The translations under genes and the position numbers were made by a program. The notes under the pieces are model-generated. The model saw nothing but the letters and a program-made list of their open reading frames with translations. It was not told the origin of the DNA and ran no database searches. Shown one piece after another: positions 1 through 64,000 of a stretch of 64,000 bases of DNA; position 1 is the stretch's first letter; every line of letters starts with the position of its first letter. The stretch comes from Dehalococcoidia bacterium (GTDB lineage: Bacteria; Chloroflexota; Dehalococcoidia; Plut-88900), in assembly GCA_965249275.1 (NCBI GenBank), contig CBDFLQ010000006.1, positions 160,001-224,000 of the forward strand, written 5' to 3'.

Positions 1-1
1 C

Positions 2-229
2 GACGACGGCGACATCGTCCTCCTCCAGCACGTCAACACCGCCGACGACGGTGACATGGTCGCCGCATGGCTTGAGGCCGAGGAGGAAGTCACCCTTAAG
101 CGCCTCTACCGAGAGCCGGATAGGATCAGGCTTCAGCCCGCCAACTCCCAGATGGCCCCCATTTACGTCGATCCCTCTAACCTCTCCGTCAAGGGCAAGG
201 TTATAGGCGTCATACGCAAACTGGCCTAA
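2..229 (+). CDS. lexA: LexA repressor, C-terminal S24 peptidase domain (partial, runs off window start)
   Basis: Frame 2 reads DDGDIVLLQHVNTADDGDMVAAWLEAEEEVTLKRLYREPDRIRLQPANSQMAPIYVDPSNLSVKGKVIGVIRKLA*; GD.V, TLKR, LQPAN and GKVIGV motifs of LexA. Confidence 0.93.
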   Translation, partial: DDGDIVLLQHVNTADDGDMVAAWLEAEEEVTLKRLYREPDRIRLQPANSQMAPIYVDPSNLSVKGKVIGVIRKLA

Positions 230-406
230 AGCCCCAATCCTCCGGCCAAACGCAGGGAGGACCAATTGGGTGGGTGGCCACCACAGGCCCCGAATCAGGT
301 GCAAATCCGCCTACGGAACACCGAATGGTCTCTAGAGCGGAATCTGGTGCTTGCCCCTCACCTCGGGCCCGCCAAAGGGCCGAATAAACACACACCATTA
401 ACCCCT

Positions 407-455
407 GTCATCCCGAGGCTCCGCGCTGCAAGTCCGCCTTTGGCGGGAGGGATCT
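407..455 (+). repeat. GTCATYCCG...GAATCT REP-like hairpin carrying a 22-nt insertion (425-446)
   Basis: gtcatcccgaggctccgc[gctgcaagtccgcctttggcgg]gagggatct compared with uninterrupted copies at 25374 and 54978. Confidence 0.75.
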
Positions 456-611
456 AGTACTTACCCCCTCACATCCTTCTCTGCCATCCCCTTTCCCTCA
501 ATGAGCCCTTTGCGCAACTCACCAAGGATTACCGGGGATTGTCTTGTGAGATCATGACAGGAATCCCCTCACACTGTTCCCAATTAAGCGCGAGTGCATT
601 CGGGGTGGTGT

Positions 612-664
612 AAAAAAGAAAAGTGAGCCTAGCTCAACTCCTCTCCCTCATCGGAGGGAGAGGG
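612..664 (-). terminator. Possible intrinsic terminator downstream of the two mini-protein genes
   Basis: On the minus strand: cctctccctc-cgat-gagggagagg hairpin, then tgagc-tag-gctca followed by cttttctttttt. Confidence 0.45.
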
Positions 665-706
665 TGACCCAAAAATAAAGAGACGTTTAGTCCGTGGAGT
701 CTGGTT

Positions 707-850
707 CTAGTCCGCCGAGGGAAGAGGCTTCGGCTGCTGGAGCGTCATCTCCACGCTGCAGCAGTTCACCCCACCCTCCCCCGCCTTGGTGCACAGCACC
801 TGGCTCCCGCAGTTCTCACAGACGAACCTTTTGCCCAGCAAGTTTGGCAT
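707..850 (-). CDS. 47-aa desulforedoxin/rubredoxin-like metal-binding mini-protein (absent from ORF track)
   Basis: MPNLLGKRFVCENCGSQVLCTKAGEGGVNCCSVEMTLQQPKPLPSAD*; CxxC...CC motif; gaagagga RBS-like sequence upstream. Confidence 0.85.
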   Translation of the reverse strand: MPNLLGKRFVCENCGSQVLCTKAGEGGVNCCSVEMTLQQPKPLPSAD

Positions 851-910
851 TCTGCTAAATCCTCTTCGACGTTTTGAGTTGACCAGTCCCTGAAGGGGCC
901 GTGATGGTCG

Positions 911-1027
911 CTACTTGAGGACCATCTCTTTGTCGCAGCACATTATGGTGCCATTCCCGCCCCGGGTCACAATGAACTCCGACCCGCAGCTCTCGCACTT
1001 GTACCGCTTGCCAGTCTGATTTGCCAC
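911..1027 (-). CDS. 38-aa desulforedoxin-like mini-protein (GTG start)
   Basis: MANQTGKRYKCESCGSEFIVTRGGNGTIMCCDKEMVLK*; CxxC...CC motif; GAGG upstream of GTG; paralog of 707-850. Confidence 0.85.
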   Translation of the reverse strand: MANQTGKRYKCESCGSEFIVTRGGNGTIMCCDKEMVLK

Positions 1028-1229
1028 GTAGTGCCTCTTGGAAAATCGGGCCCGAGTCCAAAACCCGCGCCCGACAAGATTTTGCGCAATTATAGCCACC
1101 CCCATTTAAGAGGGTCAAGGGATACCAGGAGTGAGACCATGATAAGCTTCGGCTCTCACCCGTCGACAACCAATGAAGTGCCTAATGCCGTGCAGGGGTG
1201 TATGGGCGGAGCCTTAATTTCATACTGAG

Positions 1230-1445
1230 TCACAAGCTGCCACCTTTCTTCTTCAACCACTCATCATCGCGATTTAGCGTCCAATGAATCCTATTGTGCA
1301 TCCTCGCCAAATTCTTCTCGGTTATCCACCACACTACCATCTCAGAGGTATCAGCGGACAGTTGCAGTCCCCAGATATCGGATGACTCTCCTGCAACTAT
1401 CTCAAAGCGCTCAAGATTATGTTGACTTTGTAAATTCTCGCTCAT
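1230..1445 (-). CDS. Hypothetical protein, 71 aa
   Basis: ATG ORF directly downstream of the protease gene on the same strand; no recognisable motif. Confidence 0.5.
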   Translation of the reverse strand: MSENLQSQHNLERFEIVAGESSDIWGLQLSADTSEMVVWWITEKNLARMHNRIHWTLNRDDEWLKKKGGSL

Positions 1446-1475
1446 GGGAGGATTCCTTACATTATGAATATGAAG

Positions 1476-3545
1476 TTACTGTGCCCATACGTTGAAATTC
1501 GAAAACTCGGGATAGCTATAATGGCTCAGGAAGAAGTCTCCCATCGCGCTAACACCGCCAATATCTTGGTTATGCCCCAAGTCTAGGCTTGTTACAAGTT
1601 GGTCGTTAATGAAGAACCATCCGGATACCTCCACGGCGATCAACAAAAGCCGGTTTCGACTCGAGCCTAGTCCCGCTCCAGAACTCCGTAGGGATCCCGA
1701 CGCTACTTCAATATATTCAGAGTCACTTAACCCACGGGTATAGTGATACCATCGCCCTTGCCCGATCACACCGATAACTTCCAACCGCCCAGATACAGGG
1801 TTTCTAACCATAAACCCATAGCTCCATTCCTTCCCTTGCGGGTTGATGAACTCCGCTTCCACCACCAGATCGCGAGTCCATACACCGCTCGTGTGGACCC
1901 CAATGAGTCCCGGCTCCTTTTCCAAAACCCCAGCCGCAGGCCCGTATTGCTTCTTCAGCTCGTATCCCTTAAATCCCTCGTAGCGGGTCACACCTCCGGA
2001 TATCTCATCCCCTGTATATGCTCCTGTAATGACCGCGATATCACCAGCATGAGCCGCCATTTTCAGGTCAACAATCGCCACGAAATCACCGTTCACGAAA
2101 AACCATCCCCGTTCTCCAATGGTCACAACCATCAGGTGATTCCGGCTCCCGGCACCCGTATTAAGGTTACTGACCGTTCCCGCACCAATACGCTCATATG
2201 GTGCATCTGCCCCAACATTCACCGCCCAGCCCCCGTTGCTCGAAACCACAAATTGTAGGAACGGGGCAGCATCATCCCGCTTATCACTTCGCACTATGAA
2301 ACCATAGTCCCACGAGTTAGACGAAGCCGAGTAAGGATTCACGAACGTAGTTTCAACAACCGTATCGGAAATCGTAACGCCTGCATATTCAATCTTTATG
2401 AAGTTGTCGAACGGGTCATGTCGCAGTTCCCCGTTCAAGGGGCCAAAATCGTATCCCGCACCCGGCGCTGGAGTTGGAGTAGGGCGAGGCGCGGGCGTTG
2501 CAGTCGGCACCGCCGTCCCGGCCCTTAGCGTTGGTATTCGATACTGAACCGTCACCGCTGAGATCGCGAAATTCAGTCCTTCAACTGGTCTCCCACTTTG
2601 TGATTCATCATAGCCAAAGGTGTTGATGCCCAAAATCTGGCCTGACATCGAGAGCATTGGGCCACCGCTGTTGCCGGGATTGATGGCAGCATCGGTTTGA
2701 ATGACATCACTTAGGAAACGAGAGTCGTAGCGGACAGCCGAAACAATGCCACGAGTTACGGTGGCCTCACCCGAGAGTCCCAAAGCGTAGCCGATAGCCA
2801 CTATCTCGTCCCCCGCCTCCAACCCTGCCGCATCCCCGAACTCCAGAGCTGTGAAATCGCCGCAACAGATGCTTACAACCGCCAGGTCCCGAGTTGCATC
2901 TACCCCCAACACCGTCCCGCTATAAGTCGTCGAATCGTCTACGGTCACACTCACCCGCGATTGCCCTCCCACTACGTGCTCATTTGTCACCACAAATCCT
3001 GTCCGGCCTTGCGTGTCGAATATGACCCCCGTACCGCTGGCCGTGCTGCTGGTTATTCTCTCAACGGCTGGCCGCGCCCGTCTAACCATCGCACTAATCG
3101 GCTCCGAGCTGGGAGTGGCAGTGGGAACCGGCGTAGGCGTGACTGTAGGCACGGGCGTAGGTGTGGCTGTAGGCACAGGCGTAGGTGTGGCTGCAGGCAC
3201 GGGTGTGGGTGTGGCCGTAGGCAGGGGCGTGGGCGTGGTTGTAGGCACAGGTGTGAGCGTGGGCGTAGGCACTGGGATGAATGTAGCCGTTGGCAAAGGC
3301 GTGGGCGCAGGCATAGGCGTAGGGGGAACGGCAGCCATAGTCTCCGCCATCCGGGCATTGACGGTAGCGTCGATGTCCGGGAGAGGGGTCGGCGTAGCTG
3401 TCGGCAGGGCTTCCGCAACCGCCGTTCTCACCTCTGCACTTACGTCGGTAGTGGGCGTAGGGGCTTCACCCGACCCGCTGCACGCGCCTATCACTAGCGC
3501 CAGGGTGATTGCCACCACACCAAGGACTCTCATTTGTTTCCCCAA
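1476..3545 (-). CDS. Trypsin-like (S1C/HtrA-family) serine protease lipoprotein with Pro/Thr linker and two C-terminal beta-rich domains
   Basis: Lipobox-like VIGAC; TNEHVV (His), DLAV (Asp) and QTDAAINPGNSGGP (Ser) motifs; no PDZ domain; start may be the ATG at 3533. Confidence 0.88.
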   Translation of the reverse strand: MGKQMRVLGVVAITLALVIGACSGSGEAPTPTTDVSAEVRTAVAEALPTATPTPLPDIDATVNARMAETMAAVPPTPMPAPTPLPTATFIPVPTPTLTPVPTTTPTPLPTATPTPVPAATPTPVPTATPTPVPTVTPTPVPTATPSSEPISAMVRRARPAVERITSSTASGTGVIFDTQGRTGFVVTNEHVVGGQSRVSVTVDDSTTYSGTVLGVDATRDLAVVSICCGDFTALEFGDAAGLEAGDEIVAIGYALGLSGEATVTRGIVSAVRYDSRFLSDVIQTDAAINPGNSGGPMLSMSGQILGINTFGYDESQSGRPVEGLNFAISAVTVQYRIPTLRAGTAVPTATPAPRPTPTPAPGAGYDFGPLNGELRHDPFDNFIKIEYAGVTISDTVVETTFVNPYSASSNSWDYGFIVRSDKRDDAAPFLQFVVSSNGGWAVNVGADAPYERIGAGTVSNLNTGAGSRNHLMVVTIGERGWFFVNGDFVAIVDLKMAAHAGDIAVITGAYTGDEISGGVTRYEGFKGYELKKQYGPAAGVLEKEPGLIGVHTSGVWTRDLVVEAEFINPQGKEWSYGFMVRNPVSGRLEVIGVIGQGRWYHYTRGLSDSEYIEVASGSLRSSGAGLGSSRNRLLLIAVEVSGWFFINDQLVTSLDLGHNQDIGGVSAMGDFFLSHYSYPEFSNFNVWAQ
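3113..3330 (-). repeat. 24-nt coding tandem repeats (PTATPTPV linker)
   Basis: Repeated gtaggcacaggcgtaggtgtggct-like units. Confidence 0.8.
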
Positions 3546-3629
3546 CGGCTCCTATGTATAAGCCTGCTCCAGGGTCCGCGTAATATCCCGTATTCTCTCA
3601 ATCATCCCGTCTCCCCCACCCCCGACTCC

Positions 3630-4022
3630 CTACACGCTCTCCGCCTCCTCTATGTACGCGGGCCCCGCATTGTCCGGCCTGAGCTTTCTTGCGTCTTTCA
3701 TATAAACGTGCTTTATGTCTTTCGCCGTCTTCTCCGTATTGATCAGCACCATTGCCCGGATCACCTTTTTGAGTCCCTTAGGCACGTTCATCTCGTGGCC
3801 GCACAACAGGGCCGTGTCCACCCAACCCAGCCGCCGCGCCGCGACCGCCGGATACTCCGCATTCAGGTCCACCGTAGTAGTAAACGTCGCCGAGGCTATC
3901 TGACCAGCCTCAATGTCGTTCGCCTTGATCATCTGCTGGAGAAGCTCAGTCGTAGCCTCCAGGATCGCCTCCTCGCTGTTCTCTGTTGCCGTAATGGCCC
4001 CGCGTATTCCTCTGCACCACAA
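3630..4022 (-). CDS. aroH: Chorismate mutase, AroH class
   Basis: CRGIRGAIT, FTTTVDLNAEYPAVAAR, CGHEMNVPKGL and LRPD motifs; TTG start after AGGAG. Confidence 0.93.
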   Translation of the reverse strand: MWCRGIRGAITATENSEEAILEATTELLQQMIKANDIEAGQIASATFTTTVDLNAEYPAVAARRLGWVDTALLCGHEMNVPKGLKKVIRAMVLINTEKTAKDIKHVYMKDARKLRPDNAGPAYIEEAESV

Positions 4023-4038
4023 AATAAAAACTCTCCTG

Positions 4039-4839
4039 TTACAAAGCCTCAGCGCAGCCCCGAAGCCCGCGCACAAAATTCCTTACATTCTCTTCTCGGG
4101 CCCCGGGCGCCGACTGCTCGATCAGGTTTATTAGAGCGCTTCCCACAGCCACTCCATCTGACATCGAAGCGGCCCTTTCCACGTGCTCTCTTGTCGAAAT
4201 CCCAAACCCGACCAATAACGGTAAGTCCGTCTCCGCCCGCACCCTGCCCAGAAACTCCGGAAGATCGGCGCCCATTTCCCGTCTCGCCCCCGTGACACCC
4301 GTCAAGCCGACGCAGTACACGAACCCCGATGACACTGCCGCCACTCTTTTGATCCGCTCCTCCGTGCTGGTAGGGGCCAGAAGAAATATGAAGTCCATGC
4401 CGCGGGCCTTAACTGCGCTCTGTAGTGGCCCCGCCTCCTCGAGAGGCAAATCGACAACAATCAGCCCATCGAGACCCGCCTCCGACGCATCATCGGCAAA
4501 CCGGTTCAGTCCATAGCTCAGCAGCGGATTGTAGTATCCCATCAATATCAACGGAACGTCCGGGAATCGGCTTCGTGCGTTCCGGCAGCAATCGAGGCAG
4601 TCCTCAAGAGTGATGTTCTGATCAAGAGCAACCTGGCTGGACCTCTGTACGGTCGGGCCTTCCGCAAGGGGATCACTGAACGGAGCCCCAAGCTCGATAA
4701 TGTCGGCCCCACCTTCCACCATCGCCCCTACCATAGCCTGCGTCGACTCCCTATCAGGAAACCCGACTGTTAGAAATGTCGCAATGACGGGTCTATCAGC
4801 CGCTCGGGCCCGTTCAAATGTATCGGATAAACGGCTCAA
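4039..4839 (-). CDS. trpA: Tryptophan synthase alpha subunit
   Basis: IELGAPFSDPLAEGPTVQ, LMGYYNP, GVTGAR, VGFGIS and VGSA motifs. Confidence 0.96.
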   Translation of the reverse strand: MSRLSDTFERARAADRPVIATFLTVGFPDRESTQAMVGAMVEGGADIIELGAPFSDPLAEGPTVQRSSQVALDQNITLEDCLDCCRNARSRFPDVPLILMGYYNPLLSYGLNRFADDASEAGLDGLIVVDLPLEEAGPLQSAVKARGMDFIFLLAPTSTEERIKRVAAVSSGFVYCVGLTGVTGARREMGADLPEFLGRVRAETDLPLLVGFGISTREHVERAASMSDGVAVGSALINLIEQSAPGAREENVRNFVRGLRGCAEAL

Positions 4840-5141
4840 TTGCTTATCGACATCCGCTCTTCTGTCAAACTCAATCCCGTCGGCCTTGCTCCTCGCACCA
4901 ATAAGGGGGGAATACTAGCACCCCCCTCCCCCCCTTTCAAGAAACGTAGACAGACCCTCATATTCTCGATATTTCAAGCCGTTAGTCAGGGGAGCCAGTG
5001 AAAATTGCCATGCCGTCTAAGCTCAGTTTCTTCATACTCACTCACCCCTCTCCATTCCTACACTCCCCGCCGTATCTACTGCTTATTATCCGACTTGCGA
5101 AATACGGCCCAACTGCCTCCCCTCCTCCCCCTCCCACACCC

Positions 5142-5170
5142 TTGACACAACTTTAGCCTATCGGTATCTT
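5142..5170 (+). promoter_or_regulatory. Sigma70-type promoter for the molybdoenzyme operon
   Basis: TTGACA-17 nt-TATCTT about 90 nt upstream of the TTG start. Confidence 0.55.
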
Positions 5171-5257
5171 GGAACCGCTTCACTAGGAAGTAATACCCGT
5201 GGCCCTAAGCCTAGGACTCAACCTGTCCCTCGTTTGAGGGGGAAAAGAGGCCCGCCT

Positions 5258-6130
5258 TTGAAATGGATCGATTACCTTAGCCCTACGTCCCTTAGCGAGG
5301 CTGTCGAGATCCTCGCCCGTGACGGCGATCGCACCCGTGCCCTCGCCGGCGGCACTGACATCCTCGTTCAGCTTCGTGCCAGGCGTCGCCAGCCCGATTT
5401 ACTGCTCGACGTCAAGTCCATCCCAGAACTCAACGTGCTCTCCTACGACCCCGCCTCAGGCTTGACCATTGGCGCAGCGGTCGAATGCTACAAGATCTAC
5501 GAAGACGCCGCTGTGATCGCGAACTACCCTGCCCTCGTGGATTGCACCACAATCATCGGCGGCATCCAGATCCAGGGTCGGGCCTCTGTTGGCGGCAACC
5601 TTTGCAACGCCGCCCCCAGCGCCGACTCCATTCCCGCTTTGATAGCCTACGGCGCTACCGCTAATATCGCCGGACCCAACGGCACCCGTAGCGTCCCCGT
5701 CGAGGACGTCTGCACCGGCCCCGGTCTGAGCATACTCGCCGCCAACGAGATTCTTGTCTCGATTAGCGTCCCGACCCCCGCTGCCAACTCCGGTGCCCGC
5801 TACATCCGCTTCATACCCCGTAACGAAATGGACATCGCCGTAGTCGGGGCAGGCGTATCGGTGGAGCTGGACGGAGACAACATCAAGTCCGCCCGTGTGT
5901 CCCTCGCCTCCGTCGCACCGACTCCCCTCTTCGTCAGGGAAGCCGGCGACGCCCTCGCCGGGCAGCCTATAAGCGACGAGTCCATCCGCAAGGCTTCCGC
6001 CCTGGCACAGGCCGCTGCCAGACCTATCACCGACATGCGCGGCACCATCGAATTCAGGACACACCTCTGTGAAGTTTTGACCCGACGAGCTTTAAATACC
6101 GCCATCGAGCGGGCCAAGGAGGCGTCTTAG
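5258..6130 (+). CDS. Xanthine dehydrogenase family FAD-binding (medium, CoxM-like) subunit
   Basis: LAGGTD, ASVGGNLCNAAPSAD and PITDMRGT motifs; TTG start at 5258 after GAGG. Confidence 0.93.
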   Translation: MKWIDYLSPTSLSEAVEILARDGDRTRALAGGTDILVQLRARRRQPDLLLDVKSIPELNVLSYDPASGLTIGAAVECYKIYEDAAVIANYPALVDCTTIIGGIQIQGRASVGGNLCNAAPSADSIPALIAYGATANIAGPNGTRSVPVEDVCTGPGLSILAANEILVSISVPTPAANSGARYIRFIPRNEMDIAVVGAGVSVELDGDNIKSARVSLASVAPTPLFVREAGDALAGQPISDESIRKASALAQAAARPITDMRGTIEFRTHLCEVLTRRALNTAIERAKEAS

Positions 6131-6616
6131 ATGCCCAGGAAAACCTACGTACAGACGACCATTAACGGCGAAAACGTCGAGTTCCTCTGCGAACCCCGAC
6201 AAAGCCTCCTCGAGTGCCTGCGCGACGTAATCGGGCTCACCGGCTCCAAAGAAGGCTGCAATGACGGCAACTGCGGCGCCTGCACCGTGAGCTTGGATGG
6301 CCGCATCGTCACCTCCTGCCTGGTCCTCGGCGTCGAGGCCGAAGGCAGGAACATCGAGACCATCGAGGGCGTCGCCGACGGCAACAACCTCCACCCCATA
6401 CAGCAGGCCTTCCTCGAAAATGCCGCGCTTCAGTGCGGTATCTGCACACCCGGTTTCATCGTGGCGGCCAAGGCGCTCCTCGAACGCGAACCCGACCCCT
6501 CAGAGGACCGCATCCGCTTCTGGCTCGCGAACAACCTCTGTCGTTGCACGGGCTACGACAAGATCGTCAGGGCCGTACTCGACTCCGCGAAGAAGATGCA
6601 GGAGGCTAAGAGTTGA
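6131..6616 (+). CDS. (2Fe-2S)-binding small subunit (CoxS-like)
   Basis: GCNDGNCGACTV...SC and QCGICTPG...NLCRCTGY motifs. Confidence 0.95.
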   Translation: MPRKTYVQTTINGENVEFLCEPRQSLLECLRDVIGLTGSKEGCNDGNCGACTVSLDGRIVTSCLVLGVEAEGRNIETIEGVADGNNLHPIQQAFLENAALQCGICTPGFIVAAKALLEREPDPSEDRIRFWLANNLCRCTGYDKIVRAVLDSAKKMQEAKS

Positions 6617-8892
6617 CAACAAGGCAGGGCACCGACTCCAACGTAGTCCTAGTTAATCAGGAGTTCGATGTAGTTGGCACCCGGCCCATCCGTCACGACG
6701 GCGCCGATAAGGTAACGGGCCGCGCCCGTTACGGCGCCGACTTCCAGGCCGCCGACCTGCTTCGCGCCAGGGTACTGCGCAGCCCCCACGCCCACGCCCG
6801 CATTAAGTCCATAGACACCTCCAAGGCAGAGGCCCTGGAAGGCGTCCGCGCCGTTGTCACCTCTAAAGACTTCCCCACCAACGGCGCCGACAAGCCTGCC
6901 AGGCGCTACCAGCGGGAGAACGTCCTCGCCGGTGAGAAGGCTCTTTACGTCGGCCATGCCATAGTAGGCGTAGCAGCTGTGAACGACCATATCGCCGAAG
7001 AGGCCCTCTCTCTCATTGATGTCGAATACGAAGTCCTCCCACCCGTCACCAGCGCCCCCCAGGGCATGGACTCCGACTCTCAAATTCTCCACGAGGAAAT
7101 GCGCACCGACGAGTCCGGTGAAAAAGGCACTGAGCCCAGCAATGTCGCCACCCACTTCCAACAGGTCATCGGCGATATCGAAGAGGGTTTTGCAAAGGCC
7201 GATTTCATCATCGAAAGAGATTTCGACACCGCAACCGTCCATCAGGGCTACATCGAACCTCAGAACGGTACCGCCCTTTGGAACAATGATGGCCGACTCC
7301 ACGTCTGGACCAGCACTCAGGGCGCCTTTCCCGTAAGGACCTCCATGTCTCAAATCTTGGATATACCCGTTTCCAAGATACGCGTGACGCCTATGGAGAT
7401 AGGTGGAGGGTTCGGCGGCAAGATACCCGTCTACTTGGAACCCGTGGCCGCGCTCCTCTCCAGGAAGACCGGCCGTCCCGTCAAGATGCAGATGTCCCGC
7501 AGAGAGGTCTTCGAGGGCACAGGCCCCACCCCCGGCTCCCACGTAAAGGTAAAGATGGGCGCCACCAGGGACGGCAAACTTACCGCCGCCCAGGCCCACC
7601 TCGCCTACGAGGCCGGAGCCTTCCCCGGCTCCCCCGTCGGCGCCGGCGCTACCTGCGTGTTTGCCTGCTACAACATCCCCAATATCGTCATTGACGGTTA
7701 CGATGTCGTGGTTAACAAGCCCAAAACTGCCGCTTATAGGGCCCCCGGCGCAACCAACGCCGCCTTCGCCTCCGAGACTGTGGTAGACATGCTTGCCGAG
7801 AAGGTTGGCATGGACCCCTTGGACTTCCGTATGCTCAACACGTCCAGGGAAGGCACCCGTCGCGCCGACGGCACGCCCTACGGCGTGGTCGGCTGCGCCG
7901 AGGTTATCGAGGCCATGAAGTCGCATCCCCACTACGCCTCCAAGCTGGAAGGGCCCAACCGGGGACGAGGTGTCGCGGTCGGGTTCTGGATGAACATCGG
8001 CTGGAGGTCGGCCTGCTCCATCAGCGTCAACTACGATGGCACCATCAACCTGCTCATCGGCTCGACCGACATCGGCGGCACCCGGGCCTCCATCGCCATG
8101 CAGGCCGCAGAGGTCCTGGGCATCACTCCCGAGGACGTTAACCCCGCCGTCGTCGACACCGACTCCATTGGCTACACCGACGTCACCGGCGGGAGCCGCA
8201 CAACCTTCGCCACCGGCTGGGCCGCCCATGAAGCCGCCGTCGACGTACGCAACGAAATGGTCAAACGGGCCGCCATCCTCTGGGAAATCGAGCCTGAGAA
8301 CATTGAGTTCAACAAGAGCGTATTCAGGTCCAAGTCGGACCCCGAACTCTCCATCTCATTCAAGGACTTGGCTCGCAAGATGAACGATACCGGTGGTGGC
8401 GTCGTTGGCAAGTCCACCGTCGACCCCAAGGGCGTAGGCGTTTCCTTCGCCGGTGCCATCACCGACGTAGAGATAGACCCCGAGACCGGTAAGGTCACCG
8501 TCCTCCGCTTCACCTGCGTCCAGGACGTGGGCAAAGCCGTCCACCCGTCCTACGTGGAAGGCCAAATGCAGGGCGGCAGCGTCCAGGGCATCGGCTGGGG
8601 CCTCAATGAGGAATACTACATGAACCAAGAGGGTGGCATGGACAATTTCACCCTCCTCGACTACCGGATGCCCACTTCCCTCGACATCCCCATGATCGAC
8701 ACTGTCATCGTCGAAGTCGCCAACCCCGGCCATCCCTACGGAGTCCGTGGCGTGGGAGAGGCCAGCATAATTGCACCTCCTGCGGCCATCGCCGACGCCA
8801 TACACAACGCCATGGGCATTAGGCTGGAAAACTTGCCAATGAATCCCCCGGCAGTCCTGGCCGCTCTGAGTAACGGCAACTCCGAGAGTTGA
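6613..8892 (+). CDS. Xanthine dehydrogenase/aldehyde oxidoreductase family molybdopterin-binding large subunit
   Basis: KVTGRARY, LRSPHAHARI, GGGFGGK, AYRAPGA, EGQMQGG and RGVGE motifs. Confidence 0.95.
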   Translation: MTTRQGTDSNVVLVNQEFDVVGTRPIRHDGADKVTGRARYGADFQAADLLRARVLRSPHAHARIKSIDTSKAEALEGVRAVVTSKDFPTNGADKPARRYQRENVLAGEKALYVGHAIVGVAAVNDHIAEEALSLIDVEYEVLPPVTSAPQGMDSDSQILHEEMRTDESGEKGTEPSNVATHFQQVIGDIEEGFAKADFIIERDFDTATVHQGYIEPQNGTALWNNDGRLHVWTSTQGAFPVRTSMSQILDIPVSKIRVTPMEIGGGFGGKIPVYLEPVAALLSRKTGRPVKMQMSRREVFEGTGPTPGSHVKVKMGATRDGKLTAAQAHLAYEAGAFPGSPVGAGATCVFACYNIPNIVIDGYDVVVNKPKTAAYRAPGATNAAFASETVVDMLAEKVGMDPLDFRMLNTSREGTRRADGTPYGVVGCAEVIEAMKSHPHYASKLEGPNRGRGVAVGFWMNIGWRSACSISVNYDGTINLLIGSTDIGGTRASIAMQAAEVLGITPEDVNPAVVDTDSIGYTDVTGGSRTTFATGWAAHEAAVDVRNEMVKRAAILWEIEPENIEFNKSVFRSKSDPELSISFKDLARKMNDTGGGVVGKSTVDPKGVGVSFAGAITDVEIDPETGKVTVLRFTCVQDVGKAVHPSYVEGQMQGGSVQGIGWGLNEEYYMNQEGGMDNFTLLDYRMPTSLDIPMIDTVIVEVANPGHPYGVRGVGEASIIAPPAAIADAIHNAMGIRLENLPMNPPAVLAALSNGNSES

Positions 8893-8896
8893 GCTC

Positions 8897-9160
8897 ATGG
8901 CCACCGTATTTATCCCGTCCCTGATGCGGACCCTATCCGGCGGTAAGGACCGCGCCGAGATTGAGGGTTCAACCGTGCGCCAGATCATCAAGAACCTTGA
9001 CGAGGTCTTTCCCGGAATGCAGAACCGGCTCACCGAGAACGGACGCCTCAAGGCCGCTTTTGCCGTCGCCGTAGACGGCGAAGTCTCCCAGCTTGGCATC
9101 CTCGAAAAAGTCCGCGAGGACAGCGAGGTCCACTTCCTCAACGCCATAGCCGGCGGCTAG
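8897..9160 (+). CDS. MoaD/ThiS family sulfur carrier protein
   Basis: 87 aa, ubiquitin-like pattern ending AIAGG. Confidence 0.9.
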   Translation: MATVFIPSLMRTLSGGKDRAEIEGSTVRQIIKNLDEVFPGMQNRLTENGRLKAAFAVAVDGEVSQLGILEKVREDSEVHFLNAIAGG

Positions 9161-9178
9161 ACGGGGCCCCGCACCAAC

Positions 9179-9658
9179 ATGGAGCAGCCCAACCCCATAA
9201 CCGAACTCACCTACGAAGACGCCCAGATCGGCTTCGCGTTCGCCCCCTACACCTTCCACGTCACCCGAGACCTCGTTGACCGCTTGGCTGACCTCCTCGA
9301 AGAAGACCTCTCCCTCTTCCGAGATTCCGACGCCGCCAAAAACGCCGGCTATTCACAAATCGTAGCTATGCCCGTGCTCATGAACTGCTACGCCCACTTC
9401 ATCGCCATCATGGATGGCGCAGGTTACCGACGCCCCGGCGAGTCATTCCACTCCCGTTCCGGCTTCACCTTCATCGCGCCCGTCTACCCCGGCGACACCA
9501 TCACCAGCAAGATGAAGATCGTCGACAAGTGGGTTAAGCGAGACCACCAGTACCTCGCATTCCGCATCGAGAGCCGTAACCAGAGCGGCGTCCTGGTGGC
9601 CGAGAAATACCACGCCAGCGTCTGGCCCAGCGAGAACACCGTCCGCCCGAGCCCCTAG
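9179..9658 (+). CDS. MaoC/hot-dog fold dehydratase family protein
   Basis: FTFIAPVYPGDTITS and SRNQSGVLVA motifs. Confidence 0.8.
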   Translation: MEQPNPITELTYEDAQIGFAFAPYTFHVTRDLVDRLADLLEEDLSLFRDSDAAKNAGYSQIVAMPVLMNCYAHFIAIMDGAGYRRPGESFHSRSGFTFIAPVYPGDTITSKMKIVDKWVKRDHQYLAFRIESRNQSGVLVAEKYHASVWPSENTVRPSP

Positions 9659-9674
9659 CCCCGAGGAGAGCGTC

Positions 9675-10109
9675 ATGGCCCAAGCCGGAGCGACTACCAT
9701 CCGAAAAGACGATACCGTCCCGACTCTCACCCGCACCATCACCGAGGAGATGGTCATCGCCTATGAAGATCTCTTCGAGAGAATAGCCGCCCGCAGCGAT
9801 TGGAGGGCCAGCTTCCACGCCGACCGTGAAGCCGCCTCCCAGACCATGTACCAGGAACCCATCGCCCAGGGCGTCCTCACCGAGGCCCTCTTCTCCGTCC
9901 TCCTCACCCGCTGGCTCCCCAATCCCAAGGGTTGGATCGAAGGCGGCACCCTCACCACTAAGTTCATCGCCCCCGTCTGGTACGGCGACACCCTAACCTA
10001 CCATGCAGAAGTCTCCGACATCGACGCCGCCACCGTCCACCTAAACATCTGGGCCAAAGACCAGAACGGCAAAAAAGTCATCGTCGGCGAAGCCTCCGCC
10101 CTCCTCTAA
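9675..10109 (+). CDS. MaoC family dehydratase
   Basis: FHADREAA...PIAQG, KFIAPVWYGDTLT and DQNGKKVIVGEA motifs. Confidence 0.82.
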   Translation: MAQAGATTIRKDDTVPTLTRTITEEMVIAYEDLFERIAARSDWRASFHADREAASQTMYQEPIAQGVLTEALFSVLLTRWLPNPKGWIEGGTLTTKFIAPVWYGDTLTYHAEVSDIDAATVHLNIWAKDQNGKKVIVGEASALL

Positions 10110-10129
10110 CCCACCTCCCTCCCTCCCCC

Positions 10130-10155
10130 GTAGGGGTAGATCTCGTGCCTACCCT
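10130..10155 (+). repeat. GTAG-type REP hairpin
   Basis: gtaggggtagatctcgtgcctaccct; same family as 63030. Confidence 0.55.
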
Positions 10156-10209
10156 CCCGGACCTTCTTCCACCCACCTCGCTCTCGGCAGACTCAACGCC
10201 AACTACCCT

Positions 10210-10236
10210 GTCATTCCGAGGCCACGCGAGGAATCT
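10210..10236 (+). repeat. GTCATTCCG...GGAATCT REP-like repeat
   Basis: gtcattccgaggccacgcgaggaatct; further copies at 407, 20549, 25374, 30046, 35165, 54978 and 56720. Confidence 0.85.
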
Positions 10237-10385
10237 AACGCCCTTCATTAACAATCTGTTTCAGGAAACCCCCTCACCGAATGGCCCCCGAATCCTCTCT
10301 TCCTCAACCAGTGTCCAGAGAGATCAGTAACACTCGTTCGGGGACATAGGTAACACATTCCATAGGGTCACGTTGCAATGCTCCT

Positions 10386-11579
10386 TCACGGAATAACCCC
10401 CTCCCCCTTCATCCCCTCAATCTCCTCCCAGGAATACCCATACTCCAGGAGCACCTCTTCCGTATGCTGCCCAGTCTCGGGCGCCGGCCCCCGAGCCCCA
10501 TTCTCCGTCGCACTGAACTTCACCGGAAAGTTAATCGTCCTGTACTCACCGAACTCCGGGTGCTCCAGCGTCTCAAAAGCCTCTATCGCCTCTGCCTGCG
10601 GGTCTTCCGCAACCTCCACCAGATTTTGAATCGGGGCCCAGATCACCTCGTTCTCGGTCAAAAGCGGCGCCCACTCATCCCGGGTCTTCGTCGCGAAAAT
10701 CTTGTCGAACAACGCGTTTAGCTCAACGCAATGTTCTAGAAGCCCTTCCACCGTGGAGTACTCCGGCACATTCTCCAGGTCGGCAAGCCCCAGGGCCCGA
10801 CACGTCCGTTGCCAGTAGGGGCAGGGATTTGGGTTCTCCAAGATCAACCACTTCCCGTCTTTTGCCTGGTACCAGTTCGTAATGGGGCTTTCATTCTCGT
10901 GGCGGTAGGGTCTGCGCTCAGCGTCTCGGCCATTCACCAACGTCCTCTGCAGGTCCGCCCCGATAACCCACAGACCAGTGCCGAAAAGCGACCCCGACAC
11001 CTCCTGCCCCTCCCCCGTCCTCTCCCGATAATACAGCGCACCCAGCACTCCCGCCAGCAAACCCAGAGAAGTGGAATGGTCCCCCATTCCGCCCCGCTGC
11101 AGGATGGGAGGTTCACCCGGCCATCCCATCAGGTTCATAATTCCCGACCGCGACCAAAACGCCCCGAAATCCATACCCAGCCTGTCATATTGTGGCCCCT
11201 TCTCCCCGTACCCCGTGAAGGAAACGTAGATAAGCCGGGAGTTGATGGCCTTCAAGTCTTCGTAGGTAACCCCAAACCTTCGCCTGCGCCTGGGCAGCAG
11301 GTTGGTCACGAACACGTCCACGCTCTTGGCAATCTTGTGCACTATCTCCTGCGACCGTGGATGACTCAGGTCCAGCGCTATGTCTCTCTTGCCCCGATTG
11401 TCCTGCTCGAAAGCATAGTTAACCGGGTCTCCTGCACGATACCCCCGCCACGGATCTCCCCTGTGAGGCTCGACCTTTATAACGTCGGCCCCCAGGTCAG
11501 ACAGCAGAGCCGCCGCCGCGGGCGCCGCAAGCCAGTTGGCTATTTCCAGGACCTTTATTCCATCAAGTATTCTGGTCAT
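10386..11579 (-). CDS. Family III CoA-transferase (CaiB/BaiF)
   Basis: LSDLGADVIKVE, NRGKRDI, SFTGYGEKGP and APETGQHTEEVL motifs. Confidence 0.93.
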   Translation of the reverse strand: MTRILDGIKVLEIANWLAAPAAAALLSDLGADVIKVEPHRGDPWRGYRAGDPVNYAFEQDNRGKRDIALDLSHPRSQEIVHKIAKSVDVFVTNLLPRRRRRFGVTYEDLKAINSRLIYVSFTGYGEKGPQYDRLGMDFGAFWSRSGIMNLMGWPGEPPILQRGGMGDHSTSLGLLAGVLGALYYRERTGEGQEVSGSLFGTGLWVIGADLQRTLVNGRDAERRPYRHENESPITNWYQAKDGKWLILENPNPCPYWQRTCRALGLADLENVPEYSTVEGLLEHCVELNALFDKIFATKTRDEWAPLLTENEVIWAPIQNLVEVAEDPQAEAIEAFETLEHPEFGEYRTINFPVKFSATENGARGPAPETGQHTEEVLLEYGYSWEEIEGMKGEGVIP

Positions 11580-11679
11580 AGGTTAGAGATGTCCGAGCCG
11601 CAAATGCCGGTCAAGTATAATGGCCTCGGCAAACGAGCGACAACGCGGACTCCGAGACCTCAGAAAGGGGCAGCCAGAC

Positions 11680-12777
11680 ATGCTAATAGACGGCCACGCT
11701 TACATATTCGAGCCCATGGACTCTGCCGCCGGATACCCGGCCATCGAGCAAAAGATGCGGGCCGTGCAGCAGGAGCTGTCGATCCACCACCAACCTGTCT
11801 GGCGAGTCCGGGACCGGGCCCGTGCCGACAACTCCGTCCTCGCCGACCCAGACTCCGGTGCCCTTCACGAGGTTTCCTGGGGCCGGGACAAGGACCGCCT
11901 GACCTGGACATATGAAGGTGAGACCTACACCAAGCAATACCTTCCCCCCATGCTCAACAACCTCGAAATGCCCGCTGAGCGCCTAATCGCCGAGATGGAC
12001 TACGCCGACGTCGATATAGCCATCCTTCACAACGCCTCCCACCTTGGCCGCAACAACAAGCTCCACTCCGAGGCCACCGCCCAATACCCAGACCGCCTCA
12101 AGAGCCTCATGCACGTGCCCGAGACCGACATCCCCTCCGACCCATCCGCCGCCCTACGGGAAGTCGAGCGTTGGCTTAACGCCGGGGGCGTCTGCGGCTT
12201 CCAGTTCTTCACCCGTTCCTACTGGGGCGGCGGCCGTGAAGAGAGCTGGAACATGGGCCCCATGCGAGAATTCTGGCGGGGCATCTCGAGACTGGGACTC
12301 CCCGTTTACTTCACCGTACAACCCAGGGCCGGGCTCGCCTTCGTAAAATCCGGCGCCGACAGTTACCTTCATGAACTCGACACCCTCCACGACTGGATGC
12401 AAGAGTATCCCGATCTCTCCGTCGTCCTCACCCACGGCCTCAGCTGGGGCAACTTCCGCCAGGACGACCGCATCATCCTCCCCAAAGCCGTTTGGCGTGT
12501 ATTCGAATCCGACAAATGTCACCTCCAACTCCTCTTCCCCATCCAACTCGGCGGCATCTGGCAGTACCCTTTCAAGAACGTCGAGCCAACCGTTGAAGAG
12601 ATAGTTCAACGCATCGGGTCCGACCACGTCATCTTGGGCACCGACTTACCCATGGTCGCCCGATTCTGGACCTACCGACAGACCATCGACCAGTACCGGG
12701 TCCACTGCCCCTTCCTTTCCGACGAAGACCGCGCCAATATCCTCGGCGCCACCGTCGCCCGAATTCACAACCTTTAA
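11680..12777 (+). CDS. Amidohydrolase family protein
   Basis: MLIDGHAY, VVLTHG and ILGTDLP motifs; ATG at 11680 after AAGGGG. Confidence 0.85.
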   Translation: MLIDGHAYIFEPMDSAAGYPAIEQKMRAVQQELSIHHQPVWRVRDRARADNSVLADPDSGALHEVSWGRDKDRLTWTYEGETYTKQYLPPMLNNLEMPAERLIAEMDYADVDIAILHNASHLGRNNKLHSEATAQYPDRLKSLMHVPETDIPSDPSAALREVERWLNAGGVCGFQFFTRSYWGGGREESWNMGPMREFWRGISRLGLPVYFTVQPRAGLAFVKSGADSYLHELDTLHDWMQEYPDLSVVLTHGLSWGNFRQDDRIILPKAVWRVFESDKCHLQLLFPIQLGGIWQYPFKNVEPTVEEIVQRIGSDHVILGTDLPMVARFWTYRQTIDQYRVHCPFLSDEDRANILGATVARIHNL

Positions 12778-12802
12778 ATACAACATCCTCCGGAGGACAC
12801 CT

Positions 12803-13972
12803 ATGAACAATGGCTTCAAAGTCATGGACAGCGACATCCACGTCTCCGAGCCCCCCGACCTGTGGATCGACTACATCGACCCCGCCTTCCGAGGCGTTGC
12901 CCCGCGCAAGATGTCCATGAACGGCCGCTCCGAGACCTGGCACTGCCTTGGCAAGCCTCTCCCCGCCTTTATCGACAGGCCCGAACGCCAGCGTGGCCTC
13001 GATATCCGCAACGAGATCGCCCGTCAGAAAGCTGAAAGCGAAGGGATATACCAGGTCGACAAGCACGAGTCGGGCAGCCCGGGCGTTGAGGAGGAAGAAG
13101 GCTCCCGCCCTGAGCACATGCTCGAAGCTGTCAAGGTGGAAGGCTTGGATGCGGCCGTCTGTTTCCGTACCATGGCTGCCCACGTCATCGGCATCGACGA
13201 CATGGACCCCAATATCGCCGCCGCCATATGCCGGGCCTTCAACCGCTGGCTTCGGGACTACTGCGATGCGGATCCATCCGTCCTCAAGCTCGGCGCCCTC
13301 GTTCCCATGCACGACGTCAACCTCGCTATCCAGGAAGCCGAGTTCGCGGTCAACGAGCTCGGTGCCGTGACTCTCGTCCTACCCAGTAACCCAGTCCGCG
13401 AACTCCCCTGGTACGACCCCTCCTACGAACCATTCTGGGCCGCCGCCCAATCTCTCGGAGTCCCTGTCTCATTCCATGGCATCCAGATGGCCTACCAGGA
13501 CCACCTTGCCAGGCGTTACATGGACAACCACGCACTGGGCCACTCCGTCGCCCACCCCGTCGAAATGATGTGCACCCTCGGTGCAATGATCACCGGCGGT
13601 GTCCTCGAAAGAATGCCCACGCTTAAGGCCGCCTTCCTGGAGGGCCACAGCAGCTGGGTGCCATGGTGGCTCTACTGCCTCGACGAGCACGAGGAAATGA
13701 TGGGCGACAAAGACCGCTTCGGCCTCACCCGTGCCCCGAGCGAGTACTTCCTCGAACGCTGCTTCGTCTCCGTTGACCCCGACGAGGCACTCGTCAAATA
13801 CACCATCCAGGCCATCGGGTCCAAAAATCTCGTCATCTCCACCGACTGGCCCCACAACGACTCCGCCTATCCCCATGCCATCGAGACCTTCCTCTCCCTC
13901 GAAGACGTCCCCGAGTCCAGCCAGCGAGAAATCCTCTGGGACAACTGCGCCCGCCTGTACAACATCTCGTGA
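12803..13972 (+). CDS. Amidohydrolase family (Amidohydro_2) protein
   Basis: MDSDIHV, PVSFHG, AFLEG, STDWPHND and ILWDNCARLY motifs. Confidence 0.9.
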   Translation: MNNGFKVMDSDIHVSEPPDLWIDYIDPAFRGVAPRKMSMNGRSETWHCLGKPLPAFIDRPERQRGLDIRNEIARQKAESEGIYQVDKHESGSPGVEEEEGSRPEHMLEAVKVEGLDAAVCFRTMAAHVIGIDDMDPNIAAAICRAFNRWLRDYCDADPSVLKLGALVPMHDVNLAIQEAEFAVNELGAVTLVLPSNPVRELPWYDPSYEPFWAAAQSLGVPVSFHGIQMAYQDHLARRYMDNHALGHSVAHPVEMMCTLGAMITGGVLERMPTLKAAFLEGHSSWVPWWLYCLDEHEEMMGDKDRFGLTRAPSEYFLERCFVSVDPDEALVKYTIQAIGSKNLVISTDWPHNDSAYPHAIETFLSLEDVPESSQREILWDNCARLYNIS

Positions 13973-13983
13973 GTTAAACCTTC

Positions 13984-14967
13984 TTGCTGAATAAAGCCGG
14001 GATTACCGTCACGTCCGTAGTACTCGCCGTCCTGCTGATGTGTATCGCCTGTGGCCCGACACCCCCCACCCTCCCCCTCCTCGACGCCATAGACCAGGAG
14101 GATACGGATGTCGTCCGGGCCCACATGGAGATCGGCACAGACCCCGACAAGACATTCATCCCTCCGGGCATCCCATTCACCGGGGCCTCGGCCCTCCACG
14201 TTGCAGTCCTTAAGGACAACCGAGAAATAGTCCAACTCCTCCTCGATAACGGCGCAGACATCGATATAAGGGCGCTGGACGATTCCGAGGGCTCACCTCT
14301 CGAATGGGCGGCCTACTTCGGGCTCAATGACATGGCCGTCTTCCTCGTAGAGTCTGGGGCAGACATCAACGCCAGAAACGCTTACGGCACCACGCCCCTT
14401 GACGCCGCTTATGCCAACAACCCCTTCATCCCCGAAGAGGATCGCAACCGGTTCAACGCAAACCGCGACCTCATAAGTGCATATCTGATTGAGGAGGGCG
14501 CCGAGTCCACCACCCCGGTCCTCACCCTCCTGGACGCCATCGATCAGGGCAACGCAGACGCCATACTGGCTCACATGGAGTCCGGCACGAACCCCGACAA
14601 TATCTTCATCCCGCCGGGACTTCCCTTCGCCGGCGCCTCAGCCCTCCACGTCGCAGTCCTTAAGGATAACTAGGAGATGGTCCAACTCCTCCTCGACAAC
14701 GGTGCCGACATCGAAATAAGGGCATTGGACGAGTTCAAAGGCTCCCCTCTGGAATGGGCTGCCTTCTTCGGCCTCAAGAACATGGCCGTATTCCTGGTAG
14801 AGTCCGGCGCCGGCATCAACTCCAAGAACGCCTACGGCACAACCCCCCTCGACGCCACCTCCTCCGACAACCCCTTTATCCCCGAAGAGGACCGCAAGCA
14901 GTTCGACGAAAATCGCTTCTTCCTAAGGCAATACCTCTCCGAAAAAGGCGCCCAGTCCGGCCGGTAA
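13984..14967 (+). pseudogene. Ankyrin-repeat lipoprotein with a 450-nt internal duplication, interrupted by an in-frame TAG at 14671-14673
   Basis: ORFs 13984-14673 and 14677-14967 share one frame; ankyrin motifs ALHVAV, SPLEWAA and TPLD; lipobox-like CIAC. Confidence 0.8.
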
Positions 14968-14977
14968 ACCCCACCCC

Positions 14978-15889
14978 CTACCGCCCACCAAACAGCGGAA
15001 TAACCTCCCGCGCAATCCTCTCCGGCATCTCAGCCGTCACTTCCTCCGGCCCTGACGGACTGAATATGAAGTGCTCCACCCCCGCATCCCGGTACTCTCC
15101 CATCCGAGCCACAATCTCCTCCGGCGTCCCCAAAAGCGCGTACCTTCGCACGATGCTGTCGAATGACTGGCCGTAGTCACCACCCAACGCCTGGCTCGAC
15201 ATCCGGGCTGCTTCGTCATAGCTGTCGTCTATACATATGGGGACCCACACCGTCGGCTCTATCTCCTTCGGGTCCCGGCCTGCGCCCTCTGCGATCTCTA
15301 TAATCTGCTCCCACCCCTCTTTGAACAGCTCTGGCGAATACATATACGGAATCCACCCATCGCCGTACAGTGCCGTCCTCCGCACCGACTTCCTCCGCCC
15401 CCCGACATAAATCGGCGGATGGGGTTTCTGCACCGGTTGCGGTTTCAGCCCCACGTCTTCCAGTTGATAAAACCGCCCGGAAAACGTCACTGACTCCTCA
15501 GTCCACAGCCGTTTCATTAGCCGCATGATCTCGTTGGCCCGCGGCCCTCGCTCATTCACCGGCACACCCATCGCCTCGAACTCTTTCGTGTATTCCCCCC
15601 CAATCCCGATCCCGAACTTCACCCTCCCCCCCGATAGGTGGTCCAGCGTGGTCACCGCCTTGCACATCAGTATCGGGTGCTTCAGAGGGATCAGCACTAT
15701 TGCCGTGCCCAACTCGATGCGTTCCGTCACCGCCGCCGCGGCCGCCATCTGCATCAGGCTGTCCTGGATCGGGTGCCGCCACACGACGTGCTCCCCCGCC
15801 CACACCGAGTCGAAGCCAAGGTCCTCGGCCTTGCGCGCCTGCCCCGCCGGGTCTCCCCCACTCTCCTTAAGCGTAATCCCGAATTTCAT
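14978..15889 (-). CDS. LLM-class flavin-dependent oxidoreductase
   Basis: GFDSVWAGEH, TERIELGTA, LDHLSGGR and PVQKPHPPIYVGG motifs. Confidence 0.92.
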   Translation of the reverse strand: MKFGITLKESGGDPAGQARKAEDLGFDSVWAGEHVVWRHPIQDSLMQMAAAAAVTERIELGTAIVLIPLKHPILMCKAVTTLDHLSGGRVKFGIGIGGEYTKEFEAMGVPVNERGPRANEIMRLMKRLWTEESVTFSGRFYQLEDVGLKPQPVQKPHPPIYVGGRRKSVRRTALYGDGWIPYMYSPELFKEGWEQIIEIAEGAGRDPKEIEPTVWVPICIDDSYDEAARMSSQALGGDYGQSFDSIVRRYALLGTPEEIVARMGEYRDAGVEHFIFSPSGPEEVTAEMPERIAREVIPLFGGR

Positions 15890-15905
15890 CGTCGCCGCCC
15901 GCCCC

Positions 15906-17270
15906 CTACCCCAGCTCCGAGCTCACGTCGCTCAGAATCTCGTTCAGGTTGCTGACTATGTAGTCCACCTCATCCCTTGTGACACACAGTGGAGGACTCA
16001 GGAAAATCAGGTTGCCCCGCTGCCGAGTCAGGATGCTGTGCTTCAGGAAGCCCTTGGTCAACTTCTCACCTAGCCCCGAGTCTTCGGCAAACTTCTCCTT
16101 CGTGTTCCGGTCCTTCACTATCTCCACCGCCGCCAGAAGCCCGAGACCCCCCCGCACGTCCCCGACTATCGGGTGCTCGTACAAAGTCTGAAGCTGCTCG
16201 TACATGTAAGTCCCCATATCCGCGGCGTTCTGCACCAGCCCCTCGCCTTCCAGGATGTCCAGGTTCGCTAACGACGCCGCACATGACACCGGGTGACCGC
16301 CGAACGTCAGAAGGTGCTTGAACGTCTTGTCCTCACCCCCGATGAACGTGTCGGCTACCGACTTCCGCGCCACCGCCGCCCCTATGGGCAAGTAGCCGCT
16401 CGAAAGGCCCTTGGCCATCGTCATTATGTCCGGCTGCAGGTCCCAGTGCTCCGACGCGAACATTTTCCCCGTCCGTCCAAACCCCGTGATCACCTCGTCG
16501 ACGATGAGAAGCACGCCGTATTTGTCGCATATCTCCCTGATCGTTGGCCAGTATTCGGGGTGCGGCACCATCATCGTAGCCGCCGAAATCGGCTCCGCGA
16601 TAATCGCCGCTACCGTTTCCGGCCCCTCGTGCAGTATCGCTCTCTCGAAGTCCCTGGCACACTCCACGTTACACTCACCGGCCATACTGCAGAACTGGCA
16701 CCGGTAGTTGTTCGGCTGGGAAACGTGAATGTTCCCCGGGATCAGAGGCCCGAATCCGCTTGTGCCGGGGTATCCTCCCAGGCTCATCAGCGCGAACGTA
16801 GCCCCATGGTAGGAGTTCTGGCGGCTGATGATCTTGTACCGACCCTTGTCGCCCCTGACCTGGTGGTACGCCTTCGCCATCTTCAGTGCTGACTCCACCG
16901 CCTCCGATCCACCGCTCACCATAAACACACGAGACTCCTTGTCCCGTGACAAGCTAGCCAGCCTTGTGGCCAGCTTAAGCGCCGGAACGTTGGTAGTGTT
17001 CTCCGGCGAGTATGTGATGTGTTGCATCTGCTCATACACCGCGTCGGCTATCTCCGTCCGGCCGTATCCAATATTCTTCAGCCACATCCCCGACAGCACG
17101 TCGATGTATTTCCTGCCCTCGGTGTCCTCCACCCAGCACCCCTTCCCGTCTGCCATCACGTGGAGTCCGTCCTCCTTGTCGAAGTCGGCTACCTGCTGAG
17201 AGTGAGGCCAGAAGTGATCGCGGGCCATTTTTTTCAGCTCGTCTGCGCTGGGGGATTGGATAGACGCCAT
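15906..17270 (-). CDS. Class III PLP-dependent aminotransferase
   Basis: SGGSEAVE, SYHGAT, DEVITGFGRTG and MAKGLSSGYLP motifs; ATG at 17270 after AAGGAG. Confidence 0.93.
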   Translation of the reverse strand: MASIQSPSADELKKMARDHFWPHSQQVADFDKEDGLHVMADGKGCWVEDTEGRKYIDVLSGMWLKNIGYGRTEIADAVYEQMQHITYSPENTTNVPALKLATRLASLSRDKESRVFMVSGGSEAVESALKMAKAYHQVRGDKGRYKIISRQNSYHGATFALMSLGGYPGTSGFGPLIPGNIHVSQPNNYRCQFCSMAGECNVECARDFERAILHEGPETVAAIIAEPISAATMMVPHPEYWPTIREICDKYGVLLIVDEVITGFGRTGKMFASEHWDLQPDIMTMAKGLSSGYLPIGAAVARKSVADTFIGGEDKTFKHLLTFGGHPVSCAASLANLDILEGEGLVQNAADMGTYMYEQLQTLYEHPIVGDVRGGLGLLAAVEIVKDRNTKEKFAEDSGLGEKLTKGFLKHSILTRQRGNLIFLSPPLCVTRDEVDYIVSNLNEILSDVSSELG

Positions 17271-18088
17271 AACACGACTCCTTTGGAGAGCATTCCTGAG
17301 ACTTGTGGGTAACGGGCACAGCCCCAACTAATCGGGGCCTCTGGCCTCGATTCTATACCCGCCCGCGAGGCTCGGTCAAACCTGTGTACTCGTTCGGTAG
17401 ACTAGCGACGCGCCGGGTTTTATTCAGTCCTCCTGAGGCGGATCTTCGATTGTGGGGTTTTGGGTGTTGGTTGTTTTGTTGGGGGGGGGGGTGGCGATGG
17501 AAGACGCCCATTTGGCAGAGCTGCTTGTTCGTGGACTTGCAGCCATCATGCCCTGATGCTAGATGGTATACACGGACAATTCTCGGGCCAGACGTCCGGC
17601 AGAGGCTCCTTATGGGGGCTGTATGCACGTGGGGGCATGTCGGGGCCAGGTATCCAGCTGTGCGAGGCCCCACAGCCTAACTAATAGTGTCCAAGTTCGC
17701 CGGAAAAGGACAGGAGCGAATATCCTCCGGGCACCCCCGCGCGGTAGCGCCAATCTCCAGCAATGCGGCCCGACGTTCGAGACGGTTCTCCATGGGGGTT
17801 ATGCGGTCCGCGGAGTGTATGCTCGGGTCACCCTTGATGCAATCTCCCGTACAGGGAGCAGAGTGGGAGCGTGAAGGCCAGGGCGTCTTTCCATCGCCTG
17901 ATGATCAGGGAAGGGGGCACGGGACCCGGTGGGGATGAGGAGATGGCGCCGGTCGCTTGTGCCGCGGGCCCCGTGTATGGGCCGTTGGGATGGGCTGGGG
18001 CGTTGAGTCCTCGGGTGGGTCGGGTGGGCTTCCCTAGTTTTTGGTTCCTCCTTAAGGTGGTTGGGTTAGGTGGTCCAGACCTGACTAC

Positions 18089-18118
18089 AATATAGAACAT
18101 AAGTACTTAACATGTCAA
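18089..18118 (-). promoter_or_regulatory. Sigma70 promoter with overlapping LexA (SOS) box
   Basis: Minus strand TTGACA-18 nt-TATATT; GAAC-ATAA-GTAC at 18095-18106 has one mismatch to GAAC-N4-GTTC. Confidence 0.7.
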
Positions 18119-18331
18119 GAGGGTGATGCACTCCTCTATGTGAACGGGTTCAACCTGCTCCTCTCCTACCCCCTCTCCCTCATCCCCGTGCCCCGACATG
18201 TGAATCCATTCCACGGGCGGGGCCGCTCACTTGGTCATCCTTAGTCTGCTAAACGTTACAATTCCATTACATTGTTGGTGTTTCAGATAAACCTGCTGGG
18301 GTGTATTGAGGAACGGCGCTTCTCCCCGTCA

Positions 18332-18361
18332 TTGTCCCTCTATCCTTCCCTGTGATATACT
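18332..18361 (+). promoter_or_regulatory. Extended -10 promoter of the rpsB operon
   Basis: TTGTCC-18 nt-TATACT with TGTGA immediately before the -10, 50 nt upstream of rpsB. Confidence 0.55.
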
Positions 18362-18411
18362 CGCAGACGCTAATTTTAAGGCTATACGGGAAGGGAAAGA
18401 GCAACCTAAAC

Positions 18412-19302
18412 ATGGTACAAGAGACCGTAACGGAAGCACCAGCGGAAGCACAGGTAGAAGCGCCTCACCCCCAGGAGCAACGCCCTCCCGAGCCCGTGCC
18501 CGTAACCATGAAGCTGCTTCTCGAATCAGGCGTGCATTTCGGCCATCAGACCCGCCGTTGGCATCCCAAGATGAAGCGCTACATCTTCACCCAGCGCAAC
18601 GGCATCCACATCATCGACCTTCAGCAGACCATTACAATGCTCGACGACGCCTGCGATTTCATCCGCTCCATCGTCCTTGAAGGTGGCGAAATCCTCTTCG
18701 TCGGTACCAAGAAACAGGCCCAGGACGTAATACAGGAAGCGGCAGGCCGCTGCGGAATGCACTACGTCAACATACGTTGGCTCGGTGGCACCCTGACCAA
18801 CTTCAACACCATCCAGTCCCGCATCGACCACCTGGTTCGACTCGAAGACCAGAAGGAGAAGGGCGTATTCGAGTCCCTCCCCAAGAAGGAGGCGCAGAAG
18901 CTCGAGGACAAGATCGTCCGTATGAACCGGCTCCTCGGCGGCATCAAGGAGATGACCAAGCTCCCCGACGCCGTATTCATCGTCGACCCCGGCAAGGAGG
19001 ACATCGCCGTCAAGGAGTCCCGACGCGTTGATGTCCCCCTCGTAGCCATCGTGGACACGGACTGCGATCCTAATCTCATCAACCGCCCGATCCCCGGCAA
19101 CGACGATGCCATACGTTCCATCAAGCTCATCAGCGGCAAAATCGCCGACTCCGTCCTCGAAGGCATCCAACTTCGCCAGAGGCTCGCCGAAGAGCAGCAG
19201 AAGGCCTACGAAGAGGCCATGGTCGAGCCGGAAGACGTTTCCCAGACCTTCGTATCCGAATCCGAACTCCAGGACCCTGCCCCGTCCACCCCTCAGGAAT
19301 AG
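18412..19302 (+). CDS. rpsB: 30S ribosomal protein S2
   Basis: [24 protein letters not shown] and PGNDDAIRS motifs. Confidence 0.98.
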
Positions 19303-19305
19303 ACA

Positions 19306-19809
19306 ATGCCAATTTCAACCGATTCCATTAGAGATCTCCGGGAGCGTTCCGGGGCCGGTATCATGGACTGTAAGCGTGCCCTCGAAGCGACCGATGGCGC
19401 GATAGAAGCAGCCGAAAAGCTCCTCGCCCAGAAGGGCCTCGCCGTCGCCTCTAAGAAAGCGGGCCGCACCGCCGGTCAGGGTCTCGTAGACTTCTACGTC
19501 CACTCCGGTGGCAAGCTCGGCGCCATGGTCGAAGTAAACTGCGAGACAGATTTCGTCGCCAGGACTGACCAGTTCAAGTCCCTGGCCCACGATCTCGCGA
19601 TGCAAGTCGCTGCCATGAATCCCCAATTCGTCCGTGCCGACGAAATCCCCGAGGATTCCGCCTACTCTCCCGACGAAGCCGCCCTCCTTTCCCAGACCTT
19701 CATCAGAGACCCCTCCAAGACTGTCCAGGACCTCGTCAACGAGACCATAGGCCAAGTCCGCGAGAATATCCAGGTACGCCGCTTCACCAGGTTCGAGATC
19801 GGTAAGTGA
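19306..19809 (+). CDS. tsf: Elongation factor Ts (short form)
   Basis: [26 protein letters not shown] and RRFTRF motifs. Confidence 0.97.
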
Positions 19810-20531
19810 CGGCGCCCGCCAACCCTAAATACCGCCGCCTCCTCGTCAAGATCAGTGGCGAGGCCCTCGCCGGCAGTAAGGGTTTTGGCATCGATAACGC
19901 CACCGTCTCCCTCGTTGCGCGCCAGATAAAGGAAGCCAAGACCCCCGACTGCGAGATAGCTATGGTCGTCGGCGGCGGCAACATCTGGCGTGGCGCCGAC
20001 GCAGCAGCCAACGGCATGGATCGGGCTACTGCTGACTATGCAGGGATGCTCGCCACCGTCATAAACTCCCTCGTCATGCAGGACGCCCTCGAGAAAGAGG
20101 GGATTGTCACTCGGGTCCAGACCGCCCTGCCCATCCAGTCCGTCGCCGAACCCTACATTCGCCGACGCGCACTGCGGCACCTCGAAAAAGGCCGCGTTGT
20201 CATCTTCGCCGCAGGCACCGGCAACCCCTATCTCACGACCGACACCACCGCCGCCCTGCGCGCCGTCGAAATTTCCGCCGACGTCGTCCTGATGGCCAAG
20301 AACGGCGTCGATGGCGTTTACGAAGCAGACCCCAAGTCCCACCCCAATGCCAAAAAGCTCCCGACTCTCAAATACCTCGAAGCCCTCAACCTGCGCCTCG
20401 GCGTCATGGACAGCACCGCCCTCTCCCTCTGCCTCGACAACGACATTCCCATCATCGTCTTCAACTTCCAGGCCCCCGACTCCCTCAAACGCATCATCCG
20501 CGGCGAACACGTAGGCACCCTGATCTCCTAA
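19806..20531 (+). CDS. pyrH: UMP kinase
   Basis: [15 protein letters not shown] and [11 protein letters not shown] motifs. Confidence 0.97.
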
Positions 20532-20548
20532 ACCGACCTCTTTTGTGT

Positions 20549-20575
20549 GTCATTCCGCGGCCCCGCGAGGAATCT
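20549..20575 (+). repeat. GTCATTCCG...GGAATCT REP-like repeat
   Basis: gtcattccgcggccccgcgaggaatct between pyrH and frr. Confidence 0.85.
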
Positions 20576-20712
20576 AAGGCGCCTCTCTCACAACCCACGC
20601 CTGCCAGTGCGAGAAACGCTTATTGTGGGCGTCACTTTCCCACCCCTTGCCCCTTCCACCCCCACGCTATTAAACTTGCCCCCATCACCTCTCCGCCTGG
20701 AAGGCTATTGCT

Positions 20713-21276
20713 ATGCCAGAAACCGACAAATTGCTAGAAGACGCCGAACTTAAGATGGAGGACTCCGTCGATGCCATTGCAAGGAGCCTCGCCTCCATCA
20801 GAACAGGCAGGGCTAGCCCTGCCCTCATCGAGGGACTCCAGATCGACTATTACGGCACCTCCGTTACTCTCAACCAGCTCGCCTCCATCTCCGTCCCGGA
20901 GGCCAGACTCCTCATGGTACAACCTTGGGACAAGCGCTCCATCCCCGCAGTCGAGAAGTCCATCCTCAAGGCCGACCTCGGCCTCAACCCCTCCTCCGAC
21001 GGCGAGCTTATCCGAATCCCCATCCCGCCCCTCACCGACGAACGGCGCAGGGACCTCGCCAAGCTCGTCAACCGACGGGTCGAGGAGGGACGTGTCAGCG
21101 TCCGGACCGCCCGACGCGAATCGGTGGACCAGGCTCGGTCCCTGAAGAAGGCCAAGGAGATATCAGAGGACGAAGAGCGTCGCGCCACGGAACAGCTTCA
21201 AAAACTCACCAACTCCTTCGTCAAGAGGATCACCGACCTCGGCCAGGCCAAAGAGCAAGAGCTCATGGAAAGCTGA
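20713..21276 (+). CDS. frr: Ribosome recycling factor
   Basis: IRTGRASP, QPWDK and PPLTDERR motifs. Confidence 0.97.
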   Translation: MPETDKLLEDAELKMEDSVDAIARSLASIRTGRASPALIEGLQIDYYGTSVTLNQLASISVPEARLLMVQPWDKRSIPAVEKSILKADLGLNPSSDGELIRIPIPPLTDERRRDLAKLVNRRVEEGRVSVRTARRESVDQARSLKKAKEISEDEERRATEQLQKLTNSFVKRITDLGQAKEQELMES

Positions 21277-21303
21277 TCCCCGCGTTCATTCACTGATGCT
21301 GTT

Positions 21304-22059
21304 TTGGAACAACCGGCTGTCCAACCCAAGCCCGTAGAGCAACCCGAGAGCGCGTCCGTGCTCCTCGGGCCTGTTCCCCGTCATGTGGCCGTAATCATGG
21401 ATGGCAACGGGAGATGGGCCCAGCGTCGCAACCTGCCTCGCCTCCAGGGACACAGCGCCGGTATCTCCAACATCCGCCCCGTCATTGACAGCTTCGCCGA
21501 ACACGGCGTCGAGTACCTCACCCTATACGCCTTCTCTACCGAAAACTGGACTCGCCCCCAAGAGGAGGTTGCAGGCCTCCTGGAGTTCCTCGCTGCCGCC
21601 ATCAAGGACGAGACCCAGTATTTCCACGAAAAGGGCGTCCGACTCGTTCACCTCGGCCGCATCGACCGCCTGGCACCGGACATCCAGGCAGCCATTCGCG
21701 AAGCCGTCGATCTCACCAAGGACAACCGCTACATCACCGTCTGTATCGCCTTCGACTACGGGGGCCGCGCCGAGATCCTTGGCGCCATACGCCAGATCGT
21801 CGAGGACGGCGTCGACCCTTCAACCATCGACGAAGACCTAATATCTGATTATCTCTACACCAGGGACATCCCAGACCCCGACCTCATTATCCGCACCGCC
21901 GGCGAAATGCGCCTCAGCAACTTCCTCATCTGGCAGTCCGCCTACAGCGAGTACTATTTCACCCCCAAAGCGTGGCCCGAGTTCGACCGGGAGGAGATCC
22001 GCAAATCTCTGCTAGCCTTTTCCCAAAGGCAAAGACGGTTCGGAGGCGTCAACTCCTGA
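21304..22059 (+). CDS. uppS: Undecaprenyl diphosphate synthase
   Basis: HVAVIMDGNGRWA, YAFSTENW and IRTAGEMRLSNFLIWQ motifs. Confidence 0.96.
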   Translation: MEQPAVQPKPVEQPESASVLLGPVPRHVAVIMDGNGRWAQRRNLPRLQGHSAGISNIRPVIDSFAEHGVEYLTLYAFSTENWTRPQEEVAGLLEFLAAAIKDETQYFHEKGVRLVHLGRIDRLAPDIQAAIREAVDLTKDNRYITVCIAFDYGGRAEILGAIRQIVEDGVDPSTIDEDLISDYLYTRDIPDPDLIIRTAGEMRLSNFLIWQSAYSEYYFTPKAWPEFDREEIRKSLLAFSQRQRRFGGVNS

Positions 22060-22088
22060 CCTTTCCTTCCCCTCTCCTTTCCCTCAAT

Positions 22089-22220
22089 GAGACCTATGCA
22101 TAACCCATGTTGGAGGGGCCGGGGCCGCTCGTGCTGAGGCCCTCGAAGTATGAGCGGCGGAAGAGGTAGGCGCGATCTTGGTGGCACAACACCTACTATA
22201 TGCAGTTAACCGAAGGTTCC
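22089..22220. mobile_element. ~132-bp MITE copy (degenerate)
   Basis: Left end gagacctatgcataac, internal ccgctcgtgctgagg..ctcgaagtatgagcgg hairpin, right end gttaaccgaaggttcc. Confidence 0.65.
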
Positions 22221-22262
22221 TCTTTAGGTGAAGGCCAGGACGAGGGTAAGATAGGCCAAGGC

Positions 22263-23075
22263 ATGAGCACCACCCCTCCCCGCACCTCAAACCTCCTCAC
22301 CCGCGTCATTACCGCAGTCTTCGCCCTGCCCATAATCTTCGCCGTCATCTGGTTCGGCGGCCCACTATTATCGATAGCTGTCGCCGCAATTGCCGTGGTC
22401 GGCGTTCTGGAGTTCTACACTCTCCTAGCCATGCGCTGGCGGTCGCCCGCAACCCTCATAGGCGTCTCCCTGACTGCTCTATTCTTGGTAGGCGTTGCAT
22501 TCTTCGCCCAGGTGGTCCTTCCAGTGCTTGCCGCCGCCACCGTAGTCCTCTGCCTTGGCGTGCTCTACCTGAAGCAGCGCCAGCAGTTGAAGTTCGTCAG
22601 CCCCGTGATGTGGGGTGGCTTGGGCGCCTTCCTCATAGCATGGCCCTTATGCCACTTCATCCTCCTCCGAGACCTCCCCGAAGGCCGATACTGGGTCTTC
22701 TATTCCCTCGCTACGGTATTCGCCGCCGACACCGGTGCATACTTCGTAGGCAAGGCCGTAGGCCGACACAAGCTCGCCCCCCGGATCAGCCCCAACAAGA
22801 CAATGGAGGGTGCGGGAGGCGGCATCGCCGCTGCGGTTGTCCTCGGCACACTAGCCCACGCCCTTATGGGTCTCCCCGGCGCCCTCGCCCCGATAATCGT
22901 CCTCTCCTCCATCGTTGCCTTGGTATCCATGTTAGGAGACCTCGCCGAGTCCTACCTCAAGCGACGAGTCGGGGCCAAGGAGTCTGGCAAGCTGCTCCCA
23001 GGACATGGCGGCGTGCTCGACAGGCTCGATAGCGTTGTCTTCACCGTGCCCCTTGTGTACTATTACGCCGCATGA
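22263..23075 (+). CDS. cdsA: Phosphatidate cytidylyltransferase
   Basis: DTGAYFVG, ISPNKTMEG, GDLAESYLKR and PGHGGVLDRLDS motifs. Confidence 0.95.
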   Translation: MSTTPPRTSNLLTRVITAVFALPIIFAVIWFGGPLLSIAVAAIAVVGVLEFYTLLAMRWRSPATLIGVSLTALFLVGVAFFAQVVLPVLAAATVVLCLGVLYLKQRQQLKFVSPVMWGGLGAFLIAWPLCHFILLRDLPEGRYWVFYSLATVFAADTGAYFVGKAVGRHKLAPRISPNKTMEGAGGGIAAAVVLGTLAHALMGLPGALAPIIVLSSIVALVSMLGDLAESYLKRRVGAKESGKLLPGHGGVLDRLDSVVFTVPLVYYYAA

Positions 23076-24199
23076 ATGACGGGCGTAAAGGTCTCGCAGT
23101 CGTGGGGTCCACCGGCTCCATTGGCACCCAAACTCTCGATGTGGTTCGCGCTTTTCCGGACCGCTTCAAGGTCGTCGGCCTCACCGCGGGCCGAAACACC
23201 GACCTGTTCAACCAGCAGGTCAAGGAGTTCTCCCCGCCCCTCGTCTGCTGCCAGAACCCCTCCCCCGAGACCCGCGCCCTCATGGGCCAAACCTCCCAAT
23301 GGGCCTCCCCAGAGGAAATCTCCTCCCACCCCGATGTCGACATCGTAGTGATGGCCACCTTCGGCCGCGTGGGCCTGGAGCCGACCCTTGCGGCCCTCCG
23401 CGCTGGCAAACGCGTCGTCCTCTCCAACAAGGAGGTCATCGTTTCCTCAGGCGAGCTCGTGGTCAAGGAAGCCAAGGCCTCGGGCGCCGAGATAATCCCC
23501 GTCGACAGCGAACCCAGTGCCATTTGGCAATGTCTCCAAGGCGAGGGAGAGGTCTCTCGTCTCGTCCTCACGGCCTCCGGCGGTCCCTTCCGACAGCGTC
23601 CTATCGATGAACTCCAGGACGTAACCCCGGAGGAAGCCCTCCGACACCCTACCTGGCGCATGGGCAACAAGATCACCATCGACTCCTCGACCCTGATGAA
23701 CAAGGGCTTCGAGGTCATCGAGTCTCACTGGCTCTTCGACATGCCCTACGAGAAAATTGAGGTCGTCGTCCACCCACAGAGCACCGTCCACTCCTTCGTC
23801 GAATACGCAGACGGCTCGGTCAAGGCCCAGATCGGCCCCACCGACATGCGGCTCCCCATCCAGTACGCCCTCTCCCATCCCGAACGCTGGCACAACGCCC
23901 ACACTCCCCGCATGGGGAACTTGGCCACCATGGAACTCACCTTCCAGGAGCTGGACACCGAGCGATACCCCTGCTTCACCCTGGCCGTCGAGGCGGGCAA
24001 GAAAGGCGGCACCTACCCCGCCGTCCTCAGCGCCGCTGATGAAGTTGCAGTCCAACTCTTCTTAAACCGCCGCATCGGCTTCAACGACATCTTCCATGTC
24101 GTCGAGAGAGTCCTGGATCGCCACGAGCCTGTGTTCGAACCCTCTTACGAAGACATCCTCACCGCCGACCGCTGGGCCCGGGACCTGGCCTCGGGTTAA
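23072..24199 (+). CDS. dxr: 1-deoxy-D-xylulose 5-phosphate reductoisomerase
   Basis: GSTGSIGTQTL, PVDSE, LTASGGPF and HPTWRMGNKITIDS motifs. Confidence 0.97.
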   Translation: MNDGRKGLAVVGSTGSIGTQTLDVVRAFPDRFKVVGLTAGRNTDLFNQQVKEFSPPLVCCQNPSPETRALMGQTSQWASPEEISSHPDVDIVVMATFGRVGLEPTLAALRAGKRVVLSNKEVIVSSGELVVKEAKASGAEIIPVDSEPSAIWQCLQGEGEVSRLVLTASGGPFRQRPIDELQDVTPEEALRHPTWRMGNKITIDSSTLMNKGFEVIESHWLFDMPYEKIEVVVHPQSTVHSFVEYADGSVKAQIGPTDMRLPIQYALSHPERWHNAHTPRMGNLATMELTFQELDTERYPCFTLAVEAGKKGGTYPAVLSAADEVAVQLFLNRRIGFNDIFHVVERVLDRHEPVFEPSYEDILTADRWARDLASG

Positions 24200-24211
24200 G
24201 GCCGTGGCCCT

Positions 24212-25327
24212 ATGACCACGGTCATCCTCTTCTTCGTAGTCATCAGCGCCCTGATCGTCATCCACGAATTTGGCCACTTCATCGCTGCGCGGCTTTTTGG
24301 AGTCCGGGTTGAAGAGTTCGCCCTGGGCTTCCCACCCCGCATAGCCTCCATCGTCCGCGGCGAGACCCGATACAGCCTGAACGCCATCCCCATCGGCGGT
24401 TACGTCAAGCTCACCGGCGAGGAAAGCCCCGAAGACCCAAGAAGCCTTGCAGGACGCAGCATCCCCGTCCGGGCCACCATCCTCACCGCCGGTATCTTCA
24501 TGAACCTAGCTCTCACCCTCGTCCTCTTCGCAGTCTTCTTCACCTTCCCGCCGGAGATAGTCGGCACAAATGTTATTGTCTCCCACGTCGAGTCCAACTC
24601 CCCTGCCCAGAACGCCGGTATGCTTCCCGGAGACGTCTTCCTCCGCAAAGACATCTCCCTGGACAGTTCAACCCTGCTCTTGGAACAAACCGCCGGCTCA
24701 GATCCGTATGGCGGCCAAACCATCGACTCCCTCCGGGATGTCATCGACTACACCGAGGCCAACCTGGGCAATGAAGTCACCTTCCTCCTCGCTCGAGGCA
24801 ACACGCCCGTAATCGTTCGACTCACGCCCCGCGCCTCCCCACCCCCTGAACAGGGACCAATGGGCATTGGCGTGGGAGTTTCTGGTGGAGAGGTTGTCAC
24901 GCGTTTTAGTCCCAGCTTCAGCGTCATCCCCGAGTCCTTCCGTCAGCTCTACCGCTTCGTCGTCACCCTCGGCTCGTCCATCGGCAACATCTTCACTTCC
25001 GCCGAGGGCCGGGAGGGAATCGCCGGGCCTATAGGCATCGCTCAAGTCACCGGGGAGGTCGCCAAGACCGGCATCCTCCCCTTTGTTGGCTTCGTCGCCA
25101 TCCTGAGTCTCAACCTCGCCATATTCAACCTCCTCCCCATACCCGCCCTCGACGGCGGACGCTTGCTCTTCGTCATGATCGAATGGGTGCGCGGGGGACG
25201 CCGGGTCCCGCCCCAGAAGGAGGCCCTGATTCACCTCATGGGCTTCATCGCCCTAATCAGCCTCATCGTCCTGATCAGCTTCAGCGACATCAACCGTCTA
25301 ATCCGCGGCGAACAATTCCTACCTTAA
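24212..25327 (+). CDS. rseP: RIP metalloprotease (M50) with PDZ domain
   Basis: HEFGH, GGYVKL and NLLPIPALDGG motifs; synteny after dxr. Confidence 0.93.
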   Translation: MTTVILFFVVISALIVIHEFGHFIAARLFGVRVEEFALGFPPRIASIVRGETRYSLNAIPIGGYVKLTGEESPEDPRSLAGRSIPVRATILTAGIFMNLALTLVLFAVFFTFPPEIVGTNVIVSHVESNSPAQNAGMLPGDVFLRKDISLDSSTLLLEQTAGSDPYGGQTIDSLRDVIDYTEANLGNEVTFLLARGNTPVIVRLTPRASPPPEQGPMGIGVGVSGGEVVTRFSPSFSVIPESFRQLYRFVVTLGSSIGNIFTSAEGREGIAGPIGIAQVTGEVAKTGILPFVGFVAILSLNLAIFNLLPIPALDGGRLLFVMIEWVRGGRRVPPQKEALIHLMGFIALISLIVLISFSDINRLIRGEQFLP

Positions 25328-25373
25328 TCCCACACCCTCTAACCTGTCATTCCGATCCCTCCACCCTGTTATT

Positions 25374-25400
25374 GTCATTCCGAGGCTCCGCGAGGAATCT
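25374..25400 (+). repeat. GTCATTCCG...GGAATCT REP-like repeat
   Basis: gtcattccgaggctccgcgaggaatct, with a partial copy at 25346. Confidence 0.85.
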
Positions 25401-25541
25401 AACGGGCAAATCCATCGCTCACGTCCTTCATACCCCCTCACCTCGAACTACAGACGCAGTCCCGCCTATGGCCCATCCCCTCCCCCTTCCTGTTGTATAA
25501 TCAGCCCGTCGGCGGCCCCATAAGCAAACGGAGGTACCCTC

Positions 25542-26771
25542 ATGGTGAGATTCGGTTCCCAGCGCGACCTGCTCGGCCAGGAAATCGTAGACTTCGACGA
25601 GAGAGTCGATGTGGTTCGTCTCAAGAGGGAGCGCCTCGCCCGGCTCCAGGGCCAAATGGCCAAGGCCGACCTCGGCAGCATTCTCATATTCGACCCCGTC
25701 AACATCCGTTATGCCACAGGCCATCGCCATCCTGGCGTCTTCGGCATGAGGACCTTCGGTCAGTATGCCATCGTGCCCCAGGAAGGCGAACCCTGGGTCT
25801 CCGAGTACGCCGAAGACGGCTCCTGGGCCCTTGAAAAAGGCACCCTATTCGACTTCTTCCCCACCGGACAGTATGCAGAGGACGCCGCCCGGCTCTGGGG
25901 CGACCGGATAACTTCAAAGCTCAAGGAAATGGGCGTCCTTGGACAGCGTCTCGGTTTCGACAGGCTCGACTTCAACAGTATGGAGTCCCTCCGTAACCAC
26001 GAAATTCCCCTCGCTGACGCCCGCATCCCCTTCGAACGAGCCCGCTCCATCAAGACCGAGGACGAGGTCTCCCTCATCCGCCAGGCCTGCGCCGTCGCCG
26101 ATATCTCCATCTGCGCCGTCCGGGACGCCATCAAGCCCGGCGTTACGGAGCAGGAGCTCTTCGCCGTTATGACCTACACCAACCTCAAGCACGGCGGCGA
26201 GCACATGGACGCACGGCTCCTCTCCGCCGGTGGCAACACCAACCCCTGGGGCCAGGGTTCCACCGACCGAATTGTCCGCCCCGGCGACCTCGTGGGCTAC
26301 GACACCGACATGGCCGGGCCTATGGGCTACTTCGCCGACTTCTCCCGCACTTACCTTTGCGGCGACGGTCCGCCCAATGCCGAGCAGATGGAAGCCTACA
26401 AGCTCGGCTACAATTTTATCTACGAATCCCTGGAGCACTTCCAGGTCGGGGCCAACTTCCAGGAGATCGCCGAGAAGTGCCCCGAGTACCCCGAAGAGTA
26501 CAGGTTCCAGCGCTACCCCATGATCGCCCACGGCGACGGCATGTCCGACGAATGGCCCTGCATCTACTGGCCCGACCAGTCCTGGAGCGGTTTCGGCAAC
26601 GACGACGAGGTCCTCCAGGAGAACATGGTCCTCTCCCTCGAAGGTCTTGCCAGCAAGCGCGGCGCACGGGAAAGCGTCAAGCTAGAAGAGGAGATCCTCA
26701 TTACCAAGAACGGCCCCGAGGTCCTCTCCCACGCTCCCTACGACTCCCGGTTCGTAAGCCATCCCCGCTAG
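25542..26771 (+). CDS. M24 metallopeptidase family protein, DddP (DMSP lyase)-like
   Basis: DPVNIRYATG, TNPW, YDTDM, ADFSRT, YPMIAHGDGMSDEWP, LEG and VKLEEEIL motifs. Confidence 0.8.
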   Translation: MVRFGSQRDLLGQEIVDFDERVDVVRLKRERLARLQGQMAKADLGSILIFDPVNIRYATGHRHPGVFGMRTFGQYAIVPQEGEPWVSEYAEDGSWALEKGTLFDFFPTGQYAEDAARLWGDRITSKLKEMGVLGQRLGFDRLDFNSMESLRNHEIPLADARIPFERARSIKTEDEVSLIRQACAVADISICAVRDAIKPGVTEQELFAVMTYTNLKHGGEHMDARLLSAGGNTNPWGQGSTDRIVRPGDLVGYDTDMAGPMGYFADFSRTYLCGDGPPNAEQMEAYKLGYNFIYESLEHFQVGANFQEIAEKCPEYPEEYRFQRYPMIAHGDGMSDEWPCIYWPDQSWSGFGNDDEVLQENMVLSLEGLASKRGARESVKLEEEILITKNGPEVLSHAPYDSRFVSHPR

Positions 26772-26805
26772 TAGATACTTCCGCACAACCCAACTCTCTC
26801 TTGAT

Positions 26806-26903
26806 GTGACCTCTGCATAACCAGTGTTGGAGGGGCCCGGGGCCGCTCGTGCTGAGGCTCTCGAAGTATGAGCGGGGGGTGGAGTTTGAGTGATCTGGAT
26901 GGC
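26806..26903. mobile_element. Truncated MITE copy
   Basis: gtgacctctgcataac left end after ctctctcttgat; internal hairpin present; right end missing. Confidence 0.6.
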
Positions 26904-26935
26904 ACTAAGGACTCTCTGATTGCAAGACAACGCAC

Positions 26936-27685
26936 ATGAGGCTTGAAGGAAAAGTAGCCCTCATATCCGGCGGAGCCCGAGGCATCGGTGGCGCTGTCGC
27001 CCGGCGATTCGTCTCCGAAGGGGCATCCGTAGTCATCGGCGACGTCCTTATCAAAGAAGGCCGACTCCTCGCCAACGAAATCCAGAAGTCTGGCGGTGAG
27101 ATAACCTTCTCCCCCCTCGACGTCACCTCCGAATCCTCCTGGGCCGATGCCGTCTCCCTCGCCATCGACCGCTACGGCAAGCTGGACATCCTTGTCAACA
27201 ACGCTGGCATCACCAAGCGTGACCGCATAGAGGACGAGACCCCCGAGAATTGGGACCGTATCATGGAGATAAATTCTAAGGGCGTGTTCCTCGGCACCAA
27301 GGCCGTCCTTGACGAGATGAAGCGCCACGGCAACGGCTCAATCGTCAATCTATCCTCGTCCTACGGCCTGGTCGCTAGCCCCAATTCCGCCATTTACGGT
27401 GCATCCAAAGCAGCCGTAAAACTCCTGACGAAGTTCACGGCCATACAGAACGCGACCTTGGGAATTCGGGCCAACTCCGTCCACCCGGGCCCGATCAACG
27501 CCCCCCTGATTCAGGAGTTTTTCGGCTTTCCCGAAAAATTGAAGATGCTGGCGTCACTCGTGCCCATGGGTAGGATCGGTGAGGCCGAGGAGGTCGCCAA
27601 CGCAATCCTCTTCCTCGCATCCGACGAATCTTCCTTCGTCACCGGCTCCGAGCTTGTCATCGATGGCGGCATCACCGCCCAATAG
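26936..27685 (+). CDS. SDR family oxidoreductase (glucose 1-dehydrogenase/HSDH-like)
   Basis: [17 protein letters not shown] and HPG motifs. Confidence 0.93.
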   Translation: MRLEGKVALISGGARGIGGAVARRFVSEGASVVIGDVLIKEGRLLANEIQKSGGEITFSPLDVTSESSWADAVSLAIDRYGKLDILVNNAGITKRDRIEDETPENWDRIMEINSKGVFLGTKAVLDEMKRHGNGSIVNLSSSYGLVASPNSAIYGASKAAVKLLTKFTAIQNATLGIRANSVHPGPINAPLIQEFFGFPEKLKMLASLVPMGRIGEAEEVANAILFLASDESSFVTGSELVIDGGITAQ

Positions 27686-27796
27686 CCCCGACCTAAAAGA
27701 ACACGAAATGTCATACAAAAGCCCAACCAGCCTCGTATCCGGAGATGACGTCTAAACAGGCGTAGGCAAATAGTTCTCACCTGTGGAGTAACCAAC

Positions 27797-28546
27797 ATGA
27801 GACTCGAAGGAAAAGTAGCCCTAATATCCGGCGGGGCCCGAGGCATAGGCGCTACCGTCGCCCGACGCTTCGCCTCCGAAGGTGCCTCCGTAGTCATCGG
27901 CGATGTATTGCTGGAAGACGGCCAACTCCTTGCCGACGAAATCCAGCAGTCCGGAGGTGAGATAGCCTTCACCCCTCTCGACGTCACTTCCGAGTCCGCG
28001 TGGAGCGAAGCTGTGGCCCTCGCCATCGCCCGCTACGGCAAGCTCGACATCCTCGTCAACAACGCTGGCATCATCAAGCGTGACCGCATAGAGGACGAGA
28101 CCCCCGAGGTTTGGGACCGCACCATGGAAGTCAACGCCAAGAGCGTATTCCTCGGCACCAAGGCCGTCCTCAACGAGATGAAGCGCCACGGCAACGGCTC
28201 CATCGTCAACCTCTCCTCCACTGCTGGCCTTGTAGCTGGGCCTGCCACCGCGGCCTATGGGGCATCAAAAGCCGCCGTGAAGCTCTTTACCAAGTCCACA
28301 GCAATACAGAACGCAAAGCTGGGCGTCCGGGCCAACTCGGTTCATCCAGGCCCTATCAACGCCCCTATGATGCAGGAGATCATAGACATTCCCGATAAGC
28401 ATGTGGAGAATAAGGCCCGGGTGCCTATGGGCAGGTTCGGAGAACCCGAGGAAGTCGCCAACGCCATCCTCTTCCTCGCCTCCGACGAGTCCTCCTTCGT
28501 CACCGGCTCGGAGCTGGTTGTCGACGGCGGCATTACCGCCCAGTAG
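27797..28546 (+). CDS. SDR family oxidoreductase, tandem paralog
   Basis: Same length (249 aa) and highly similar to 26936-27685. Confidence 0.93.
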
Positions 28547-28569
28547 CCCTGACTGGTTATACTATTAAC

Positions 28570-29793
28570 ATGTCCAATCGACGCCCGACCAAGCTAGTAT
28601 CCGTAGGTGGCGTTCCGATAGGTGGCGGTAACCCAATCGTCGTCCAGTCGATGACCGACACCGACACTGCCGATGTCGACGCCACTGTCTCCCAGGTTAA
28701 GCTCCTGTCCGACGCTGGCAGCGAGCTAGTACGCGTCACCGTCAACAATGATGCTGCTGCCGCCGCTGTGCCCCGAATCCGCGAGCGCCTGGACGATATC
28801 GGCTGCCACGTTCCCATAATCGGCGACTTCCACTTCATCGGCCACCGGCTCCTCCGCAACCAACCTGACTGCGCCCGCACCCTTGCCAAGTTCAGGATCA
28901 ACCCCGGCAACGTGGGGCGCGGCCTTCGCCACGACGATAACTTCAGGACCTTCATCGAAATCGCCCGAGACCTCGATAAGCCCGTCCGCATCGGTGTCAA
29001 CGCCGGCAGCCTGGATCCCGACCTCCTAGCCAAGAAGATGGACGACAACTCCCGCAGGCCCGACCCCGTCTCGGGTGATGCAGTCGAGCGCGAGGCTCTG
29101 GTCGAAAGCGCCATATCCAGCGCCGAGGCCGCCGTCGATCTTGGCCTCCCTGAAGACCACATCATAATCTCCTGCAAAGTCTCCCGCCTCAACCAGATGG
29201 TCGAGGCCTACCGGGAGATCTCCCGTAAGTGCGACTTCCCCCTTCACCTCGGCCTCACCGAGGCGGGAATGGGCACAAAGGGTATCGTTGCCACAACCTC
29301 CGCCCTCTCCATCCTCCTCTACGAGGGCATCGGTGATACCATCCGCTCCAGCCTCACCCCCGAGCCCGACGGCGACAGGTCTCGAGAAGTGCGCCTCTGC
29401 CAGGAGGTCCTCCAGGCCCTGAATCTCCGCTCATTCCGGCCTGCCGTTACCGCTTGTCCCGGCTGTGGCCGCACCACCTCCACCCTCTTCCGTGAGCTGG
29501 CCCGTGATATTCAGCAGCACCTGGACGACAAGATGCCCGCGTGGAAGTCCCGCTACGCCGGCGCCGAGACCCTCAAGGTCGCCGTCATGGGATGCGTGGT
29601 CAATGGCCCGGGAGAGTCCCGCGTCGCAGATATCGGCATATCTCTCCCAGGCACCGGTGAGACTCCCCGCGCCCCCGTATTCGTCGACGGAAAACGCCAG
29701 AAGTTCCTCGAAGGCCCCACCATCGCCGACGACTTCGTCCAAATGGTCGAAAACTACGTCGAAACCCGCTGGGGCCCCAACTCCCTCAACTAA
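28570..29793 (+). CDS. ispG: HMBPP synthase (4Fe-4S)
   Basis: [28 protein letters not shown] and [11 protein letters not shown] motifs. Confidence 0.97.
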
Positions 29794-29816
29794 CCCCCTC
29801 CCCACACCCAGCCAAG

Positions 29817-30008
29817 ATGACTGACCACTACACATATCAAGTCATGTGGTCGCAGGAGGATGCTTCCCACATTGGGCTTTGCACCGAATTTCCCTCGCTA
29901 AGTTGGATAGCCCCCACGCCCGGCCAAGCCTTCTCCGGAATTCGAAGTCTTATCAATGACATCCTCGCGGACACGGAGAAACTCGGAGAATCCCCGCGCG
30001 CCCGTTAG
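29817..30008 (+). CDS. HicB-family antitoxin N-terminal domain (short or truncated, no hicA nearby)
   Basis: HYTYQVMWSQEDASHIGLCTEFPSLSWIAPTP pattern. Confidence 0.7.
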   Translation: MTDHYTYQVMWSQEDASHIGLCTEFPSLSWIAPTPGQAFSGIRSLINDILADTEKLGESPRAR

Positions 30009-30045
30009 CCAGATCGATTCTATAGCAGCGCAGGTTATATCACCT

Positions 30046-30072
30046 GTCATACCGAGGCCCCGCGAAGAATCT
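30046..30072 (+). repeat. GTCATTCCG-family REP-like repeat
   Basis: gtcataccgaggccccgcgaagaatct. Confidence 0.75.
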
Positions 30073-30099
30073 AAAGCATCCTTCTCCCCAATCAACCCT

Positions 30100-30798
30100 C
30101 TAATGCAGGCCTCGGCCTCTCCCGCTCTCCCCTTCCTCCTCCAAGATCCCCTTCACCACATCGGGAAAGTCCGACACCACCCCATCCACCCCCAACCCCA
30201 ATAACGTACTTACTCCCTTCGAGTCCTCCACCCCCCACCCAAACACCATCCTCCCTGACGCCTGTACTCTATCCACCAATTCTCGCGTTATGTGAAGCAC
30301 ACGCACCCCGACAACCTCACACCCAAGTGTTGCTAACACCACCTCGGGGTTCTCAGGCGGAGAATCCACTATCAACCCCAGCCGGATCCCTGACTTGACA
30401 TCTCGCACCCTCATCAAAAGCTCCGCATCAAAGGAGCATATCCCAACTTTTCCCTCCCCATCAAAAGCTTGAATCACCTCTATAATGCATCCCAATGACC
30501 GCACTTCCTTGAACTCCAGCACAACACCCACCCTCCCCCGACACAAATCCAGCGCCTCCTCCAAAGTCGGCGCCCGACACCCGTCCCCCACATCCAGCCC
30601 CATTACTTCACCCAGTGCCATTTCCCGAATGACCCGTCCCCCAATAATCGGATCGTGAGCCAACACAAAACCCCCGTCCCGAGTCTCCTGAACGTCCACC
30701 TCAACCGCGTCCACCCCGAGATTTATCGCCGCCCCTATCGCCTCCAGCGTGTTCCCCGGCCAATCCCTCGTATACCCCCGATGCGCAATGTTCAACAT
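30100..30798 (-). CDS. Glycerophosphodiester phosphodiesterase
   Basis: IAHRG, GNTLEA, EVDVQETRDG, LAHD and GVDGVVSDFP motifs. Confidence 0.9.
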   Translation of the reverse strand: MLNIAHRGYTRDWPGNTLEAIGAAINLGVDAVEVDVQETRDGGFVLAHDPIIGGRVIREMALGEVMGLDVGDGCRAPTLEEALDLCRGRVGVVLEFKEVRSLGCIIEVIQAFDGEGKVGICSFDAELLMRVRDVKSGIRLGLIVDSPPENPEVVLATLGCEVVGVRVLHITRELVDRVQASGRMVFGWGVEDSKGVSTLLGLGVDGVVSDFPDVVKGILEEEGESGRGRGLH

Positions 30799-30848
30799 CC
30801 CTCTTCCATCTCTCTAAAGTTAGTCACCCTTGCCTATGCGGGCGGGGA

Positions 30849-30909
30849 GCGTCCGAATTCCGTTCGGCCTGAGCAGAGTCGAAGGGTCTCAAGAACGGAA
30901 TTCGGGCGC
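30849..30909 (+). repeat. CCGTTC-CTGAGC-GTCGAAGG REP-like hairpin
   Basis: gcgtccgaattccgttc...gaacggaattcgggcgc; family also at 45205, 50183, 56808 and 62043. Confidence 0.8.
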
Positions 30910-30998
30910 TGGTGCCGGGCATCCCTGCCACTCACTCCCACCCCTCCCAATGCTACAATCTACACCTATCCCGCAACGCGGCAAATCAGGAGCCATTC

Positions 30999-32696
30999 AT
31001 GCGACTCTCCCGAATGTTCGGTAAGACTCTTAGAAGCGAGCCCGCAGAGGCCGAGTCCATAAGCCACCGCCTCATGCTCAAGGCTGGCATGGTCCACCAG
31101 GTCTCCGCCGGCGTCTACAGCTACATGCCCCTCGCATGGAGAGTCCTCCGCAACATCGAAAACATAATCCGTGAAGAGATGAACGCCGCCGGTGGTCAGG
31201 AAGTCAGAATGCCCGTTATCCAGCCTCTGGAACTCTGGGAAACCACGGGCCGAGCCTCAGCCTTCGGTGACAACCTCTTTAAGTTCAAGGATCGCCGAGA
31301 CCGTCCCATGTGCCTGGCCCCCACCCATGAGGAAGTCATCACCCAGATGGCTATCCAGCACATCCACAGCTACAAAGACATGCCCCAGATGCCCTACCAG
31401 ATCCAGACCAAGCTGCGTGACGAGCCTCGACCCCGCGCCGGTCTCATGCGCGTCCGGGAGTTCGATATGAAGGACCTCTACAGCATGGATGTCGACCAGG
31501 ATGCCCTAGATGTCAGCTACGAAAAGATGGTCCAGGCCTACAAGAACATCTACCGGCGCTGCGGCCTCCCCGCCCTTGCCGTCGAGGCTGACAGCGGTGC
31601 CATCGGCGGCAAGGACTCCCACGAGTTTATCCTCATCGCAGATAGCGGCGAGGACCAGATTGTCCAATGCTCTGGCTGCGGCTTTGCCGCCAACCTTGAG
31701 CGGGCCTCGGGTGTTAAGTCACCCCAGCCCAATACAGGACCCATGCCCCTTGAAGAGGTTGCGACCCCCGGCATCAAAACCATTAAGGGTCTCGCCGATT
31801 TCATCGGAGTCCCTGAATCCAAGACCCTCAAAGCCGTCTTCTACTCCGCCGACGGCGAAATCGTTTTCGTAGTCATCCGCGGCGACCTCGAAGTCAACGA
31901 CGTCAAGCTCAAGAACCTCCTTCATGCCACCGACCTCCGTCTCGCCACCGACGAAGAAGTAAAGGCCGCAGGCCTTGTCGCCGGTTCCGCCTCTCCCGTT
32001 GGGAGGGGAGACTTGAAGTGCATCGCCGACGACTCCATTGAGCTCGGCGACAACTTTGTGGTCGGCGCCAACAAGCCCGACACCCACCTCCTTAACGCCA
32101 ACTATCCCCGTGACTTCCGCGCCGACGCTATCACTGACATCGCCGAAGTCCAGTCCGGCCAGGGTTGCACCCGGTGCGGTGAGCCCCTGTCCATAACCCG
32201 CGGCATTGAGGTCGGCCACGTATTCAAGCTCGGCACCTTCTTCAGCGAAGCCCTAGGCGCGTATTATTCAGACCGCGAAGGGCACCAGAAACCCATAGTC
32301 ATGGGTTGCTACGGCATCGGCGTAGGTAGGCTCATGGCCGCCGCCATGGAGCAGAACCACGACGAGCACGGCATTGTCTGGCCCCTCCCCATCGCCCCCT
32401 ACCAGGTGCATCTCTGCGCCCTGTCCCTGGACCGGCCCGGCGTCGCCGAGGCCGCAGACCAACTCTACGAATCCCTTGAATCCGCTGGCCTGGAGGTCCT
32501 CTACGACGACCGGGACGAGTCCCCCGGCGTCAAGTTTAATGACGCCGATCTCCTCGGCATCCCAGTACGCCTCACCGTCAGCCCTCGCAACCTCAAACAG
32601 GACGCCGTCGAAATCACTGACCGTACCACCCTCGAAAAACGCATGGCCCCCATGTCCGGCGCCGTGACCGAGGCTAAGGCCATGCTCGGTGTGTAG
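30999..32696 (+). CDS. proS: Proline--tRNA ligase (with editing domain)
   Basis: LAPTHEE, RDEPRPRAGLMRVREFDMKD, GIEVGHVFKLG and MGCYGIG motifs. Confidence 0.98.
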   Translation: MRLSRMFGKTLRSEPAEAESISHRLMLKAGMVHQVSAGVYSYMPLAWRVLRNIENIIREEMNAAGGQEVRMPVIQPLELWETTGRASAFGDNLFKFKDRRDRPMCLAPTHEEVITQMAIQHIHSYKDMPQMPYQIQTKLRDEPRPRAGLMRVREFDMKDLYSMDVDQDALDVSYEKMVQAYKNIYRRCGLPALAVEADSGAIGGKDSHEFILIADSGEDQIVQCSGCGFAANLERASGVKSPQPNTGPMPLEEVATPGIKTIKGLADFIGVPESKTLKAVFYSADGEIVFVVIRGDLEVNDVKLKNLLHATDLRLATDEEVKAAGLVAGSASPVGRGDLKCIADDSIELGDNFVVGANKPDTHLLNANYPRDFRADAITDIAEVQSGQGCTRCGEPLSITRGIEVGHVFKLGTFFSEALGAYYSDREGHQKPIVMGCYGIGVGRLMAAAMEQNHDEHGIVWPLPIAPYQVHLCALSLDRPGVAEAADQLYESLESAGLEVLYDDRDESPGVKFNDADLLGIPVRLTVSPRNLKQDAVEITDRTTLEKRMAPMSGAVTEAKAMLGV

Positions 32697-32780
32697 TGGC
32701 GGTAGTTTGATTGCCCGACAAGCGGATAGTATGATGGCCTCAACCGGCCCCACCCCACCCACACCGAAAGGAAGCGTCTC

Positions 32781-33938
32781 GTGACAAAAAATGGCTTCAA
32801 GGTCATGGACAGCGATATGCACGTCAACGAGACTTGGGACGTGTGGCTCAACAACATCGATCCCGAATACCGTGATCTCGCCCCCGTCGGTATAACCAAA
32901 GAGCAATTGGTCATGAACATGGCCATCCAGGGAAAACCCATAGCTGGCTTTCTAGCTAACGCCGACATCCAAGTCCACGAGGAAGAATCAAACCGCCGCA
33001 AGGTAGAGGCCGAGCACGGGAACAAATACTTGAAGCTCGCCATAGAACGGGGTTTCGACCCCGTGTCCCAGCTCCACGCCATGGATACTGAGGGACTGGA
33101 CTTGGCCATTATCTTCCCCACCCGCGGCATGTCAGTCGCCGGCGTCCCATATGAAGACGGCAGATACGCGGGCGCCGTGGCTCGTGCCTACAACGATTGG
33201 ATCTCCGAGTTCTGCAGCCAGGACCCGGCCAAGATGCGCCCCGCAGCCATGATCCTGGCCTCCGACGTCGATGAGGCAGTCACAGAGGTCCGCCGCACCC
33301 GCGAAGAGATGGGATTCCTCTCCGCCTACCTTCACCCGAATCCCCTCCGCGGCCGCAATTGGCACAACCCCGTCTACGACCCCTTCTGGCAGGAATGCCA
33401 GGACCTTGATATGCCCATTACTTTCCACGAGACCTTTAAGTGCAGCCTGCCCCAGGGCATCGCCGATCGCTTCTACAACGAGCCGGACAAAATCTGGACT
33501 ATGGGCCACGTTGCCTGCCATCCGATTGAGCAGATGTACGCGTGCCTCTGCTTCTGCGCAGGCGGTATTCTCGATCACTATTCTGACCTAAGGGTCGCCT
33601 TCCTGGAATGCAATACCGGCTGGCTCCCCTTCTGGCTCTGGCGTATGGACGAGCACTACGAGCATCGCATAGACCAAGCATCTCGCTACCAGTCCATCCT
33701 CCCCAGTGAATGCTTCAAGCGCCAGTGCTACCTTGCCATAGACCCCGACGAAGGCCCCTCCAAATATGCCGTCGACTGGATCGGCGACGATAATTTCGTA
33801 TTCTCTACCGACTACCCCCACGCCGACGGCAAGTACCCTTTCGCCATCGACGAATTTCTGAAACTGCCCCTGACCGAAGAGTCCAAGAAAAAGGTCCTCT
33901 GGGACAATTGCGCCAAGCTATACGGCATCGCGAACTGA
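32781..33938 (+). CDS. Amidohydrolase family protein
   Basis: MDSDMHV, TFHE, AFLEC and FSTDYPHAD motifs. Confidence 0.9.
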   Translation: MTKNGFKVMDSDMHVNETWDVWLNNIDPEYRDLAPVGITKEQLVMNMAIQGKPIAGFLANADIQVHEEESNRRKVEAEHGNKYLKLAIERGFDPVSQLHAMDTEGLDLAIIFPTRGMSVAGVPYEDGRYAGAVARAYNDWISEFCSQDPAKMRPAAMILASDVDEAVTEVRRTREEMGFLSAYLHPNPLRGRNWHNPVYDPFWQECQDLDMPITFHETFKCSLPQGIADRFYNEPDKIWTMGHVACHPIEQMYACLCFCAGGILDHYSDLRVAFLECNTGWLPFWLWRMDEHYEHRIDQASRYQSILPSECFKRQCYLAIDPDEGPSKYAVDWIGDDNFVFSTDYPHADGKYPFAIDEFLKLPLTEESKKKVLWDNCAKLYGIAN

Positions 33939-33953
33939 GAAAGGAACCCCCCA

Positions 33954-35111
33954 ATGGCAAAGAACGGCTTTAAAATCATGGACAGTGACATGCACACCCA
34001 CGAGCCTTGGGACCTCTGGCTCAACTACATCGACCTCGCCTTCAAGGACCGCGCCCCCATCGGCACCAGCAAAGACCCCGTCGACATGAACACCACAATC
34101 GAGGGGGATATTCTCGGCGCTTTCCTCTCCAACCAGAAACACCTCGATCATGATGAGGAGAAGGCACGACTCAACATCTCTCATTCCCGCAGCAGCAAAT
34201 ACATGCAGGAGGGCATAGACCGCCGCTTCGACCCCGTTTCCCAGGTCAACGCCATGGAGGTCGAGGGCCTTGACGTCGCCAACCTCTACCCCTCCCGAGG
34301 CATGGTAGTCGCGGGCGTGGACTACGAGGACGAGCCCTTCGCCGACGCCATCGCCAAGGCCTACAACAACTGGCTCGCCGACTTCTGCTCCGAGAGCCCC
34401 GCCCGCCTTAAAGGTGTGGCAATGATCTTGTGTTCCAATATAGACAACGCCGTCGCCGAGGTTCGCCGTACCCGCGAAGAGCTCGATTTCGTCGGCATCT
34501 ATCTGCACCCGAACCCCATTCGAGGCCGCAACTGGCATAGCAACGAATACGACCGCCTGTGGGCCGTGTGCCAGGAGCTCGACATGGCCGTCACCTTCCA
34601 CGAAACCTTTAAGTGCAATCTCCCCCAGGCCATCGCGGACCGCTTCTATGACGAACCGGACAGGATATGGACCATGGGCCATGTCGCCTGCCATCCCATT
34701 GAGCAGATGTACGCCGCGCTCTGCATGTGCGCCGGTGGCATCCTGGAGAAGTTCCCCGGCATCCGGGTCGCCCACCTGGAGTGCAACTCCAGCTGGCTCC
34801 CCTTCTGGCTCTGGCGTATGGATGAGCACCACGAGCACCGGGAAGAGCAGGCCTCGAAGTACCTGAACATGCTACCCAGCGAGTACTTCAAGCGCCAGTG
34901 CTTCGCCGTCATCGACCCGGACGAAGAGCCCTCCAAGTACGCCATCGACTGGGTCGGCGATGATAATTTCGTCTTCTCAACCGACTACCCCCACCCCGAC
35001 TCCATTTACCCCTTCGCCACCGACAGTTTCCTAAAACTCCCCCTCAGCGAAGAAGCTAAGAAGAAGGTAATGTGGGACAACTGCACCCGTCTCTACTCCC
35101 TCTCCGTATGA
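33954..35111 (+). CDS. Amidohydrolase family protein, tandem paralog
   Basis: Same length (385 aa) as the upstream gene, with long identical motifs. Confidence 0.9.
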   Translation: MAKNGFKIMDSDMHTHEPWDLWLNYIDLAFKDRAPIGTSKDPVDMNTTIEGDILGAFLSNQKHLDHDEEKARLNISHSRSSKYMQEGIDRRFDPVSQVNAMEVEGLDVANLYPSRGMVVAGVDYEDEPFADAIAKAYNNWLADFCSESPARLKGVAMILCSNIDNAVAEVRRTREELDFVGIYLHPNPIRGRNWHSNEYDRLWAVCQELDMAVTFHETFKCNLPQAIADRFYDEPDRIWTMGHVACHPIEQMYAALCMCAGGILEKFPGIRVAHLECNSSWLPFWLWRMDEHHEHREEQASKYLNMLPSEYFKRQCFAVIDPDEEPSKYAIDWVGDDNFVFSTDYPHPDSIYPFATDSFLKLPLSEEAKKKVMWDNCTRLYSLSV

Positions 35112-35164
35112 CCCGACTTCGTCAAAATTACAAACTTATCCCTCGAGGACACCTTCAAATAACC

Positions 35165-35245
35165 GTCATTCCGAGGCTTCGCGAGGAATCTGGGGCGGGG
35201 TCCCGTCCCCTCTCCCTTGACGGGAGAGGGCTAGGGTGAGGGTGA
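35165..35245 (+). repeat. Adjacent GTCATTCCG REP and CCCTCTCCC-TTGAC-GGGAGAGGG hairpin
   Basis: gtcattccgaggcttcgcgaggaatct followed by ccctctcccttgacgggagagggctagggtgagggtg. Confidence 0.85.
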
Positions 35246-35273
35246 ATCTACTCAAACCAAAAAGGAGCCCAAA

Positions 35274-36446
35274 TTGGCACACAAAGCAGACGTAGTAGTC
35301 ATCGGTGGCGGCATCGTAGGCACCGCCTGCGCCTACTTCCTCACTGAGGCCGGAGCCAAAGTCATCATCCTTGAGCGCGACGCCCTCGGCAGTGGCGCAT
35401 CGGGTCACGGCGCCGGAGCTTTTGGAGTCCCCCTTCACTGGATCGAGCCCCCATTCCACGCCGACTTCATGCGCCGTGCCGTCCGCTTTCTCAAATACGT
35501 CGTCCCCGACGTCGCCGAGCAAGCGGGTATCGACATTTTGATGAGAGAGATGCCCTGGATGGAAATTGCACGTAGCCAGCCCACCTGGGACTACATGCTC
35601 GAATGGGGCCCGACCTCCGGCCAAGTCATGCTCACACCTGAGGATATCCGGCGCATAGAGCCCCGTCTCTCCGGTCCCATCCTCGGCGGTATGATGGATG
35701 AAGCAGCCGGGCAATTGGACGCCTACAGGACCACCTTGGCCTACGCCAAAGCCGCCGAGAACCGCGGCGCTGAAGTCGTGATCGGCGAAGCTACTGGCCT
35801 TAGGCAAAGCGGGGGCAAAATCACCGGCGTCGAATCATCCGTCGGTACCATAGAGTGCGACGGAGCAGTCCTGGCAATGGGTGCCTGGACTGGCGTGGCC
35901 AAAGAATGGACTGAGTTCCCCTTGGAGATCAGCGCAATGAAGGGTGAAATCCTCACCCTCCGCAAACCTGATGAGGACTACTGGCCCTACTGGGTCGCCA
36001 GCTACGAGACCTCCGACAACGGTGAAGAGCTGCCCATCTACCTCCATCGCCGAGCCAACGGCCTCATCTACGCCGGCACCACCGCCGAGCCAGACATATT
36101 CGACAACATTCCCACCGCCGCCGCCCGTCAGGGCATCCTCGAACGCGCCTCCCGGATGATGCCATTCATAGAAGACGCAGAGCTCGTCGAGCACCTCGCC
36201 GGCCCTAGGCCCAATCCCGCAGACGGCATCACCGTCCTCGGAGGAGTTCCTGGCTGGGAAGGCCTGTTCGCCGCCGTGACCCTTCCCGGCATCCTCTGCA
36301 GTGCCTACCTGGGTAAGATCATCGCAGATCTCGTCTTCGACCGACCCCTCCCCACCGACATCGAAAAGCTCAAGCCCGACCGGTTCACCCAACCCCTAAC
36401 CACCCAATACGGATACCACAAACTAGTCGCCGACAGAGGCATCTAA
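35274..36446 (+). CDS. FAD-dependent oxidoreductase (DAO/glycine oxidase family)
   Basis: VVVIGGGIVG, GASGHGAG, LAMGAW, KGE and AGPRP motifs; TTG start after AAGGAG. Confidence 0.88.
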   Translation: MAHKADVVVIGGGIVGTACAYFLTEAGAKVIILERDALGSGASGHGAGAFGVPLHWIEPPFHADFMRRAVRFLKYVVPDVAEQAGIDILMREMPWMEIARSQPTWDYMLEWGPTSGQVMLTPEDIRRIEPRLSGPILGGMMDEAAGQLDAYRTTLAYAKAAENRGAEVVIGEATGLRQSGGKITGVESSVGTIECDGAVLAMGAWTGVAKEWTEFPLEISAMKGEILTLRKPDEDYWPYWVASYETSDNGEELPIYLHRRANGLIYAGTTAEPDIFDNIPTAAARQGILERASRMMPFIEDAELVEHLAGPRPNPADGITVLGGVPGWEGLFAAVTLPGILCSAYLGKIIADLVFDRPLPTDIEKLKPDRFTQPLTTQYGYHKLVADRGI

Positions 36447-36451
36447 CAGAC

Positions 36452-36718
36452 TCACCGGTACGCCTCATCCCGTCTCGCGACCCTCAATATCAGGACGCGA
36501 AGGACAGCGTCTTGAAGTTCGCACAAAACTCGATAATTCCCAACTCTGTAACGCCACAGTCCTGCCAGAGGACCGGTCAAGGCATGCCCTGCAGTGCGTG
36601 GGTCTCCTGATTGTGCAACCCGCAGCTCCATGTAACCGGCAACCCACCGCGCCGTTTGGTTATCCAGCTTTCGCAGTTGGGGTCTCGCAATCTCAGTGTA
36701 TTCAATCGTCCAAGCCAA
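36452..36718 (-). CDS. RelE/ParE family toxin
   Basis: AWTIEY...QLRKLD...GHALTGPLAGLWRYRVGNYRVLC; TTG start overlaps the antitoxin stop region. Confidence 0.9.
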   Translation of the reverse strand: MAWTIEYTEIARPQLRKLDNQTARWVAGYMELRVAQSGDPRTAGHALTGPLAGLWRYRVGNYRVLCELQDAVLRVLILRVARRDEAYR

Positions 36719-36929
36719 GCTCTCTCCTGACTTCGGCGGCAGAATACACCTGCACCTGACCCTTGCGAACTCGTTCGAGGACATCAGCCGCTAGATAATA
36801 ATCTTCCATATCATCTAGCCCGCGCTCAATGATCTCCCGTAGATAGAAAGCCTTAGTGCGTCCCGTTTGGGAAGCCAGAAAGGCTAGCCGCTCCTCTGTT
36901 TCAGGCGACAATCGAATTGACGTAGCCAC
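36702..36929 (-). CDS. RelB/CopG-type ribbon-helix-helix antitoxin
   Basis: ATSIRLSPETEERL...TGRTKAFYLREII...DMEDYYLA. Confidence 0.9.
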   Translation of the reverse strand: MATSIRLSPETEERLAFLASQTGRTKAFYLREIIERGLDDMEDYYLAADVLERVRKGQVQVYSAAEVRRELGLDD

Positions 36930-36990
36930 AAACCGTCTCCCGGGGCGTGATATGTGTATTCATTGAATCACGCCCAACAACGTGTTCCCC

Positions 36991-38007
36991 CTACTCCCCA
37001 CCCACAATAATCTTCGACAAACTATCCCCCTCAACGTTGGCGACCCACACATTCTTCCCGTCGAAGGCCAAAGACACGGGCCCCTTGCCCACATCGAACC
37101 TCCCCAGGCGTAGCCCCGTCAGCGACAACCTCATCACGTTGTTGCTGCCTGCGTTGGCCACCCATACCGTCTCTCCATCGAACAGGATGTCCACGGGCCC
37201 GTTCCCGACCTTGAACTCTCCCAACCGGGTCCCGTCCAGGGCCAACCTCGTCACCGAATCTGCCATATCATCTTCCAGAGGGCCACTGTTCGCGATCCAC
37301 ATGCTGCTCCCATCGAAGGCTAGTGCTATCGGCCGTACCCCAACCTCGTACTCTGCCACCACCCGACCATCCCCATCCAGCTTCTGGACCGTGCTCCCCT
37401 CCGAGGTCGGCGACCCCAAGATTGTCACCCAAACATGCTCCCCATCAAACGCCAGCCCTGAGGGCCCGTCCCCCACCCCGAACGTCCCCAATATCGCCCC
37501 CTCTTTAGATATCTTTGTTGCCGAGTCTTCAGTCGGGTTGACGACCCATAAGTTCTCCCCATCAAACGTCATCGCAAATGGGGAATTGCCTGCTTCATAT
37601 ACCCCCAGTTCGGCCCCTTCCCCCGACAGCCTCACCACCCTGCTTCCCGGTTCAGTCGGGATCCCCAGCTCGGCTACCCACACATCCTCGCCGTCGAAAA
37701 GGATTGTTCCGGGAGTCCTCCCAATATCAAAGCTGCCCATCTCCGTCCCATCTAGCCCAAACCGCAGCACCTCCGTGTTCAATGTATCCAGCCTCCCGAC
37801 GCTCGACACCCAAATACTCTCACCATCCGACTCCAGATGCGTCGGCGCGATCAAGCCCAGGTCGAACTTCTCAACCCTCGGCGGTATGTCTCCGGATTCG
37901 ACTATCGGTATTGGCGTCGGCGTTGCATATGCCCCGCCGCAGCCCAACCCCACCAAGATCGTTATTAAAGCCAACGTTGCGAATGCCAAATATCTTCTAA
38001 CGTTCAT
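36991..38007 (-). CDS. Beta-propeller (YVTN/NHL/Vgb-like repeat) lipoprotein
   Basis: Lipobox-like LGC; about seven repeats of VGxxPxxLAFDGxxVWVAN. Confidence 0.85.
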   Translation of the reverse strand: MNVRRYLAFATLALITILVGLGCGGAYATPTPIPIVESGDIPPRVEKFDLGLIAPTHLESDGESIWVSSVGRLDTLNTEVLRFGLDGTEMGSFDIGRTPGTILFDGEDVWVAELGIPTEPGSRVVRLSGEGAELGVYEAGNSPFAMTFDGENLWVVNPTEDSATKISKEGAILGTFGVGDGPSGLAFDGEHVWVTILGSPTSEGSTVQKLDGDGRVVAEYEVGVRPIALAFDGSSMWIANSGPLEDDMADSVTRLALDGTRLGEFKVGNGPVDILFDGETVWVANAGSNNVMRLSLTGLRLGRFDVGKGPVSLAFDGKNVWVANVEGDSLSKIIVGGE

Positions 38008-38154
38008 CTATGTTGAAGAGCCCCTTATCGGTTTAGAAATTTCAGCTTCCATACTCTATACGCTCGCGCCTCGGGTTGAACAGGTGACCGGGAGGCCCTG
38101 GACCCGTGCAATGCTATACTTTCTCTACGAAAATCCGAATGCAGGCATGGCAAA

Positions 38155-39381
38155 ATGGCACAGAATGAGTCCTACGTAATTGTTGGAGCGGGCATAGCCG
38201 GCGGCACGGCCGCCGAGACCCTCCGAAAACAGGGTTTCGACGGTGAAGTCCACCTCGTGGGTGCTGAGCCCCACCGGCCCTATGACAGGCCACCCCTCTC
38301 CAAGGAGTTCCTGAGCGGCGCCAAAGAGGAATCCAAGCTCTTTTTCAAGACGGAAGACTTCTACGCTGAACAGTCCATAGAGCTACACCTCAGCGCCGAG
38401 GCTACCTTTCTCGACGCCTCCTCCAACACCGTGACCCTATCCAACGGCGAGTCCCTCCACTACGACAAGCTTCTCCTCGCCACGGGGTCGCAGGTCAGAA
38501 AGCTGCCCATCCCCGGCTCAAACCTCGACGGCGTCCACTATCTCCGTAACATAGAGGATTCCAAGGCCATCGCCCAGTCCATGAAAGGCGCTGGTAGGGT
38601 GGTTGTAGTCGGGGCCGGGTTCATTGGCTCCGAGGTCGCCGCAGTCTGCAAGACCGCCGGTCTCGAAGTCACCGTCCTTGAAATCCAGCCTCAGCCCATG
38701 GCCCACATCCTCGGACCCGAGATGGGCGCAATCTACGCCAACCTCCACACGAGCCGGGGCATCGACCTCCGGCTTGGCGAATGCATCTCCGAAATTCGAG
38801 GCCAGACCCGCGCCCAGCAGGTTATCACCGACAAAGGCAACGCCATCGACTGCGATCTCGTAGTCATAGGCGTAGGCATCGCCCCCGACACCTCTCTCGC
38901 TGAGGCCGCCGGCCTTGACGTCGAAGGAGGCATTCTCATCAACGAGCACTGCCGTACCTCCCACCCCAACATATTCGCAGCCGGGGACGTGGCCAACTGG
39001 TTCCACCCCGGCCTAGGCCATCGGATCCGGGTCGAGCATTGGGACAATGCCCTCAACCAAGGCGCTGCCGCGGCAAAGTCGATGCTCGGCAAACCCGAGA
39101 CCTACGCCCCTGTCCTCTACTTCTGGTCCGACCAGTACGACCTCAACATCCAGTACCTGGGCCATGCCACCGAATGGGACGATATCGCCGTCCGAGGCGA
39201 CCCCGCGGAGGAAAAGTTCTCTGCCTTCTACCTGAAAGACGGCTCGGTCCATGGCGCCCTCATCGTGAACAACTTCCGCGACATCAGGCCCACCCGCACC
39301 CTAATCGGCCAGAAAACCCCCGTCGACGCCAACTCCCTCTCCGACACATCCACCAACCTCAAACAACTGGCCCGCGGGTAG
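38155..39381 (+). CDS. Ferredoxin--NAD(P)+ reductase (P450/dioxygenase-type)
   Basis: GAGIAG, YDRPPLSK, LLATG, GAGFIG, AAGDVA, RVEHW and FWSDQY motifs. Confidence 0.92.
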   Translation: MAQNESYVIVGAGIAGGTAAETLRKQGFDGEVHLVGAEPHRPYDRPPLSKEFLSGAKEESKLFFKTEDFYAEQSIELHLSAEATFLDASSNTVTLSNGESLHYDKLLLATGSQVRKLPIPGSNLDGVHYLRNIEDSKAIAQSMKGAGRVVVVGAGFIGSEVAAVCKTAGLEVTVLEIQPQPMAHILGPEMGAIYANLHTSRGIDLRLGECISEIRGQTRAQQVITDKGNAIDCDLVVIGVGIAPDTSLAEAAGLDVEGGILINEHCRTSHPNIFAAGDVANWFHPGLGHRIRVEHWDNALNQGAAAAKSMLGKPETYAPVLYFWSDQYDLNIQYLGHATEWDDIAVRGDPAEEKFSAFYLKDGSVHGALIVNNFRDIRPTRTLIGQKTPVDANSLSDTSTNLKQLARG

Positions 39382-39429
39382 TCCCGCCAGTAGGTCTAGG
39401 GGACGGATTCCGGTCCCCTCTCCCTCGAT

Positions 39430-39559
39430 GACACCTCTGCATAACCTGTGTTGGAGGGGCGTGGGGCCGCTCGTGCTGAGGCTCTCGAAGTATGAGTGGG
39501 GGGATGTCAGGCGATCTGGACGGAACAACAGATGCAATCTACAGTTACACAGAGGTCCC
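39430..39559. mobile_element. 130-bp MITE with 16-bp imperfect TIRs and 5-bp TSD (TCGAT)
   Basis: tcgat|gacacctctgcataac...gttacacagaggtccc|tcgat, inside a ccctctccc hairpin. Confidence 0.8.
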
Positions 39560-39658
39560 TCGATGGGTCGTAGATGCGCCGAGGCGTGAACGGGCAAGGG
39601 CCGTAGGCTCGCCTAAGAGAGTGAGGATGTTTCATCAAAGAGGCACCCCCCCACCCCC

Positions 39659-40579
39659 TCACCCAAAAATAACCGCCCCACCCAACCCCGTCGCATACAG
39701 CATCCCCGCCTGGCCGTGCAGCTTGGCCGTCTTCACCAACCCCATGCTCATCTCCCGCCGGTCCTTCCCCGTCAGCACCCTTCTAGCCGCCAGGAATGCC
39801 CAAAGTAGCGACGCCAGCCCTACCAACCCCCATATCGAGACCACCCCCGTCACCGCGATTATTACCAGACCGCCGTAGGAAGCCAGCAGAAACCCGACAT
39901 ATATCACCTGCCCCACCCTCGGCCCCAGCATCGTCACGAACGTTCTCTTGCCATTCTCCCTGTCCTCGTCCACATCCCTCAGGTTATTGCAGTGCAGGAT
40001 GGCCGTCACCAGGAAGGCCACCGGCATCGACCCCCAGAAAGGCGCCCACGCCAACTCTTGGGACTGAACATAGTATGCCGCCACCACCATCAGCGGCCCC
40101 ATGAAGAAGAACACGGTCGCCTCCCCGACTCCCGTGTCCCCCAACGGCTTCGGGCCGACGCTATAAAAGACGGCTACGAACACGCTCCCCAGCCCCACCG
40201 CCAGTATCGGCCAACCGACCTCCGTCACTATGTACAGTCCCATCCCTATCCCAACAGCGAACGTCGCTATACACCCGATCAGGACCTCCCGCTCCGTAAG
40301 CAGCCCCCGAGCCAACACCTTGTGTGGTGCCGGAAACTTCGCTTGCCCGCCCTCTCGACGGTGGTCCGCGTATTCGTCCGTCAAATTGGTCCCGATCTGT
40401 ATCGCCAGCGACCCGACCAGCGCAAAAGCAAACAGCAGCCAGTCGAGGCTCACCTGCTCCGCTGCAATCGCGCTTCCCACCAGCACCGGCACCACCGCCG
40501 CGCTCAGCGAGAACGGCCTCGATGCCCAGAACCACGCCCGACCATAGTTAACAGTTCGCTTCATCATTACGTTCACCAA
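39659..40579 (-). CDS. menA: 1,4-dihydroxy-2-naphthoate polyprenyltransferase
   Basis: SRPFSLSAA, QIGTNLTDEYAD and NNLRDVDEDRENGKRT motifs. Confidence 0.93.
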   Translation of the reverse strand: MVNVMMKRTVNYGRAWFWASRPFSLSAAVVPVLVGSAIAAEQVSLDWLLFAFALVGSLAIQIGTNLTDEYADHRREGGQAKFPAPHKVLARGLLTEREVLIGCIATFAVGIGMGLYIVTEVGWPILAVGLGSVFVAVFYSVGPKPLGDTGVGEATVFFFMGPLMVVAAYYVQSQELAWAPFWGSMPVAFLVTAILHCNNLRDVDEDRENGKRTFVTMLGPRVGQVIYVGFLLASYGGLVIIAVTGVVSIWGLVGLASLLWAFLAARRVLTGKDRREMSMGLVKTAKLHGQAGMLYATGLGGAVIFG

Positions 40580-40583
40580 CCCG

Positions 40584-41387
40584 CTACCAAGGCATATGCC
40601 TGTACGGAGAAAAGTCCGGCTGTCGCTTCTCTAAGAAGGCGTTGCTACCCTCCAGCGCCTCCTCCGAGCCGTAGAACAGGCTGTTCGCACCGTGCGCCAC
40701 CGCTTGCAGGCCATAGACCCAGTCCGTCGCCGCATTGAAGGAGGCCTTGAGCATCCTGAGCGCCGTCGGGCTCTTCTTCAGCATCTCGTTGCACCAGCGT
40801 ACCGTCTCGGCCTCTAGTTCCTCCCGTGGCACGACCTTATTGACCAACCCCATCGCCTCCGCCTCCCTCGCAGTGTACTGCTGACACATGAACCAGAACT
40901 CCCGGGCTTTCTTCTCTCCGATAATATTCGCCAAGTAAACCGCCCCGAACCCTCCGTCGAAGCTCCCGACCTTCGGCCCCGTCTGCCCGAATATCGCTGT
41001 CTCGCTCGCTATCGTCAGGTCGCACAGCACGTGGAGCACGTGTCCTCCGCCTATGGCGTAGCCATTCACCATGGCTATCACCGGCTTCGGTATCGAGCGC
41101 ATCGTCCTGTGCAGCTCCAGTACTTGCATCCTCGTTGACCCCGAGTCGTCCCGATAACCGCCTGGCCCCTTCAACCGCTGGTCGCCCCCTGAGCAGAACG
41201 CCCGGTCTCCGACCCCCGTCAGAACTGCCACTCCCACCTTCTCATCGAACCACGCATCCTTGAACGCGTCTACCATCTCGTCTATGGTGCGGGGCCGGAA
41301 AGCGTTCAGCACCTCCGGACGGTTGATGGTGATCTTGGCTATGCCGTCGCCTTTTTCGTATATGATGTCGGTATAAGTTGAAGTCAT
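40584..41387 (-). CDS. menB: 1,4-dihydroxy-2-naphthoyl-CoA synthase
   Basis: NAFRP, FCSGGDQ, GGGHVLH and [14 protein letters not shown] motifs. Confidence 0.97.
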
Positions 41388-41456
41388 GTCGCCTCCTGAG
41401 AGTCAGTTGTATCGAGCGTGGTAGCTATTTTTTGACTCCCCTGTTCACCTGATCTT

Positions 41457-42551
41457 ATGTTAATCACTGGTATCGAATGGCAGAGTGTCGCCGTCCCGTT
41501 CAAGCGCCCCTTCCGCACGTCATCGTCCTTAATAGACGCCCGATATAGCTTGCTGGTCCAGCTTGAGACCGACAACGGTATCATCGGCCTCGGCGAAGCC
41601 CCTGCCTCCCTCACCCGCAGTCCCGCCTCCCTCCGATACCTCGCTACCGCCCTCGAGACCGTTGCCCCCGCCCTGCTCACGAGGCCCCTTGCCTCGACCC
41701 CATTTCCCGCTATTCCTCCACCCGCCCTCGCCTTCGCCCTTGAGACGGCAGCACTGGACTGTCTTGCGCAATCCGAGGCCAAGCCCCTAGCTGTCTTCCT
41801 TGGCGGCTCACCCCGACCTGTTGAAGTCAACGCCATAATCGGCGAAGCAGCCCCCGCCGAGACGGAAGTTCTAGCAGCTAAAGCCGTCGAGGAAGGCTTT
41901 CGCACCCTCAAACTAAAGGTCGGTGGCCGAGACCTGGAAATCGACGAGGACGCCCTAACCCGCACACGCAATGCCGTCGGCAATGCCATCAAACTCCGCC
42001 TGGATGCCAACCAAGCCTGGTCCGAGAACCAAGCTTCCATTGCCCTGCACCGTCTAGCCAAATACTCTCCCGAGTTCATAGAAGAACCCGTAATCCCGGC
42101 CGACATCCCAACCCTCTCCCGACTCCACCGCAACTCCCCCATCCCCATCGCCGCCGACGAGTCCGTCGAGAACGCGCAGTCCGCCGCAACCCTCGCCGAT
42201 TCAGGTGCCGTAGACATCCTTGTCATCAAGCTCGCAAGAGTCGGCGGCCTAACCGCTGCCCGCTCTATTATCGAGCACGCCCAGGCCCGTGGCTTGGGAG
42301 CCGTCCTAACTTCCTCGTTGGAAACAGGTGTTGGTCTGGCCGCCGCTTTACATCTAGCCGCTGCAATGAACATCCCCCAAGCCTGCGGCCTGGCCACCGG
42401 GCCCCTACTCACCCATGACCTCCTCCAGACGCCCCTTTCTCCCGACAGCGGCTTCCTCATCACACCCGACTCCCCCGGACTCGGCATCACCCCCAACCTC
42501 GATGCTATCCAACACTATGCCCACGGGCCTCGCGGGCAAGTCCGGCTGTAG
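41457..42551 (+). CDS. menC: o-succinylbenzoate synthase (enolase superfamily), on the opposite strand to the other men genes
   Basis: KLKVG, RLDANQAW, IEEP, IAADES and ACGLATG motifs; men cluster context. Confidence 0.88.
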   Translation: MLITGIEWQSVAVPFKRPFRTSSSLIDARYSLLVQLETDNGIIGLGEAPASLTRSPASLRYLATALETVAPALLTRPLASTPFPAIPPPALAFALETAALDCLAQSEAKPLAVFLGGSPRPVEVNAIIGEAAPAETEVLAAKAVEEGFRTLKLKVGGRDLEIDEDALTRTRNAVGNAIKLRLDANQAWSENQASIALHRLAKYSPEFIEEPVIPADIPTLSRLHRNSPIPIAADESVENAQSAATLADSGAVDILVIKLARVGGLTAARSIIEHAQARGLGAVLTSSLETGVGLAAALHLAAAMNIPQACGLATGPLLTHDLLQTPLSPDSGFLITPDSPGLGITPNLDAIQHYAHGPRGQVRL

Positions 42552-43383
42552 ACCCGTTATAGCGGTTCCCGTCTAAGGCGTTTAGGAATTCGCAAACCTT
42601 GGTCTCAAACTCTTTCGGATTCTCCAGGTGAGCACAGTGACCCGCGTTCAGAATCGAGGCGTAGTCGCCGTTGGGAGTCAAATCACTCATGGTTCGTGCC
42701 AACGTCAGGAACTTCTGGTCCTCCTCACCCGCGAGGAACAGCGTCGGCTTCCGAAATCCCGGTAGACGGTCGTACACGCTAGGCTGCGCCCCTGTCCCCA
42801 TCCCCCTCAGACTGTTGGCCAGCCCCGTGGCCCGATTCCCCAGCCTCTGGCGCCTCAACTCCATCCGTACCTGCTCGTCCATCCTATCTTGGCTGACAAA
42901 TAGGGCCTGAGACTCCCAGTGTTCGACAAAGGACGCTACGCCCCTGTCCTCTATCCGAATCGCAAGCGCCCTGTCCGCCGACACCCTCGTCGCCCTCTCT
43001 CGTTCACTTTCTATTCCCCCTGAAGCCCCCTCCAGAATCAAGGCCCGGCATCGCTCCGGTGCGGTAGTGCCCAGGCATAATCCAACCCGCCCACCCATCG
43101 AATATCCAATCCAAACTGCTTCACTTATTTCGAGACGATCGGCCAGCGCGAGCAGATCATCGACACACCGCTCCATCGAATATCTTGCTGGGTCTTCCGG
43201 TGCATCCGACTCCCCATGCCCTATCAGGTCAACCAACACCGTGGTATACCGCCCCCCGAGCGCCGCTGCTAGAGGGCACCAGGTGGTAAGGTCGCCCGTG
43301 AAGCCGTGAAGCATGACCAAGGGTGGACCCTGTCCTTCAACCTCCACGTTCAGCCGGATTCCGTTGACTGGCACAAGAGCCAC
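42505..43383 (-). CDS. menH: SHCHC synthase (alpha/beta hydrolase)
   Basis: LHGFTG, GYSMGGR, LAGEEDQKF and AGHCAHLENP motifs; GTG start directly after menD. Confidence 0.92.
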   Translation of the reverse strand: MALVPVNGIRLNVEVEGQGPPLVMLHGFTGDLTTWCPLAAALGGRYTTVLVDLIGHGESDAPEDPARYSMERCVDDLLALADRLEISEAVWIGYSMGGRVGLCLGTTAPERCRALILEGASGGIESERERATRVSADRALAIRIEDRGVASFVEHWESQALFVSQDRMDEQVRMELRRQRLGNRATGLANSLRGMGTGAQPSVYDRLPGFRKPTLFLAGEEDQKFLTLARTMSDLTPNGDYASILNAGHCAHLENPKEFETKVCEFLNALDGNRYNGSTAGLAREARGHSVG

Positions 43384-43385
43384 GG

Positions 43386-45137
43386 CTAGCCCCTCTCCAC
43401 GCTGCGGAGCGCATCCGAGGCCGCACTCCACGCTTCTCGATGCAAAACCACGTTCCGCTCCCGGGAACTCGGGACCTCAATGATCGATGTTCCTATGTCG
43501 GCAGTTCCCCGATCCACGGCTTCACCAAACTCCTCCCATGTCGAGACCCGCGTGTACTCCAAACCATACAACTCCGCTACAGACCCAAACGTCAGTCCGT
43601 GCGGCGTCCCGTAGACTTTTTCAAAATGCGCCGGGTGCTCGGCCTGCGGCAGGAACGAGAATATGCCTCCGCCATCGTTGTTCACGACCACAATGGTCGC
43701 GTTTATCTCACTGTTCCTGGTCATAAGCAGTCCCGTCATGTCGTGGAAAAAGGATAGGTCGCCTACCACCGCCACCACCGGTACCCCCGCCCCACTCCCC
43801 GCCCCTAACGCCGTTGATACAACTCCATCGATACCGCTCGCCCCCCGATTCCCCATCACCCTGATATTTCGATGCGAAGCAGGCATGAACGTGTCCATAT
43901 CCCTCACGGGCATACTGTTCCCTGCGAAGAGGATCGCCGGCTCGGGAATATGCTCTTGGATTTCGTGAAATACCTTCCCCTCGAAAAGCTCGTCTATCTC
44001 CGCCATATGTCCCTCCACCCCCTCCCCGACAGATCGGCTAAAACCCACCCACTCGTCGAGCCACGGAGACCCGCCATCCCGCCCACCGCCACCCGCGGCC
44101 AGCCCACGGCAAAATGTCACCGAGTCCATCTGCACCACGTCTGAGGCCAAATGATGCGGGTCTGGCCAGCCGGTCTCGGGCACCAGAACGTGCCGAGCGT
44201 CCCTGAATCGTGCAAGGAACATACCCAGCGACTTGGAAGTCGGCCAGGCCCCGAACCGAAGCACCACCTCGGGCTCAAGCCTCTCCCACAAACCCTGGTC
44301 GCGCAACATCAAATCGTAGAAGCTTATTACCTGTGAAAGATCATGCGTCCCACACCTGACTTGAGACAGGGGGTCAGCAAGAATCGGATACCCTAGGCAC
44401 CGCGCCGCCTCCGACACCGCACCCGCCAACTCTGGATTGCTCTGCGGCCCGCAAACGATCAACCCCCGCTCAACCCCACCCACCCTCGCCCCGACTTCCC
44501 TCCCGGCCTCCCATCCATCCGGTGCAGCCCCTGCCTCTACGCCATCCAAAATCTCCCCACCCCCGGATATCTCCATCTCCTCTCCTGCGATAGCAATCGG
44601 GGCCAACGGCTCACGAAACGGCACGTTCAGGTGCACTGGTCCTGACGGATAGCCTACACCCGTGGCATACGCCCTCCGCCCGATGGCCGAGGCGTAGTCA
44701 GTAAGCCGAACGTTCGCTTCCGGAACTGGCAGGTCGGCAGCCCACTTCACGTGTGCGCCGTAGATTCCGGTTTGCTCGATGGTCTGGTTGGCACCCCAGT
44801 CCATCAATTCCGGTGGGCGGTCCGCTGTTATCACTATAAGAGGCACCCCCGTCAGCCTAGCCTCGACTACCGCAGGCAGCAAATTCGCCGCCGCAGTCCC
44901 CGAGGTGGTCATAACCGCAACCGGCCTCCTGGACCCCTTGGCAATTCCCAGTGCAAAGAACCCCGCGGAGCGTTCGTCAAGGTGCACCCAGGTCTTAATG
45001 GCGGTGCTCCTGGCAAAAGTAATCGCAAGCGGCCCCGACCGAGACCCGGGGCACATGACCACGTCTCGTAGCCCGGCCGACGCCAACCCCTCCACCAGGG
45101 CCCCCGACATCGCATAGTTCCGGTTCTCCACCTTCAT
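43386..45137 (-). CDS. menD: SEPHCHC synthase
   Basis: CPGSRSGPL, DERSAGFFALG, TSGTA, NRGASGIDG and NNDGGGIF motifs. Confidence 0.96.
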   Translation of the reverse strand: MKVENRNYAMSGALVEGLASAGLRDVVMCPGSRSGPLAITFARSTAIKTWVHLDERSAGFFALGIAKGSRRPVAVMTTSGTAAANLLPAVVEARLTGVPLIVITADRPPELMDWGANQTIEQTGIYGAHVKWAADLPVPEANVRLTDYASAIGRRAYATGVGYPSGPVHLNVPFREPLAPIAIAGEEMEISGGGEILDGVEAGAAPDGWEAGREVGARVGGVERGLIVCGPQSNPELAGAVSEAARCLGYPILADPLSQVRCGTHDLSQVISFYDLMLRDQGLWERLEPEVVLRFGAWPTSKSLGMFLARFRDARHVLVPETGWPDPHHLASDVVQMDSVTFCRGLAAGGGGRDGGSPWLDEWVGFSRSVGEGVEGHMAEIDELFEGKVFHEIQEHIPEPAILFAGNSMPVRDMDTFMPASHRNIRVMGNRGASGIDGVVSTALGAGSGAGVPVVAVVGDLSFFHDMTGLLMTRNSEINATIVVVNNDGGGIFSFLPQAEHPAHFEKVYGTPHGLTFGSVAELYGLEYTRVSTWEEFGEAVDRGTADIGTSIIEVPSSRERNVVLHREAWSAASDALRSVERG

Positions 45138-45204
45138 AAGACCTTTGTACAACCCGGCATGCAACACTCAGAGGATCTATATGCACTTGCTCGGGGGTAG
45201 GGCA

Positions 45205-45249
45205 GGAATCCGCTTACTCTGAGCAGAGTCGAAGGGCCGAGCGGATTCC
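45205..45249 (+). repeat. CTGAGC-GTCGAAGG REP-like hairpin
   Basis: ggaatccgct...ctgagcagagtcgaaggg..agcggattcc between menF and menD. Confidence 0.75.
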
Positions 45250-45297
45250 TGGCGGGGTTCCCATCCGTTGACAAGTTGCGCACAGGTCTCTTCATGC

Positions 45298-46638
45298 CTA
45301 ACCCAAATTCAGAGCGTCCTTTAGACCGAGCATCTTCAGCTCCGTCTCCGCAAACTCCCTCTTCGCGTCAGATCCTTCCACGATTCCCGCCCCCGCGTAC
45401 AGATAAGCCCGGTCTTCCGTAATCAACCCGGACCTGATGGCTATGGCGAACTCTCCCCGACCCTTGTGGTCCATCCACCCCACAGGCCCCGAGTACCACC
45501 CCCGGTCCATCTCCTCTAGCTCCTGTATCAAGGCTAAAGCCTTCCGGGTGGGGACACCGGCCACGGCGGGAGTCGGGTGCAGCGCCTCAACAAATTCCAG
45601 GATGTCCCTGCCCCCGTCATTGGCCCCGTGGAACGCAGTAGAGAGATGCTGCACATTCTTCAGTTTCGACAGTCGCGGTGTCGAGTCCCAACTAAGCTCA
45701 TCACACAGCCCGCTCAAAGCCTGCTCGACCGAACTGGCCGCGAGATAGTGCTCCCGCTGCTCCTTCGGGTCGTTAAGCAGCGCCTCGCCCAGCTTCCTGT
45801 CCTCCTCCGCCGTCGTACCCCGAGCCGTCGACCCCGCATGACATATGCACTCCAGCTTTCCATCGGCAAGGGTCACAAGTGGTTCTGGACTGGCACCCAG
45901 AAAAGTGTCCGGCCCAACCCCGAATGAGAAGACCGAGCACCTGGCCTCGCCGTCCATCAATCGTTCCAGTGTCCCCGGCACGTCCATCTCTCCCGACCCA
46001 TCCACCGCAGCCCTACGCGCGATCACTACCTTGTCCGCCTCTCCCGACCTCACCGACTCCAACGCTCCTTCCACCGAACGCTCCCATAGGTTTGCCAATC
46101 CCGAATCAACTACAGGGTCGGATACAGTGTCAGCATCGTGCACTGACGCAAATTGGGTTTCCGCTCCGTTGTAAGATAGCAGCCTATTTTCGGTCACCCA
46201 GCACCCGTCGGGAGTCCACGCATAACACACCCGGGGCACGACCATCATCCCGTCGGCAAATCTCCTCCATTCGGGAGATACCTCCGCCTCGGCATCAAAC
46301 CGGAACCCCCCGAGCGCCAAGGGCCCCGTTCCTGCAACATCCGGTCCCTCAACCACCGCTCTTTCAATCAGGTCCCGGTACCACTCCCTCACCCGCATAA
46401 ACCTGTCCGCCCCCGACACCTTGACCCCGCACGCTACCCCCAACCCCACAATAACCAGGTCCCGGTCCCGCTGGGCCCAGAACACCCGAAATTCCTCGCC
46501 GGGCTCCGCGTTTCGGTAAACGTCCGTGGGGCTCGCTTCCTGCCGAAGCAAGCGCGACCGGCTAACGAGTGCGGGCCCGTTCTCGGCCAGTGACAAGGTG
46601 GATGGGCCAAGAGTGGATGTCCGGGAATTGGGACTCAT
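45298..46638 (-). CDS. menF: Isochorismate synthase
   Basis: KVVIAR, GASPE, LHPTPAVAG, RGWYSG and AGAGIV motifs. Confidence 0.93.
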   Translation of the reverse strand: MSPNSRTSTLGPSTLSLAENGPALVSRSRLLRQEASPTDVYRNAEPGEEFRVFWAQRDRDLVIVGLGVACGVKVSGADRFMRVREWYRDLIERAVVEGPDVAGTGPLALGGFRFDAEAEVSPEWRRFADGMMVVPRVCYAWTPDGCWVTENRLLSYNGAETQFASVHDADTVSDPVVDSGLANLWERSVEGALESVRSGEADKVVIARRAAVDGSGEMDVPGTLERLMDGEARCSVFSFGVGPDTFLGASPEPLVTLADGKLECICHAGSTARGTTAEEDRKLGEALLNDPKEQREHYLAASSVEQALSGLCDELSWDSTPRLSKLKNVQHLSTAFHGANDGGRDILEFVEALHPTPAVAGVPTRKALALIQELEEMDRGWYSGPVGWMDHKGRGEFAIAIRSGLITEDRAYLYAGAGIVEGSDAKREFAETELKMLGLKDALNLG

Positions 46639-47282
46639 ACCGCCGCCTCTTCCACTTGTTTTTCCCGTGCCCCGGCGGCAGTCGCATCCCAGGCCTGAAT
46701 GCCTATGCCGTTCATAAGCAGTTCACGAACGACGGGCGCACTTTCCATCAGGGGCGTCGGCTTATCTCGCAGAAGCCACCTGAGGATTATCTCGTTCAGC
46801 GCCCCCAACCACAGCTGCGAAACCAGGCTCGTATCTACCGGCCTGATCGCTCCCGACTCCATTGCCGCATCCAGCTCCCTGCGAATCAGCCCTGCGAATT
46901 TATCCCTTATCGGCAGGAACTTCCGGTCCATCGAACGTCCCTGCCCCACCATATTCACCATCAATATCTGGGCCAGCTTCCTCTGCTTGGAGAAGGTGGA
47001 AAGCAGCGCATCTATCGCCAGTGGTATCCTCTTCAGCGGGTCGGTTTCCGACGCTATGGACCGCTCCAACTTCCTGACCAGTTTCTCGCTCAGCTGGTCG
47101 ACCATGCCGAGCGCCATCTGTTCCTTGCTTGGAAAGTGGAAGTAAAAGCTGCCCTTGGACGTCCCCGACTGCTGGACTATCTCGTCCACGTTGGAGTTGT
47201 AGTAACCCCGCCGTGCAAAGAGACTCGCCGCTGCATTCAGGATGCGCTCACGTGCGGTGCGGGTTTCGGCTCTCGCGGTCAT
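46635..47282 (-). CDS. TetR/AcrR family regulator
   Basis: RILNAAASLFARRGY...SKGSFYFHFPSK HTH; overlaps the menF start by 4 nt. Confidence 0.92.
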   Translation of the reverse strand: MTARAETRTARERILNAAASLFARRGYYNSNVDEIVQQSGTSKGSFYFHFPSKEQMALGMVDQLSEKLVRKLERSIASETDPLKRIPLAIDALLSTFSKQRKLAQILMVNMVGQGRSMDRKFLPIRDKFAGLIRRELDAAMESGAIRPVDTSLVSQLWLGALNEIILRWLLRDKPTPLMESAPVVRELLMNGIGIQAWDATAAGAREKQVEEAAV

Positions 47283-47302
47283 GCTAGACGACTCTCAACA
47301 CT

Positions 47303-47316
47303 AGACCGACCGGTCT
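47303..47316. promoter_or_regulatory. Candidate TetR operator
   Basis: Palindrome AGACCG-AC-CGGTCT 20 nt upstream of the TetR ATG. Confidence 0.6.
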
Positions 47317-47368
47317 GTTTACTCCGTCAGTCTATAGGGAGACAATCTGGTCGTCAACCGTTATCGGA

Positions 47369-48040
47369 CTACTGCACCGTCCCAGCGACCAGATACTCGG
47401 CCAACGCCCGCTCTATGATCCGATTCACGTTGTACGCCACGTATCCACGCTCCACCGACGCTTCGATTGCCGCCTCGGCTTCGGTCGGCATATCTAGCAT
47501 CGAGTAGGCAATGGCCTGTCCCACATAAGCTTTTCCCAGCTCCGAATCCAGACCGATGGCCTTGTCGAAGTCATCCAATGCAAGTGCCGGTAGCCCCATC
47601 CCGACGTACATGCTGCCCCGGTTGGAGTACGCCTCCGCGTTCCCCGGGTCCCTTTCCACCACTTCCGTATAGTCCGACACCGCGTCCTGTGGCCTTCGAA
47701 TCTGGGAATATGCAAACGCCCTGTTGTAATAGGCAGCGACCCTCTCAGGGTCTAGTGCTAATGCCTCGTCGTAATCGTCGATGGCGTCATTCCATCGCTT
47801 TGTTGCCAGCCAGGCGAGGCCCCTGTCGAAATAGGCGTCTGAGAATTCTGGATCGGCGCGGATGGCTTTGGTGAACGCCGCAATGGAGGCCCCTATCTGG
47901 CCCTTGCTGAAGAGCTCCTCGCCCTCCCGGTAACGCGCCAGTGCAGCCTCGGACTCGGTGTCCGGGCCTCGAGCCCCCTCCCCACCCCCACACGCGAATA
48001 GCAGCAGGAGGCAGATCCCGGCCAGAGCGAGTTTCAGCAT
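47369..48040 (-). CDS. TPR-repeat lipoprotein
   Basis: Lipobox-like LFAC; AYFDRG, AYYNRA and AYSNRG TPR motifs. Confidence 0.87.
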   Translation of the reverse strand: MLKLALAGICLLLLFACGGGEGARGPDTESEAALARYREGEELFSKGQIGASIAAFTKAIRADPEFSDAYFDRGLAWLATKRWNDAIDDYDEALALDPERVAAYYNRAFAYSQIRRPQDAVSDYTEVVERDPGNAEAYSNRGSMYVGMGLPALALDDFDKAIGLDSELGKAYVGQAIAYSMLDMPTEAEAAIEASVERGYVAYNVNRIIERALAEYLVAGTVQ

Positions 48041-48057
48041 CCCACTGATCGGGACCG

Positions 48058-49263
48058 CTAAACTACGCTTTCTTGCCGCAGTTTCTCTATGCGCTCTTCG
48101 GAGTAGCCCAGCACACCTGCCAGGACTTCGTCTGTGTCCTGTCCCAATAGGGGTGCCGCTCTGTATTCAGTCGGGGAGTCCGACAGATTGATCGGATTCC
48201 CGATCATCTTCCACTCCCCTCTCTGCGGGTGATCCATGGTCGCAATCATTCCCCGTTCCTGGATGTGCGGGTCTTCGAACAGGTCCTTGGCGTTCAGAAC
48301 CGCCCCAGCCACGACCCCCTGGCTCGCGCACGTGTTCATAACCTCGTACTTGGTGTGCTGTAGCGTCCAGTCCTCGACCATCTTGTCCACCTCTTCCTTC
48401 CGATTGAACCGGAGTTCCGAGGAGGTGTAGCGCTCATCGCCGACGAGGTCTTCCCTGCCGATTATCCTGAGCAGGCTGTTCCACGAATCTGAGATGCTCT
48501 CGGTGGCGTAGACATAGCAGTAGTCATCGAGACCGCCGGGCTTGCACCGGTACATCCGGGAAGGCGCGGTGTTCCAACCGTCGTCTCCCTTTCTCATTAT
48601 CATCTCGGGATTGTGGTAGTACCACATCATCGCAACCCTGCCGAAGTTGAACACCGACTCCTGCATCGAAACCTCAACTACCTGCCCCTTCCCCGTCCGT
48701 TCCCTCTGAAGTAATGCCGCCACAACCCCCAGGGCCGCGTGATATCCCGTTCCAATATCTCCGATGGACGTTCCCATCGGTACAGGCGGCCCATCTTTGT
48801 ATCCATTTGTGGCATACGACCCGCCCGTGCACTGCGCGATCATGTCGAAACACTTATATTGGCTGTAGGGGCCATACGTCCCGAACCCCTTGACCCGCCC
48901 CAGCACTATCTTCGGATTCACCTCCGACAGCACATCGTATCCCAGTCCTAATCGCTCGAGGGTCCCGGGTCCCTGGTTCTCCGCCACTACGTCTGCATTT
49001 CTCACCAGTTCCAGGAACACAGCCTTCCCCTCCTCCGACTTCAAGTTCAGAGTGATGCTCCGCTTGTTGGAGTTCAGGATTAGAAAATAAGGACTGTCGA
49101 TCCCGGCAATGTCCTGCGGCGCCACCCGACCCGGATCCCCTCTCCCTGGGGCCTCCACCTTGATCACATCCGCCCCCAGCCAGGCCAGAGCCTGAGTAAA
49201 GGAAGTTCCGGCCTCCCACTGTGTCAAGTCGACCACCCTGTAGCCTTCCATTGCCTTTTCCAT
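48058..49263 (-). CDS. Family III CoA-transferase (formyl-CoA transferase-like)
   Basis: DLTQWEAGTS, LGADVIKVE, LNSNKRSITLNLK and KGFG motifs; ATG at 49263. Confidence 0.92.
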   Translation of the reverse strand: MEKAMEGYRVVDLTQWEAGTSFTQALAWLGADVIKVEAPGRGDPGRVAPQDIAGIDSPYFLILNSNKRSITLNLKSEEGKAVFLELVRNADVVAENQGPGTLERLGLGYDVLSEVNPKIVLGRVKGFGTYGPYSQYKCFDMIAQCTGGSYATNGYKDGPPVPMGTSIGDIGTGYHAALGVVAALLQRERTGKGQVVEVSMQESVFNFGRVAMMWYYHNPEMIMRKGDDGWNTAPSRMYRCKPGGLDDYCYVYATESISDSWNSLLRIIGREDLVGDERYTSSELRFNRKEEVDKMVEDWTLQHTKYEVMNTCASQGVVAGAVLNAKDLFEDPHIQERGMIATMDHPQRGEWKMIGNPINLSDSPTEYRAAPLLGQDTDEVLAGVLGYSEERIEKLRQESVV

Positions 49264-49439
49264 CTTTGTCCCCCTTTGCTTGGTTACCGGTGGTTGCAGA
49301 GCGTATATAATCCCAACTGCGCCCCGGGTGAAACATCCGCCTGGCTGAAAGTCCGCCGTGGGCGGAGCGGGGCCGTTACATTCTACACCACCAAAAGACT
49401 GCGCCAAGGCCCTGCGCCCTGGCCCCGAGGGAGGAGAAC

Positions 49440-49874
49440 ATGGCAACAGACCTGAGCTTCGTATGTATCGCCGTCCACGACCTCCAGGAAGCCTCCGACA
49501 GATTCTGCAACCTCTTCGGTCTGGAGGTTATGCAGATGCCCAACGATAACACCCAGCTCGGCTACCGCAGCACTTACCTCGGCAACGGCTCCAAAGCCCT
49601 TCTAGAACTCATCGAGCCCCTCGGCGAAGGCAGCGCCGTCGGCAAGTTCCTTGAAACCCGAGGCGAAGGAGTCTACCTCATCACCTTCGAAGTGGATGAC
49701 ATCCGCGACTCCGTCAAAAAGGTCCGCTCCCACGGCGGCCGTGTCACCGGCATCCCCGAAGACGAAGAGCCCGGCCCCAACGCCGACTACCTGTGGGTCC
49801 ACCCCAAGGGCACCCACGGCGTCTTCGTGGAAATCCTCCAAAAAGGCTTCGGCCCCCTCCCCGGCGGCAGCTAA
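49440..49874 (+). CDS. VOC family protein (methylmalonyl-CoA epimerase-like)
   Basis: IAVHDL, LELIEP, RGEGVYLITFEVDD and HPKGTHGVFVE motifs. Confidence 0.85.
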   Translation: MATDLSFVCIAVHDLQEASDRFCNLFGLEVMQMPNDNTQLGYRSTYLGNGSKALLELIEPLGEGSAVGKFLETRGEGVYLITFEVDDIRDSVKKVRSHGGRVTGIPEDEEPGPNADYLWVHPKGTHGVFVEILQKGFGPLPGGS

Positions 49875-49956
49875 CCCCCGAGGCTCACCTCGTCAAAACC
49901 CTAATACAACACTGTTCGAAGAGTTAGGTGCAGGGTCTCATCCCCTCTCCCTTGAC

Positions 49957-50087
49957 GAGACCTTTGCATAACCTGTGTTGGAGGGGCGTGGGGCCGCTCG
50001 TGCTGAGGCTCTCGAAGTATGAGCGGGGGGGATGTTAGGCGATCTGGACGGAACAACAGATGCGATCTGCAGTTACGCAAAGGTCTC
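49957..50087. mobile_element. 131-bp MITE, best-preserved copy
   Basis: TIRs gagacctttgcataac / gttacgcaaaggtctc (15 of 16 match), flanked by ttgac / tagac. Confidence 0.82.
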
Positions 50088-50263
50088 TAGACGGGTCGCA
50101 GATGCGCCGAGGCGTGAATCCATCCCTTTTCCTCCATCATTCCCGTGCCCCGACACAGGAATCCATCCCACGGGGCGGGGTATTCCGTTCGCCCTGAGCC
50201 CCGTCGAAGGGTCTCAAGAACGGAATGGGGATGGGGAGCCCTCCCTCATCATCAGCCAACTAT

Positions 50264-51081
50264 CTACCCAACACTCCCCGGCTGGCAAACCGGACAAAAA
50301 TAAGTCCCCCGCCCCCCGACCACCATCCTCTGTATCTCCCCGGAGCACCCGGGACACGACGCTCCGCTCTTCCGAGGAACCAGAAATATCTTATCTCCCA
50401 AGTCCTCTGTCGGTGGCGCATCCGACGGGAGATTCTCCTGCAATATCTCAATGGCCCGCGTCAGTATCACAACTATCGAATCGTGAATCGCATCAATCGA
50501 CTGCGCACTCAGCTTCTTCGCCGGTGTCTGAGGATGCACCCCAGACCTGAACAGTATGTCGTCGGCGTAGATGTTCCCAATCCCGGCAATCCGCTTCGGT
50601 CCATCAGCAGCGACTTTATCACCGTGCTCCGTCCCTCAACGATTCCCTCCAGCACTCCCGGGGTGAACGAGGGCTCCAGGGGCTCGGGCCCCAGGCCCCC
50701 GACCACCGACTCCGCATCGTCGACCAGCCACACCGCCCCGAACTTGCGCGGGTCCACGAACCGTAGGTCGTACCCGTCTTCAAAGTGAAATACCGTCTGT
50801 GTGTACCGGTGCATCTCCTCCGAGGAATCTACGACCCGCAGCGAGCCCGTCATCCTCAAGTGCACTATCAGGGTCCGCGTATCCCTCAGCTGGAATAAGA
50901 AATACTTCGCCCTCCGGCCCACGTCCTCGATGGTGGCGCCTAGAATGTCCTCCCGGAACTCCCCAGCCGAAGGCGCCTTGACCGCCTTCGGCCAGTTCAG
51001 CGTCACCCCACCGACGGTACGGCCCCTTACTTCAGGCGCTATCACCCGGCGCATCGCCTCAACGTCCGGTAATTCCGGCAT
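50264..51081 (-). pseudogene. mutM: Formamidopyrimidine-DNA glycosylase with a 1-nt frameshift near 50597
   Basis: MPELPDVE start, RRAKY, HLRMTG and DPRKFG motifs; adding one base restores DQKRIAGIGNIYAD; C-terminal CPGC...GRGTYFCPVCQ zinc finger lies in another frame. Confidence 0.9.
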
Positions 51082-51084
51082 CAG

Positions 51085-53823
51085 CTACGCCATGTCTCCC
51101 CAGTTGGGGCCCATCTTTACATCCACGTTCAGGGGTACGCTCAACTCCAGCGCCGAAGACATGACCTCTCTCGCCAGCCCAGCCATCTCCTCCACTTCAT
51201 CCGACGGCGTCTCGAAGATTAGCTCGTCGTGGACCTGAAGGAGCATCCTGCTTCTCATATGGGCCTCGTCCATCCGGTTCTGCATTCCTATCATTGCCAG
51301 TTTCGTAATCTCCGCCGACGTACCCTGAATGGGCATGTTGATGGCCATCCTCTCGGCAGCCATCCTAACGTTGTGATTCCCCGAGTTTAACTCCGGGAAG
51401 TGCCGCCGCCGACCCAGCACCGTCTGCACGTACCCCTGCGCCCGAGCCTTGTGCTTCGTCACCTCCATGTATTCCTTAACGCCCGGATACCGCTCGAAGT
51501 ACTGGTTTATGAAGGTCTGGGCCTCTTCGTTGGAAAGCTCCGTCCTGGACGCCAGCCCGAACCCGCTGATCCCATATATGATGCCGAAGTTTATGGTCTT
51601 CGCAATCCGGCGCATGTCCGATGTGACCTCGTCCATCGGGACACCGTACACAAATGAAGCAGTTGCAGCGTGAATGTCCGCCCCGTCATGGAATGCCTTT
51701 ATCAGGCTCGGGTCCTCCGATATATGCGCCAGCACCCGCAGGTCTATCTGCGAATAGTCCGCCGCCAGGAGCACCCAGTCCGGATGGTCCTGCGCTATGA
51801 ACGCATGCCGCACCTGGCCGCCCAGTTCCGTGCGTATGGGTATGTTCTGCAGGTTCGGATCGTTGCTCGATACCCGGCCCGTCACAGTCCCCGTCTGGTT
51901 GAACGTCGTGTGTACCCGACCAGTGTTCGGGTTCACCAGCGACGGCAAAGCATCCAGGTATGTCGATTTGAGCTTAGATATCTGCCGGAATTCGAGCATC
52001 TTTTCCACCATCGGATGCGCGCCCCTCAGTCCTTCCAACACCCGTGCATCCGTCGAGAACCCGCTCTTGGTCCGCTTGGCGCTCGGCAGCGACAGCTCTT
52101 TGAACAGTACGTCACCAAGCTGCTTCGGCGAGTTAATGTTGAACCGGTGCCCGACGTCGTCATAGATCCCCCCCTCCAGCACCGCCATCCGCTCCCCCAA
52201 CTCCAGGGATAACCCTTGCAGCAGTTTCCCGTCCAGTGCAATCCCCGCACGTTGCATCCGCACAATGATAGGAACGAGGGGCAGCTCCACGTCGTCCATG
52301 ATTTCCCATCGCCCCTCCTCCCGCAGCTCCTTCTCGATCATCATGGATAGTCGCAGGGTAATGTCCGCATCCGCCGCCGCGTACGGGCTCGCCGACTCCA
52401 CGCTCACCTTGTCCATCGTGATCTGCTTGGATCCTGTGCCTATCAGCTCCGTGATCGGCGTCATCTCAATTCCCAGCCTGTCGAAGGAAAGCCCCTTCAG
52501 GCCCAACGACTTCTCCCCGATCAGGAAGGCTGCAATCATGCTGTCGTTGGCCAGACCCCGCACCTCTATACCGTAATTAGCCAGGATCATCATGTCGTAG
52601 TTGGCGTTGTGGGCCGTCTTGGGCAGCGACTCATCCTCGAACAGAGGCCGTAGCCTTTCTATCACCAGTTCCCTGGGCAGCTGCAGCCCCGAGTTGTGCC
52701 CCACCGGAATGTAGTACGACACCCCTGGCCTCGCCGATATCGATACACCCACGAGTCCCGCCATCATCGCGTTCAGGCTGGTCGTCTCAGTATCGAAAGC
52801 AAAGTATCCCGCCTCCCGAACTTCCGCAATCATCGCCTCAAGGGCGCCCTCATCCCGTACCATGTGGTATTCCACCGCCCCACCCCCCGACTCCCTGGCC
52901 TCGACCTCTTCGTCACTCTCCCCATCCCCACCCGGCAGCCGAGGCAGCAAACTGGAAAATTCCAGCTCCCTGAACAGTGCTACCACCGCCTCCCGGTTAA
53001 ACGCAGCCCTTGCACAAGCTGGAAGGTCCAGGTCCAAAGGCACCTGCACTATAATCCTGGCCAGGTCCACCGATAGCCTGGCCTGCGATTCATGCTCTTT
53101 CAGTAACCCTTGAATCCGTGGCGGCTTCACCTCTTCTACGTTCTTGTATATGTCCTCTATCCCCCCGAACTGCTGCACCAGCTTCGCCGCCGTCTTCGCC
53201 CCGATCCCCGGCACCCCCGGAATATTGTCCGACGTGTCCCCCATCAGCCCCTTTAGGTCTGGGATCAGGACAGGAGCCACACCGTACCTCTCCACAACCT
53301 TCTTCTCGTCGTAGAGTACGGTTTCCTTGAACATCCCTCTGGGTATAAGAGCCTTCACGTACGGATTGACCAACTGGACTATGTCGGTGTCCCCCGTGAG
53401 GATGACCGTATCAATCCCCCGCTCCGACGCCTGCTTCGACAGAGTCCCGAGAATGTCGTCCCCCTCATAGCCATCCATCTCGTAGGCCGGAATCCCAAAG
53501 GCCGCAATGAGTTCCCGTGTTCGCCTGAACTGCGCTCTCAGTTCATCCGGTGTCGACGCCCGCTGTGCCTTGTATTCCTCATATTGCAGGTGTCTGAACG
53601 TGGGTGTCGGCCTGTCGAAGACGATCGCGCAGTGAGTCGGGTCTATCTCGTCGAGAACCTTCAACAGTGCGCTGGTAAACCCGTACACCGCCCCGATAGG
53701 TTCCCCTGTCTTGTTCACAGTGAGAGGCGGCAACGCGTGAAACGCCCGATGAATCAGCGCATGCCCATCCATCAACAAAAAAAGCGGTTTCCGCTCAAGC
53801 ATAGAAGCCTGTTGGTTTGCCAT
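51085..53823 (-). CDS. polA: DNA polymerase I
   Basis: 5'-3' exonuclease (DGHALIHRA, GDTSDNIPGV), 3'-5' exonuclease (FDTET) and polymerase motifs DYSQIDLR, KTINFGIIYG, QVHDEL. Confidence 0.98.
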   Translation of the reverse strand: MANQQASMLERKPLFLLMDGHALIHRAFHALPPLTVNKTGEPIGAVYGFTSALLKVLDEIDPTHCAIVFDRPTPTFRHLQYEEYKAQRASTPDELRAQFRRTRELIAAFGIPAYEMDGYEGDDILGTLSKQASERGIDTVILTGDTDIVQLVNPYVKALIPRGMFKETVLYDEKKVVERYGVAPVLIPDLKGLMGDTSDNIPGVPGIGAKTAAKLVQQFGGIEDIYKNVEEVKPPRIQGLLKEHESQARLSVDLARIIVQVPLDLDLPACARAAFNREAVVALFRELEFSSLLPRLPGGDGESDEEVEARESGGGAVEYHMVRDEGALEAMIAEVREAGYFAFDTETTSLNAMMAGLVGVSISARPGVSYYIPVGHNSGLQLPRELVIERLRPLFEDESLPKTAHNANYDMMILANYGIEVRGLANDSMIAAFLIGEKSLGLKGLSFDRLGIEMTPITELIGTGSKQITMDKVSVESASPYAAADADITLRLSMMIEKELREEGRWEIMDDVELPLVPIIVRMQRAGIALDGKLLQGLSLELGERMAVLEGGIYDDVGHRFNINSPKQLGDVLFKELSLPSAKRTKSGFSTDARVLEGLRGAHPMVEKMLEFRQISKLKSTYLDALPSLVNPNTGRVHTTFNQTGTVTGRVSSNDPNLQNIPIRTELGGQVRHAFIAQDHPDWVLLAADYSQIDLRVLAHISEDPSLIKAFHDGADIHAATASFVYGVPMDEVTSDMRRIAKTINFGIIYGISGFGLASRTELSNEEAQTFINQYFERYPGVKEYMEVTKHKARAQGYVQTVLGRRRHFPELNSGNHNVRMAAERMAINMPIQGTSAEITKLAMIGMQNRMDEAHMRSRMLLQVHDELIFETPSDEVEEMAGLAREVMSSALELSVPLNVDVKMGPNWGDMA

Positions 53824-53893
53824 GGTCTTTTTCCTCCCCTCTCCCTTGGCCAGACCTTTACACAAACCTCCGCAAGAGGTCGCGGTGGGGCGT

Positions 53894-53936
53894 CCGGTCC
53901 CCTCTCTCTTGATGGGAGAGGGCTAGGGTGAGGGTG
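53894..53936 (+). repeat. CCCTCTCYC-TTGAT-GGGAGAGGG hairpin repeat (empty MITE target site)
   Basis: ccggtcccctctctcttgatgggagagggctagggtgagggtg. Confidence 0.85.
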
Positions 53937-54033
53937 AATCCTGTCCCCCCAAAACACCCCGATTATAGCACCCCACACCCCACCCCCTTCCTGCTAATAT
54001 ACGCCCATCACCCCGCTTCAATGGGAGGCATTC

Positions 54034-54969
54034 ATGGCCCTGCGTATAGGCATGCACACCGGCGTCCAGGACGTTAGCTACCCCGACCTCCGCAAGCTCT
54101 GGCAAATCGCCGACTCCAATGGCTTTTACTGGGTCTCCGTCTGGGACCACTTCTACGAAAATCCCACCCAGGACGGCAAAAGCCCTTGCTTCGAGGCCAC
54201 GACGACGATGGCTGCCATTGCAGCGGAAACCGAAAACGTCCGCATCGGCTGCCTCGTTATGGCCATCGGCTACCGAAATCCCGCCCTTTTGGCCAAGGCC
54301 ACAGTCACCATCGACCACATCAGCAACGGGCGCGTCGAAATGGGGATCGGTGGCGGTTGGTACGAGATGGAGTTCCTAGCCTACGGCTACCCCTTCCCCC
54401 CAATAAAGACCCGGCTCGACCAACTGGAAGAAGGAGCCCAGATCATCCGCTCCATGCTCCACAACGAGTCCACGACCTTCCAAGGCAAGCACTACTCCGT
54501 CGATAACGCCTACCTCTTCCCCCGCCCCATCCAGGCCTCTCCCCGACTCTGGATAGGCGGCCTGGGAGAAAAGCGCACGCTGCGCATTACCGCTAAGTAC
54601 GCCGATGGCTGGAACGCCGCCTATGTCCCCCCCGAGATGTTCGCCGCCAAGTCCCATATCCTCGACCAATGGTGCGAGAAAGAAGGCCGTGACACCGCCT
54701 CCATCTCCCGCAGCGTTAACCTCGGCTTCTACATGGGCACCGACGAAGCCGACGCCCGAAAGAAACACGACGATATTGAAAGCGCCTGGGGTGGCGACCC
54801 CACCTACAAGCCGGGTGGAATGCTCTTCGGTACCGCGGATCAGGTCCGGGACCGCATCGGGGAATACGTGGACATCGGCGTCACCGACCTAAACATCGCC
54901 TTCCGCGCCCCCTTCGACTTCGACGCCGTCCAGTGCTTCATAGAAGAAGTAATGCCCGCCTTCCAATAA
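54034..54969 (+). CDS. LLM-class (probably F420-dependent) oxidoreductase
   Basis: SVWDHFY, YRNPALLAK, DHISNGR and AKYADGWN motifs. Confidence 0.92.
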   Translation: MALRIGMHTGVQDVSYPDLRKLWQIADSNGFYWVSVWDHFYENPTQDGKSPCFEATTTMAAIAAETENVRIGCLVMAIGYRNPALLAKATVTIDHISNGRVEMGIGGGWYEMEFLAYGYPFPPIKTRLDQLEEGAQIIRSMLHNESTTFQGKHYSVDNAYLFPRPIQASPRLWIGGLGEKRTLRITAKYADGWNAAYVPPEMFAAKSHILDQWCEKEGRDTASISRSVNLGFYMGTDEADARKKHDDIESAWGGDPTYKPGGMLFGTADQVRDRIGEYVDIGVTDLNIAFRAPFDFDAVQCFIEEVMPAFQ

Positions 54970-54977
54970 CATTCACT

Positions 54978-55004
54978 GTCATTCCGAGGCCCCGCGAGGA
55001 ATCT
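54978..55004 (+). repeat. GTCATTCCG...GGAATCT REP-like repeat
   Basis: gtcattccgaggccccgcgaggaatct just after the stop codon. Confidence 0.85.
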
Positions 55005-55124
55005 AAGGCGTACCTCACCACTGACCAGATCAGCCGAGGCTGCCACACAATTTAATGTGACAAGGAACCACTCGCGCTGTCTAACATGAGCTGAAAATGG
55101 TGTGCCTTGTCCCTCTTTCTCTAT

Positions 55125-55258
55125 GAGGCCACTGAATAACCCGTGTTGGAGGAGCCGAGACCGCTCGTGCTGTCTTAGATCCGCCTCTGGCGGGAGGCTC
55201 TCGAAATATGAGCGGGGGGCGTCCCATTCCCTCTCCCGCGACGAGACTATTGCATAAC
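55125..55258. mobile_element. Two partial MITE left ends with a 22-nt micro-insertion (55172-55193)
   Basis: gaggccactgaataac at 55125 and gagactattgcataac at 55243, each preceded by a ccctct-type target. Confidence 0.6.
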
Positions 55259-55425
55259 CGCCATTCCGGCCTCCGAGCCGGTCGCACATGCGTCGTGCTT
55301 AAAGCGGAACATCCGCCTCTGGAAGCTCAACCTATGGCGGAGCGTGAATCCATCCCCTAGGGGCAAGGCATTCCGCTCGCTCTGTGCCGATGCTTCCCTC
55401 TAATCTCCCTTCCCCACTAAACAAA

Positions 55426-55498
55426 GAGTAATGGGCCGTGTTGCTTCGCAACACGGCCCATTACTCAATAAAATAGGGCGGGTGGGCGGGAACCTATT
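55426..55498 (+). repeat. Perfect 19-bp hairpin plus GGGCGGGTGGG tail
   Basis: gagtaatgggccgtgttgc-ttc-gcaacacggcccattactc; sister copy at 62176. Confidence 0.8.
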
Positions 55499-55532
55499 TC
55501 TCCCGAAGCAAGGAAGGGAGGGCTACCCTACC

Positions 55533-56012
55533 TCACCTCAACCGCTCCATCAACGCCTTACCCACGTGCGACGGCACAAAAGAGTCAGGGTCTCCACCAA
55601 GCTTCACCACCTCTTTCAACAGGGAAGAACTGAGAAACTGGTGCTCGAGGCTGCTCATAAACGTCACCAGTTCGATGTCCGGGGCCAGCTTCTTGTTCAT
55701 CAACGCCATCTCGAACTCACGCTCGAAGTCCGAGTTCATCCGAAGCCCTCGTATCATCACCTTGGCATTGATCTCCCGGGCGTAGTCCACGGTCAACCCC
55801 GTATACGCAACCGCTCTGATGTTCGGGAAGCCTTCCAGCGAGTCATTGATCAGGGCTATACGTTCCTCGGTATTGAATAGCAACCTCTTGTTGTCCGGTG
55901 TGGAGTAGACCGCTATTACAACCTCGTCGAACACCAAGGAGGCCCTCTTCGCGATGTCCAGGTGACCGTTGGTTACGGGATCGAAGCTCCCGGGGTATAG
56001 GGCGGTGGTCAA
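55533..56012 (-). CDS. coaD: Pantetheine-phosphate adenylyltransferase
   Basis: YPGSFDPVTNGHLD, RGLR and LSSSLLKE motifs. Confidence 0.97.
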   Translation of the reverse strand: MTTALYPGSFDPVTNGHLDIAKRASLVFDEVVIAVYSTPDNKRLLFNTEERIALINDSLEGFPNIRAVAYTGLTVDYAREINAKVMIRGLRMNSDFEREFEMALMNKKLAPDIELVTFMSSLEHQFLSSSLLKEVVKLGGDPDSFVPSHVGKALMERLR

Positions 56013-56563
56013 AGACTTCCCTCCGATTGAAAGATGCTCAACATTGTATCACCGTACGTCTTCTCTTTTTCCAGCACGAATCTCCCGTACCGCTCATTGA
56101 GTCCTCGACGCTTGGCATGCTCAACAATTAGCAGTCCATCAGGACTGCATAAGCCTTTCTCGCCTATCAGCCCCAGGACCCGATCAACCGGCTCATCAGC
56201 ATACGGAGGGTCCATGAAAATCAAGTCGTACTCGCCCGAGAGTGTTCCCACCGCTTTCTCCGCATCCAGCACATGCACCCGACCCCGGTCGCTCAAGCCC
56301 GTGGCCTTAAGGTTATCTCCTATTATCCGAGCCAACCCCCGGTCCCGCTCCACGAAGTCCACCCACCTCGCCCCTCGGCTCAGCGCCTCGATCCCGATCG
56401 CCCCCGTGCCTGCATACAAGTCCAGCACTCGCCTCAACTCCACCCCCGCCGAGTCCAGCATAGAAAACAGCGCCCCTCGAACACGCTCGGAGCTGGGCCG
56501 CAGCCCCGCATTCGCCGGAGCCTTCAACCTCCGCCCCTTTGCCTCACCAGCAATAACCCGCAT
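56009..56563 (-). CDS. rsmD: 16S rRNA m2G966 methyltransferase
   Basis: MRVIAGEAKG, LDLYAGTG and DPPY motifs. Confidence 0.95.
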   Translation of the reverse strand: MRVIAGEAKGRRLKAPANAGLRPSSERVRGALFSMLDSAGVELRRVLDLYAGTGAIGIEALSRGARWVDFVERDRGLARIIGDNLKATGLSDRGRVHVLDAEKAVGTLSGEYDLIFMDPPYADEPVDRVLGLIGEKGLCSPDGLLIVEHAKRRGLNERYGRFVLEKEKTYGDTMLSIFQSEGSL

Positions 56564-56719
56564 TCCAGGATTCTAAGTCCCACTCCCCCAACCCGCAACG
56601 CACCCCCACCCCATGCTCTCCGTCACCTCAACGCTCCTCCCCCTCCCCGTCACCCCGACACTCCTCCGCACTCCCGCCATCCCAACACCGCCCTGTCATC
56701 CCTACGTTCCACCGCCCCC

Positions 56720-56862
56720 GTCATCCCGAGGCTCCGCAAGAGATCTAGGATTTGCCCACCCACATCCCAGCACCACCCAGCCTCCCCTCCAATCCCCACG
56801 TTTGATACCGCTCATCTTTAGCCTGCTGAAAGTCCGCCGTGGCGAATCGAAGGGTCGAGCGG
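56720..56862 (+). repeat. REP cluster (GTCATCCCG type, and GTCGAAGG type with a 21-nt insertion at about 56825-56845)
   Basis: gtcatcccgaggctccgcaagagatct; ccgctcatctttagcct[gctgaaagtccgccgtggcga]atcgaagggtcgagcgg. Confidence 0.7.
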
Positions 56863-57234
56863 ATACACACACCCATCTTAATAACCATACCTCCCCAAAG
56901 GGACCGCCATCGTTGTCACACTGCCCCCCTGTGACATCAACCCCTTACCCCTCCCCACCCTACTCTCCCTATAATGTCCAATGACCAATGACCAATGCAT
57001 CCCTGCGAAAAGCCTGCATGACAACAATCCGCAACTCCCTCACCACCCAACCCCCGAGCCGAAAATCAATCAATAATCATGCCTGCGCCCCGCAAACAAT
57101 CATATGCAAAGCCGTTTCCCTTTGATTGTAATATGTCAACTACCTCGCATTTCCCGAACAAAAACACCATCTTGTCACTTCCAGGCCTCGATGATAAAAT
57201 CACCCCCGACCCGACCCCCCAAACAGGTCATCAC

Positions 57235-58932
57235 TTGCCACAACACGACGTACTAGTTATAGGCGCGGGACTCGCCGGTATGAGGGCCGCTCTTGAGGCC
57301 CACCGACACGGCGCTAACGTTGCCGTTGTTTCCAAAGTTCACCCCGTCCGTAGCCACTCCAATGCCGCCCAGGGCGGCATCAACGCTGCCATGCCCGAAG
57401 AGGGCCGAGAGGACGACTGGGAGTCCCACGCCTTCGACACCGTCAAGGGCTCCGACTACCTCGGTGACCAGGACGCCATCGAGATCATGGCCCGTGAAGC
57501 CCCGAGTGACATCATCGAGCTCGAGCATATGGGCGTGATCTTCAACCGGGATGAGCGAGGCAGGCTCGGGGCACGAAGCTTCGGCGGCGCATCCTTTGCC
57601 AGGACCTTCTTCGTCGCCGACATCACCGGCCAGGCCATCCTTCACGTCATGTACGAGCAGCTGATGAAGGCCGGCATCTTCGTCTACGAAGAGTGGTTCG
57701 TCACTTCCCTCATCATGCTCGACGGAGTCTGTAAGGGCGCGGTCGCCATGGACATGCTCTCCGGCAGGATCGAGCCCATTCAGGCTAAGGCCGTGATAAT
57801 GGCAAGCGGCGGCCTGGGCCGAGTCTATGAGCCCTCCACCAACGCCATGATCTGTACCGGAGACGGCATCGCCCTCGCGTACAACGCCGGTGCTCCCCTC
57901 ATGGACATGGAGATGGTCCAGTATCACCCCACCACCCTCCCCTCCAATGGCGCCCTCCTCTCCGAGGCCGCCCGAGGCGAAGGCGCTTATCTCATAAACT
58001 CCGAGGGCGAGCGCTTCATGGGCAATTCCCGCAACCCTTATTACGCACCCAACAAGATGGAGCTCGCCTCCCGGGACGTCGTATCCCGAGCAGAACGTGT
58101 CGAAATCGACGCAGGCCGAGGCGTCGATGGCGCAATCCTTCTCGACTGTCGGCACCTGGGCAAGCAGAAAATCCTCGAACGCCTATCCCAGATCCGGGAG
58201 CTCGGCGTCCAGTTCTCGGGAGTGGACATCGCTGAGGAGCCCATCCGCATCGTGCCCGGAATGCACTACCAGATGGGGGGCATCAAGACCGACGTCACCG
58301 GCGCAACCTCCATCCCGGGCCTCTACGCCGCAGGTGAATGCGCCTGCATCAGCCTCCACGGAGGCAACCGGCTCGGGGCCAACTCCCTGCTGGAAACCGT
58401 TGTCTTTGGCAGACGCGCCGGCCTCGCCTCCGCCGAATACGCCTCCTCCCTTAGCCAGCCTATCCTTTCCAACGCCATCAAGTCCGACGAAGAGGCCCGC
58501 ATCGAGGCTATACTCAATCGGGATGCCAACAGCGACCCGCCCGCCGCGATTCGACTCGAAATGGGCCAGTCTATGCACACGAACGTAGCTGTCTTCCGCG
58601 ACGCCGACGGCCTTAAAAAGTCCCAGGAGACCCTCGTCCAGCTCAAGGAGCGCTACGCCAAAGCCTCCATTAGCGACAAAGGAAAAGTCTTCAACTACAA
58701 CCTGCTATCCTACCTCGAGTTGGGGTTTATGCTCGATTGCGCGGAGACCATCGTCGCCGGCGCAATCGTTCGCAAGGAGAGCCGCGGCGCCCATACCCGC
58801 ACCGACTACCCCGAGCGAGACGACAAAAACTGGCTCCAACATACCCTTGTCACCCTTCAGGGGGGCGAACCTCGTATCGACTATGCACCCGTTACTATTA
58901 CTAGATGGCAGCCCCAGGCCCGAACTTACTAG
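57235..58932 (+). CDS. sdhA: Succinate dehydrogenase/fumarate reductase flavoprotein subunit
   Basis: [27 protein letters not shown] and [11 protein letters not shown] motifs; probable TTG start at 57235. Confidence 0.95.
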
Positions 58933-58953
58933 CCGACTGGAACGCGAGGGAAG

Positions 58954-59901
58954 ATGGAAGTAGCCGTTAAAATCAAACGCTTCAACCGGGAGTCGGGCTC
59001 AGGGCCATATTACGAAGACTTCAAGGTCGAGTGCGAAGAGCACGAGATGGTCCTCGACGCCCTGATAAAGATCCGCGAGTATCAGGACCAGTCCCTCGCC
59101 CTCCGCTGCTCCTGCCGCAGCGCCATCTGCGGCTCCTGCGCCATGCGGGTCAACGGCCATGCAGGACTCGCCTGCAACACCAAGATCACCGACGCCCTCT
59201 CCCGCACCGATACCATCGTCGTCGAGCCTATGGGCAACACCTCGGTAATCAAGGACCTGGTTGTAGACGCTAAGCCATTCTGGGAGAGGATAAACAAGAT
59301 TCAGCCTTGGCTCTCCCCCACCGGCCCCACCCCCGACCACGAATATATCGTTGATAACTCCGCCATGCTAGCCTTGAACCAGGTCATGGGCTGCATTATG
59401 TGCGGAGCCTGCGTCTCCGACTGCACCGTCCTGGAGGTCGACAAGCGTTTCCTCGGACCCGCGGCTCTTGCCAAGGCCCTCCGCTTCGCTGGAGATCCCA
59501 GGGACGGCATAGAAGAAGACAGGCTCAGGAAGCTCGGTCAGGCCGGTGGCATCTGGGACTGCACCCACTGCTTCGAATGCGTTCAGGTCTGCCCCAAGGG
59601 CGTAGCTCCCATGGACCAGATACTTGAGCTTCGCCGCAAGGCCGTCGAACAGGGCTTCGTCAACAACAACGGCGCCCGCCACGCCGAGTCCATGTCCAAT
59701 TCCATCAAACGAAGTGGCTGGCTGGACGAAAAGCGCCTCATCGTAGAGTCCTACGGCATCTTCAACATCAGCGCCCTTATTGGACTCATCCCCACAGCCT
59801 TCCGTTCTCTCAAAGCTAGGAAGTTGCCGCCCCTTTTCCACCACAAGCGGCCCGGTGCGGACAAAGTAAAGCGCATTTTTGAAAAGCTGGAAAGCAAGTA
59901 A
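58954..59901 (+). CDS. sdhB: Succinate dehydrogenase iron-sulfur subunit (long form)
   Basis: SCRSAICGSC, CIMCGACVSDC and CTHCFECVQVCP motifs. Confidence 0.95.
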   Translation: MEVAVKIKRFNRESGSGPYYEDFKVECEEHEMVLDALIKIREYQDQSLALRCSCRSAICGSCAMRVNGHAGLACNTKITDALSRTDTIVVEPMGNTSVIKDLVVDAKPFWERINKIQPWLSPTGPTPDHEYIVDNSAMLALNQVMGCIMCGACVSDCTVLEVDKRFLGPAALAKALRFAGDPRDGIEEDRLRKLGQAGGIWDCTHCFECVQVCPKGVAPMDQILELRRKAVEQGFVNNNGARHAESMSNSIKRSGWLDEKRLIVESYGIFNISALIGLIPTAFRSLKARKLPPLFHHKRPGADKVKRIFEKLESK

Positions 59902-60779
59902 TGAAATACGCGTGGTATCCCGGATGCGTGTCACAAGGGGCCTGCCCCGAGCTCTTCACCGCAACCCTAGCGGTAGCCGATAAGCTCGGCATTGAGTTGG
60001 TCGAACTGAAAGAGGCCGCCTGCACTGGCGCCGGAATCCTCAGTGAGCGCAACCCTGAGCTCTCCGACACCCTGAACGCCCGCACTTTCGCCATGGCCGA
60101 GCGCCTCGGACTGCCCCTCATGACCATCTGCAGCACCTGTCAGGGCGTCATGAGTCAGGCCAACTACAAGCTCCAGAACGACCCCGAGTACCTCGCCAAG
60201 ATCAACGAGACCCTCGCCCTGGAAGACCTTGAATACAAGGGCACTACCAAGGTCAGCCACTTGCTCTGGGTAATCGTCGAGGACGTCGGTTTGGACAAGG
60301 TAGAGCCCCTGGTTGAGAGACCTCTCACCGGCGTCAAGATCGCCCCTTTCTACGGCTGCTACATCCTCCGACCCACCATGTACCTCGGCTTCGAAGACCA
60401 ACCCGAGCGTGACACCTACATCGAGAAGATCACCACTACCCTCGGCGGCATCGCCGTCGACTATTCAGGCAAGACCAAGTGCTGCGGCTTCCCCATCCTC
60501 ACCATGAACGAAAAGGCCTCCTACGCCATGGCCGGCGACCACCTCATAGAGGCCAAACAAGAGGGCGCCGACGTTATGGTAACCCCTTGCCCCCTCTGTC
60601 ATCTCAACTTGGACGGTGCCCAGCCCAAGGCAGCCAGGCAGAAGAAGATGCAGATCGGCTTACCTATCATCCACCTCCCCCAGATGATAGGATTGGCATT
60701 CGGCATCCAGCCCAAGAAGCTCGGCCTCAACCGCCACATCGTCAACACCAAGAGCTTCGTCGCCAAAGTCCCCGCCTAG
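59901..60779 (+). CDS. CCG-domain (HdrB/SdhE-type) subunit
   Basis: YPGC, ACTG, CSTC, FYGC, KCCG and PCPLCHLNLD motifs; translationally coupled to sdhB. Confidence 0.9.
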   Translation: MKYAWYPGCVSQGACPELFTATLAVADKLGIELVELKEAACTGAGILSERNPELSDTLNARTFAMAERLGLPLMTICSTCQGVMSQANYKLQNDPEYLAKINETLALEDLEYKGTTKVSHLLWVIVEDVGLDKVEPLVERPLTGVKIAPFYGCYILRPTMYLGFEDQPERDTYIEKITTTLGGIAVDYSGKTKCCGFPILTMNEKASYAMAGDHLIEAKQEGADVMVTPCPLCHLNLDGAQPKAARQKKMQIGLPIIHLPQMIGLAFGIQPKKLGLNRHIVNTKSFVAKVPA

Positions 60780-60792
60780 CCCCACCCTCGTC

Positions 60793-61920
60793 ATGCCCAA
60801 CGAAGTTGTTGACTTTGACTCCCTGGTCAAGGTCATAGAAACGATACATAAGGCCATCAGCCGGGACGGTCGTACCATCGGGGCCAACGAGACCCGCACC
60901 CGCAACACGCTCATCGATCCTCTGCTCCGCGCCCTCGGTTGGGACGATCCATCTGTGGTGACCCAAGAATATCTTGTGCGATACGGAGCGAAAGAGTTCG
61001 AATACGGCGTGGCGGACTATGCACTCCACCCGCTGGGTCAGCGCGCGAACCCCATAGCTTTTCTAGAAGCCAAACGAATGAAGGAGGATTTGACCGACGA
61101 GCACCGCAACCAGGTGTTTACCTATGTCCTAGACAAGGGGGGTAGCGTCCGGCAATTTGGTCTAACCAACGGCGACCGCTGGGAGTTCTACGAGCTCAAT
61201 GAAGACGAGCCTTGTAAGAAATTCGAGTTCTCCATCCACAAGCAGTCCGCATCGGACTGCACCGGCCTGCTTTTCAGCCATTTCCCGATGTTGAACAAAC
61301 CCCGAAACGAAGGAAACCTACAACAGGTTGAAGTCCTAATGCCTGCAATGCACAGGTCCAGTGCTCTCTCGCATGCGCCCGCTACTCACTATAGTACGTC
61401 AAACAGGTCAGCCGGTCATGTTGATGTGTACAAGATTCTGACTTGGTTCGGCGTTTCCTTTGCTATTTGGATCATCTTAGGCTGGATAGGCGGGGTTCTT
61501 GAGGCGGAGCCTGTCGAAGGTTTTTTCGCAACTTTGGGCTTGTTTGTCTCGGTATTCTTGCTTATTGCCCTGGCATTTCTCCTCTGGCGCATTTCTCCAT
61601 CTACTCTAAAATCGATTCTGAGTTTCCTACAACTGAAGCGACTGTTCGCACCAACAAGAGGAGACAGGCTCAAGACTTGGACTTTGGTAGTCGTGGCCAT
61701 AGTTGGCGGCTTCTTCGCCGGAGGGTTTCTCGGCAACTTTATAGGCTCGCTGTCGGCAAAGTCTGTAGTGTCTGCTTTGGAAATTCTGGGCCAGTTGACT
61801 ACAATTGTCCTAGTTACTGTTCTGCTCATTTCTTTTGGGGCGGGAATGGCACGTCGTTCCAGCAAGAGACGGCGGGAAGGTTGGAGGCCGCGGTCTTCCT
61901 ATCGAAAGCGGCGCTGGTAA
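60793..61920 (+). CDS. HsdR_N-like PD-(D/E)xK nuclease domain fused to about four transmembrane helices
   Basis: NETRTR..LIDPLL.ALGWD, ADYAL, FLEAKR, QVFTY and LTNGDRW motifs; hydrophobic C-terminal half; Arg-rich tail. Confidence 0.8.
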   Translation: MPNEVVDFDSLVKVIETIHKAISRDGRTIGANETRTRNTLIDPLLRALGWDDPSVVTQEYLVRYGAKEFEYGVADYALHPLGQRANPIAFLEAKRMKEDLTDEHRNQVFTYVLDKGGSVRQFGLTNGDRWEFYELNEDEPCKKFEFSIHKQSASDCTGLLFSHFPMLNKPRNEGNLQQVEVLMPAMHRSSALSHAPATHYSTSNRSAGHVDVYKILTWFGVSFAIWIILGWIGGVLEAEPVEGFFATLGLFVSVFLLIALAFLLWRISPSTLKSILSFLQLKRLFAPTRGDRLKTWTLVVVAIVGGFFAGGFLGNFIGSLSAKSVVSALEILGQLTTIVLVTVLLISFGAGMARRSSKRRREGWRPRSSYRKRRW

Positions 61921-61997
61921 GGCGAAAATCCCAAGAAGTCTTCGTACCGTGGCCCAGTAAGAGCCCACCCCCCACCCCCCCCAACCCCCTTAACCCT

Positions 61998-62077
61998 GTC
62001 ATTCCGGTCGCCGAGAGCCGGAATCCATCCCCAAGGGCGGGGCCGTTCACCCTGAGCCCCGTCGAAGGATCGAGCGG
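61998..62077 (+). repeat. REP cluster
   Basis: gtcattccggtcgccgagagccggaatcc and ccgttcaccctgagccccgtcgaaggatcgagcgg. Confidence 0.75.
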
Positions 62078-62175
62078 GATGTGGTGGCCCTGCACTGCCA
62101 ATCCGTCGCGTACTATCGCCCCCACCCACTTACCTCTCATCCATCCAACAATTCCCTCCCCTCCCCCTTGGTAAC

Positions 62176-62248
62176 GACATATCAGCCATGTTGCAAAGCA
62201 ACATGGCTGATATGTCAATGAAACAGGGCGGGTGGGTGGGAACCAATT
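62176..62248 (+). repeat. Perfect 19-bp hairpin plus GGGCGGGTGGG tail
   Basis: gacatatcagccatgttgc-aaa-gcaacatggctgatatgtc. Confidence 0.8.
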
Positions 62249-62364
62249 AAACGGGGTTGGGAGGGGCCCTACCCCCTCTCCCTCTGATATGAGAGGGTTG
62301 GGGCCGTAGGCTCGCTGAGGAGAGTGAGGGTGATTCCCCTCCTGGTAGGTGCGCCACCACCCCC

Positions 62365-62394
62365 TTGACCAAATCAAAACATTCGTGCTATATT
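62365..62394 (+). promoter_or_regulatory. Sigma70 promoter with degenerate SOS box
   Basis: TTGACC-18 nt-TATATT with a TGn extension; AAAC-ATTC-GTGC abuts the -10, the same layout as 18089-18118. Confidence 0.55.
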
Positions 62395-62452
62395 ACATCC
62401 CAGGCTTCGGCCACGTATGTCGAGCCTAATCAGGAAAGGATCAAGGAGTCCC

Positions 62453-63103
62453 ATGAGTCGCAACAGCCTAACCAGCACACGTCGTAACCGAGCGGTATGG
62501 GACCGCCCGGCAACCGGCACGCGCCTCCTCCTTAGGCCCCAACCCTACCCCGTGTCCCTCGGCAACACCATGAATCCACTGAGGATGACCCTAATAGCCA
62601 GCGCTCCCTCTCGGCCACCTTTCCCGCAGCGACAACTCGCCGCGGATGCCTGCGGGCTCCTCCCGCAGATGATTTCCCTCGGCTACCCTGGCCACCGTGC
62701 TAGCGGCTTCGCCGCGGATGCCCGCTTTCCCTCGCCGCGGATGATAACCCACGGCTCACACCCCCAGCGAGCTTGCCCCACGACCGTGGATGCCTGCGGC
62801 ATTGCGCCGCGGATGATTTCCCGCTCCGCCCTCATCGGCGTAGAAGCGGATGCCTGCGGCATTGCGCCGCGGATGATCTCCCGCTTCTCCCTCCTTGGCG
62901 TAGAAGCGGATGCCTGCGGCATTGCGCCGCGGATGATCTCCCACGTCCCGTCCCAGGCCGCAGAGGGAGCGCTGGCAACCCTCATCCTCACCTTGTCCCA
63001 GTCCCTTTCCCTCTGTCCATCTTCCTCCCGTAGGGGCGACTGGCCGGTCGCCCTGGGGACAGGAATCCCCACCCCCCTCCACCCACGAAAGGAGGCTGTC
63101 TAA
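62453..63103 (+). CDS. Hypothetical repeat-containing protein (ADACGIAPRMIS x5); coding status uncertain
   Basis: AAGGAG RBS before the ATG at 62453 and a promoter upstream; all repeat periods are multiples of 3. Confidence 0.4.
   Translation: MSRNSLTSTRRNRAVWDRPATGTRLLLRPQPYPVSLGNTMNPLRMTLIASAPSRPPFPQRQLAADACGLLPQMISLGYPGHRASGFAADARFPSPRMITHGSHPQRACPTTVDACGIAPRMISRSALIGVEADACGIAPRMISRFSLLGVEADACGIAPRMISHVPSQAAEGALATLILTLSQSLSLCPSSSRRGDWPVALGTGIPTPLHPRKEAV
62642..62942 (+). repeat. Array of five 37-nt hairpin repeats with 35/35/23/23-nt spacers
   Basis: Units start at 62642, 62714, 62786, 62846 and 62906; consensus GCGGATGC-CTGCGGC-N5-GCCGCGG-ATGATYTCCC. Confidence 0.9.
63030..63054 (+). 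repeat. GTAG-type REP hairpin
   Basis: gtaggggcgactggccggtcgccct. Confidence 0.7.
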
Positions 63104-63213
63104 CCTCCCACACTCCACAACCGAATATGAAACATCCGCCTTTGGCGGAGCCGCTTCAACAGGGCCAAAAACTTCACAACCTGGATGCGGGGGCGGTCCC
63201 CCACCCCTCACAT

Positions 63214-63244
63214 AAGAGAAAAGCGCCGACCCAATCGCCAGCGC
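63214..63244 (-). terminator. Probable intrinsic terminator of the LLM gene
   Basis: Minus strand gcgctggc-gattgg-gtcggcgc followed by ttttctctt. Confidence 0.5.
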
Positions 63245-63272
63245 TTTCCCTGCTCAAAGCGGAATATGCAGG

Positions 63273-63998
63273 TCAATTCCTGAAGTAAGGCATCACCTTC
63301 TCGGATATCTCCCTCATCATCCCCTTCTTGTCGATAATCGAGAACAGTACCGTGGAAACGTTGTCTATCCCGAGCGGCTGCAGCTTCTCGATCTGCTCCC
63401 CGATATCATCCGGAGTCCCCGACAACATGAATGTGTCGATCACTCGCGGCGACACAACCAGGGAGTGCGGTGCGTCCGTCAATTCGTGCTGGTACGGATC
63501 GAAGGCGTCATATACCGCTTTGATCTCCTCAACTATGCCCGGTTGCACCTCTTCCATCCGGTTCCGCAGGTCCTCGACCTCCGGGGTCTGTCGTCTCAAC
63601 AGCGACCTGTACATCTCACACGCACACGTTGCCGCATAGGAAGCCACTTCCCTCCGAGCCGCTTCCTTGGAAGGCGCAACGTAGATCATAGTACGCGCCC
63701 ATTTATCTATGTCGTCCAGCGACCTCCCCGCCTTCTCCGCCCCCTTCTCCATTACCTCCAGGCTCCACTTCAAGATCGTCGGATTCACGCCTATCAGGAT
63801 CGCTCCCTCCGCCAACTCCCCAGTCATCCGCAAAGACTTTGGCCCGACTGTTGCCATGTACACGGGAATCTGCCTGCGGCTCCACTCCGAGTGCATCATC
63901 GCACCGTCGTACTCCACTTCCTTGCCCGCCGTGTACCCCTTGAAGAACTCGATTACATTCCGAAATTCGTCCATCGACCGCGCCTTCATCCCCATCGT
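63273..63998 (-). CDS. LLM-class oxidoreductase (Mer-like), partial; 5' end lies beyond the window
   Basis: IPVYMATVGPKSLRMTGELAEG and LSGTPDDIGEQIEKL motifs. Confidence 0.85.
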   Translation of the reverse strand, partial: TMGMKARSMDEFRNVIEFFKGYTAGKEVEYDGAMMHSEWSRRQIPVYMATVGPKSLRMTGELAEGAILIGVNPTILKWSLEVMEKGAEKAGRSLDDIDKWARTMIYVAPSKEAARREVASYAATCACEMYRSLLRRQTPEVEDLRNRMEEVQPGIVEEIKAVYDAFDPYQHELTDAPHSLVVSPRVIDTFMLSGTPDDIGEQIEKLQPLGIDNVSTVLFSIIDKKGMMREISEKVMPYFRN

Positions 63999-64000
63999 CA

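Follow-up and report, generated by a model that had tools for sequence, protein, structure and literature searches.

A stretch of 64,000 nucleotides from a Dehalococcoidia bacterium (the window, hereafter, at its full length) contains a string of hairpin-bearing repeats that has the repeat-and-spacer look of a CRISPR array and at the same time lies inside an open reading frame. The question it raises is what exactly is being kept there: stored spacers, a peptide, a DNA element, or the fold of an RNA. A repeat search found five copies, beginning at positions 62642, 62714, 62786, 62846 and 62906, i.e. spaced at 72, 72, 60 and 60 nt, just as a preliminary description of the locus had reported, and the 60-nt period was also found by TRF. 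A 32-mer taken from the repeat, with at most one mismatch allowed, occurs three times, versus 0 expected from 100 shuffles. The stems named in that description are likewise present, namely CTGCGGG/CCCGCAG in unit 1, CTGCGGC/GCCGCGG in units 3-5 and, in unit 2, a degenerate form with C-G at pair 2, and the window units score 44.6-87.3 bits under a covariance model of the unit (R1). The structured tandem-hairpin repeat is therefore confirmed as real.

What this structure means can be judged only from many copies, and we assembled a set of 232 units comprising 68 distinct hairpin cores. Each unit, of 57-75 nt, folds into two hairpins, A and B, whose pairing is kept via compensatory changes. In hairpin A 94.3% of cells pair (63 distinct 29-mers), as do 94.1% of cells when both hairpins are considered (109 distinct 69-mers), with the outer stem of hairpin B reaching 99.8% in the latter set. 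Cells in which both partners have changed number 13 in hairpin A, against 5.6 in shuffles, and 66 in the two hairpins together, against 15.5, with none of 500 shuffles reaching either 13 or 66; these counts overstate the support, because much of the stem is invariant and the copies are kin. When the pairing partners within the 69-mers are slid, pairing drops to 26-59%. In addition, G-U or U-G cells exceed A-C or C-A cells by 137 to 17 (62 to 17 minus one fixed wobble pair), and so large an excess of wobble pairs over A-C mismatches points to the sense strand. Base pairing is thus what selection keeps, and it keeps it on the sense strand. The compensatory stem change first seen among the window units is borne out here by the excess of double-change cells, as well as by changes on both sides of the helix that closes the array (see below).

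The sequences between the hairpins fared differently. Those of units 1 and 2 had been taken for unique 35-mer spacers, but they are conserved among paralogs and in other species. The 23-mers of the later units form the second hairpin. Both the 'spacer' of unit 2 and the 23-mers are conserved across 13 copies from five genomes.

The search of this and related genomes for the consensus, which the preliminary description had called for, returned homologous arrays in quantity. We examined 61 loci, found in all nine genomes of one Dehalococcoidia genus, of which 42 are of a long type, where a protein domain follows the array, and 19 of a short type. The unit pattern matches 9 of the 12 genomes of the order, that is the window genome and all eight others of its genus, and none of the three from other genera. 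Model R1 gives 33.9-94 bits, with most units above 40, in all five genomes of the genus that were sampled, whereas outside it R1 matches 14 of 146 genomes of the class, and these only weakly, at 22-32 bits, once or twice per genome and never in an array. One such outside match (G412, E = 2e-5) turned out to be a lone GC-rich stretch with no array. Thus no convincing family member was found beyond the genus, either with the pattern in three other genera or with R1 in the 146 genomes, and the array is one short-type member of a multicopy, genus-specific family. A genome has anywhere from two loci to at least 11, at sites that are non-syntenic within it. In the window genome all 10 pattern matches and all nine R1 matches fall in two arrays, and although the 10-mer GCCGCGGATG occurs 26 times in the genome, six of them within arrays, the unit itself occurs only inside arrays, so that the suspicion of a dispersed REP sub-repeat does not hold.

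The window locus is syntenic in two other species. From promoter to array start it shares 92% identity with them, against at most 50% in the intergenic DNA alongside; being syntenic in three species, the locus has been inherited rather than recently moved. A nuclease-membrane gene at 60793-61920, which had been mentioned as a possible partner, is absent from both of these syntenic loci and from all other array loci fetched, and is thus not linked to the array. No recurrent neighbour is conserved beside the 19 loci for which 16-kb flanks were available, the neighbours being ordinary enzymes. An amidohydrolase family is found near six of these 19 loci, at varying distance, and a PLP decarboxylase near three.

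The short type is an element with well-marked limits (Table 1), and the flanks outside 62365..62993 are unrelated among the 13 short-type copies, from five genomes, that were aligned. The promoter, leader hairpin and ribosome binding site (RBS) that had been placed upstream of the array are all three confirmed, by score, by covariation and by invariance, respectively. Promoter sites of that score number one, versus 0.3 expected, and the position is kept in 13 of the 13 short-type copies first aligned. The leader stem-loop covaries among the 13 copies, with pair types UA/CG/UG, AU/GU/GC and CG/UA, and the RBS and start codon found in these copies recur in all six short-type loci found later.

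Table 1. Features of the short-type element in the window
Feature	Position	Strand	Basis or remark
Whole conserved short-type element, promoter to end of closing helix	62365..62993	+	Conservation limits in 13-copy alignment (5 genomes)
Sigma-70-type promoter, TTGACC-18-TATATT, TG before -10	62365..62394	+	Score 10 of 12
Putative LexA-box-like site AAACATTCGTGC in promoter spacer	62377..62388	+	Predicted
5' leader stem-loop	62402..62427	+	RNAalifold on 13 copies
Shine-Dalgarno AAGGAG, 4-nt spacer, ATG; AGGAGTCCCATGAGTCGC	62443..62455	+	Invariant in 13/13 copies
Open frame of 216 codons crossing the array, ...ADACGIAPRMIS...	62453..63103	+	Stop in unconserved sequence
Outer helix, 5' side, UGAGGAUGA; pairs with 62982-62990	62570..62578	+	Predicted from minimum-free-energy fold only
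Closing helix, 5' arm, GCCAGCGCTCCCTCT	62597..62611	+	15-nt inverted repeat
Five-unit array	62642..62951	+	Hairpin A in each unit (7-bp stem, 5-nt loop); hairpin B in 'spacer' of units 3-5
Closing helix, 3' arm, AGAGGGAGCGCTGGC	62962..62976	+	Inverted repeat, fold and 19-locus comparison
Outer helix, 3' side, UCAUCCUCA; family conservation ends here	62982..62990	+	13-copy alignment and fold

Within the promoter spacer, rAAC-N4-GTrC stands at a fixed offset from the -35 element in 12 of the 13 short-type copies and is shifted by one base in the 13th, the sites having one or two mismatches to GAAC-N4-GTTC. The promoter of lexA itself carries GAACGCCCGTTC, which contains a GAAC-N4-GTTC box, and the recA promoter spacer carries GAACACATATCC. 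Compared with the lexA box, the site in the window is off at two of eight core positions, and 11.6% of random 42-nt windows of the genome do as well. An SOS-type promoter with an imperfect, putative LexA-box-like site is accordingly best described as plausible but unproven.

At the other end the short type is bounded by a long-range helix. The 15-nt inverted repeat that forms it is 100% complementary across 350 nt, and the 15-bp helix is retained in all 19 short-type loci, where two pairs are altered on both sides (U-A to C-G and C-G to U-A) and wobble intermediates can be seen. Long-type loci have a closing helix of 28 bp with loops of 289-558 nt, represented by 25 distinct arm pairs with compensatory changes at five positions. 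The bracketing sequences of the two types are unrelated, while their architecture is shared. For the predicted outer helix no covariation or compensatory change was seen by eye in the 13-copy alignment. Taken as a whole, positions 62395-63010 fold at -252.5 kcal/mol (z = -5.4).

Does the reading frame matter, then? The claim that it is kept open through the array stands, since it is open beyond the closing helix in 16 of the 19 short-type loci. In the remaining three (L073, L095 and L133) the frame is lost and the array retained; the first two, an orthologous pair with arrays of four and six units, have an ATG-started frame that stops 52 nt short of the array. Among the 55 loci that the pattern search found, units are spaced at 57, 60, 72, 75 or 120 nt, each divisible by three, and in loci found later with spacings of 67+71 or 56+58 it is the sums that are divisible by three. 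In the 42 long-type loci the array lies in frame, preceded by a conserved ATG and a disordered leader and followed by an all-helical domain of about 120 aa, and 39 of the 42 read without interruption from that ATG into the domain, crossing the array and a leader that comes in nine different lengths; by eye, most copies show no alternative start codon ahead of the domain. Together, the open frame, the intact long-type loci, the spacings and the invariant RBS and ATG indicate that the array is translated through, a real feature of the long type and a likely one of the short type, so that a protein product is possible.

Translation, however, is not the same as selection on the product. In the short-type leader pN/pS is 1.09 in frame versus 1.09 and 0.83 off frame, so that the dN/dS-type check proposed for this ORF gives in frame the same value as in one of the other frames. 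Variable columns of that leader are spread 24/27/24 over the three codon positions, and the entropy of the units, again by codon position, is 0.49/0.48/0.46. Conservation runs as far as the closing helix and not on to the stop codon, which lies 24-381 nt beyond the helix, the C-terminus being unconserved, and the compensatory stem changes swap residues on both sides (Cys/Arg, Arg/Gln, Ala/Thr). The short type is thus without amino-acid selection and the residues it encodes are unconserved. Moreover, two of the three frames are stop-free in most short-type arrays, and an open frame is therefore cheap.

The domain of the long type presents a different picture, with a pN/pS of 0.53 in frame versus 0.97 and 1.72 off frame (in 13 of the 42 loci). 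This domain is real, as its coding signature shows, but it is an orphan. Searches of Pfam, PHROGs and NCBIfam gave nothing above cut-off for a long-type protein (P0001) or for the window ORF. An AlphaFold model of P0001 built from 43 sequences has a mean pLDDT of 51.7, with the N-terminal 164 residues modelled as disordered, and the best match in a VIA wide search (Z 4.9) covers no more than a helical hairpin, which left the fold unassigned. In the Protein Atlas the best score for the domain was 0.85, with no family, and small-terminase-like clusters, at 0.75-0.78, were rejected as being at chance level. A profile of the domain run against 1.84 billion representatives retrieved 25 matches, all of them family members, a word-indexed search retrieved 88 clusters, none with a name or Pfam domain, and a single-protein search in 400 other genomes of the phylum retrieved none. 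Upstream of this domain, 88 distinct 60-nt units encode 80 distinct peptides, and both arms of the 28-bp helix are coding (..APAQEAVG.. in the 5' arm, ..TNRLLS.. in the 3' arm).

One may consider, first of all, that 62453-63103 is an ordinary gene, encoding a disordered repeat protein that is a truncated paralog of the long type, in which the hairpins would be secondary and serve translation tuning or changes in repeat number. The invariant RBS and ATG, the frame open past the array, the intact long-type loci, the spacings in multiples of three and the selection on the long-type domain would all fit, as would the disorder modelled for the N-terminus of P0001, which is what one expects of a repeat tail. 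One would not expect, on the other hand, a repeat protein whose short type lacks amino-acid selection, whose stem changes alter residues on both sides, whose long-type units specify nearly as many peptides as there are units, whose C-terminus is unconserved, and whose array outlives the frame in three loci, an open frame being cheap in any case; we regard such a gene as rather unlikely. Much less probable still is the precursor-peptide reading raised at the outset, that of a multi-core, RiPP-like precursor in which the recognition motif stays constant and the cores vary. Although there is an open frame with 20-residue, Cys-containing repeats, preceded by an RBS and ATG, the peptide is conserved no further than the RNA stem dictates, the leader has the pN/pS given above, the 'constant motif' changes along with the RNA stem, no gene recurs beside the loci, and the long-type repeats form the N-terminus of a larger protein.

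It is also conceivable, if improbable, that selection or self-propagation acts at the level of DNA, be it as a selfish in-frame palindrome like the Rickettsia palindromic elements or PARCELs, as a MITE-like unit with an inverted repeat, or as an invertible or recombinogenic segment. The copies are many and non-syntenic within a genome, the array is bracketed by inverted repeats, the genome is full of REP-like hairpins, and the copies look mosaic by eye, which suggests recombination. Unit number also varies among the contigs of two DNA runs, where joints skip 68, 72 or 78 nt. These contigs show unit skips and repeats only and no strand-changing joint, an absence that says little because contigs drop rare forms, and orientation is identical in all 61 assembled loci, assemblies being likewise unable to show rare forms. 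Yet the excess of G-U over A-C cells points to one, transcribed strand, the conserved block extends beyond the inverted repeat to include the promoter, the 5' hairpin and the RBS, the two types have the same architecture with unrelated brackets, three species share the window locus in synteny, and the unit is never dispersed singly. As for a guide-RNA array of the CRISPR or TIGR kind with its effector encoded elsewhere, the layout of hairpin repeats and spacers behind a leader and promoter is all that recommends it, and it is the least credible of the readings: its 'spacers' are common to paralogs and species and are themselves base-paired, no neighbouring gene is conserved, Cas1 (PF01867) has 0 matches in the window genome, which is 87% complete, and an Rfam 15 covariance scan of 61800-63400 gave nothing above chance on the array (at best 21 bits, to a trypanosomatid snoRNA, E = 0.19). 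Elsewhere in that interval, the best Rfam matches are of miRNA models to a palindrome at 62176-62216.

Several known systems share some of these traits. PARCELs are also tandem in-ORF repeats with DNA dyad symmetry, variable in number, multicopy and shuffled, in ORFs without assigned function, but as described they are a 25-residue amphipathic protein motif, often of membrane-targeted proteins, in many clades, whereas in the array family it is pairing and not the peptide that is conserved, a long-range helix closes the array, and a single genus is involved. Rickettsia palindromic elements are short palindromes that have invaded both coding and noncoding sequence, with 85 of 728 within ORFs in the account given for R. 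felis (PMC1166351). They resemble our units as hairpin repeats tolerated in frame in genes, and also found outside genes, but differ in being dispersed single insertions at hundreds of sites, while the array units are only tandem, with loci numbering from two to at least 11 in a genome and always the same kind of promoter. GC-rich hairpins are also typical of REP/BIME clusters, and the window genome has 116 REP-like elements of the GTCATTCC...GGAATC kind; unlike these, the array hairpins have one orientation, a fixed period and a dedicated promoter, and are never dispersed. The coding palindromes of Nematomorpha mitochondria are long inverted repeats with both arms coding, as in the 28-bp helix of the long type, though they are organellar, belong to animals, and consist of perfect long palindromes, not of a helix that encloses an array of hairpins. 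CsrB/RsmZ sponge sRNAs, stand-alone transcripts of many similar hairpins, are the natural model for a multivalent decoy. In contrast to them, the array has an RBS and an open frame running through it and resides in a genome where CsrA was not found (PF02599, 0 matches in the 87%-complete window genome). Base pairing takes up part of the GGA in the conserved GGAUGC, and in GCGGAUGCC the GCGG pairs with the CCGC of the preceding unit, leaving AUG alone as linker, while the loops vary freely.

We therefore think it reasonably probable that the array is the core of a previously undescribed structured RNA module, in which the unit hairpins A and B and the long-range helix closing the string make up a working RNA fold that is translated through; no description of such a tandem-hairpin element was found in the literature. 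We infer its function as an RNA from these patterns. Each 57-75-nt unit contributes a GC-rich hairpin A and a hairpin B, the whole string being shut by the long helix, and the short type is a free-standing element some 0.6 kb long that has a promoter, 5' stem-loop and RBS/ATG to itself and ends at the closing helix. The fold may offer a binding protein a multivalent platform, either as decoy or as scaffold, or alternatively may control the stability and translation of its own transcript. Passage of ribosomes from the invariant RBS might then serve the RNA, by aiding its folding or protecting transcription, rather than yield a useful protein. Transcription of the array is perhaps repressed by LexA, and the orphan protein of the long type is perhaps the partner of the RNA.

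A more specific scheme, which we put forward as a speculation with a minor share of our confidence, is a genus-private RNA-protein system: a damage-inducible tandem-double-hairpin scaffold would be bound by, or would control, the orphan helical protein, whose own mRNA carries such an array in frame, and the short-type loci would act as decoys in trans or be cleaved at the 15-28-bp helix to give hairpin RNAs some 60 nt long. A helix of 15-28 bp is a natural substrate for RNase III. If this scheme is true, it would represent a new class of repeat-built regulatory RNA, translated while working as RNA, and if the LexA link is true, uncultured Dehalococcoidia would have in this family a multicopy SOS branch specific to their lineage.

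The family gives a phylum in which few RNA families have been described a large and well-supported structured RNA, with about 30 covarying or conserved pairs per pair of array units, plus the long-range helix. It is also an unusually clear case of one stretch constrained at once by base pairing and by having to remain open to ribosomes, in which two settings weigh pairing and coding differently and amino acids change so that stems survive. Annotators should be warned that at such loci a 'repeat protein' and the CRISPR-like call of a repeat finder may both be wrong. Finally, two contigs, neither with a readable strand, ends or expression level, hint weakly at transcription of the array: one of 207 nt, from a run guessed to be RNA, lies on 62614-62820 with two differences, and one of 90 nt, from a metatranscriptome, lies on 62819-62908 with six.

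The array in the window holds five copies of its unit, recovered by repeat search at spacings of 72, 72, 60 and 60 nt; TRF detected the 60-nt period, and a search with the 32-mer of units 3-5 gave three occurrences at one mismatch or fewer, against none in 100 shuffles. The stems, the degenerate second unit and the compensatory change that sets unit 1 apart from units 3-5 all match the sequence as the preliminary description gave them, as does the promoter, TTGACC-18-TATATT, with 10 of 12 positions matched and a TG ahead of the -10 element. A second array, with five full 60-nt units and a weaker sixth model match, lies on another contig of the same genome. A degenerate pattern of the unit had matches in nine of 12 genomes of the order, namely the window's own and all eight others of its genus, and in none of the three genomes from other genera. 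This pattern yielded 55 loci, and a covariance model of the unit added six more; the model scored 33.9-94 bits in the five genus genomes sampled, most units exceeding 40. Outside the genus, it gave only weak matches (22-32 bits), in 14 of the 146 further genomes sampled from the class; each of the 14 had one or two, never arranged as an array, and the best (G412) was one lone GC-rich stretch.

Positions of the array, its neighbours and related features
Feature	Location	Strand or detail
Nuclease-membrane gene	window 60793-61920	
REP-like hairpin	window 61998-62030	
Perfect palindrome	window 62176-62216	19-nt arms, 3-nt loop
Element under study	window 62365-62993	plus
Promoter	window 62365-62394	
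Closing helix (short type)	window 62597-62611	pairs with 62962-62976
207-nt contig	window 62614-62820	2 differences
Unit starts	window 62642, 62714, 62786, 62846, 62906	
90-nt contig	window 62819-62908	6 differences
Small hairpin repeat	window 63135-63160	
Second array	G000:C7:348531-348831	minus
lexA gene	G000:C6:159597	just ahead of window position 1
lexA promoter and box	L096 1437-1500	
Diverged short-type array (L137)	G010:C1:3111370-3111613	
320-aa ORF	L012 4802-5764	minus

These arrays occur in two settings. The long type (42 loci) runs from a promoter through a conserved ATG, a leader of nine different lengths among loci, an array of one to seven units and an Arg-rich linker into a conserved domain (..EIALLRSLTNRLLS..KWWPWR..GLID..) and an acidic tail. 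The short type, to which the window copy belongs, comprises 19 loci in seven of nine genomes; its conserved block, set in unrelated flanks, extends from the promoter to just beyond a long-range closing helix, and includes a 5' stem-loop that covaries, an invariant AGGAGTCCCATGAGTCGC and a 189-nt leader with long invariant blocks, followed by the array. Two loci from two sister species (L075 in G008 and L090 in G010) are syntenic with the window, their upstream hdrB-like gene being 93-94% identical and their downstream LLM-type oxidoreductase 88% identical to those of the window. Across the syntenic loci, identity within the element is 92% between the promoter and the first unit of the array, against 50% or less for the intergenic DNA on either side. 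The nuclease-membrane gene, whose possible link to the array had been raised earlier, is absent from both and from all other loci fetched; we place it outside the array system on this comparison, and it looks like a strain-specific insertion. It has a weak, sub-cut-off HSDR_N match (22.6 vs 25.1 bits), and contig C5 holds two of its paralogs, both distant (39% and 35% identity).

Selection acts to preserve base pairing on the sense strand. In each 60-nt unit the 7-bp stem of hairpin A is paired in 98.2% of cells, while hairpin B, located in the supposed spacer, has an outer stem (CCGC/GCGG) that extends into the next unit and is 99.8% paired; 22 units have U-A there in place of C-G. The inner stem of hairpin B is 81% paired. 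Among 109 distinct units we counted 66 double-change cells, compared with 15.5 in shuffles (none of 500 reached 66), and pairing fell to 26-59% when partners were slid; hairpin A alone gave 13 against 5.6 in 63 distinct 29-mers, again equalled in none of 500 shuffles. G-U cells outnumbered A-C cells by 137 to 17, an excess that fits sense-strand RNA or single-stranded DNA. The excess does not suit a symmetric duplex site, nor does it suit an antisense RNA. A palindromic or mobile element acting at the DNA level seems to us quite improbable.

In every case a long-range helix brackets the array. That of the long type, 28 bp spanning 289-558 nt, shows G-U intermediates and, at five positions, compensatory changes, which also replace residues encoded by both arms. 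The 15-bp helix of the short type, unrelated to it in sequence, is retained at all 19 loci, with U-A changed to C-G in four, a U-G intermediate in another, and also C-G changed to U-A. The predicted fold of the window transcript has an energy of -252.5 kcal/mol (z = -5.4), and the closing helix is present in both its minimum-energy and centroid structures. Since the array copies are kin, the shuffle counts overstate independence. The stronger argument is that the two brackets share one architecture and yet are unrelated.

Some observations speak for a coding constraint. Frame 0 is free of stops through the array in 54 of the 55 pattern loci, the one exception being a counting artefact, whereas stops occur in frame 1 in 40 and in frame 2 in 18; unit spacings in these loci are all multiples of three, and in the six later loci spacings of 69, 67, 71, 57 or 56, 58 sum to multiples of three. 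Thus, the long type requires translation through the array. At 39 of its 42 loci the frame continues unbroken between the ATG and the domain. The domain, analysed on 13 of the 42, bears a coding signature (pN/pS 0.53 in frame vs 0.97 and 1.72 off frame) that is weak in the leader (0.73) and linker (0.76). The domain had no matches in Pfam, PHROG or NCBIfam, no assignable fold (mean pLDDT 51.7, best Z 4.9) and no relatives beyond the family among 1.84 billion representatives. The acidic tails, judged by eye, continue right through REP-like elements (..LTVIPEKSE..), and the C-terminal ends of these ORFs are therefore probably not real protein.

In the short type, the leader has a pN/pS of 1.09, indicating no amino-acid selection, and its variable sites are spread 24/27/24 over codon positions; both figures come from 11 copies, namely the first 13 aligned minus two with frameshifts. 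Unit entropy is likewise flat across codon positions. The stop lies 24-381 nt past the closing helix, in unconserved DNA, and at three loci, two of them an orthologous pair in two species, the frame is lost yet the array kept. We conclude that the invariant RBS probably does recruit ribosomes, but that in the window's type the peptide is not what selection maintains. A disordered repeat protein is on the whole unlikely. The precursor peptide proposed in the preliminary description, taken as a RiPP precursor, draws on the same open frame, and with the leader ratio, the flat entropy and no recurring neighbour gene it becomes highly improbable. The CRISPR/TIGR-like layout noted there fares worse still: the "spacers" are conserved and structured, a search of the window's own genome (87% complete) gave no match to Cas1, and no gene recurs beside the 19 loci with 16-kb flanks, so that a guide-RNA array is scarcely credible.

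The structured RNA array also suggested there is borne out by a conserved, sense-strand, modular fold with double changes far above shuffles, which has its own promoter and a frame that stays open. We favour the view that this fold would be what makes the transcript functional, either as a platform for multivalent binding or as a control element; acting as a decoy or scaffold for the protein of the long type would be a tentative and rather unlikely form of it, and the long helix may be a site of processing. A CsrA sponge in the usual sense is not supported: a search of the window's own genome (87% complete) gave no match to CsrA, and the GGA of the conserved GGAUGC is partly paired in the units. 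Dispersed REP sequences, the refuting case named in advance, are ruled out, as the units are confined to arrays and not dispersed in the genome. REP-like hairpins of another kind (GTCATTCC...GGAATC) have 116 copies genome-wide, among them the one at window 61998-62030. The array has no Rfam family match, and we found no description of it in the literature; the nearest published elements include PARCELs (PMC2996958), Rickettsia palindromic elements (PMC1166351) and coding palindromes in Nematomorpha (PMC6649704), which differ in defining features.

The promoter had been described as SOS-type. A LexA-box-like site (rAAC-N4-GTrC, 1-2 mismatches) does lie at a near-constant offset in short-type promoters (constant in 12 of 13, one base off in the 13th), but the window site, AAACATTCGTGC, has two mismatches, a level reached by 11.6% of random 42-nt windows. 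Several long-type promoters contain GTACACACGTTC, the recA promoter spacer contains GAACACATATCC, and the lexA promoter, TTGACA-17-TATTAT, is followed by a perfect GAACGCCCGTTC box (GAAC-N4-GTTC). SOS control of the array promoters is a candidate, a fair lead and not a finding. The exact box occurs 25 times in the genome. As for expression, the 207-nt contig comes from a run guessed to be RNA and the 90-nt contig from a metatranscriptome (contigs only in both); they are a weak hint of array expression in RNA-type runs, with DNA carry-over possible.

The diverged array at L137 retains hairpin A (CGCGGC-AUUGC-GCCGCG) between GCGGGCCUC and GUAAGAU in place of GCGGAUGCC and GGAUGAU, and the GGAUG motif is therefore dispensable but the stem is not. 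In L134 (G007) the short-type leader has gained 45 nt of REP-like sequence (CCCTCTCCC..GAGAGGG type), and the frame remains open; at L049 a REP-like insertion between the 5' arm and the array breaks the frame. A small hairpin repeat, (G/A)AACATCCGCC...GGCGG, has 26 copies in the genome; in the window it makes up the terminator-like site for the convergent LLM oxidoreductase gene, and in short-type loci L044, L046, L047, L072 and L088 an inserted copy separates the 5' hairpin from the RBS. The 320-aa ORF directly downstream of the long-type gene of the window's own genome (L012) resembles, by eye only, an integrase-type (IS481-like) transposase; L045, the syntenic locus in G005, lacks this ORF, which makes it a recent insertion. 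The perfect palindrome about 150 nt upstream of the window's array promoter probably exists in multiple copies in the community, because summed contig depth there is ~1,040-2,120 in two DNA runs, compared with 27-55 in the lowest neighbouring bins; a different perfect palindrome occupies the corresponding place upstream of the long-type locus L012.
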